From the NCBI RefSeq assembly GCF_030253515.1, contig NZ_CP124549.1, positions 180,001 to 212,000 of the forward strand: a stretch of DNA of 32,000 nucleotides. Reading direction: 5' to 3'. A program made the position numbers and the translations under genes. Positions within the stretch are counted from its first letter, which is position 1; each line of letters starts with the position of its first letter. Below are positions 1-32,000 of the stretch, one piece after another. The notes beneath the pieces were generated by a model, which worked only from the letters and a program-made list of their open reading frames with translations, did not search any database and was not told the origin of the DNA. Source of the stretch: Candidatus Nanosynbacter lyticus (lineage in GTDB: Bacteria; Patescibacteriota; Saccharimonadia; Saccharimonadales; Saccharimonadaceae).

Positions 1-1802
1 GCCACCTCAAGCACGGTCGTTTTGCCAAAAATATCGAGCAAGCGCCCGACTGGAACCTGAGTCGCGACCGCTTCTGGGCGACGGCTATGCCGGTGTGGAA
101 GGGCGACCGCGGCACGGTGAAGGTGGTTGGCTCGTATGCGGAGCTGAAGGAACTGAGCGGCGTGGAGCTGGATGATTACCACCGCCCGTGGGTAGATGAT
201 ATCACCTTTACGATTAATGGCGAAACGTTCACGCGTATCGACAAGGTGCTGGACTGCTGGTTCGAGAGCGGCAGTATGCCGTTTGCCCAGCTGCATTATC
301 CGTTCGAAAACCAGGCTCAGTTTGAGCAGAATTACCCAGCGGACTTCATCGTTGAGTATATTGGCCAGGTGCGGGCGTGGTTCTATTATGTGCACGTTGT
401 TAACACTGCTCTGGCAGAAATCGGCGCTTTTGGCGAGGCGGGCGAGCAGCACAAAAATGCCTATAGCAACGTCATCACTACTGGCGTGGTGGCGGGCAAT
501 GACGGCCGCAAGATGAGTAAGTCCTTAGGCAACTTTACTGACCCGAACGAGCTGATGGATAAATTCAGTGCTGATAGCTTACGCTTCCTGCTGCTGAGTA
601 GTCCGCTACTGAACGGTGAAGACTTTGCCTTGCACGACAAGGACGTTGGTGACGTGGCGCGTAAGCTCAGTATGATCTGGAATATGTATGATTTCTTTAC
701 GATGTATGCTGAAGTTGATGGTTGGGAATTTGACGGCGAGTTGGTTGATCCGCTGAGCGGTCGAGCGATATTCGGTGACGAAGGCTTTGCCTTTCCGGCA
801 AAGCGAGGCCAAGAGCGCCAGCTGGATCAATTGGCGGCCGAGCGGCCTGAGGCAACGGATATCGCGACCGTAGCTAATGTAGTTACGAATCCGCTCGATA
901 TCTGGATTATTAGCCGTTTGCACGAGCTGGTGGCTGAGGTCGAGAAGCAGGTGGATGCCTATAACATCCCTGATGCGCTGAGTCCGATTCTGCCATTCCT
1001 TGACGATGCATCGAACTGGTATGTGCGCCGCAGTCGCCGCCGCTTCTGGAGATCGTCGAAAGGGGCCGCGGGCGCTGAGGATGATGGTGATAAAAATGAT
1101 GCCTACCGCACGCTGCACTATGTGCTGGTGCGCTTGAGCTACATCTTGGCTCCATTTACGCCGTTTTTGGCTGAGGAGTTGTATCATAATTTGACGGGCG
1201 ACGATGAGTCGATTCATCTGAAGGATTGGCTGCCAGCGGGTGCGGTGAACGAGCAGGTTCTAGCCGACATGTCCCGTACGCGTGAATTGATCAACAATGG
1301 TCTTAGTTTGCGTATGAAACAGGATGAGCACCAAGCATCAATCAAGGTTCGCCAACCGCTGCAATGTGCGGCATATGCAGGCGTGAAACTGACTGGCTAC
1401 TATGAGCAAATCATGGCTGAGGAGCTCAATGTCAAGGAAATTCGCTGGATTGAGAATTTAGACGAGCACTTGGCTGATTATGACGTGACCGAGGGCGTGA
1501 TCAAGCCAGAGAATTGGATCGAAATTAGTAAGCACTTGACGCCCGAACTCAAACGCGAGGGCCTGATGCGTGAGGTCATTCGTCACGTGCAGAGTGCGCG
1601 CAAGAAGGCGGGATTGCAAGTGGACGATCGAATTACGCTGCAGCTGACGACGAATGACGAGCAGCTCCGCCAAGCGATTGATGAGCATGCTGAGGCGATT
1701 GCTACTGAGACGCTGGCGGTGTTTGGCGAGGTACATGACAATCAGTCGACAGTGACGGTTGAAGGGGCTGAGCTCGAGATTGCCCTTGCTGTTGTAAAAT
1801 AG
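1..1802 (+). CDS. ileS: Isoleucyl-tRNA synthetase, C-terminal ~600 aa (5' end lies upstream of the window)
   Basis: The frame is open from nt 3 (HLKHGRFAKNIEQAPDWNLSRDRFWATAMPVW...). It has the class I KMSKS signature GRKMSKSLGN and an HYPFEN...YPADFI block like eukaryote-like/type-2 IleRS. There is no C-terminal Cys cluster. Stop TAG at 1800-1802. Confidence 0.93.
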   Translation, partial: HLKHGRFAKNIEQAPDWNLSRDRFWATAMPVWKGDRGTVKVVGSYAELKELSGVELDDYHRPWVDDITFTINGETFTRIDKVLDCWFESGSMPFAQLHYPFENQAQFEQNYPADFIVEYIGQVRAWFYYVHVVNTALAEIGAFGEAGEQHKNAYSNVITTGVVAGNDGRKMSKSLGNFTDPNELMDKFSADSLRFLLLSSPLLNGEDFALHDKDVGDVARKLSMIWNMYDFFTMYAEVDGWEFDGELVDPLSGRAIFGDEGFAFPAKRGQERQLDQLAAERPEATDIATVANVVTNPLDIWIISRLHELVAEVEKQVDAYNIPDALSPILPFLDDASNWYVRRSRRRFWRSSKGAAGAEDDGDKNDAYRTLHYVLVRLSYILAPFTPFLAEELYHNLTGDDESIHLKDWLPAGAVNEQVLADMSRTRELINNGLSLRMKQDEHQASIKVRQPLQCAAYAGVKLTGYYEQIMAEELNVKEIRWIENLDEHLADYDVTEGVIKPENWIEISKHLTPELKREGLMREVIRHVQSARKKAGLQVDDRITLQLTTNDEQLRQAIDEHAEAIATETLAVFGEVHDNQSTVTVEGAELEIALAVVK

Positions 1803-1906
1803 TCATCACGATAAAGGTTGCGCCTCAAAACTAATGCGTGGCAAGCGTTTGTTCGGCTGCGCGCTGATCGGGCACTCATGACCTTGGCGATCGCCATGCA
1901 ACGCGG

Positions 1907-1912
1907 TACAAT
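1907..1912 (+). promoter_or_regulatory. -10 box TACAAT placed 6 nt upstream of ATG 1919 (candidate leaderless promoter)
   Basis: Sequence reads cgcggTACAATgggtctATG. No Shine-Dalgarno sequence fits between the box and the start. Confidence 0.4.
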
Positions 1913-1918
1913 GGGTCT

Positions 1919-3265
1919 ATGTATGGTTTAGCAGTGCTCAGTCAGTTACTCTTTTTCGCGCGAGCCGGTGGCGGCGGGTCAAGTTCTGGCGGCGGTGGTG
2001 GTGGCGTTGCCCTTTTCGGGATACCGATGGTAGTTGCGATTTCGGTAAGTGGTTTTGTGAAAAAAACCACTCAGTCAAAGATGGCCGCCATAGCGGTCGG
2101 GTTTTTGGCCGGCCTACTCGCCAGCTTGTTCTACCTACTCGGCGGTGTTGTTATTTTTATCCTGGTGGCCATCTCGGCATTGGTCGGTGCGATTATCGGG
2201 GCATTTACAGACAAGATCAGCCGTTTTCGCAAAGGCAGCGAGGCTGCAAAACAGGCCGTTCAGCAAGCAGCTACCCAGGACAGCGCCTGGAATGAGCAGG
2301 GTATTGTCAATTACGCAACGACGGTGTTTAATCGGTTTCAGTATGATTGGGAGCGGATGGATTTGCCATCAATTCAGCAATACGTCACGCCGAATTATGC
2401 GCGGCACATCGGACTAATGTTGTACGCTTTACAACAGATGGGGCGAGTCAATCGCATGAAGAATGTGGCGGTCAGTGAAGCGATTATCACACGGGCGTAT
2501 GACGATGTGAATGATCAGAATGACCGAGTAAGTGTGAGTTTTGTTGCCTCGGCAAATGATGAGCTGATTGACGTGGCGAGTGATGCGGTGCTACATCGTG
2601 ATACGGGCGAGTTTGGTGAGCAGTGGAACTTTGTGCGCTCGGGTAATGGCTGGTTACTGGATAGTATTGATCAGGAAACGGAAGATCCCGCCCAGCTTGT
2701 TGCCTCTATGCAGCAGTTTGCAGCGCAATACGACATGTACTTCAGTCCGGATTGGGGGCGGTTACTGCTGCCGACCCGCGGTGAATTATTCAAGGGCGGC
2801 TTTAAGGGGACCGACATCAATAACCATATCATTGGATTCTGGACGAGCAATCTATTGGTGCAGCTATACACCTATGTGGCTGACGCTTCAAATACCGATT
2901 CGGCGGCTACGTACATTATCGGGCAGGTTAATTTACCAAAGTCGTATGGTGGGATTTTAGTGGAGCGTCGGGATTCGCGCTTCCTGAAGCGGTTCAGGGC
3001 GCCGTCGGGTTATAAAAAGGTAGAACTGGAGTGGGGTGATTTTAACAAGCGCTACCAGGTCTACGCCACTGATGAAAATCAGGTGACGAGCTTTGAGCTG
3101 CTCAACCCAAGCTTCATGGCCTGGTTGTATGATCAAGACATTAAGGTTAATATTGAGGTGGTAGATAATATTGTTTATCTCTATGCCAAAATTTCTGCGG
3201 GCGAGATGCGCTACGGGGAGATGATGGATATTTTGCAGAAATCACATAAAGAACTCAAGATGTAA
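1919..3265 (+). CDS. Membrane protein with a Gly/Ser-rich N-terminus, TM helices, a Tim44-like domain and a C-terminal DUF3137-like region
   Basis: 448-aa ORF. N-terminus ARAGGGGSSSGGGGGG is followed by hydrophobic helices. The segment FNRFQYDWERMDL...YVTPNY...EQWNFVRSGNGWLLDSIDQ resembles the bacterial Tim44-like domain. The segment FNKRYQVYATDENQVTSFELLNPSFMAWLYD resembles DUF3137. Family names are assigned from memory. Confidence 0.6.
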   Translation: MYGLAVLSQLLFFARAGGGGSSSGGGGGGVALFGIPMVVAISVSGFVKKTTQSKMAAIAVGFLAGLLASLFYLLGGVVIFILVAISALVGAIIGAFTDKISRFRKGSEAAKQAVQQAATQDSAWNEQGIVNYATTVFNRFQYDWERMDLPSIQQYVTPNYARHIGLMLYALQQMGRVNRMKNVAVSEAIITRAYDDVNDQNDRVSVSFVASANDELIDVASDAVLHRDTGEFGEQWNFVRSGNGWLLDSIDQETEDPAQLVASMQQFAAQYDMYFSPDWGRLLLPTRGELFKGGFKGTDINNHIIGFWTSNLLVQLYTYVADASNTDSAATYIIGQVNLPKSYGGILVERRDSRFLKRFRAPSGYKKVELEWGDFNKRYQVYATDENQVTSFELLNPSFMAWLYDQDIKVNIEVVDNIVYLYAKISAGEMRYGEMMDILQKSHKELKM

Positions 3266-3274
3266 GGAGGAGAT

Positions 3275-4099
3275 ATGATTACCAAAGCTATTATTCCGGT
3301 CGCTGGTTGGGGTACACGGATGCTACCAATTACTAAATCAATTGAAAAATGTATGCTGCCGATTGGCAATCGACCGCTGATTGATTATGTGGTGCAGGAC
3401 TGCTTGGCGGCCGGCGTGCGTGAGCTGATTTTTGTGGTTGGCGAACAGAGTTCACAACTAGAGAGCTATTATCGGAGCAACATCTTGCTCAACGATTATT
3501 TGCGGAGCAAGGGTAAGGACGACAAGTTGGCTCTGGTGGCGCCGATCGATGCAAAGCTTCACTTTGTGACGCAACCGAGCTACGGCAAGTATGGATCAGC
3601 GGTGCCGGTGGCTTTGGCGGCTGATTATCTCGAGGATGGTGAGTCGGCAGTGGTGCTGATGGGTGATGACTTTATGTATAATGCTGATGGCTCAAGCGAA
3701 GTGGCGCGGCTGTTGGCGGCGACGCCAGACGGTCAATGTAGCCTGCTGGCTCAGGAAGTGCCGGGCGATGACATTAGTCGGTACGGGGCGATTGTGATGG
3801 ATGAAGACGGCAATTTTGTAGAGATCGTTGAAAAGCCAAAGCCAGAAGAGGCGCCGAGCCACTTTGCCAACATCGGTAAATACGTCCTCACCAAGAAAGT
3901 TATCCAGTCCTGTGCTGATGTTGCAATATCGCCGCGCGGCGAGTATGAGTTGACCGATGCGATCAGTAATTATGCTCGAGCTGGTGGTGTCGTCAAGGTT
4001 GTGCCAGCGGTAGGTATGCATTTGGACGGCGGTAATGTCGATGGTTGGCTGCACGCAAACAATGTGGTGTGCGGTCGGTCGGGGTCGTGTTCGAGTTGA
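3275..4099 (+). CDS. galU: UTP--glucose-1-phosphate uridylyltransferase
   Basis: N-terminal KAIIPVAGWGTRMLPITK (GxGTRxLP) and VEKPKPEEAPSHFANIGKYVL (VEKP...AP motif). SD aggagg lies at 3265-3270. Confidence 0.85.
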   Translation: MITKAIIPVAGWGTRMLPITKSIEKCMLPIGNRPLIDYVVQDCLAAGVRELIFVVGEQSSQLESYYRSNILLNDYLRSKGKDDKLALVAPIDAKLHFVTQPSYGKYGSAVPVALAADYLEDGESAVVLMGDDFMYNADGSSEVARLLAATPDGQCSLLAQEVPGDDISRYGAIVMDEDGNFVEIVEKPKPEEAPSHFANIGKYVLTKKVIQSCADVAISPRGEYELTDAISNYARAGGVVKVVPAVGMHLDGGNVDGWLHANNVVCGRSGSCSS

Positions 4100-4155
4100 C
4101 ATTGATACTCCGGACGGTGTAGCTGTCGGTGGGATAATTGAAGCTGGCAGTAGCC

Positions 4156-4184
4156 TTGATTTACCACTGTGTCTCTGGTACAAT
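4156..4184 (+). promoter_or_regulatory. rplU promoter: TTGATT-17 nt-TACAAT with extended -10 (TGgTACAAT)
   Basis: TTGATT at 4156-4161 and TGgTACAAT at 4176-4184, followed by a ~28-nt leader with SD aagga at 4209-4213. Confidence 0.6.
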
Positions 4185-4218
4185 AGAACGGATTGAAAAC
4201 TAATTTTTAAGGAACGAA

Positions 4219-4524
4219 ATGAAAGCAGTCGTAAAAATCTCTGGCAAGCAATACATTGTCAGCGAAAAAGAGTCCCTCTTGGTGGATCTCCTCCCTGAAG
4301 GCACAAAAGAACTCACTCTCGACGCACTTTTAGTGATTGATGGTGATAAAACAAAAGTTGGCACGCCAACCGTCAAAGGTGTGGTAGTGAAGGCAAAGGT
4401 CGCTGAAGCAGAAGTCAAGGGCGACAAGATCCGCGTTATCCGCTACAAGAGCAAGAAACGTGTCCACAAAGAAACTGGTCATCGCCAGAAGTACACCAAG
4501 ATTGAGATTACCTCGATCAAATAA
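4219..4524 (+). CDS. rplU: 50S ribosomal protein L21
   Basis: MKAVVKISGKQYIVSEKE... is a typical L21 N-terminus. Length is 101 aa with a basic C-terminus. Confidence 0.93.
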   Translation: MKAVVKISGKQYIVSEKESLLVDLLPEGTKELTLDALLVIDGDKTKVGTPTVKGVVVKAKVAEAEVKGDKIRVIRYKSKKRVHKETGHRQKYTKIEITSIK

Positions 4525-4537
4525 CCGATGAATTAGC

Positions 4538-4567
4538 ATACCGCCCCGTGATAAGGGCGGTATTTTT
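4538..4567 (+). terminator. Rho-independent terminator after rplU
   Basis: Perfect 9-bp stem ATACCGCCC (4538-4546) / GGGCGGTAT (4555-4563) with an 8-nt loop, followed by TTTTT. Confidence 0.8.
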
Positions 4568-4580
4568 ATGGCCGAAACTA

Positions 4581-4589
4581 TGGTACAAT
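4581..4589 (+). promoter_or_regulatory. Extended -10 promoter TGgTACAAT for parAB
   Basis: Sequence reads ctaTGGTACAATgagg. SD aagggg lies at 4601-4606, 5 nt before ATG 4612. Confidence 0.5.
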
Positions 4590-4611
4590 GAGGTAAGCAG
4601 AAGGGGTATCG

Positions 4612-5376
4612 ATGACGAAGATTATTGCGGTGACAAATCAAAAGGGCGGCGTCGGCAAGACGACGACTTCAATCAATGTGGCATATTTTTTGGCAAAAGC
4701 CGGTAAGCGGACGCTGATCGTTGACTTTGATCCGCAGGGTAATGCCACCAGCGGCCTTGGCATTGATAAGCAAGAGTTGGGCATAACGATGACTGAGGTG
4801 GTGACTGGTCAGGCAGCCTTGAATAATATAATTATTCAAACTGACATCAAGAATCTATCGATCGCACCGGCCACGTCGCACCTAGCAAATACCGAGGTTG
4901 AGTTGGCCCAAGCCGAGGGGCGGTTCGTGCGGCTGCGCCAGGCGCTGGCGAGCCTCGCTGGGTATGATTATGTGATCATTGATAGTCCGCCGAGTCTGAG
5001 TCTGCTGACCGTGAATGGGCTGATCGCAGCGCAGTACGTCCTATTGCCGGTGCAGGCAGAGTTTTATGCACTCGAGGGGCTGGGGCAACTGATGGAGACG
5101 ATGAAGTTGGTTCGCAAGGGGCTCAATCCGCATCTGCGCTTGCTCGGCGTGGTGACCACCATGGTTGATTCGCGAACGACTCTATCAAGCCAGGTGTACG
5201 ATGAAATTAAAAAGCATTTTGCCGATACGATTTTCAAGACGACGATTCCGCGCAATATTCGCCTCGCTGAGGCGCCAAGCCACGGCGTGCCGGTTGGTGT
5301 GTACGATCGTTTCTCAAAGGGCTCGCGGGCTTACCATGCGCTGACCAAAGAAATTATCGAGAGGATTGAAGGATGA
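4612..5376 (+). CDS. parA: Chromosome partitioning ATPase ParA/Soj
   Basis: Deviant Walker A KGGVGKTTT. Length 254 aa. Its stop overlaps the parB start (ATGA). Confidence 0.92.
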   Translation: MTKIIAVTNQKGGVGKTTTSINVAYFLAKAGKRTLIVDFDPQGNATSGLGIDKQELGITMTEVVTGQAALNNIIIQTDIKNLSIAPATSHLANTEVELAQAEGRFVRLRQALASLAGYDYVIIDSPPSLSLLTVNGLIAAQYVLLPVQAEFYALEGLGQLMETMKLVRKGLNPHLRLLGVVTTMVDSRTTLSSQVYDEIKKHFADTIFKTTIPRNIRLAEAPSHGVPVGVYDRFSKGSRAYHALTKEIIERIEG

Positions 5377-6251
5377 AAAAGGGACTTGGGCGGGGGTTTG
5401 ATTCGCTGATACCGACAAATTTGTTTGACGAGGCTTTTGACCCGACGGCTGGTCAAGATGCGACAATGTCGCAATTACGCCAGATACCGATTACCGATAT
5501 TACTCCAGATCCAGATCAGCCGCGGCGGTTCTTTGATGAGGAGGCACTGCGTGAACTGGCCGATTCGATTCGTCGGCATGGCGTGGTGCAGCCGATCGTC
5601 GTGACGCCACATGGGGCACAATTCATGATCGTGGCTGGCGAGCGGCGCTGGCGAGCGGCGCAGCTGGCTGGATTAGTAGAAATGCCGAGCATTATTCGTA
5701 GCCTGAGCGATCAGCATCGATTGGAGGTGTCACTGATTGAGAACTTGCAGCGACGCGACCTCAATCCGCTGGAAACGGCGACGGCCTACATGAAGCTACG
5801 CGACCAGTTCAATATGACGCTGGAACAAATCGGCCAGCACGTCGGCGGTAAATCGGTCAGCGCCATTAGCAATACGCTGCGCCTCTTGAAATTACCGAGC
5901 GTGGTGCGGACGGCGCTGTTTGAAAATAAGATTTCTGAAGGGCAAGCGCGAACATTGGTGGGGCTGCCAGATGACGTGGCGGAGGATTTGCTGCGGCAGA
6001 CGATTCATCAGGGCTGGAGTGTGCGCAAGCTCGAGCAGATGATCGCCGCCTGGAAGCGGTCGCAGCAGTCGTCGGGCCTCGCGTCAACTTCAAAGCCAGC
6101 CCGCTCGCCGCACGCCTCGTCGGTAGCGCGCCTGTCGAAAAAACTTCGTGCTGACATCACGGTTCGCACCAGTAAGCGCGGTGCTGGTCAGATTATTATT
6201 CCGTTCAAAGACCAAGCAGATTTTGAGCGGATCCGCGACTTGATTGGCTGA
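5373..6251 (+). CDS. parB: Chromosome partitioning protein ParB/Spo0J
   Basis: ParB-box motif VAGERRWRAA, IENLQRRDLNPLE, and an HTH region LEQIGQHVGGKSVSAISNTLRLLKL. Confidence 0.92.
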   Translation: MKKGLGRGFDSLIPTNLFDEAFDPTAGQDATMSQLRQIPITDITPDPDQPRRFFDEEALRELADSIRRHGVVQPIVVTPHGAQFMIVAGERRWRAAQLAGLVEMPSIIRSLSDQHRLEVSLIENLQRRDLNPLETATAYMKLRDQFNMTLEQIGQHVGGKSVSAISNTLRLLKLPSVVRTALFENKISEGQARTLVGLPDDVAEDLLRQTIHQGWSVRKLEQMIAAWKRSQQSSGLASTSKPARSPHASSVARLSKKLRADITVRTSKRGAGQIIIPFKDQADFERIRDLIG

Positions 6252-6254
6252 CTA

Positions 6255-6860
6255 TTAAAACCCTCTGATCTGTGTGAAGGGGAAAATGCGGGCGATGACT
6301 GGCCCAACAATGTCGTATAGCGGAATGTTGCCCATGCAGTTACGCGAGTCACACGAAAAATTACCCTCACGATTATCACCCATCACGAAAACCGTCCCCT
6401 CAGATACTTTGGTATCGACATCGCCGGAGGTGGGTGACTTTGGTTCGTTTTTGTTGACGGTTGTATCGGGGTTAAAGCCGTTTGGATGCTCGGTGTTATA
6501 AACGGTGACGACGCCATCCTTGACGGTGACGCGCTCACCTGCGAAAGCGATGACCCGTTTAACGATATATTCATCGTGACCCAAGGTCGGATTGTAATTA
6601 GGATTTTTAAAGACGATGATCTGGCCGCGCTTGGGGATATACTGCTGATTTTGAAGCTGTTTAATCGTGACCGACAGTCGGTCAACGATCAAGCGGTCAT
6701 TGGTGTGCATGGTGTTTTCCATACTTGGTCCCTGCACGCCAAAGCTACGAAAAACAAAGGTATTGATCAAAATTGTTCCGATGATTACCCCGATTACAAA
6801 AATAATCAGTCCCAGACTGTCCCTCAGGCGCGGGTGTCGATCGAGAAAGTGAGCATCCAT
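6255..6860 (-). CDS. lepB: Signal peptidase I
   Basis: Catalytic Ser box GPSMENTM, Lys box VKRVIAFAGE, and GDNREGNFSCDSR. I prefer ATG at c6860 (MDAHF...) over the TTG at c6908 listed in the ORF track, because a TATAAT lies 7 nt upstream of it. Confidence 0.85.
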   Translation of the reverse strand: MDAHFLDRHPRLRDSLGLIIFVIGVIIGTILINTFVFRSFGVQGPSMENTMHTNDRLIVDRLSVTIKQLQNQQYIPKRGQIIVFKNPNYNPTLGHDEYIVKRVIAFAGERVTVKDGVVTVYNTEHPNGFNPDTTVNKNEPKSPTSGDVDTKVSEGTVFVMGDNREGNFSCDSRNCMGNIPLYDIVGPVIARIFPFTQIRGF

Positions 6861-6867
6861 CCGCCTT

Positions 6868-6873
6868 ATTATA
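6868..6873 (-). promoter_or_regulatory. -10 box TATAAT 7 nt upstream of the lepB ATG (candidate leaderless promoter)
   Basis: The minus strand reads catgTATAATaaggcggATG. Confidence 0.4.
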
Positions 6874-6918
6874 CATGGTTTGGCGGCGAAAACCAAAAGC
6901 TTGATCAATAGAGAAGTG

Positions 6919-6927
6919 TGCTATAAT
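6919..6927 (+). promoter_or_regulatory. Extended -10 TGcTATAAT 8 nt upstream of GTG 6936
   Basis: Sequence reads gtgTGcTATAATaaggagcaGTG. The aaggag is only 2 nt from the start, too close to act as a normal SD. Confidence 0.4.
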
Positions 6928-6935
6928 AAGGAGCA

Positions 6936-8609
6936 GTGAAAATTTCAAATAGGAATTCGGTCGATGGATTTGTACCGCGGAGGGCTCAGCGGTCTCGTTT
7001 GGGTGGTGTATCGCCAGAGCGAGCGGCTACGCAACCTCGTCCGGCGGTACATTCTGTTCCAGTGCAGCCACTTGGGAGGCCGATCTCAGTACCACGCCAG
7101 TCACTATCGCAGGCTGAGCGGATTCGCCTCGCGACTTCATCGACTGCCGATATTGATGAGGACATTAGCAACTCGCTCAAAGATCTCGAGCTTCAAAAGC
7201 CCGAAACGCCCCGTGAAAAGCGCAAGAAACCGCATAAGAAACGTCGTAAGCTGAAGATTATTATCCTGGTGATCGTGGCGCTGATAATTCTGGTGGGTGG
7301 ATTTTTGCTGTACAAGGCGTGGGTCAATGCGGGGCGAGTGTTTGGTAGCGGTAATCTGATTGACTTGTTTCAGAATCAACCGCTGAAAATGGATGCACAC
7401 GGGCGGAGCAATATGCTGATCCTCGGTACGACGGATGATGATCCAGACCATCCGGGCGCAACGTTGACCGACTCAATGATGGTGCTGAGTGTTGATCAAA
7501 AGAAGCACGATGCCTATATGTTTAGTATTCCGCGCGACTTATACGTGCAGTTTGGGCGAGTTTGTAATTCTGGTCGTGCTGGCAAGATTAACGAATATTT
7601 TGACTGTGTTGCCAAGGGTAATGATGAACAGGCTGAAAAGAAGCGGATAGATGCCAGCCGCGAGTTTGTTGGCAAGATTTTTGATATGGATATACAGTAC
7701 GTAGCACACGTTAATGCTCAGGTAATCAAGGACGCGGTTAATGCGGTTGGTGGTGTGACGGTGAATGTTCAGAGCGACGATCCACGAGGTGTGTTTGACC
7801 CGAGCGTCGACTGGATGTGTCGGGAGAAGGGACTGTCAGCGGAGCAGCGGAAACGGCGCTGTCCGACGGGGCATTACATTCATTTCAAGAATGGGCCAAA
7901 TGAGATGGACGGTGACAAGGCGCTGTATTTCTCGCGAGCGCGTGGAGCGCTGGGCGGTTCGTATGGGCTGGACAAGTCGAACTTTGACCGCGAGAAAAAC
8001 CAACAGTTGGTGCTGATGGCGCTCAAGAACAAGGCAGCCTCGACAGGCACGCTGACTGATCTTGGCAAGGTGACGGCGCTGATGGACGCCATGGGCAAGA
8101 ATCTGCGCACTAACGTTGATGCCAAGGAAGTCCGTACGGTGATGGATGTTGCTTCCAAGATCAAGGATACGGACATTCACCGCCTCAGCTTTATTGAAAA
8201 AGATAATGTCCTGCTTGGCACGAGTAGTGTTGGTGGCGCCAGTGTGGTCGTGCCAACGGCTAGCCAGTTTGATTATTCGCAAATTCGATCGTTTATCAAG
8301 GTGGAAATATACGGTGATACACTCGCTAAGGAAAAGGCACGCGTCCTGGTGCTCAATGGCAGTGGCGTGGTCGGAGCCGCCAAATCCGAAGCTGATCGCC
8401 TAAAGGCGGCATCGCTCAACGTGGTGAGCGTTGGCAATTCACCACAGAAAATTACCGAAAAGTACAGGGTTTATCAGCTGGAGTCGGGCAAGTCCAAGCA
8501 GGCTTCTGCCAACAAGATCAAAGAACTGTATGGAGTAACCTTGACCGAGGGTAAACCAGCATTTAACCTGCCAGCTGAGGCTGACTTCGTAGTGATAATC
8601 GGGCCGTAA
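6936..8609 (+). CDS. LytR-CpsA-Psr (LCP) family cell-envelope phosphotransferase with a C-terminal LytR_C-like domain
   Basis: A Pro/Arg/Lys-rich N-terminal tail and a single TM (IIILVIVALIILVGGFLL). LCP motifs MLILGTTDDD...TLTDSMMVLSVD and FSIPRDLYV. C-terminal RVLVLNGSGVVGAAKSEADRL. GTG start. Confidence 0.85.
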   Translation: MKISNRNSVDGFVPRRAQRSRLGGVSPERAATQPRPAVHSVPVQPLGRPISVPRQSLSQAERIRLATSSTADIDEDISNSLKDLELQKPETPREKRKKPHKKRRKLKIIILVIVALIILVGGFLLYKAWVNAGRVFGSGNLIDLFQNQPLKMDAHGRSNMLILGTTDDDPDHPGATLTDSMMVLSVDQKKHDAYMFSIPRDLYVQFGRVCNSGRAGKINEYFDCVAKGNDEQAEKKRIDASREFVGKIFDMDIQYVAHVNAQVIKDAVNAVGGVTVNVQSDDPRGVFDPSVDWMCREKGLSAEQRKRRCPTGHYIHFKNGPNEMDGDKALYFSRARGALGGSYGLDKSNFDREKNQQLVLMALKNKAASTGTLTDLGKVTALMDAMGKNLRTNVDAKEVRTVMDVASKIKDTDIHRLSFIEKDNVLLGTSSVGGASVVVPTASQFDYSQIRSFIKVEIYGDTLAKEKARVLVLNGSGVVGAAKSEADRLKAASLNVVSVGNSPQKITEKYRVYQLESGKSKQASANKIKELYGVTLTEGKPAFNLPAEADFVVIIGP

Positions 8610-8611
8610 TT

Positions 8612-8620
8612 TGGTATAAT
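8612..8620 (+). promoter_or_regulatory. Extended -10 TGgTATAAT 9 nt upstream of ATG 8630
   Basis: Sequence reads ttTGgTATAATagggtggcaATG. Confidence 0.45.
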
Positions 8621-8629
8621 AGGGTGGCA

Positions 8630-9403
8630 ATGGAGTTTCTGAAAAAAACAGCCAGGCGACGGTCGCTTCTCAGTAATATCGCTTATTATGCACTCAATTT
8701 AGGGATGGTGGCAGTCTTGTTCTGGATGTCGCAGGAGATTCATTATCCGTTGGCGGCGATTGTGCTGGTACTCTTAAGCAAGTGGCGGACATTGTCGGTG
8801 CGCCCTAAGTTTTGGCTAACGAATATTCAAGGAAGCCTGGTTGACGTGGTGGTTGGTCTCGGTGTGGTGGCGCTGATGTATGCGCCGCAGGCGACGCTGG
8901 TGCTACGAATTGCGCTAGCGGTATTTTATGCGATATGGCTTGTCGCTATCAAGCCGCTATCAAAGCGCTGGCAGATGACATTGCAGGCGGGTCTCGCGGT
9001 ATTTATCGGCACAGCAGCACTGTTTGCAGTGTCACACGAATGGTCAGCTGCGGTGGTTGTGCTGTGTGCGCTAGTCATTGGGTATGGCACGGCTCGGCAT
9101 TTCCTATCGACGTTTCGTGAGGAGCAGATTACTGTACTCAGTCTAGCCTGGGGGCTGGTATTTGCGGAGATTGGCTGGCTGGCACATTACTGGACGTTTG
9201 GCTATGCACTACTCGGAGTAAACGCCTTGCAGCTGCCGCAGGCGACAATCATCTTTGTATTACTATCATTTGTGGCTGAACGTATTTATACTTCTTGGCA
9301 CAAGCATAAAACGATCGTTATTGCTGAAGTTGCCGGCCCGGCTATCTTGGCGTCGGCGCTTATCCTGACCATTTTACTATTCTTTAACTCGGTGACACTA
9401 TAA
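8630..9403 (+). CDS. Polytopic integral membrane protein, unknown function
   Basis: An ORF of about 257 aa made almost entirely of hydrophobic helices (at least 6 predicted by eye). I prefer ATG 8630 to GTG 8624 because of the -10 position. Its stop overlaps the htrA-like start (TAATG). Confidence 0.7.
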   Translation: MEFLKKTARRRSLLSNIAYYALNLGMVAVLFWMSQEIHYPLAAIVLVLLSKWRTLSVRPKFWLTNIQGSLVDVVVGLGVVALMYAPQATLVLRIALAVFYAIWLVAIKPLSKRWQMTLQAGLAVFIGTAALFAVSHEWSAAVVVLCALVIGYGTARHFLSTFREEQITVLSLAWGLVFAEIGWLAHYWTFGYALLGVNALQLPQATIIFVLLSFVAERIYTSWHKHKTIVIAEVAGPAILASALILTILLFFNSVTL

Positions 9404-10572
9404 TGGAGCAAGAATCTCGTTCAGCTCAGCAACTCCAATCTCGACCGGGTGTGCCGCGTCGCAGGAAGCTAGCGCTGATTAGTGCTTGTGTCATCACGAT
9501 GCTATGGCTGATGGTTGGCTCGGCAGTGCTGGGTTCGTGGCTAACGACGCAGTTTAATAAACAGTCCATCCAGTCTACTCCTGATGGCAACCTCGTCATG
9601 TCGCGTGATGAAGCAGATATCAGCGAAGTTGTGCAGCGTGTGTCTAAGAGCGTGGTTTCGATCGTAACCACTAAGAATGGCCGGACATTGTCGCGTGCGA
9701 CAGTGCAGCAAGGTGCTGGTACAGGGATCATCATCAGTAAAGACGGTTATATTTTGACGAATAAACATGTCGTCAAGGACGCTGAAACCATCGAGATTAT
9801 GGGTAGTGACGGTACGCAGTATACGGATGTCAAGCTTGTTGGCGTTGATCCACTCAACGATGTGGCGTTTCTCAAGATCAATGGTGTGAATGACCTGCCG
9901 GCAGCCACGCTGGGTGACTCAAGCACTGTGCATGTTGGTCAGAAAGTAATTGCTATCGGTAATTCACTGGGTCGCTACCAGAACACCGTCACAACGGGCA
10001 TTATCTCGGGGAAGGGCCGACCAGTTCAGGCCTCTACTAGTGAATATAGCGACGAAGCCGAGAGTCTGACTGATCTACTTCAGACTGATGCTGCGATCAA
10101 TCCGGGTAACTCTGGCGGGCCGCTCCTCAATATGTCGGGCCAAGTTATTGGCATCAACACAGCGATCGTCTCGGATGCGCAGAGTGTGGGATTTGCAATT
10201 CCGATTGCCGCCACCAAGGGGTTGGTACGCAGTGTGCTGAGCTCTGGAAAAATTCAGAAATCATATATCGGCGTGCAATATATCGCGATTACCCCTGAAG
10301 TTCGTGCTGAGCATAAATTACCAGTCAAAAGCGGTGCCTATGTCGGCGGCTCGCGTCGCAAATCGGCGGTCGTCGCTGGCGGGCCAGCCGATAAAGCAGG
10401 CATCAAGGACGGCGATATCATTACCAAGGTAAATGATAAATTGATCGGCGAGCAGGGCGGTCTCGGCAGTCTTATCTCTGAGTTCTTGCCGGGCGAGACG
10501 GTAGAACTGACTATCCTGCGCGACGGCAAGGAACAGAAGGTCAAGCTAACGCTTGGCGCCTACAAGGCGTAG
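9403..10572 (+). CDS. HtrA/DegP-family trypsin-like serine protease with an N-terminal TM anchor and one PDZ domain
   Basis: Catalytic triad contexts TNKHVV, DVAFLKI and GNSGGPLLN. PDZ-like segment VVAGGPADKAGIKDGDIITKVN. Confidence 0.9.
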   Translation: MEQESRSAQQLQSRPGVPRRRKLALISACVITMLWLMVGSAVLGSWLTTQFNKQSIQSTPDGNLVMSRDEADISEVVQRVSKSVVSIVTTKNGRTLSRATVQQGAGTGIIISKDGYILTNKHVVKDAETIEIMGSDGTQYTDVKLVGVDPLNDVAFLKINGVNDLPAATLGDSSTVHVGQKVIAIGNSLGRYQNTVTTGIISGKGRPVQASTSEYSDEAESLTDLLQTDAAINPGNSGGPLLNMSGQVIGINTAIVSDAQSVGFAIPIAATKGLVRSVLSSGKIQKSYIGVQYIAITPEVRAEHKLPVKSGAYVGGSRRKSAVVAGGPADKAGIKDGDIITKVNDKLIGEQGGLGSLISEFLPGETVELTILRDGKEQKVKLTLGAYKA

Positions 10573-11370
10573 GACGATGATAAAGCCGCGCGTCTCTACC
10601 TCGTGAAGGCCGTGCTGCCTTGCTTGATGGAGAATTGCCTGGTGCTGTCGCGGGTCGGCTTCCAGAAAAAGCAGACCATCTGCCGTCAAGCGGCGCGGCG
10701 CTTGCTCAATCAGTGTCTCGATCAACCGCAGTCCATTATCCGCCGCAAATAATGCCTCGGCGGGTTCGTGACGTAGCTCTGGCGAAACATCCCAGTCCCG
10801 ATCAACATACGGCAGATTAGCAAAGATATAATCCACCGGCTCAATCTGCCCGGAAAGGAGCGATTGTTGCTGCAGCGTCACCCGCGCCTGTAAATTGCTC
10901 GCATTTTTCTCGGCAATTTTTATGGCTCGTGGACTAATATCCGATAAAATAACCCGCAGGGACGGCCGCTCTAGCGCCGCTGTAATGCCAAGGCAGCCCG
11001 AACCAGTGCCAATGTCAATCAGCGTCTTTGGCGCGATCTCACTGGCTGTCAGCGCTAAAAACAGGGTAATCATCTCCTCTGACTCCGGTCGTGGCACCAG
11101 GACAGCTGGCGAAACGGTAAATTTCCGTCCGTAAAATTCCTTATAGCCCAAAATATACGCCAGCGGTACTCGATCAAGGCGCAGGCTCAGCCTGGCGTCA
11201 GCAATATCAACTCGCCGCGGGTCAATCTCCTCATCCAGGTGCGCATGAAGGTACGTCCGGTTCTTCCGCAGAGTGTTAGCCAATATCAGCTCGGCGTCCA
11301 ACCGCGCCGACGCAACACCAATAGCTTTTAACTGTTTAGCGGCGTTCTTTAGCCAGGTTGCTATATTCAT
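10546..11370 (-). CDS. prmC: Release-factor glutamine N5-methyltransferase (PrmC/HemK)
   Basis: SAM-binding IDIGTGSGCLG. The catalytic-motif position reads FANLPYV (a variant of NPPY). It sits next to prfA apart from one inserted ORF. Confidence 0.85.
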   Translation of the reverse strand: MNIATWLKNAAKQLKAIGVASARLDAELILANTLRKNRTYLHAHLDEEIDPRRVDIADARLSLRLDRVPLAYILGYKEFYGRKFTVSPAVLVPRPESEEMITLFLALTASEIAPKTLIDIGTGSGCLGITAALERPSLRVILSDISPRAIKIAEKNASNLQARVTLQQQSLLSGQIEPVDYIFANLPYVDRDWDVSPELRHEPAEALFAADNGLRLIETLIEQAPRRLTADGLLFLEADPRQHQAILHQARQHGLHEVETRGFIIVLRLVGAKR

Positions 11371-11377
11371 GTTGTTA

Positions 11378-11383
11378 ATTATA
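11378..11383 (-). promoter_or_regulatory. -10 box TATAAT 7 nt upstream of the prmC ATG (candidate leaderless promoter)
   Basis: The minus strand reads gtagTATAATtaacaacATG. Confidence 0.45.
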
Positions 11384-11447
11384 CTACATAGCTAGGAATG
11401 AGTAAAGTGATTATGGTTGCAAAATAGCTATAAAGTTGTAAAAAGTA

Positions 11448-11477
11448 TTGACAAATCAAGAGAGAGAGTAATATAAG
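11448..11477 (+). promoter_or_regulatory. Promoter module copy A: TTGACAAATCAAGAGAGAGAGTAATATAAG
   Basis: Perfect -35 TTGACA at 11448-11453. The -10 candidates are TAATAT at 11469-11474 (15-nt spacer) or TATAAG at 11472-11477 (18-nt spacer). The first 16 nt are identical to the copy at 14701. Confidence 0.6.
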
Positions 11478-11515
11478 AAGCACACTAAGCATAATCAAGT
11501 AAAAAGGAATAAGTT

Positions 11516-12076
11516 GTGGATAGAAATAGGATTTCATCACCGGCGACATTAGAACATATGGATGAAGAGCGTGAGCCACGTATCGTCACCTATGAAAGCG
11601 GTGCTAGCGTATTAGTTCACGATGAGCCGGGTGATAGAGTGACTATCGGCACTGATGATAAATACTTTAGAGATCCTATGTTAAGTCGTGGTATGCTTTG
11701 TTTTGAGGCTATTCGTGATGATGGCGTTAGGGTTGAGTCTTATGTTACACCAGATGAGGTTGTGACTGCACGACACTATGATCACATGGTCGCGTATGAT
11801 GTGTATACACGCAACAATACCCGAGACGAGACGGCGATACTGGTACCAGTAGGCAATGATATACACGGACGGGAGTTCGTGATTGGTGAGGATATTACAG
11901 TAATTCCGGGGTATGCTCGTGGCGGTATGACGCTAAAATCCATTTCGGCGGAGTATAAATATGATATGGGTCGTCGTGATACCATAGAAGGCGAAAGTCC
12001 ATTTGAGACAATAAAACACAAAATTGAAAAGCAGCGACGGAATAGTAAACTTGGCTCGACTGCGCTAGGGGTATAA
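11516..12076 (+). CDS. Hypothetical protein, 186 aa (orphan O1)
   Basis: GTG start 7 nt after SD aagga (11504-11508). Soluble and acidic, with no motif I recognise. It lies antisense between prmC and prfA. Confidence 0.55.
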   Translation: MDRNRISSPATLEHMDEEREPRIVTYESGASVLVHDEPGDRVTIGTDDKYFRDPMLSRGMLCFEAIRDDGVRVESYVTPDEVVTARHYDHMVAYDVYTRNNTRDETAILVPVGNDIHGREFVIGEDITVIPGYARGGMTLKSISAEYKYDMGRRDTIEGESPFETIKHKIEKQRRNSKLGSTALGV

Positions 12077-12095
12077 TACTACTAGGTAGCTGATA

Positions 12096-13166
12096 CTATT
12101 TTTCGGCATTCTGCGCCTTCAACTCCCGCTCATATCGCTGCAATTGCTCAATCAAGTCGTCAATATCCCCGTTCATCGCCGCGGGGATATTGCTGCGGCT
12201 GTAGTGGACGCGGTGGTCGGTGATGCGGTCTTGCGGGAAGTTGTAGGTGCGAATCTTCTCTGAGCGGTCACCAGTACCAACGAGTGAGCGTCGTTCGGCA
12301 CTTAATTTGGCATTTTCCTCATCAATTTTCATCTGCAGCAAGCGCGAACGCAGCACGCTCATGGCTTTTTCGCGGTTCTTGATCTGTGATTTTTCATCTT
12401 GGTTAGTGACGACGATACCAGTTGGTAGGTGAGTGATGCGCACTGCCGAGTCGGTAGTATTGACGCTTTGGCCGCCATTGCCGCTGGAGCGGTAGATGTC
12501 AACGCGCAGGTCGCTTGGATTAATTTCAACGTCGGCTTCCTCGGCTTCTGGCAGCACCGCTACGGTGACGGTGGAGGTGTGGACGCGGCCTTGGCTTTCG
12601 GTGACTGGGACGCGCTGGACGCGGTGGACGCCGCCTTCAAATTTCAATTTGGCGTATGGCGCGTCGCCCTTGACCATGAAAATAACTTCTTTATAGCCGC
12701 CGGAGTCGTTGGCGGATTCGCTGATGAGCTCAGTTTTGTAGCCATTGGCTTCGCACCAGCGTAGGTACATGCGGTACAGTTCCGCCGCAAACAGCGATGC
12801 TTCGTCGCCACCAGCGCCAGCACGGATCTCTATGATGATGTTTTTCTCGTCGTTTGGATCTTTTGGCGTCAGTAGGATGAATAATTCTCCTTCCAGCTCT
12901 GACAGCCGCGCTTCAGTTTCAGTGATTTCGGCTTTTGCTAATTCTGCCAATTCGCCGCCGTCATTCGCTAATTCTTTGGCGTCACGCAGATTTTGCTCTA
13001 ATGCCACTCGCTCGTCGCCCTTGATAATAAGCGTCTCTAGCTCCGAGAACCGCTTATTTTTACTCGTGAAATCCGGCGAGCCATACGCGTCGGGACGCGC
13101 CAAAAAATCACCCAGCGTCGCCCGCTCCGCCTTCAACGCCTCGAGGTCAAGAGAGATTTTTGTCAT
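12096..13166 (-). CDS. prfA: Peptide chain release factor 1
   Basis: GGQ loop [11 protein letters not shown] and an RF1-type tripeptide context QRVPVTES (PxT). Length 356 aa. Confidence 0.95.
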
Positions 13167-13173
13167 ATGGATT

Positions 13174-13182
13174 ATTATAGCA
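13174..13182 (-). promoter_or_regulatory. Extended -10 TGcTATAAT 7 nt upstream of the prfA ATG (candidate leaderless promoter)
   Basis: The minus strand reads aaTATGcTATAATaatccatATG. Confidence 0.5.
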
Positions 13183-13238
13183 TATTGGTGGGGGACAGCG
13201 GGCCTACTAGTAAAATACTGATAATGGCGTAGGGATAC

Positions 13239-13267
13239 TTGACAAACAAAAGAAAATAGAGTAATAT
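13239..13267 (+). promoter_or_regulatory. Promoter module copy C: TTGACAAACAAAAGAAAATAGAGTAATAT
   Basis: TTGACA at 13239-13244, a 17-nt spacer, and TAATAT at 13262-13267. It shares TTGACAAA and AGAGTAATAT with the other copies. Confidence 0.6.
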
Positions 13268-13322
13268 GTAGACCATTAGTGCATCATATATTGCAGTAGC
13301 AAAGATAAGGAAAATAAAAAGT

Positions 13323-14093
13323 ATGGGCAAATTATTTCAATCAGCACGACGTATGATCAATGAAACCTTCGGGACAAACTTTGGGCGGGTGCGTAATGTC
13401 GAGAAGGCCTGGGAGATGGCACAAGAAGAAAATGCTGAACATGCACGCCGGCAGACAGAAAGGAAGTTAGCGAGTTTAGCCCTTGACGAGCCGCGCATAG
13501 CAGAACTAAAAAATGGCTCAGGTCTCCCGGAGACAAAGGTGGGGTCTCCTGAATTCATTGCTAAGATGTTTGAAAAGGCCGGTGAGTACATGTCAGACAA
13601 GGAGGGTGGTACCTCGACAGAGAAGTGGCTACCAATGATGTACGACCTTCCGTCTCTAGCTGAAGAGATGACAGTGAATCAGGTTTCGTGTTACGGTGAT
13701 TTTATTGCTAGGGGACCCAACGGTGGACCGATTATCGGTATGGTTGAGGAGCGTAGCGTTGGGGGTACGGATCATGATGCTCGGCGCGTTCGCACCTCAA
13801 CCGCTTATGATCCTACGACGGGCTTGATAAAGGAAGTTGAACTCACAAATCACCTAAAAAGGGAAAAGAATGGTCGCAGGTATACCGGTGATTATGAGGT
13901 GATAAAAACTGACGGTAAGATACGATGGATTTTGCCCGATGGTACTGTCGAATGTGTTGATACTGATGAAAATGGCGTGCGGCAACCAGGTACGTTGTAT
14001 CGGAGGGATGTGGGAGAGCTGGCGTATCTACGGAGACTCGAGTGCATGATGGAGCATTTTGATACCAAACCCGAAGCACCTAGTAAGGGTTAG
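13323..14093 (+). CDS. Hypothetical protein, 256 aa (orphan O2)
   Basis: ATG start with an A-rich leader and aagga about 13 nt upstream. It has a charged helical N-terminus and a Gly/Thr/Asp-rich C-terminal half, with no recognisable motif. It lies antisense between prfA and rpmE. Confidence 0.55.
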   Translation: MGKLFQSARRMINETFGTNFGRVRNVEKAWEMAQEENAEHARRQTERKLASLALDEPRIAELKNGSGLPETKVGSPEFIAKMFEKAGEYMSDKEGGTSTEKWLPMMYDLPSLAEEMTVNQVSCYGDFIARGPNGGPIIGMVEERSVGGTDHDARRVRTSTAYDPTTGLIKEVELTNHLKREKNGRRYTGDYEVIKTDGKIRWILPDGTVECVDTDENGVRQPGTLYRRDVGELAYLRRLECMMEHFDTKPEAPSKG

Positions 14094-14116
14094 TGTAAAA
14101 TTCAATGTAGTCTCAT

Positions 14117-14148
14117 CGTAATAGCTCCGCCTCGACGGAGCTATTACG
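14117..14148. terminator. Perfect 13-bp hairpin between the convergent O2 and rpmE genes (possible bidirectional terminator)
   Basis: CGTAATAGCTCCG (14117-14129) pairs with CGGAGCTATTACG (14136-14148) around a 6-nt loop. There is only a short T run (TT) after it, so termination efficiency is uncertain. Confidence 0.55.
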
Positions 14149-14177
14149 TTAATGTCAAAAATATTGATAAGTTGGGG

Positions 14178-14561
14178 CTATTTCTTAACCTTCTTAGTTT
14201 TTGCCTTAGGTGTAGCCGCTTTCTTCTTTGTGTCGTCTGTGTCATCTGCCGCCTTGGTGGCTTTTTTGGCGGCAGCTTTCTTGGCTTTGTTGGCTAGGGC
14301 TGTCTTGCGAGCCTGGGCGGCTGCTTGGCGTGCCTTAAACCGGTCAACACGACCTTCGGTGTCGATGATCTTTTCTTCGCCGGTGAAGAATGGGTGTGAG
14401 GCGCTGGAGATGTGCACCTTGACGAGCGGATAAGTTTTGCCATCTTCCCAAACGATGGTGTCCGTGGTTTGCGCTGTTGACTGAGTCAAGAACGCGAAGC
14501 CCGCTTGATCGTCGCTAAATACGACCGGGCGATAGTTCTGTGGGTGAATACTGCTTTTCAT
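14178..14561 (-). CDS. rpmE: 50S ribosomal protein L31, type B (no Cys zinc motif), with a ~45-aa Lys/Ala-rich C-terminal extension
   Basis: [15 protein letters not shown]...[24 protein letters not shown]...GRVDRF matches L31 type B. The tail reads [44 protein letters not shown]. Confidence 0.9.
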
Positions 14562-14570
14562 AACCTTGGT

Positions 14571-14579
14571 ATTTTAGCA
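14571..14579 (-). promoter_or_regulatory. Extended -10 TGcTAAAAT 9 nt upstream of the rpmE ATG
   Basis: The minus strand reads ttttTGcTAAAATaccaaggttATG. Confidence 0.45.
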
Positions 14580-14700
14580 AAAAAGTATGGGTATTGCAAA
14601 TATCACCACTAGTGCAGCTGCATACTGGAGCTATACTCGCCGTTCGGCAAGGGCCGCTCAACAATTATGCTTGTAAATCATCAAAAACATTGTAATGTAC

Positions 14701-14729
14701 TTGACAAATCAAGAGATAGAGAGTATAGT
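14701..14729 (+). promoter_or_regulatory. Promoter module copy B: TTGACAAATCAAGAGATAGAGAGTATAGT
   Basis: TTGACA at 14701-14706, a 17-nt spacer, and TATAGT at 14724-14729. It is followed by a leader with SD aaggag at 14751-14756 and ATG at 14766. Confidence 0.65.
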
Positions 14730-14765
14730 TGACTCCGATAGCTAAAAACCAAGGAGTTACACGAC

Positions 14766-15482
14766 ATGGATAAGGGAAGACAGCCAAATATTTGGGGTAG
14801 GCATAATCTCAACCAGTTGGCAGAGGAAGCGTTTCGGCGCAATGAGGAAAAAGAAAGGGCGCAGGCTGTTGGTGCAATACTAGATCGCCCCGACCGTAAT
14901 GAGGCAAATACTATAGGTTTTCTATCTAAGAACGCATTGTCGCGCCTTAGCTGGGCACTTGGAAGGGTTTTTGAGGTGAACTTAGCTTCTGGTTCTTGCG
15001 ATACTGTGAAGGTAAAGCTGTTTAATCCCCACGAACGTATCGTCGACAACTCTCTTGTCGTGCCAATGGAAGTAAATACTTCAGTTGTAGCGCTTGATGC
15101 CTACGGACCTGGTTCTGTTGGGAGAGATGGGTCAAAGGTTGGTTCGATCTTATTGTTTAAAGTAGCGGGAAACCTTATTAAGGAGCCGGCGCCAGGTATA
15201 ACTGCAAAGGACTTAGCGTGGGGTGAGAACTGTGTATTTGGTGCTTTTGTGGATGGCGACGCAATTAACTATTTTGAGATTGGTCAAACAAGTGGTGATG
15301 TCGTTCAGTCAGAGCTGCGCCGTAAGGATCCAACAGAGGAGAATGGTCAATCTGTCGAGATGCAGGTTGTGAAACCGGGGCAGGATCGACCTATTGTTCA
15401 AAAGCTCTCTTCTTCAAGCGATGAGGTCTTCGAGCTTGAGCAGGAGTTAGATAAGTTCATGGCGTCTCGCTCTGTTCAGTAA
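14766..15482 (+). CDS. Hypothetical protein, 238 aa (orphan O3)
   Basis: Good SD (aaggag, 9-nt spacing) and its own promoter. Soluble, with no recognisable motif. It lies between rpmE and rpsB. Confidence 0.6.
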   Translation: MDKGRQPNIWGRHNLNQLAEEAFRRNEEKERAQAVGAILDRPDRNEANTIGFLSKNALSRLSWALGRVFEVNLASGSCDTVKVKLFNPHERIVDNSLVVPMEVNTSVVALDAYGPGSVGRDGSKVGSILLFKVAGNLIKEPAPGITAKDLAWGENCVFGAFVDGDAINYFEIGQTSGDVVQSELRRKDPTEENGQSVEMQVVKPGQDRPIVQKLSSSSDEVFELEQELDKFMASRSVQ

Positions 15483-15486
15483 CGGA

Positions 15487-15515
15487 TTGCTTTTGGTGTC
15501 GACTCGTGTTAAAAT
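15487..15515 (+). promoter_or_regulatory. rpsB-tsf promoter: TTGCTT-17 nt-TAAAAT with extended -10 (TGtTAAAAT)
   Basis: TTGCTT at 15487-15492 and TGtTAAAAT at 15507-15515. Confidence 0.55.
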
Positions 15516-15542
15516 GACGAGGTAACTAAATATAACGACACA

Positions 15543-15570
15543 GCCCGTCGCAGCTCCAAAAGCGGCGGGC
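15543..15570 (+). promoter_or_regulatory. Stem-loop in the rpsB 5' leader (candidate S2 autoregulatory element)
   Basis: GCCCGTCGC (15543-15551) pairs with GCGGCGGGC (15562-15570): 9 bp including one G-U pair, with a 10-nt loop. It ends 7 nt before SD aaggag (15578-15583). Confidence 0.3.
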
Positions 15571-15590
15571 GAGGAAAAAGGAGTAATCTA

Positions 15591-16319
15591 ATGTCTGTAA
15601 CAGTAGACATGAAAGCTTTGTTTGAAGCTGGTGTTCATTTCGGGCACAAAACCAGTCGCTGGCACCCAAAGATGGCGCCATACATCCATTCAAAACGCCA
15701 GGATAGCCATATCATTGATTTGGCAAAGACAGCTGAGGCGCTAGAGAAGGCGCTGCCGGAGCTGACAAAAATCGCCGCTAGCGGTAAGAAGGTACTGTTC
15801 GTCGGTACGAAAAAGCAAGCTAAGGACGTGGTGCGCCAGGCGGCCGAGAGCATCAATCAGCCGTACGTGGTTGAGCGCTGGATCGGCGGTATGCTGACCA
15901 ACGGCGCAACAATCGCTCAGCAGATCAAGAAACTGAAGAACCTCGAGAAGCGGATGGCGTCGGGCGATCTGGAGAAGCGCTACAACAAGCTAGAGGTGCA
16001 GCGTTTCCAGGAGGAAATTGACAACCTGAATTTCAAGTACGGCGGTATTAAGAACTTGATGGGCAAGCCAGGCGCAGTGGTCGTGGTTGACGCACTGACC
16101 GATGCAAACGCAGTGCGCGAGGCGGAAGCCCTGGGCATCCCAGTATTTGCCGTGGTTGATACCAATGTCAATCCAACGGGCATCGACTATGTCATCCCGG
16201 GCAATGATGATGCGATCAAGAGCATCCAGCAGCTGCTTGACTACTTCACGGCAGCGGTAGCCGAGGGCGCGGGTAGCGTGAAGGCTGAAGAAAAACCAGT
16301 GAAAAAAGAGGAGAAATAG
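15591..16319 (+). CDS. rpsB: 30S ribosomal protein S2
   Basis: AGVHFGHKTSRWHPKM and ERWIGGMLTN motifs. Length 242 aa. Confidence 0.96.
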   Translation: MSVTVDMKALFEAGVHFGHKTSRWHPKMAPYIHSKRQDSHIIDLAKTAEALEKALPELTKIAASGKKVLFVGTKKQAKDVVRQAAESINQPYVVERWIGGMLTNGATIAQQIKKLKNLEKRMASGDLEKRYNKLEVQRFQEEIDNLNFKYGGIKNLMGKPGAVVVVDALTDANAVREAEALGIPVFAVVDTNVNPTGIDYVIPGNDDAIKSIQQLLDYFTAAVAEGAGSVKAEEKPVKKEEK

Positions 16320-16320
16320 G

Positions 16321-16917
16321 ATGGGAGTTTCAGTTGACGACATTAAAAAACTGCGCGAATTGACTGGCGTGGGCTTGACTGATGCAAAGAAGGCGCTGGT
16401 CGAGACTGATGGCGATTTTGACAAGGCGCTGGAGGCGATGCGTAAAAAAGGCCTAACCAAGGCCGAGAAAAAGGGCGACCGCGAGGCGCGTGAAGGCCTG
16501 ATTGAGAGCTATGTGCACTCGGGCCGAATTGGCGTGGTGGTTGAGGTGAACTGTGAAACCGACTTTGTGGCGCGGCTGGATGATTTTAAGACGTTGGCGC
16601 ACGAAATTGCTATGCAAATTGCAGCTATGAGTCCGAAGTATGTTTCTGAGGCGGATATTCCGGCTGAGGAAATGGAGCGGGTTAGGACAGAGCTAATGGC
16701 TAGCGAGGCGCTAGCAAGCAAGCCTGAAGAAATGCGCGAAAAAATTGTCGATGGTCAGTTAAAGAAGCATTTTATTGAGCAAGTGTTGCTGAGCCAGACG
16801 TATATCTTGGATGACTCTAAGACAGTTGAGCAGCACGTCAAGGAGGCGATCGCTAAACTGGGCGAGAACATCGTGGTGCGCCAGTTCAGGCGAATTGAGC
16901 TGGGCGTGAGCGAGTAG
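16321..16917 (+). CDS. tsf: Elongation factor Ts (short, 198-aa form)
   Basis: N-terminal LRELTGVGLTDAKKALVETDGDFDKALEAMRKKG and the VVEVNCETDFVAR motif. It follows rpsB directly. Confidence 0.94.
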   Translation: MGVSVDDIKKLRELTGVGLTDAKKALVETDGDFDKALEAMRKKGLTKAEKKGDREAREGLIESYVHSGRIGVVVEVNCETDFVARLDDFKTLAHEIAMQIAAMSPKYVSEADIPAEEMERVRTELMASEALASKPEEMREKIVDGQLKKHFIEQVLLSQTYILDDSKTVEQHVKEAIAKLGENIVVRQFRRIELGVSE

Positions 16918-17003
16918 CTCTGAGCTTATTCGGGTGTCGTTCATATCTAGCTAGACCCCTGGTGCTAGCATATTGATCCGTAAGGGTGTTAAGATTTTAT
17001 GTG

Positions 17004-17032
17004 TTGACGATATATTAAATCTGTGATAGTAT
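17004..17032 (+). promoter_or_regulatory. Promoter of the O4-O5 operon: TTGACG-17 nt-TAGTAT with extended -10 (TGaTAGTAT)
   Basis: TTGACG at 17004-17009 and TGaTAGTAT at 17024-17032. The -10 context GATAGTATA resembles GAGAGTATA of module copy B. Confidence 0.55.
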
Positions 17033-17087
17033 AAAGCACAGGATTAACTACAGTGATATTAAAACATATGAAGAATATGAGGTCTGT

Positions 17088-18488
17088 ATGCATAAAATGA
17101 GCCCTGAAAAAACACCCCACATTGGCCACATGATTGATGGGTGGGGGAGCCTCTCTGAAAAAGGGGCAGACTCTATTACTCCTAAACAGGATGGCCGTAA
17201 TGGGGTGATGGCTATTGAGACGACCACCGATAAAAATAATCGAAAGTTTGCAGAAATTCCTGGGTATAAAGAGATCCGCCGACAGATTATCGATAGTAAT
17301 GTATCTCATTCAGGGGAAACGGACGACTGGAGCGCTGCTGTGTTACCAGAGAGTAAGACTCAAGGATGGGTTGATCCGTTTGAGCAAACACCAGGTGGTC
17401 GTCGAGAGGCTTTGACAAAACGAATTGTTGGTGGCCTGAAGGGCTTAGGAGAAAAACTATCAAATCATGGCGGAGCGGCAAAGAGAAAGATTGGTGAAGT
17501 ATTCAATAAGGCAGCTGAGACTGGGAAGAGTCTAAAAGAGACTATCGATCAGGCTGCTCAGAGTGCTAAGGAGCGTCGTGCTGAACGCCGTCAGCAACGC
17601 GAGGAGGTTCGCAAGAACCGTGAAAATGAGTTGGCTACAAAAAGGCAGGAGCGTCAGGAGCGAACTCGGAAGCGCAAAGAGGCGGCAGGCGAACGCCGCA
17701 AGGCAGCCAGGAATGACAGAAAAGCTGAAGTTGAGGATTTGCGAAAAAGGGCTGGACTCAGAGAAGAGATTGTAGCCGTAGAAGGTAAGCAGAGGGGTGC
17801 TGATACAGAAATCGCTGAAACGAAAGCAGAGATTGAAGCAATGTCGAGTGGCGAACTGGCGAGCGCATTTGAACGGCTCACGGCGGCACGTGAGGCGTAC
17901 GAGAGCAGTAGACACCCAGTTGGTTCTCTCGAAAATAAACAACTGGCGTTAGCAGAAAGCATAGCAGAAAGTGCATGGCGAGTCGCCAGCGGTCAAGTCG
18001 AGATGCTCAAGCTTAGCTTGCAAGAGCTTGAGATGAAACGGCAAGGTCTTGAGAGTCAGCGCCAAGAGGCTCTTGATAAGATTCGTGAGATAAATGAGCA
18101 GCGAGGTGAGCGCATAACGGCTGCCAAAGAAAGGAAGGCGGCACGCCGCGCGGCGCGCCGGGAAAAGTGGGCCGCCGTGAAGGGAGCGGTTGATGATGGT
18201 TTTGAGTCTGTTGGTGAACGGGTTAGTGCTGCCGCTGATCGATTAGATGAGGTGGCTGGTCGTGCGACCGAGCGAATCGGTGAGATGCGTACTATCGCAG
18301 CGCAGCGACTGCGGGATATCGGTAGCTACCTATCACGTCCGTTTGCTTTCATGGGGCGTAAGACAAAAGAAACGCTCACGGCAACAGGTGACTTCACCCG
18401 ACGGTTCGGCAGGGCAGCGGTTGCAGGTCATATAGCGTTCACACAGGAGATGCAAAACCCGAATTCTAATGTAGGTGATAGAGTCTAA
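17088..18488 (+). CDS. Hypothetical 466-aa protein with a long Glu/Arg/Lys-rich helical (coiled-coil or single-alpha-helix-like) core (orphan O4)
   Basis: SD gagg lies 5 nt upstream. The central stretch reads ERRAERRQQREEVRKNRENELATKRQERQERTRKRKEAAGERRKAARNDRKAEVEDLRKR, followed by further Ala/Glu/Arg/Leu-rich helical sequence. There is no TM segment, signal peptide or catalytic motif. Confidence 0.6.
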   Translation: MHKMSPEKTPHIGHMIDGWGSLSEKGADSITPKQDGRNGVMAIETTTDKNNRKFAEIPGYKEIRRQIIDSNVSHSGETDDWSAAVLPESKTQGWVDPFEQTPGGRREALTKRIVGGLKGLGEKLSNHGGAAKRKIGEVFNKAAETGKSLKETIDQAAQSAKERRAERRQQREEVRKNRENELATKRQERQERTRKRKEAAGERRKAARNDRKAEVEDLRKRAGLREEIVAVEGKQRGADTEIAETKAEIEAMSSGELASAFERLTAAREAYESSRHPVGSLENKQLALAESIAESAWRVASGQVEMLKLSLQELEMKRQGLESQRQEALDKIREINEQRGERITAAKERKAARRAARREKWAAVKGAVDDGFESVGERVSAAADRLDEVAGRATERIGEMRTIAAQRLRDIGSYLSRPFAFMGRKTKETLTATGDFTRRFGRAAVAGHIAFTQEMQNPNSNVGDRV

Positions 18489-18572
18489 TCCTAACGAGAT
18501 AAATAGTAGGCAACTTGTTGAGGAAATTGATACGACGGTTGAGATAACTAATAAAATAAAAAAGGATAGTTT

Positions 18573-18935
18573 ATGAATAACGACAATACACCACAGGTTA
18601 ATCTTGATGAAGCGTTGATTACGGTCGGTCGGCTACGAGAGATGGGTATTAATCTGCCAGAACAGCAATTGCAAGAGTTGGCTGTTCACGTGCAAGATAC
18701 GATTAATGAGCGGATTGGCGAGGAGGCTGTAGAGTCTCTAACAGGTGAACAGCTGGAAGAATTAATCACAATGCAGGATAATGGTGCACCGGGCGATCAG
18801 ATTAGTGAGTGGTTGCGTACACGAGTACCGGATTACGAGCAAATAGTTGAAGATAATACTATGATTGTACTTGGCGAAGTCGCCGATGACATTGATGCAA
18901 TTCAACAACCAAAACCTGAAGCCGAGCGAGAGTGA
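18573..18935 (+). CDS. Small acidic protein, 120 aa (orphan O5), possibly related to the Patescibacteria DUF5663 family
   Basis: The pattern LPEQQLQELAVHVQDTINERIGEEAVESLTGEQLEELITMQD...ISEWLRTRVPDYEQIV resembles DUF5663-type proteins as I recall them, but this has not been searched. It is probably co-transcribed with O4. Confidence 0.5.
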   Translation: MNNDNTPQVNLDEALITVGRLREMGINLPEQQLQELAVHVQDTINERIGEEAVESLTGEQLEELITMQDNGAPGDQISEWLRTRVPDYEQIVEDNTMIVLGEVADDIDAIQQPKPEAERE

Positions 18936-18967
18936 ATAATATCGTCACGCTTAGCTTAGCATAATAC

Positions 18968-18991
18968 ATCCCGCCAAAATGGCGGGATTTT
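18968..18991. terminator. Hairpin terminator between the convergent O5 and recF genes
   Basis: ATCCCGCCA (18968-18976) pairs with TGGCGGGAT (18980-18988), followed by TTTT on the + strand. The T run overlaps the recF stop codon. Confidence 0.7.
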
Positions 18992-20045
18992 AGCGCGTTG
19001 AGACTATCAAACAATCATCCCTCTGGTGGCGGGCGTCAGTGGTGGTGACGATGAATTGATGATGTTGGATGGTCTCTTGGAGGAGCTTTTCGCGAGTGGC
19101 ATCTAGTTCAGAAAACACATCATCCAGGAGGATGAGCGGCCGTGATTGACTGATTTTCGTTTGCAGTTCCAGCTCGAGCAGCTTGAAAGCCAGCATAATG
19201 GTGCGCATTTCGCCGCGCGAGGCGACTTTGATGGCCGGCTGGCTGTGGAGGAAAATCGTAAAATCCTCGCGGTGTGGGCCGGCCGAAGTATGGCCTGTAG
19301 CGATCTCATAGTCGCGAGCACGCTGTAGGCGGTCGAGAAGTGCTTGTTCGTATCGATCAAGCGATGTACTGGCTTGATAGGTGGCTGCAAAAGCTGTTTC
19401 GTGTCCCGCCAGCGCTGCATATAAACTACTCAGCGCCGCCTCGTGTTTAGCTAGGAATGTGGCACGGGCTTGGGCAATGTGGGTCGCTAACTGGACGAAC
19501 TTAATATCCCAGGCAAAGAGATGATCACGCCAGTTTTGGGTCGTCTCGCGGGGGTGTTTGAGTAGTTCATTGCGCTGCAGCAAGGTTCGATGAAAGGCAC
19601 GGAGCGTGGCTTCGTATTGAGCATCCAGCCGAGATAATATACCGTCCAGAAAATCCCGCCGCCGCGATGGCGAGGAAGAGATGAGTCGTAGCTCGCTCGG
19701 TTCAAACAGAACGACCGGCAGGCGATGTTTGCGGGGGAGGAGCTTGCTGCGACTATCGTTAATCGTGAACTCTTTATTTATCGTGCCGTCGGCTGTGCGG
19801 AGCAGCTGGAGGCGCCGAGAGGCATTGTCGGTTTCGAGGTGGATGATGGTTTGCGTTTGGTCGTGCTGCATGCAATCAGCAAGGCTGCCACGAAAGCTGC
19901 TGCCGCGGAGGGCGACGTATATCGCTTCGAGCAAGTTTGTCTTGCCGGTGCCGTTTGGTCCAACGATGACGGTGCCACCTGGCGCCAGTGTCGTCTCATA
20001 GAGGCCATAGGAGCGAAAATGATATAGCTTAATGTGTGTTATCAC
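18990..20045 (-). CDS. recF: DNA replication and repair protein RecF
   Basis: The N-terminus IKLYHFRSY, Walker A GPNGTGKTNLLEA, signature ASRGEMRT, and Walker B LILLDDVFSELD. GTG start. Confidence 0.9.
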   Translation of the reverse strand: MITHIKLYHFRSYGLYETTLAPGGTVIVGPNGTGKTNLLEAIYVALRGSSFRGSLADCMQHDQTQTIIHLETDNASRRLQLLRTADGTINKEFTINDSRSKLLPRKHRLPVVLFEPSELRLISSSPSRRRDFLDGILSRLDAQYEATLRAFHRTLLQRNELLKHPRETTQNWRDHLFAWDIKFVQLATHIAQARATFLAKHEAALSSLYAALAGHETAFAATYQASTSLDRYEQALLDRLQRARDYEIATGHTSAGPHREDFTIFLHSQPAIKVASRGEMRTIMLAFKLLELELQTKISQSRPLILLDDVFSELDATREKLLQETIQHHQFIVTTTDARHQRDDCLIVSTR

Positions 20046-20053
20046 TGATGATA

Positions 20054-20062
20054 ATTATATCA
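20054..20062 (-). promoter_or_regulatory. Extended -10 TGaTATAAT 8 nt upstream of the recF GTG. Its TGA is the stop codon of O6.
   Basis: The minus strand reads gcgTGaTATAATtatcatcaGTG. Confidence 0.45.
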
Positions 20063-20713
20063 CGCGGCTTCTGGCGGGGTTAGTTCCGCATAGGGATCGG
20101 CTACCCGTCGGAGATTTTTTTGATCCTCTGGATTGATGAGTTCTGGATGAGAGAGAATGCTGTGTTTGATGTGGGTTTCATGCAGCGAAAGTGGACGTTG
20201 CATGTTTCTATATTCGGGCGGTAGGTCTTGCTCGCTACCACTAGTAATATCGTTTTCGATGACACATTCCCATGTGTCGGGCGCGCTCTCGATGAGCTCG
20301 ACATGGTGAGTGCCGGTGACGCCCAGGTAATCAATAGGTACTGGCGGAAATTCGATGGTTGCTCGTGGTGTTTCTGGGTGCTCCTCCATATACCAGACTT
20401 CCGCGCGGCGGACGGTGAATTCCTGTCCCTCGTATCTAACTTTTACGGTCTTGAAGCCGTCGGAGCGTTCTTTGTCGGCATCAAGAGTGTCGTTGTTTTC
20501 AGCGGCGATCACGGTAGCCTCATCAAAGAATTGATTACTCTCGTCTTGGTCGCCTGGTGTTTTCACGTCGCCAGTAGGCTCGTTGATACCATCCGGGAGA
20601 TTACCGTAAAGGTCTGCATTATAGCCACTGTTGCGTGCTGCAATTTCCTCAGGGTTAAGCGGCGGCTCTTTCGTCTCATCAGTTCGCTTTAGTCGCTCAA
20701 TATCGTAGGCCAT
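20060..20713 (-). CDS. Hypothetical acidic protein, 217 aa (orphan O6)
   Basis: It has its own promoter (next feature). The N-terminal third is Pro/Asp/Glu-rich and low in complexity, followed by a likely globular C-terminal part. No recognisable motif. Confidence 0.55.
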   Translation of the reverse strand: MAYDIERLKRTDETKEPPLNPEEIAARNSGYNADLYGNLPDGINEPTGDVKTPGDQDESNQFFDEATVIAAENNDTLDADKERSDGFKTVKVRYEGQEFTVRRAEVWYMEEHPETPRATIEFPPVPIDYLGVTGTHHVELIESAPDTWECVIENDITSGSEQDLPPEYRNMQRPLSLHETHIKHSILSHPELINPEDQKNLRRVADPYAELTPPEAA

Positions 20714-20750
20714 CTTCTAAGTTTCTGTTTAGTTATACGTTAACGTTTTG

Positions 20751-20779
20751 ATTTTAGCATGAATGTTTGGATAAGTCAA
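20751..20779 (-). promoter_or_regulatory. O6 promoter: TTGACT-17 nt-TAAAAT with extended -10 (TGcTAAAAT)
   Basis: The minus strand reads cTTGACTtatccaaacattcaTGcTAAAAT, followed by a ~30-nt leader. Confidence 0.55.
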
Positions 20780-20801
20780 GCAGACAACCTTGCCACTAGT
20801 C

Positions 20802-20810
20802 TGTTATAAT
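20802..20810 (+). promoter_or_regulatory. Extended -10 TGtTATAAT for frr
   Basis: Sequence reads tcTGtTATAATgg, followed by a leader with SD gggagg before ATG 20835. Confidence 0.5.
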
Positions 20811-20834
20811 GGATGACAGATAACGGGAGGAAAT

Positions 20835-21389
20835 ATGTTTGACACACAACCATATGAGGATAAAATGGCGCAGGCGTTTAGTCATTTTCAGGATGAGCTG
20901 AAAAAGGTACGGACAGGCCGGGCGCATGCTGGGATGCTGGATGGCGTGATGGTGGAGGCGTACGGGGCGCGGATGCCGCTCAATCAGGTGGCAAATGTGA
21001 CAGCACCGGAGGCGCAGATGCTACTGGTGACGCCGTTTGATCCGAGTAATATTACGGCAATTTCGGCAGCGATTCGCGACAACCAGAGTTTGGGCTTTAA
21101 TCCGTCTGATGACGGCCGGGTGGTGCGCGTGCCGGTGCCAGCGCTGACCGAGGAGCGCCGCAAGCAATTAGTCAAGCAAGTTAGCGAAAAGGTCGAAGAA
21201 GCGCGGATCGCTATGCGGACGATTCGCCAGGACGCGCTGAAGGATGCCAAGCGGATGAAGGATGCCAAAGAGCTCGGCGAGGATGATTATAAGCGAGTTG
21301 AGAAAGAGATTGACGCGCTGATGAGTAAGGTGCAGGTGCAAATTGACGAGGCGTTTAAAGCTAAAGAAAAGGATGTGTTAACGGTTTGA
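20835..21389 (+). CDS. frr: Ribosome recycling factor
   Basis: The segment ELKKVRTGRAHAGMLDGVMVEAYG and the length of 184 aa are typical of RRF. Confidence 0.95.
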   Translation: MFDTQPYEDKMAQAFSHFQDELKKVRTGRAHAGMLDGVMVEAYGARMPLNQVANVTAPEAQMLLVTPFDPSNITAISAAIRDNQSLGFNPSDDGRVVRVPVPALTEERRKQLVKQVSEKVEEARIAMRTIRQDALKDAKRMKDAKELGEDDYKRVEKEIDALMSKVQVQIDEAFKAKEKDVLTV

Positions 21390-21805
21390 TGAATCAGACG
21401 TTTGCTGAGCGCGTGAAAGAGTTAGGGTTGCCACTGGATCAGGTTATTATCATTGGCAGCGGTATTTTGGATCAATTAGGAATCCGCCAGTCTGCCGATA
21501 TTGACGTGGCGACTAATCGAGAGGCGTTAGAAGAAATCGCTCGTAGCGATGGCTGGGTCGAAAAGCTTGATAAAAATCAACGCCAGTATTTGGTGAAGTA
21601 TGATGGATCGGTCGAGATCTGGGATGGCTGGGAGATTGATGGGCGAATTGTTGAGTATGGCGAGCTGCTGTACTACGCGGTGGAATATGACGGTGTGAAG
21701 TTTGTTAATCTAGATTTTCTGCGGCGCTGGAAAAACTGGCGCGGGCGCGAAAAAGATATCCAGGATGTGAGGTTGATTGATGAGTGGAGGGCGAAACATG
21801 AGTGA
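21389..21805 (+). CDS. Small nucleotidyltransferase-fold (Pol-beta superfamily-like) protein, ~138 aa
   Basis: IIIGSGILDQLGIRQSADIDV fits the minimal NTase pattern G[SG]-x(9-13)-DxD. The ATG overlaps the frr stop (TGATG) and the 3' end overlaps the uppS start by 8 nt. Confidence 0.5.
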   Translation: MNQTFAERVKELGLPLDQVIIIGSGILDQLGIRQSADIDVATNREALEEIARSDGWVEKLDKNQRQYLVKYDGSVEIWDGWEIDGRIVEYGELLYYAVEYDGVKFVNLDFLRRWKNWRGREKDIQDVRLIDEWRAKHE

Positions 21806-22493
21806 AAAAACAGAATTGCCGAGGCACGTTGGTTTTATCGTTGACGGTAATCGTCGCTGGGCGAAGCAGCACGGGCTGCCGGCTTATGAGGGGCACTTGG
21901 CGGGATACAACAGCCTGAAGGATGTGCTACTGGAGACGTTGCGCCGTGGCGTCAAGTATGCGAGTGCGTATGTGTTCAGTACAGAAAATTGGAAGCGCTC
22001 CGAGGAGGAGGTCGGGCATTTGATGGGTCTGCTGCTCAAGGTGCTGGAGTCAGACGTGCCAATATTTTTGGAGCATAATGTGCGGATGCGGGTGATTGGC
22101 TCACGCGAGGGGCTGTCAGAGACCTTACGAAAAGCGATTGAGCGCGCCGAGGAGCGAACGCGGAATTTGACGGGCGGCGAGCTGCTTTTGTGTCTTAACT
22201 ACGGCGGACATTTAGAAATTGCCGACGCAGTTAAAAAAATTGTTCAGTCGGGCGTGACAGCCGAAGACGTGACGCCAGAACTGATCGCTCAGAACTTGTA
22301 TGCACCGGAAGTGCCGCCATGTGACCTCATCGTGCGAACAAGCGGCGAACAGCGATTGAGTAATTTCATGCTGTGGCGGGCGGCATACAGTGAGCTAATG
22401 TTCATCGAGAAAAACTGGCCGGACATGACGATAAAAGATGTGGAGTTCATTCTGGAGGAGTACAAAAAACGTAATCGGCGCTTTGGAGGGTAA
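21798..22493 (+). CDS. uppS: Undecaprenyl (isoprenyl) diphosphate synthase
   Basis: HVGFIVDGNRRWA and RTSGEQRLSNFMLWRAAYSE motifs. SD ggaggg lies 6 nt before ATG 21798, which I prefer to the upstream ATG 21777. Confidence 0.92.
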   Translation: MSEKTELPRHVGFIVDGNRRWAKQHGLPAYEGHLAGYNSLKDVLLETLRRGVKYASAYVFSTENWKRSEEEVGHLMGLLLKVLESDVPIFLEHNVRMRVIGSREGLSETLRKAIERAEERTRNLTGGELLLCLNYGGHLEIADAVKKIVQSGVTAEDVTPELIAQNLYAPEVPPCDLIVRTSGEQRLSNFMLWRAAYSELMFIEKNWPDMTIKDVEFILEEYKKRNRRFGG

Positions 22494-22495
22494 TA

Positions 22496-23662
22496 ATGGT
22501 GTTCATTGGAATTTTGGTTGGGCTGATCATACTGGTTTTGCTGGTGGTGGTGCACGAATTGGGTCACGCGATCGTGGCGCGGCGTAACGGTGTGGTGGTT
22601 GAAGAATTTGGTATCGGCTTTCCGCCAGCTGCAAAAAAATGGCGGCCTAAAACGAGCTTTCTCGGCAAGAATGTGGTGTTTAGTCTAAACTGGCTGCCGC
22701 TCGGCGGGTTCGTCAAACTGAAGGGCGAATACGATTCTGCCGAAGGCGCGGGAACGTATGGCGGCGCTACTTTTTGGGTAAAGACCAAGATTTTGCTAGC
22801 CGGCGTGATGATGAATTGGCTGACGGCTGCCCTGTTATTCATGATATTGGCGCTGGTGGGGATGCCAAAAATTTTACCACAGCAAGCGGTGCTGCCGTTT
22901 GATTCACGGGTGGAGCGTTCAGCGCTGACGGTGGCGCGAGTGACGCCAGGTTCGCCAGCGGAGAAAGTTGGCCTTCAGCGTGGCGATGAGGTGCGAAAGA
23001 TCGGCGATCGCAGCGTGACAACACCGGCGGAGCTGTTGGCAGCCACGAAGGCGCAGGCTGGTCGTGAGGTGACGATTGAGCTGGTGCGCAGCGGTCAGAT
23101 GTTCACCAAGCAGGTCAAATTGCAAACTGCTGAGCAAGCAAAGAATGGCGGCTATCTCGGCGTCGGCCCGCAACAGACGGAAACGATTCACAGTACCTGG
23201 TCGGCGCCAATCGCAGCAGTGGTGACTACGGGGCAATTGACGTATGAGACGGTGGCGGGCGTTGGCTCGATCCTCATAAAAACGATCAACGGGACGATCG
23301 GGCAATTAGTTGGCTCACCAGAATCTCGCCAGGCGGCCAAGGCTGATCTGGCGGCGGTTGGTGAAAGTGTGGCCGGTCCGGTTGGCATCCTGGGTGTGCT
23401 GTTTCCGTCAGTGCTGAGTTCTGGCTTGACGCAAATTTTACTACTGGCGGCGATCATCTCGTTGACGCTAGCGGTGATGAATGTACTGCCAATTCCGGCA
23501 CTGGACGGCGGGCGGTGGTTTACGATGGCAGGCTTTAAATTATTTAAGAAAAAATTGACCAAAGAGCGTGAGGAAACGATTCAGGGCATCGGCTTTCTGG
23601 TGCTAATGGCACTGACGGTTTTAGTGACATGGAGTGATATTGCGAAAGTATTAAGGGGATAA
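22496..23662 (+). CDS. rseP: RseP/RasP-type M50 site-2 intramembrane metalloprotease with a PDZ domain
   Basis: HELGHA zinc motif, NVLPIPALDGG motif, and a PDZ-like segment VTPGSPAEKVGLQRGDEVRKIG. Confidence 0.9.
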   Translation: MVFIGILVGLIILVLLVVVHELGHAIVARRNGVVVEEFGIGFPPAAKKWRPKTSFLGKNVVFSLNWLPLGGFVKLKGEYDSAEGAGTYGGATFWVKTKILLAGVMMNWLTAALLFMILALVGMPKILPQQAVLPFDSRVERSALTVARVTPGSPAEKVGLQRGDEVRKIGDRSVTTPAELLAATKAQAGREVTIELVRSGQMFTKQVKLQTAEQAKNGGYLGVGPQQTETIHSTWSAPIAAVVTTGQLTYETVAGVGSILIKTINGTIGQLVGSPESRQAAKADLAAVGESVAGPVGILGVLFPSVLSSGLTQILLLAAIISLTLAVMNVLPIPALDGGRWFTMAGFKLFKKKLTKEREETIQGIGFLVLMALTVLVTWSDIAKVLRG

Positions 23663-23665
23663 AAC

Positions 23666-24499
23666 ATGAGAAAACGGGCGAGAAGTGAAAAAACCCAGTC
23701 GACAAAGGGGCGGTTGAATAAACATAATTGGTGGTTACTCATCGTGCTGCCAGTGTGGACGTATGCGGCGTTCTGGATGGCGCAGCTGGTCGTGCTTGGT
23801 CTGGTGTGGGTGCTTAGCCGTGTTGGTGTGCCGCTTGGTTCGGTGAATGAGGTGCTGCTAAACGCGACGGGCTCGGTCGTTGTGTACGTACTAGCGGTGA
23901 TCTTGGTGGTGAGTCTGCCGTTTTATGTCCGTCGCCGCCGAACGACGCTGAAAGAAATGGGGGTGACCGATTGGCCGTCGTGGTGGGACGTGGTGATTAC
24001 ACCGGCAGCCTTTATTGTATACACGATTTGTTCAGCGGTGTTTTTAACAGTGGTGACTAAACTGATAGCAATTGATATTCATCAGCCGCAGGCACTGCCA
24101 TTCTCGCAGTCGATGCTTGGTACTCAGTGGCAATATATCGCGGCATTTATGACGATAGCAGTGTTGGCGCCAGTGGCGGAGGAGCTACTATTTCGCGGTT
24201 ATTTGTATGGTAAATTACGGCGGACGGCACCAGTTTGGATGGCGGTTTTGATCACCAGCCTGACGTTTGGGGCGGCGCATTTGTGGGGAGGTAGCGGGTC
24301 ACTACAGTGGGCGGTCGCGGCAGACACCTTTGTGCTGAGTATCGTGATGAGCCTAGCGCGGGAGTATACCGGCGCGATCTGGGTGCCAGTTTTGATGCAT
24401 ATCGCGAAAAACAGCATTGCCTTTTATGCGCTGTACGTTAATCCAAACCTTTTAGAGCAACTAAAGTCGGCGCTGCTGCCGTTCATCGGAGGAATGTAA
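23666..24499 (+). CDS. CPBP-family (CAAX/Abi) intramembrane glutamic endopeptidase
   Basis: APVAEELLFRGYLYG (EExxxR), FGAAHLW, and a later HIAKNS. Multiple TM helices. Confidence 0.8.
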   Translation: MRKRARSEKTQSTKGRLNKHNWWLLIVLPVWTYAAFWMAQLVVLGLVWVLSRVGVPLGSVNEVLLNATGSVVVYVLAVILVVSLPFYVRRRRTTLKEMGVTDWPSWWDVVITPAAFIVYTICSAVFLTVVTKLIAIDIHQPQALPFSQSMLGTQWQYIAAFMTIAVLAPVAEELLFRGYLYGKLRRTAPVWMAVLITSLTFGAAHLWGGSGSLQWAVAADTFVLSIVMSLAREYTGAIWVPVLMHIAKNSIAFYALYVNPNLLEQLKSALLPFIGGM

Positions 24500-24500
24500 A

Positions 24501-25751
24501 ATGCGAATGAGTCAACTATTTACCAAGACAGCCAAGACCGCACCAGCGGACGAAGTCTCGAAAAATGCCCAGCTCCTCATCCGGGCGGGATTTGTGTATA
24601 AGGTGATGGCGGGTGTGTATGCGTACACGCCACTAGGGCTGCGTGTGCTGGAAAACCTCAAACAAATTGTCCGCGAGGAAATGAATGCGATTGGTGGCCA
24701 AGAGCTGATCATGACGAATTTGCAGCGCCGCGAGACTTGGGAGGCGACTGGTCGCTGGAGTGATGAGGTGGTCGATGTGTGGTTTAAAACTCGCTTGCAA
24801 GACGATACTGAGCTGGGGTTGGCATGGAGTCATGAAGAAGCGATCATGGAAATGATGCAGCAATATGTCAAAAGCTATAAGGATCTACCGGTCAGCGTGT
24901 ATCAGTTTCAGACCAAGCTGCGCAATGAACTCCGATCAAAGAGCGGTATTATGCGTGGCCGCGAATTTGTCATGAAGGATATGTACAGTCTGCACGCCAC
25001 ACAGGAGGACATGGATCAGTATTATGAGCGGGTTATCGAGGCGTATAAGCGCTGTTATGCACGGTTTGGTATTGGTGACAGTACATTTGTGACGTTTGCT
25101 GGTGGCGGGGCGTTCACTAAGTTTAGTCACGAGTTTCAGACGATATGTGAAGCGGGTGAGGATACACTGTACGTCAATGCTGACCAGACGGTAGCTGTTA
25201 ACGAAGAAGTGTTGGATGATGCTACCAAGGAGCTGGGAGTCAGTAGAGAGGATCTACGCCCGGTTGTCAGCGCCGAGGTCGGTAATATCTTTAAATTTGG
25301 TACCGAAAAAGCTGAGCAGATGGGTATCATGTACACCGGTGAAGATGGCAAGCAGTATCCGATTTACCTTGCAAGCTACGGCATTGGTATCACGCGGGTG
25401 ATGGGCGTGATTGCCGAAAAAATGTCGGATGATAAGGGGCTGGTCTGGCCGGAAAATGTTGCTCCGTTCAAGGTTCATGTGGTGGCGATTGGTGACAAGG
25501 GTCAGGAGCTAGCGAGTACATTATATACCGAGTTGGCAGAAAAGAGCATAGAGGTGCTACTGGACGATCGGGCTGAGCGGCCGGGCGTCAAGTTTGCCGA
25601 TGCGGAGCTGATGGGACTGCCGTGGCGGATTACGATTGGTGAGCGGGCAATTGACGGCGATGGATTGTTCGAGTTAACTGAGCGGGCGACTGGCGAGACA
25701 AAGAAGTTGGATTATCAGCAGCTGCTCGGGTTTTGTTTGGAGCGCGGGTGA
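24501..25751 (+). CDS. proS: Prolyl-tRNA synthetase, short (416 aa) bacterial-type form without the INS editing domain
   Basis: Class II motif 2 context LRNELRSKSGIMRGREFVMKDMYS, motif 3 region YLASYGIGITRVMG, and a C-terminal anticodon-binding domain. Only about 60 aa lie between motifs 2 and 3. Confidence 0.9.
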   Translation: MRMSQLFTKTAKTAPADEVSKNAQLLIRAGFVYKVMAGVYAYTPLGLRVLENLKQIVREEMNAIGGQELIMTNLQRRETWEATGRWSDEVVDVWFKTRLQDDTELGLAWSHEEAIMEMMQQYVKSYKDLPVSVYQFQTKLRNELRSKSGIMRGREFVMKDMYSLHATQEDMDQYYERVIEAYKRCYARFGIGDSTFVTFAGGGAFTKFSHEFQTICEAGEDTLYVNADQTVAVNEEVLDDATKELGVSREDLRPVVSAEVGNIFKFGTEKAEQMGIMYTGEDGKQYPIYLASYGIGITRVMGVIAEKMSDDKGLVWPENVAPFKVHVVAIGDKGQELASTLYTELAEKSIEVLLDDRAERPGVKFADAELMGLPWRITIGERAIDGDGLFELTERATGETKKLDYQQLLGFCLERG

Positions 25752-25808
25752 TCACATTGTCTGATATGTGCGACGGAGGCCAGATTGCACCAGGGGCTCC
25801 GTCATGTA

Positions 25809-25837
25809 TTGACATGGTTTGGGGTGATTGCTATACT
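25809..25837 (+). promoter_or_regulatory. greA promoter: TTGACA-17 nt-TATACT
   Basis: TTGACA at 25809-25814 and TATACT at 25832-25837. This predicts a leader of about 80 nt. Confidence 0.6.
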
Positions 25838-25864
25838 CGTAGAGACTTAAATAACCATATGGAT

Positions 25865-25908
25865 AAGCGCTATATATAGCACTTTTTGTTTTTGTAGACG
25901 CTATATAT
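25865..25908 (+). promoter_or_regulatory. greA leader element: an AT-rich palindrome, a T-run and a downstream repeat
   Basis: AAGCGCTATATATAGCACTT (25865-25884) is a 20-nt palindrome with one mismatch and a perfect 12-nt core GCTATATATAGC. It is followed by TTTTTGTTTTTG. CGCTATATAT is repeated at 25868 and 25899. Confidence 0.35.
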
Positions 25909-25925
25909 GGAGTGAGGAGAGTAAC

Positions 25926-26381
25926 ATGAATAAGGTATATCAGATTACCGAGAGTGGCCAGCGTGAGCTAGAACGAGAGCTGGAGGAGCTGAAAAGTCGG
26001 CGCGGCGAGATCGCTGATAAAATCGCGGCGGCGCGGGATTTTGGTGATTTGAGCGAGAATGCAGAGTACGATGCGGCGCGTGAGGCCCAAGGGCTGCTAG
26101 AAACGCGTATCACTGAGATTGAAACAATTTTGCAGAATGCGAGTATCATTCAGGCTGGCAGCAGCTCAACAGTGACACTGGGTAGTACGGTGGAACTGGA
26201 GGCCAATGGCAAGACAGTGGTTTATACCGTCGTTGGGCCGGTCGAGGCGGATCCGCTAGAAGGGAAGGTCTCGAATGAGTCGCCGATCGGCCAGGCGCTG
26301 ATGGGCAAGGCGGTTGGTGATACGGTAACGATCAGCACGCCAAAAGGCGAGTTGGCATATACGGTCGTGGCACTGCGGTAG
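25926..26381 (+). CDS. greA: Transcription elongation factor GreA
   Basis: The segment AAARDFGDLSENAEYDAAREAQ and the length of 151 aa. SD gaggag upstream. Confidence 0.93.
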   Translation: MNKVYQITESGQRELERELEELKSRRGEIADKIAAARDFGDLSENAEYDAAREAQGLLETRITEIETILQNASIIQAGSSSTVTLGSTVELEANGKTVVYTVVGPVEADPLEGKVSNESPIGQALMGKAVGDTVTISTPKGELAYTVVALR

Positions 26382-26406
26382 CTAGGTGGGACAATCGAAG
26401 GATCTG

Positions 26407-26982
26407 CTACTTGTCAATGTCTGTTGGTTGGTGATAGATGGCTTGAATTATCTTGGGGCCTAGCTTGGTTTCTACAGCTTGACGCGCCTGCTGTCGTACT
26501 TCTTCTAATGTAAGTCGCTGAGACCCACTTCCAGATAACTGTTTGAGAATGATGTCATCTCGTACTGGCAAGTTCTGCTGGTTAAACTGCTTCATGATTG
26601 TTTCTGCTGGTGTAGTACTGGTTTTTGGATGGTAAAACCTATTGATTGCTAAGACGACTCGACCGAGACTTCTTGGTATATCTCTAGAAAGTCTGTCGGG
26701 GTGACGCGCCAGTCTTTTGAGTCTATTCTCAAGTCTGCGAGCACGCCATGGGTGTTTATCACGGAGTAAATCAGCCACATTGACCACATTCATTAGTGTA
26801 CGGAGTGGATAGGCTGGGGGCTCTGTTCTGCCTCTTAGTTCTGCTACCCACGAGCGGGCGTCATGGTAGAGCCCCTTTGCTTGATTTGGATCGTCACAGT
26901 GATCGGGCAAGCTCATTTCCCATGAGGACGGCGTCGGGGTTTTATCTTTTGTTAGCAGCGTATCCATACCAGTTTTGAGCAT
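26407..26982 (-). CDS. Hypothetical protein, 191 aa (orphan O7)
   Basis: It has its own promoter (next feature). Basic and soluble, with no recognisable motif. It is convergent with greA. Confidence 0.5.
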   Translation of the reverse strand: MLKTGMDTLLTKDKTPTPSSWEMSLPDHCDDPNQAKGLYHDARSWVAELRGRTEPPAYPLRTLMNVVNVADLLRDKHPWRARRLENRLKRLARHPDRLSRDIPRSLGRVVLAINRFYHPKTSTTPAETIMKQFNQQNLPVRDDIILKQLSGSGSQRLTLEEVRQQARQAVETKLGPKIIQAIYHQPTDIDK

Positions 26983-26990
26983 CGTTCTCC

Positions 26991-27019
26991 ATTATCCAAT
27001 AAATGCTTCATCTTTGCAA
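26991..27019 (-). promoter_or_regulatory. O7 promoter: TTGCAA-17 nt-GATAAT, with the -10 box 8 nt upstream of the ATG
   Basis: The minus strand reads ccTTGCAAagatgaagcatttattgGATAATggagaacgATG. Confidence 0.45.
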
Positions 27020-27062
27020 GGCCATTGGCGATAATATTATTAAAAAGCGCATCGGCAATAAG

Positions 27063-27071
27063 TGATATAAT
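27063..27071 (+). promoter_or_regulatory. Extended -10 TGaTATAAT 6 nt upstream of ATG 27078 (candidate leaderless promoter)
   Basis: Sequence reads aagTGaTATAATtaacgtATG. Confidence 0.5.
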
Positions 27072-27077
27072 TAACGT

Positions 27078-28817
27078 ATGAAGCGGTTTTTCTTTGGGAT
27101 GGTCGCGGTGATGGTGCTGTTGGTCGGGTTCGGGTCAACGGCACAGGCGACAAATAATTTTACGATTAGTAATTATACTGTCGACATGGAACTGGGGCGC
27201 GATAGTGAACAGCGTTCGACACTGCGTACCAAATTGACCATTACTGCGGATTTTCCGCCACGACAGAACCATGGCATTGCACCAGTGTTTGTCAAGAAGT
27301 ATAATGGGCATCCGACTCACTTTACGCTGGAGTCAGTGACGGATGAGCGGGGTGCGCCGCTGGAGTATAGGTGGCATAATGATGAGCTGAGAATTGGCAA
27401 CAAAGACACCTACGTCAAGGGCAAAAAGACCTATGTCATTACCTATACACAACGGGACGTGACGAAATTATATCACGATACGGGTAAACAGGAGTTTTAT
27501 TGGGATGCGATCGGCACTAACTGGCAGGTGCCAATTCAGTCAGCATCGGTGACGCTCAAGCTAAGTCCCGAGCTGGTGGCTGCTAAACGAACGAACCTCC
27601 AGTGTTATCAGGGTCGGTTTGGTAGTAATCAGCGCTGCGAGGTACGTGAACAGGGCGATACGTTGACGGCGACGGCCCGCGCACTGCCAAATCAGGCGGG
27701 CGTGACGATCGCGGTCGGATTTGCACCGGGGACATTTGTGGCATATCAGATGTCATTCATGGAACAGCTGATTGATTGGTGGGCGAAATTACAATTGGTG
27801 TTGCTGGCGGTGGCGCTGATATTGGTGGGGGTGATCATCGTGGCTTATTATCGGTCGATTGGTCGCCGTAAAGAACTGGAGCCAATTCCGCCGGAGTATT
27901 TGCCACCGCGAGGTACGAGCGTGACGACGTCAGCCAAGCTGGTGCAGCCGTTTCATATGGTCAAGGGGTCGGTGATGGCGGCACAAATGATAGACCTGGC
28001 GGTGCGCCACTACATTCAGGTTATCGAGGTGAAGCCGCGTACGACATGGCGAACAGCTGAGTACGAAGTGAAAGTGATACAAGCTCCGGGTAAACTCCTG
28101 GCCGAGGAGCAAGAAATGCTGAGGAATATATTTGGCTCCTCGCCGAAAGTTGGTAAGCGGTTAAATCTAAAAACGCTGCGTAACAATGCGCCATACGCAG
28201 CGCGAGTACGCTACAGCGCAAAGCAAATGAAAGGGCGGCTCATTGACGACTATGGTTTGCAAGCGCGCGAGCCGCAGCATACCCGACGATTTCGACGGTA
28301 CGCGATAATTATCAGTATTTTTGCGGTGCTGTTGTTGTCGCCGGTGCTCTTGGTGCTGGCGGGGACGGTGTTTTATCTGTCGTTTGGTAAGGTGCTGACC
28401 GACAAGGGTCTGGCGCTCAGGCGGTATCTGGCGGGCCTGAAAAGGTATATTGGCGTGGCTGAGGTCGAGCGTTTGCAGATGCTGCAGAGTCCAGAGGGCG
28501 CGGAAAAAGTAAAGGTTGACGCGGCTGATGAGAAACAGCTGGTGAAATTGTACGAGCGGGTACTGCCGTACGCGGTGTTGTTTGGGCAGGAAAAAGAGTG
28601 GAGTGCGCAGCTGGGTAAGTACTATGAGCAGGTCGGCGAGCAACCGGATTGGTACAGCGGCCAAGGCGCGTTTAATGCGGCGGCATTTTCGGCAGGAATG
28701 AGTAGTTTGTCGAGTACGGCCGTAAGCGTCAGTTCCTTTGAATCCTCGACGGGTGGCTCAACTGGTGGCGGCTTTGCTGGAGGCGGTGGAGGCGGCGGTG
28801 GAGGCGGCGGCTGGTAA
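27078..28817 (+). CDS. DUF2207-family membrane protein with a signal peptide and a C-terminal poly-Gly tail
   Basis: Signal-like N-terminus MKRFFFGMVAVMVLLVGFGSTAQA. The N-terminal extracellular domain begins FTISNYTVDMEL (typical of DUF2207, from memory). There are central and late TM helices and a tail STGGSTGGGFAGGGGGGGGGGGW. Confidence 0.7.
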   Translation: MKRFFFGMVAVMVLLVGFGSTAQATNNFTISNYTVDMELGRDSEQRSTLRTKLTITADFPPRQNHGIAPVFVKKYNGHPTHFTLESVTDERGAPLEYRWHNDELRIGNKDTYVKGKKTYVITYTQRDVTKLYHDTGKQEFYWDAIGTNWQVPIQSASVTLKLSPELVAAKRTNLQCYQGRFGSNQRCEVREQGDTLTATARALPNQAGVTIAVGFAPGTFVAYQMSFMEQLIDWWAKLQLVLLAVALILVGVIIVAYYRSIGRRKELEPIPPEYLPPRGTSVTTSAKLVQPFHMVKGSVMAAQMIDLAVRHYIQVIEVKPRTTWRTAEYEVKVIQAPGKLLAEEQEMLRNIFGSSPKVGKRLNLKTLRNNAPYAARVRYSAKQMKGRLIDDYGLQAREPQHTRRFRRYAIIISIFAVLLLSPVLLVLAGTVFYLSFGKVLTDKGLALRRYLAGLKRYIGVAEVERLQMLQSPEGAEKVKVDAADEKQLVKLYERVLPYAVLFGQEKEWSAQLGKYYEQVGEQPDWYSGQGAFNAAAFSAGMSSLSSTAVSVSSFESSTGGSTGGGFAGGGGGGGGGGGW

Positions 28818-28822
28818 TCACT

Positions 28823-29776
28823 ATGCCTGATGTTGTATTGCTAGTATTGGCGGCGGTGCTGTTAGTGCTGTCGGGATCGTTTTCAGGTCTTAATATTGGA
28901 TTAATGATGGCGCGACCCGATGATTTGCGGCGCAAGGCCAGGCAGGGTGATGCGATTGCTGCACGGGTCTATCGCTACCGCAAAGATGGCTATTATCTGA
29001 TATTTTGCATCTTGCTGGGTAATGTTGGGGTGAATACGGCGATGTCAATTTTGCTGGGCAATATGACGAACGGCGTGATTGGCGGGTTGATCGCCACGCT
29101 GCTGATCACTATGTTTGGCGAGATTTTGCCGCAAGCGATTTTTACGCAGCGCGGTTATCGTTTTGTACGGCATTTCTTTTGGCTGCTGGACGTGATTTAT
29201 GTGGTATTTTGGCCGTTGGCCCGGCCGATGTCCAAGCTACTCAATCGCTGGCTGGGCAAGGAAACGCCACAGCTGTATTCACATCAGGAGCTGGAGCAAA
29301 TTATTCACGAGCATGCCGCGCGGTCTGACAGTCCGGTTGATTATGACGAGAGTCGGATCGCGGCGGGTGCGCTGCAGTTTAGCAAAAAGACAGCGGGCGA
29401 TTTGGTAACGCCGATGGATGAGGTATTTACCGTGGATCTGGATGATGAGCTGGACGCAACGCTACTAGCGCAGATTAAACACGCTGGACATTCGCGGATC
29501 CCGGTGCGGGCTGATGGGCGGCTGGTAGGGATTTTATACGTCAAGGATGTGGTGGGGCGTGAGCTGCCGCTACCGATTAGCCAGTTGTACCGTGATAAGA
29601 TCCATGACATTGACGCGCGGTCGCGGCTGGACACGGTGCTCAGCCGATTTATCCAAACCCGCAATCATTTGTTTGTGGTGATGGATGATGAAACTGAGCT
29701 AGGCATTATCACGCTGGAGGACGTGATTGAGGAGATCTTGGACCAGGAAATTGAGGATGAATACGACGAGAAATAG
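28823..29776 (+). CDS. CNNM/DUF21 transmembrane domain plus CBS-pair protein (putative divalent-cation transporter, CorB/hemolysin-C-like), lacking a CorC_HlyC domain
   Basis: N-terminal DUF21-like helices (LSGSFSGLNIGLM...LLGNVGVNT...FGEILPQA), then a CBS pair (VTPMDEVFTVDLDD... and LFVVMDDETELGIITLEDVIEEI). Confidence 0.75.
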   Translation: MPDVVLLVLAAVLLVLSGSFSGLNIGLMMARPDDLRRKARQGDAIAARVYRYRKDGYYLIFCILLGNVGVNTAMSILLGNMTNGVIGGLIATLLITMFGEILPQAIFTQRGYRFVRHFFWLLDVIYVVFWPLARPMSKLLNRWLGKETPQLYSHQELEQIIHEHAARSDSPVDYDESRIAAGALQFSKKTAGDLVTPMDEVFTVDLDDELDATLLAQIKHAGHSRIPVRADGRLVGILYVKDVVGRELPLPISQLYRDKIHDIDARSRLDTVLSRFIQTRNHLFVVMDDETELGIITLEDVIEEILDQEIEDEYDEK

Positions 29777-29784
29777 TAAATAGC

Positions 29785-29842
29785 TTGACTTTTTATAGTA
29801 CCTTGTATAACATAGTACTATGTATAATGAAAATACAAGGAG
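29785..29842 (+). promoter_or_regulatory. Promoter/operator region of the ABC-PadR operon: TTGACT, a tandem 17-bp repeat, a 14-bp palindrome and an SD
   Basis: TTGACT at 29785-29790. Tandem repeats ATAGTACCTTGTATAAC (29795-29811) and ATAGTACTATGTATAAT (29812-29828) are 14/17 identical. Perfect palindrome ACATAGTACTATGT at 29810-29823. TATAAT at 29823-29828. Inverted repeat CCTTGTAT (29801-29808) / ATACAAGG (29833-29840). SD aaggag at 29837-29842. Confidence 0.55.
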
Positions 29843-29848
29843 CATAGC

Positions 29849-31138
29849 ATGAGAAGAGTTGACATTATCAAGCGGGCGGGACGGAATCTTCGCCAGTCAA
29901 AAGGTCGGACGATTTTGACGTCGTTGGCGATTTCTGTCGGGGCGTTTACGATTGGCTTGGCACTGATGGCTGGTGAGGGTGGTCGACTGTACACCAATAG
30001 TATCGTTGACGCGGCTGGCGATAAAAAAGTAATTATGGTCAATAAAAAGATTGAAGCAGATAAGAAAGATAAATTACCAGAATATGGCAATTCGGCAGAA
30101 GAAGCTGACAAAAATAAAGCATCGGCGGCGCGCAGCAAATATTTGCTCAACGACAAGGATTTGGAAAAGATCCGACGAACACCGCACGTAAAAACGGTAA
30201 CGCCGGCGTATTCGACTGATGGCGTGGCGTATGCTAAAAGTTCAGCGAGTGATAAAAAATTTGCACTGACGGTGGGTGTTAAAATGGATAGGACTCGGGC
30301 GGAATTGGCAGCAGGAACCCTGGAGGATTTTATGCCAAAACCGGGCGAGATTATCATCCCGAATGATTATGTGAAGCAGTTAGGCTTTAAGGATGCGCAG
30401 TCGGCAATTGGCCAGACGATAACCTTGGGTGTGCGTAGCGCAGCGCAGGGCGGCAATGTCGCCAAAGAGGTATCATTCAAGATCGCGGCGGTGGACAAAA
30501 AATCAGACACCATTTTGTTTTATGAACCAATGCTGAGGATTTCGACGGCTGATGCCAAGGCTATTTATGAATTCAGCCACGACAAGAGTCAACCGCATCA
30601 GTATTCAACGGCGATTGCTATGGTGGATGATGAGAAAAATGTTGATACCGTGAAAGACGAAATCAATAAAGATTACAGTGCGTATTCGATTCAGGATATT
30701 CGAAAAACGTTGCTGACAATGGTCAATGTGGCTCAAGCGGCACTGGCGTCATTTGGTGGATTAGCATTGCTGGCCAGTGTGTTCGGGATTATTAACACTA
30801 TGTATATTTCGGTGCTGGAGCGTACCAGCCAAATTGGTTTAATGAAGGCGCTGGGGATGCGTGGTCGTGATATTGGTAAGTTGTTCCGTTATGAGGCAGC
30901 GTGGGTTGGCTTGTTAGGCGGACTGATTGGCGTTGGGCTGGCAAGCTTGGTGACGCTATTAAACCCAGTAATTACCAGTGTCTTAAGATTAGGTGCCGGG
31001 ACTAATTTGCTAGTAATTGATCCGCTGCAAATCGGGCTACTGGTCTTTGGACTAGTGGTGATGGCGGTAATTTCTGGCTGGCTGCCAAGCCGCAAAGCAA
31101 CAAAATTAGACCCAATTGAGGCATTAAGGACGGAATAG
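29849..31138 (+). CDS. ABC transporter permease, FtsX/MacB-like
   Basis: An N-terminal TM helix, a large periplasmic-type domain, and a C-terminal FtsX domain (SVLERTSQIGLMKALGMRGRDIGKLF...SGWLPSRKATKLDPIEALR). Confidence 0.88.
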   Translation: MRRVDIIKRAGRNLRQSKGRTILTSLAISVGAFTIGLALMAGEGGRLYTNSIVDAAGDKKVIMVNKKIEADKKDKLPEYGNSAEEADKNKASAARSKYLLNDKDLEKIRRTPHVKTVTPAYSTDGVAYAKSSASDKKFALTVGVKMDRTRAELAAGTLEDFMPKPGEIIIPNDYVKQLGFKDAQSAIGQTITLGVRSAAQGGNVAKEVSFKIAAVDKKSDTILFYEPMLRISTADAKAIYEFSHDKSQPHQYSTAIAMVDDEKNVDTVKDEINKDYSAYSIQDIRKTLLTMVNVAQAALASFGGLALLASVFGIINTMYISVLERTSQIGLMKALGMRGRDIGKLFRYEAAWVGLLGGLIGVGLASLVTLLNPVITSVLRLGAGTNLLVIDPLQIGLLVFGLVVMAVISGWLPSRKATKLDPIEALRTE

Positions 31139-31148
31139 GAGAGAGGTC

Positions 31149-31847
31149 ATGATTGAACTAAAAGATGTAACGAAGATTTACGGCAAAAAGAAAAACCAAT
31201 TTACCGCGCTGAAAAATGTCAGCTTGACTATTCCGACAGGAGCCAGCGTGGCAATCCTCGGCAAATCTGGTTCTGGAAAATCGACGCTGATGCACGCGAT
31301 TTCCGGGCTGGACAGGCCGCAGCACGGCCAGGTGATCATCGACGGGCAAGACATCTTGCAGCTGAAGCCGAAGCGCGTCGATGAGTTTCGCGCCAAGAAA
31401 ATCGGCTTCATCTTCCAGAGTTTTTTTGTCCAAGGCAATGAGAGCGTGGTTGATAACGTTAGCTTGCCGCTGGAAATTGCCCGGTTGCCGCGCAAAAAGC
31501 GAGCGCACAAAATTAACGCGGCGCTTAAGGCGGTGGATTTGTACGATAAGCGCAAAAACCGTGCCAAAGATTTGTCGGGCGGGCAAAAGCAGCGCTTGGC
31601 GATTGCTAGGGCGATTGTCGGCGATCCGCAAATCATCTTTGCCGACGAGCCGACCGGCAACCTGGACAGCGAAACTGGTGCTAAGGTGGAAGGATTGCTA
31701 TTTGATTATAATAAGCAAAAGGGTGTCACGCTGATTGTAGTGACACACGACGTCGACCTGGCGAAGAAATGCGATTATCAGATCATAATTAAAGACGGGC
31801 GGGTTGAGAAATCGACCGTGCCAGAGGAGAAAAAGCATGGACGTTAG
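31149..31847 (+). CDS. ABC transporter ATP-binding protein (MacB/LolD-like)
   Basis: Walker A GKSGSGKST, signature LSGGQKQRLAIARA, Walker B IIFADEPTGNLD, and H-loop VTHD. Confidence 0.93.
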   Translation: MIELKDVTKIYGKKKNQFTALKNVSLTIPTGASVAILGKSGSGKSTLMHAISGLDRPQHGQVIIDGQDILQLKPKRVDEFRAKKIGFIFQSFFVQGNESVVDNVSLPLEIARLPRKKRAHKINAALKAVDLYDKRKNRAKDLSGGQKQRLAIARAIVGDPQIIFADEPTGNLDSETGAKVEGLLFDYNKQKGVTLIVVTHDVDLAKKCDYQIIIKDGRVEKSTVPEEKKHGR

Positions 31848-32000
31848 TGCTTACGCCGAAAGCTTAGCGATTCAGCTGCGTAAAGGTTTTTTGGTGTACT
31901 GCGTACTGTTAGTGTGTGCTAAACAACCACAGTACACTGGTGATATCGTCAAGCAACTGAGCGAGTCGGAGCTGATGGTGGTTGAGGGGACAATTTACCC
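31837..32000 (+). CDS. PadR-family transcriptional regulator, N-terminal 54 codons (runs off the window)
   Basis: ATG 31837 follows SD gaggag (31824-31829) and overlaps the ATPase stop by 11 nt. The translation MDVSAYAESLAIQLRKGFLVYCVLLVCAKQPQYTGDIVKQLSESELMVVEGTIYP shows the PadR winged-helix pattern (..G.l....L.....p.YG..i...l......v.eGtlYP). Confidence 0.6.
   Translation, partial: MDVSAYAESLAIQLRKGFLVYCVLLVCAKQPQYTGDIVKQLSESELMVVEGTIY

Follow-up and report, generated by a model that had tools for sequence, protein, structure and literature searches.

The housekeeping genes prmC, prfA, rpmE and rpsB of human-associated G1 Saccharibacteria appear to enclose three accessory-gene slots, each under its own putative sigma-70-type promoter. 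The most informative feature of this locus is a (GA)n tract in the spacer between the -35 and -10 boxes, together with its length polymorphism. We favour, with moderate confidence, the interpretation that the slots are contingency loci, in which slipped-strand phase-variable promoters would drive fast-evolving accessory genes, with replaceable cargo at slots 1 and 2.

The window, a stretch of 32,000 nucleotides from a genome named Candidatus Nanosynbacter lyticus at NCBI, contains three plus-strand genes, O1, O2 and O3, alternating with minus-strand prmC, prfA and rpmE. O1, O2 and O3 are all annotated as 'hypothetical protein'. The conserved left flank of slot 1 is prmC (10546..11370, minus strand; release-factor glutamine methyltransferase, Pfam PrmC_N and MTS), with amino acid identity of 93-98% in the closest relatives. 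The cargo of slot 1 is O1 (11516..12076, plus strand; WLD46581.1), a gene with a GTG start encoding an acidic soluble orphan of 186 aa. The RF1 gene prfA (12096..13166, minus strand; Pfam PCRF and RF-1) is convergent with O1 and divergent from O2, the cargo of slot 2 (13323..14093, plus strand; 256-aa orphan, WLD46583.1). The rpmE gene encoding L31 (14178..14561, minus strand; Pfam Ribosomal_L31) is followed by slot 3 with O3 (14766..15482, plus strand; 238-aa orphan, WLD46585.1), and the conserved right flank of this slot is rpsB (15591..16319, plus strand), which has a promoter-like site of its own and a structured leader. This layout agrees with an earlier note on the same DNA, which had described one plus-strand ORF per junction, and the gene identities proposed there for prmC, prfA and rpmE were confirmed by Pfam. 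All 20 species-level loci from Saccharibacteria keep the interleaved architecture, as do further loci from metagenomes, and a plus-strand ORF was observed in each gap at every locus compared. The prfA and prmC genes usually form a co-transcribed unit. Here the housekeeping genes are transcribed separately, as had been suggested, because each interleaved ORF has its own promoter. The usual gene between rpmE and prfA in Firmicutes is tdk; O2 was rejected as a thymidine kinase, with no TK domain match in Pfam or NCBIfam.

The three genes differ in their distribution. O1 has 21 homologs, each at least 80% identical and all located between prmC and prfA. O2 has only six representatives in 1.84 billion proteins. 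O3 has more than 211 homologs with identity down to 47%, and is found in nearly all relatives. The proteins are acidic and hydrophilic and look cytoplasmic; no transmembrane segments or signal peptides were found in any of them (maximum KD19 0.46-1.22), as had been noticed before. The G+C content is 45.1% in O1, 49.0% in O2 and 47.3% in O3 versus 52-54% in the flanking genes, in line with the earlier rough count for O1, and GC3 is 0.37-0.47 versus 0.56-0.66. The dN/dS ratios (0.34-0.43 for O1, 0.26-0.37 for O2, 0.26-0.41 for O3) demonstrate purifying selection, compared with 0.00-0.12 in the flanking genes. The atypical composition and the absence of recognisable domains could suggest that O1-O3 are spurious ORFs in non-coding spacers. 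However, this is effectively refuted, since the ORFs are conserved over their full length in dozens to hundreds of genomes and dN/dS is well below 1; furthermore, Shine-Dalgarno sequences and promoters are present, the AF2 models of O2 and O3 are compact, and proteins are annotated by NCBI. Judged by this conservation and purifying selection, O1-O3 are real, fast-evolving, soluble orphan proteins.

None of the three could be assigned to a family in Pfam, NCBIfam, PHROGs or PADLOC, which extends the earlier observation of no assignable motif. Comparison with phage sequences and IMG/VR produced nothing, and BFVD contained no significant match. O1 had no PDB, phage or viral match, O2 no PDB fold match, and O3 no PDB or viral fold match. 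The similarity of O2 to the 'transglycosylase' family phrog_3874 (3.7e-5) was discarded, as it holds in just 2/13 family members. The AF2 model of O3 has pLDDT 73 and pTM 0.68. The O2 model is fragile, since pLDDT 70 is reached in the best model only and the other four of five are at 46-50. The predicted secondary-structure elements of the O2 and O3 models follow in similar order. Distant paralogy of O2 and O3, considered earlier on the basis of weakly similar N-termini, did not hold: no similarity among O1, O2 and O3 was detected by BLASTP, and the hhalign probability is 0.3% for O2/O3, with 4% and 0.1% in two further comparisons.

The 19-nt gap between the end of O1 and the prfA stop folds into a weak hairpin only. 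In the gap between O2 and rpmE, which are convergent, lies a hairpin with a 12-13-bp stem (14118..14147); it is probably a bidirectional terminator belonging to the cassette, and the alternative O2 subtype has a different hairpin in the same place. The weak hairpin after O1, together with conservation of the promoter facing the housekeeping gene regardless of the cargo, is compatible with transcription itself being the product: plus-strand transcription would run convergently into prfA (from O1) or rpmE (from O2), or read through into rpsB-tsf (from O3), and tune translation-factor expression, the ORFs being incidental. However, the dN/dS values show selection on the proteins, the hairpin after O2 is strong, rpsB comes with a promoter-like site of its own, and slot 1 is empty in Southlakia epibionticum ML1 according to Table S1 of PMC10633639, making this explanation very improbable.

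A perfect TTGACA -35 hexamer was found upstream of each of O1, O2 and O3, followed by a leader of 36-55 nt with an AAGGA(G) Shine-Dalgarno box, in line with the consensus -35 promoter, leader and Shine-Dalgarno sequence described earlier. The pattern TTGACA-N15-19-TAWNAT has three matches against 0.15 expected, the promoters of O1 and O2 accounting for two; the O3 promoter, whose -10 box TATAGT falls outside the pattern, came from a separate promoter scan. The slot 1 promoter (11448..11474, plus strand) consists of TTGACA (11448-53), AATCAA, a pure (GA)4G tract (11460-68) and TAATAT (11469-74), with a 15-bp spacer. In the slot 3 promoter (14701..14729, plus strand), TTGACA (14701-06) and AATCAA are followed by the interrupted tract GAGATAGAGAG (14713-23) and TATAGT (14724-29), with a 17-bp spacer. 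Both promoters represent one and the same duplicated module, TTGACAAATCAA(GA)nG plus the -10 box, with the consensus TTGA(C/T)AAATCAA-(GA)nG-TA(A/T)TA(T/G/A)(T/C). The exact 16-mer TTGACAAATCAAGAGA occurs twice in the window, at 11448 and in the slot 3 promoter, versus 0.2 occurrences expected, and is present in 22/26 loci. The slot 2 promoter (13239..13267, plus strand) has TTGACA, a 17-bp A-rich non-repeat spacer and TAATAT. Possibly this promoter, too, arose from the module and has decayed; in the distant locus L058 a pure (GA)4 tract with the module takes its position. The simple repeat is positioned between the -35 and -10 boxes in both window modules and in 64 instances in relatives.

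The repeat number in the module varies from 3 to 8 among strains, corresponding to spacers of 13-23 bp. The 64 promoter instances tabulated in relatives comprise 53 pure tracts, with spacers of 13 (12 cases), 15 (12), 17 (12), 19 (10), 21 (6) and 23 bp (1), and 11 interrupted tracts, with spacers of 17 (8), 18 (2) and 15 bp (1). Interrupted tracts are biased towards 17-18 bp, 10/11 versus 12/53 pure ones (Fisher tests, which ignore shared ancestry, give p=0.0025 when spacer 17 is taken alone and p=3.7e-5 when 16-18 are pooled). The repeat length is hypermutable: repeat numbers differ among contigs whose 150-200-nt flanks are 100% identical, and among contigs encoding identical O3, six with slot 1 flanks 100% identical over 200 nt have n=3, 6, 7 or 8. 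Assembly noise is not the cause, since assemblies made independently agree in n (L024/L025; L157-L160). The mutability of repeat tracts would be expected to rise with length. Tracts with n of at least 6 vary among near-identical strains, the slot 3 (GA)3 tract is invariant in 14 contigs (ten encoding identical O3 and four encoding P0090), and the O1 tract of the window has n=4. Across 387 kb of sequence from related loci, no dinucleotide repeat of at least five units lies outside the slot 1 and slot 3 promoters. The repeat lengths at these two promoters vary independently, which argues for independent stochastic switching and against co-regulation; what stands of the co-regulated gene set suggested earlier is the module shared by both promoters.

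One could suppose that O1-O3 are ordinary hypothetical genes, specific to the lineage and under constitutive promoters, and that the GA-length differences are neutral microsatellite drift having no regulatory effect. Indeed, lineages fixed at spacer 13 keep an intact O3, and the pure-tract spacers are distributed near-evenly over 13-19 bp with no peak at 17. However, neutral decay would not preserve pure tracts in 53/64 cases, and interrupted tracts cluster at 17-18 bp. Further, two or three independent sites have the tract exactly within the spacer, every long dinucleotide repeat in the related loci is at a slot promoter, and both hexamers and the constant AATCAA are kept in relatives with prmC just 42-70% identical, whose coding sequence downstream has been replaced. 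Neutral drift thus seems rather unlikely.

BLASTP clustering separates the slot 1 cargo into at least four unrelated families and the slot 2 cargo into at least two, and slot 3 holds O3 in every locus compared. Strains with 93-98% identical flanks have unrelated ORFs in slots 1 and 2. O1 is missing from locus L004 despite 97.8% identity of prmC, and from all 20 species-representative loci. The breakpoints are sharp. In relatives with other cargo, DNA homology at slot 1 stops just past the -10 box and restarts at the prfA stop; at slot 2 it stops after codon 37 of O2 and restarts at the rpmE stop, codons 1-37 being common to the second subtype, which is about 35% identical overall. The cargo combinations are mosaic, e.g. 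O2 of locus L100 is 98% identical to that of the window and the slot 1 cargo is different. These comparisons mark slots 1 and 2 as recurrently exchanged cargo positions. The earlier description of lineage-specific insertions is therefore correct in that the genes are lineage-specific, family-less and one per junction, but not as regards a one-off event. Both this exchange and the (GA)n tract with its length polymorphism had been overlooked.

Variable content and G+C and GC3 below those of the flanks could also indicate integration hotspots for mobile or defence DNA, with O1-O3 acquired as single anti-phage or addiction genes and the promoter repeat secondary. In other genomes the same gaps contain a transposase-like gene, UDG, adenylate-cyclase fragments and HExxH proteins, and the neighbouring tsf-frr gap has a variable AAA_15/AAA_21/SMC_N ATPase of a kind known from defence systems. 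However, searches of PADLOC, PHROG, phage and IMG/VR gave no match for O1-O3, the slots showed neither an integrase nor an att-like repeat or tRNA, and O3 is vertically conserved throughout the clade. We consider this explanation improbable, although it is compatible with promoter switching and both can hold together. A prophage, mobile element or integron cassette was rejected on the same lack of phage or IMG/VR matches and tRNAs, and of an integrase among the neighbouring genes.

As the most plausible route of exchange between strains, we infer that cargo of slots 1 and 2 would be taken up by natural transformation and swapped in through a double crossover within the highly conserved flanking housekeeping genes. 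Competence and double-crossover recombination with flanks of about 1 kb have been shown experimentally in Saccharibacteria (PMC10633639). In the Tn-seq data of S. epibionticum ML1, genes SEML1_0191-0194 and 0199-0201 in the equivalent gaps are listed as non-essential (PMC10633639, Table S1). With cargo exchanged under resident promoters, slots 1 and 2 would be a pair of fixed, switchable expression sites.

The proposed switch would operate by slipped-strand mispairing at the GA tract, shifting the spacer in 2-bp steps between 13 and 23 bp. Such shifts are predicted to make promoter activity rise or fall in a stochastic but heritable manner, separately for each slot (phase or rheostat variation); we infer the effect of spacer length on transcription and the reversibility within a clone from the sequence comparisons. 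Point mutations interrupting the tract would fix its length, in most cases at the optimum of 17-18 bp. The O1 promoter, with its pure (GA)4 and spacer 15, is probably weak and still switchable, and the O3 promoter, with its interrupted tract and 17 bp, is probably locked on. The O2 promoter with the non-repeat 17-bp spacer is predicted to be constitutive. Some observations speak against the switch. Many genomes with 13- or 21-bp spacers, where the promoter is expected to be near-dead, keep O3 intact, e.g. the (GA)3-fixed lineage, and therefore either the mapping of spacer to activity is not simple or a second promoter contributes. Besides, tracts of (GA)3-4 are short for efficient slippage.

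Spacer-repeat switches include (TA)n in Vmm of Mycoplasma mycoides, poly(A) in vlp of M. hyorhinis, and homopolymers in porA and opc of Neisseria, where a hypermutable tract between the -35 and -10 boxes gives ON, intermediate and OFF states. The Saccharibacteria locus may resemble these in the position of the hypermutable tract and in the reduced genome of an organism living on a host. However, the products of these systems are surface lipoproteins or porins with signal peptides, whereas O1 and O3 have no signal peptide. Surface proteins are also the typical products of classical contingency loci, whereas O1-O3 would be cytoplasmic. A further analogue is the hifA/hifB fimbrial promoter of Haemophilus influenzae with (TA)9-11 between the -35 and -10 boxes (van Ham et al. 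1993, as cited in PMC2651432). As described there, a dinucleotide repeat in the spacer changes the -35/-10 spacing in 2-bp steps, the repeat number is strain-dependent, and interrupted frozen alleles exist, such as (TA)4ATTA (PMC2651432); the counterpart in Saccharibacteria is GAGATAGAGAG. The unit is TA in hif and GA in Saccharibacteria, where one unidirectional promoter module has been duplicated, with two or three sites close to each other, the products are soluble, replaceable orphan cargo instead of fimbriae, and the organism is a Patescibacterium. Further, switching and its effect on expression were demonstrated for hif (PMC2651432), whereas in Saccharibacteria they are predicted.

Expression of interchangeable promoterless cargo from a resident promoter is conceptually similar to integrons. 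However, on inspection of the slots and their neighbours, short of a dedicated attC search, neither an integrase nor attC-like repeats were noticed, and there is one cargo per slot; homologous recombination is the simplest account of the exchange. A known case of a chromosomal accessory-gene hotspot exchanged by flanking homology is the switching of capsule loci in naturally competent species. The difference is that a Saccharibacteria slot contains a single small gene and has a resident conserved repeat-containing promoter outside the exchanged DNA, and that the slots sit within the usually co-transcribed prfA-prmC unit. The likeness lies in conserved core genes around non-homologous alternative cargo, sharp breakpoints and natural competence (PMC10633639).

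We found no report of a repeat-switched promoter of this kind for the phylum of Saccharibacteria. Tentatively, Saccharibacteria, and so Patescibacteria, may use repeat-driven phase variation, with (GA)n expression sites, orphan cargo recombined by transformation, and O3 as a conserved switchable factor that has a new fold and is central to the lifestyle. As for the role of the cargo, we guess that it acts in interactions with the host bacterium or with phage that are specific to the strain. If this is true, each epibiont population would have a stochastic, strain-specific repertoire governing the interaction with the host bacterium or resistance to phage, and random on/off switching would probably serve for bet-hedging in a tiny parasitic oral bacterium, amid its essential translation genes.

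Three ORFs on the plus strand, O1 (11516-12076, 186 aa, WLD46581.1), O2 (13323-14093, 256 aa, WLD46583.1) and O3 (14766-15482, 238 aa, WLD46585.1), alternate with the minus-strand genes prmC (10546-11370), prfA (12096-13166) and rpmE (14178-14561) and precede the plus-strand gene rpsB (15591-16319). This layout, described in the earlier note, is correct according to the ORF calls and the Pfam assignments of PrmC, RF1 and L31. Each of the three ORFs indeed has its own promoter with a perfect TTGACA -35 box, a -10 hexamer, a leader of 36-55 nt and an AAGGA(G) ribosome-binding site. The products, all labelled 'hypothetical protein [Candidatus Nanosynbacter lyticus]' by NCBI, are acidic and hydrophilic, with neither TM segments nor signal peptides, as had been noted. 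The low G+C content first estimated by a hand tally of O1 extends to all three ORFs (45-49%), with GC3 of 0.37-0.47 versus 0.56-0.66 in housekeeping genes.

O1, O2 and O3 are genuine genes. As to the alternative of spurious ORFs, homologs were found for O1 (21, all at least 80% identical), O2 (14, lowest identity 34%) and O3 (more than 211, lowest identity 47%), without exception in Saccharibacteria MAGs or human metagenomes. The dN/dS ratios (Nei-Gojobori, comparison with two relatives) are 0.34-0.43 for O1, 0.26-0.37 for O2 and 0.26-0.41 for O3; those of prmC, prfA, rpmE, rpsB and tsf, from the same relatives, are 0.00-0.12. Thus O1-O3 are under purifying selection, yet change 3-10 times faster than the neighbouring genes.

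The order prmC(-)/ORF(+)/prfA(-)/ORF(+)/rpmE(-)/ORF(+)/rpsB(+) is retained in 20 of 20 species-representative Saccharibacteria loci, and the same interleaving is seen in further metagenome loci. The gaps prmC-prfA, prfA-rpmE and rpmE-rpsB (slots 1, 2 and 3) differ in the constancy of their occupants, here called cargo. Slot 3 contains an O3 homolog in every locus; the occupants of slots 1 and 2 vary. O1 homologs are always located in slot 1, where other genomes have one of two unrelated families (140 aa or 180-230 aa) or further ORFs, some of them HExxH proteins. The 140-aa family is carried by the closest relatives (prmC 93-98% identical). Slot 2 is occupied by either of two O2 subtypes, by an unrelated family of 205 aa, or by inserts of several genes, UDG among them. 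The combinations are mosaic: in one locus (L100) an O2 98% identical to that of the window accompanies the 140-aa family in slot 1.

The boundaries of replacement are visible in DNA alignments. In slot 1, homology extends through prmC and the intergenic promoter, is lost just past the -10 box, and returns at the stop codon of prfA. In slot 2, the promoter and O2 codons 1-37 are still homologous, after which homology is lost until the rpmE stop. These codons (13323-13433) are near-identical between the two O2 subtypes, which are otherwise about 30% identical, and the DNA similarity breaks abruptly (L005 7530-7640, L007). The break may mark an edge of recombination within the ORF, or codons 1-37 could encode a conserved N-terminal module. 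Saccharibacteria are naturally competent and recombine by double crossover with flanks of about 1 kb (PMC10633639); we infer that this would be the simplest route of exchange.

The stop codons of O1 and prfA are 19 nt apart, with only a weak hairpin between them (12077-12095), and thus transcripts from the O1 promoter may run antisense into prfA. An unlikely rival explanation of the arrangement is transcriptional interference with prfA, rpmE or rpsB. The slot 2 variants each have their own terminator hairpin.

Several observations concern individual occupants. The slot 1 ORFs of L008 (1243-1761) and L022 (3576-4676) contain an HExxH motif (LRHELCHVKD) and weakly match the Peptidase_M91 'effector protein' profile (E=0.022), and such occupants may be metalloprotease effectors. 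The 205-aa slot 2 family (L001 6822-7421 and 14 other loci) has no Pfam or PDB profile match; its conserved terminal LQGDGAHRLCAAKMRG motif recalls ParB/sulfiredoxin-type DGxHR sites. L022 (9001-9743) and L023 (3149-3804) have O3 split in two, and in several lineages O3 has internal deletions of 9-25 aa (see also L009 9001-9690), so in some genomes it is dispensable or decaying. The prfA-rpmE gap is enlarged to several genes, including uracil-DNA glycosylase, in the more distant genomes L022 (5785-8380) and Southlakia epibionticum (SEML1_0191-0197). In the latter, it also contains a class IV adenylate cyclase, which is split, and a transposase-like gene. In Tables S1 and S2 of PMC10633639, prmC of S. 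epibionticum ML1 adjoins prfA. Its two remaining gaps are filled by UDG, a transposase-like gene and several genes labelled 'hypothetical', and most of these gap genes lack a structure-based annotation. By the Tn-seq data of Table S1, SEML1_0191-0194 and 0199-0201 are all non-essential, 0195-0197 being outside this count (PMC10633639).

Neither O1-O3 nor nine alternative slot occupants produced significant matches in Pfam, NCBIfam, PHROGs or PADLOC. A PHROG 'transglycosylase' assignment of O2 was dropped, as it holds in just 2 of 13 family members. No PDB sequence was matched in profile searches with O1-O3 and two of the alternative cargo families, and the O2 profile, run exhaustively with HMMER against 1.84 billion representatives, retrieved only the two subtypes, three fragments and one repeat-junk match. 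The distant paralogy of O2 and O3 considered in the earlier note was not borne out: no pair among O1-O3 is similar by BLASTP, and the hhalign probabilities are 0.3%, 4% and 0.1%. The AF2 models of O3 (pLDDT 73, pTM 0.68) and O2 (best pLDDT 70, the remaining four 46-50) share the order of N-terminal helices, antiparallel sheet and C-terminal helix; neither significantly matches a fold from PDB or from viruses. A phage or viral origin of O1-O3 was rejected, as no phage or IMG/VR relatives were found. Neither Rfam nor tRNA searches gave a hit within the window. The turnover of cargo could also reflect a defence or mobile-DNA hotspot, an explanation compatible with a promoter switch rather than exclusive of it.

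The tsf-frr gap (16918-20834) is another strain-variable region. It contains a 466-aa coiled-coil ORF (17088-18488), a DUF5663 protein (18573-18935) and, on the minus strand, an SMC_N/AAA_15/AAA_21/AAA_23 ATPase (18990-20045) and a 217-aa ORF without assignment (20060-20713). In relatives (L001-L003, L024-L026) it contains small ORFs, a truncated ATPase or a full ATPase. ATPases of this type are common in anti-phage systems.

The plus-strand promoters of O1 (slot 1; 11448-11474, TTGACAAATCAAGAGAGAGAGTAATAT) and O3 (slot 3; 14701-14729, TTGACAAATCAAGAGATAGAGAGTATAGT) are alike well beyond their hexamers. Both have the module -35 / AATCAA / (GA)nG / -10, in which AATCAA and (GA)nG form the spacer. 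The 16-mer TTGACAAATCAAGAGA occurs exactly at just these two sites of the window, with 0.2 occurrences expected, and in 22 of the 26 loci examined, including relatives with prmC only 42-70% identical, independently of the downstream cargo. In some copies at slot 1 the -35 hexamer is TTGATA. A metagenome scan for the 16-mer yielded chiefly chance matches in unrelated organisms and only about 14 Saccharibacteria loci. The (GA)n module is also present in far more distant Saccharibacteria (L126, prmC 42% identical; L058, prfA 68% identical; L088), and thus is old or mobile; elsewhere in these genomes it may point to additional switchable genes. The O2 promoter has an A-rich non-repeat spacer of 17 bp. 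Since the slot 2 position of L058 is occupied by a pure module, the O2 promoter may have arisen by decay of such a copy.

The repeat number n varies. Pure tracts with n=3-8 are found in 53 of 64 promoter instances, with spacers of 13 bp (12 cases), 15 (12), 17 (12), 19 (10), 21 (6) and 23 (1). The remaining 11 tracts are interrupted by point mutations, and their spacers are 17 (8), 18 (2) and 15 bp (1). Fisher tests of interrupted against pure tracts, uncorrected for phylogeny, give p=0.0025 (spacer 17) and p=3.7e-5 (spacers 16-18), and a bias to 17-18 bp is expected if frozen tracts are tolerated chiefly where the spacing is optimal. All dinucleotide repeats of at least five units in 387 kb of related sequence are at these two promoters.

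Different n were observed between 100% identical 150-nt flanks: 3 in L001-3 versus 5 in L095, 4 in L074 versus 5 in L100, and 5 in L004 versus 6 in L100. In slot 3, n differs in 12 of 20 close pairs. Among ten contigs encoding an identical O3 protein, six with 100% identical 200-nt slot 1 flanks carry n=3, 6, 7 or 8, whereas the slot 3 (GA)3 is unchanged in all ten and in four more contigs encoding the protein P0090. Slippage is expected to depend on tract length in this way, and equal n in independent assemblies of one lineage argues against assembly noise. The variation could also, though less probably, be neutral microsatellite drift. Across genomes, the state of slot 1 is not correlated with that of slot 3. 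No link was seen between promoter state and O3 pseudogenisation, the gene being split both with spacer 17 (L022) and with spacer 13 (L023). The window's slot 3 promoter shares its interrupted tract GAGATAGAGAG (14713-14723) with the slot 1 promoters of L010, L011, L021 and L056, which suggests gene conversion between module copies or recurrent mutation.

Judged by its sequence, the region matches what defines a contingency locus whose repeat lies in the promoter spacer. O1, with a 15-bp spacer and a pure tract, is predicted to be weakly expressed and switchable; O3, with a 17-bp spacer and an interrupted tract, would be stably on, and O2 constitutive. The switch mechanism is of an already known kind: in the classical example, H. 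influenzae hifA/hifB, a (TA)9-11 repeat similarly lies inside the promoter spacer, and interrupted alleles are described as well (PMC2651432). Several points speak against simple ON/OFF switching. O3 is intact in many genomes with 13- or 21-bp spacers, (GA)3-4 tracts are short for slippage, and classical phase-variable systems involve surface proteins, whereas the O1-O3 products look cytoplasmic.

Searches of the open-access PMC and bioRxiv literature for repeat-mediated phase variation in Saccharibacteria or Patescibacteria retrieved no report. As far as this literature goes, the occurrence in Patescibacteria appears to be new, as do the duplication of the GA module at adjacent sites within a translation-gene cluster and its pairing with replaceable orphan cargo.

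Patescibacteria constitute a large share of bacterial diversity, and to our knowledge almost nothing is known about gene regulation and host adaptation of these ultrasmall epibionts. The prfA-prmC pair is usually co-transcribed, and a repeat-switched promoter, if real, would account for its split in this clade. It would also offer a concrete mechanism of regulation that can be tested in cultivable, genetically tractable Saccharibacteria, for which transformation and reporters exist (PMC10633639); the genome of the window is that of a sequenced Nanosynbacter strain. The GA repeat number is a simple genotype, readable from existing metagenomes, and O1-O3 and the alternative cargo are prime candidates for strain-specific interaction with hosts or phages.
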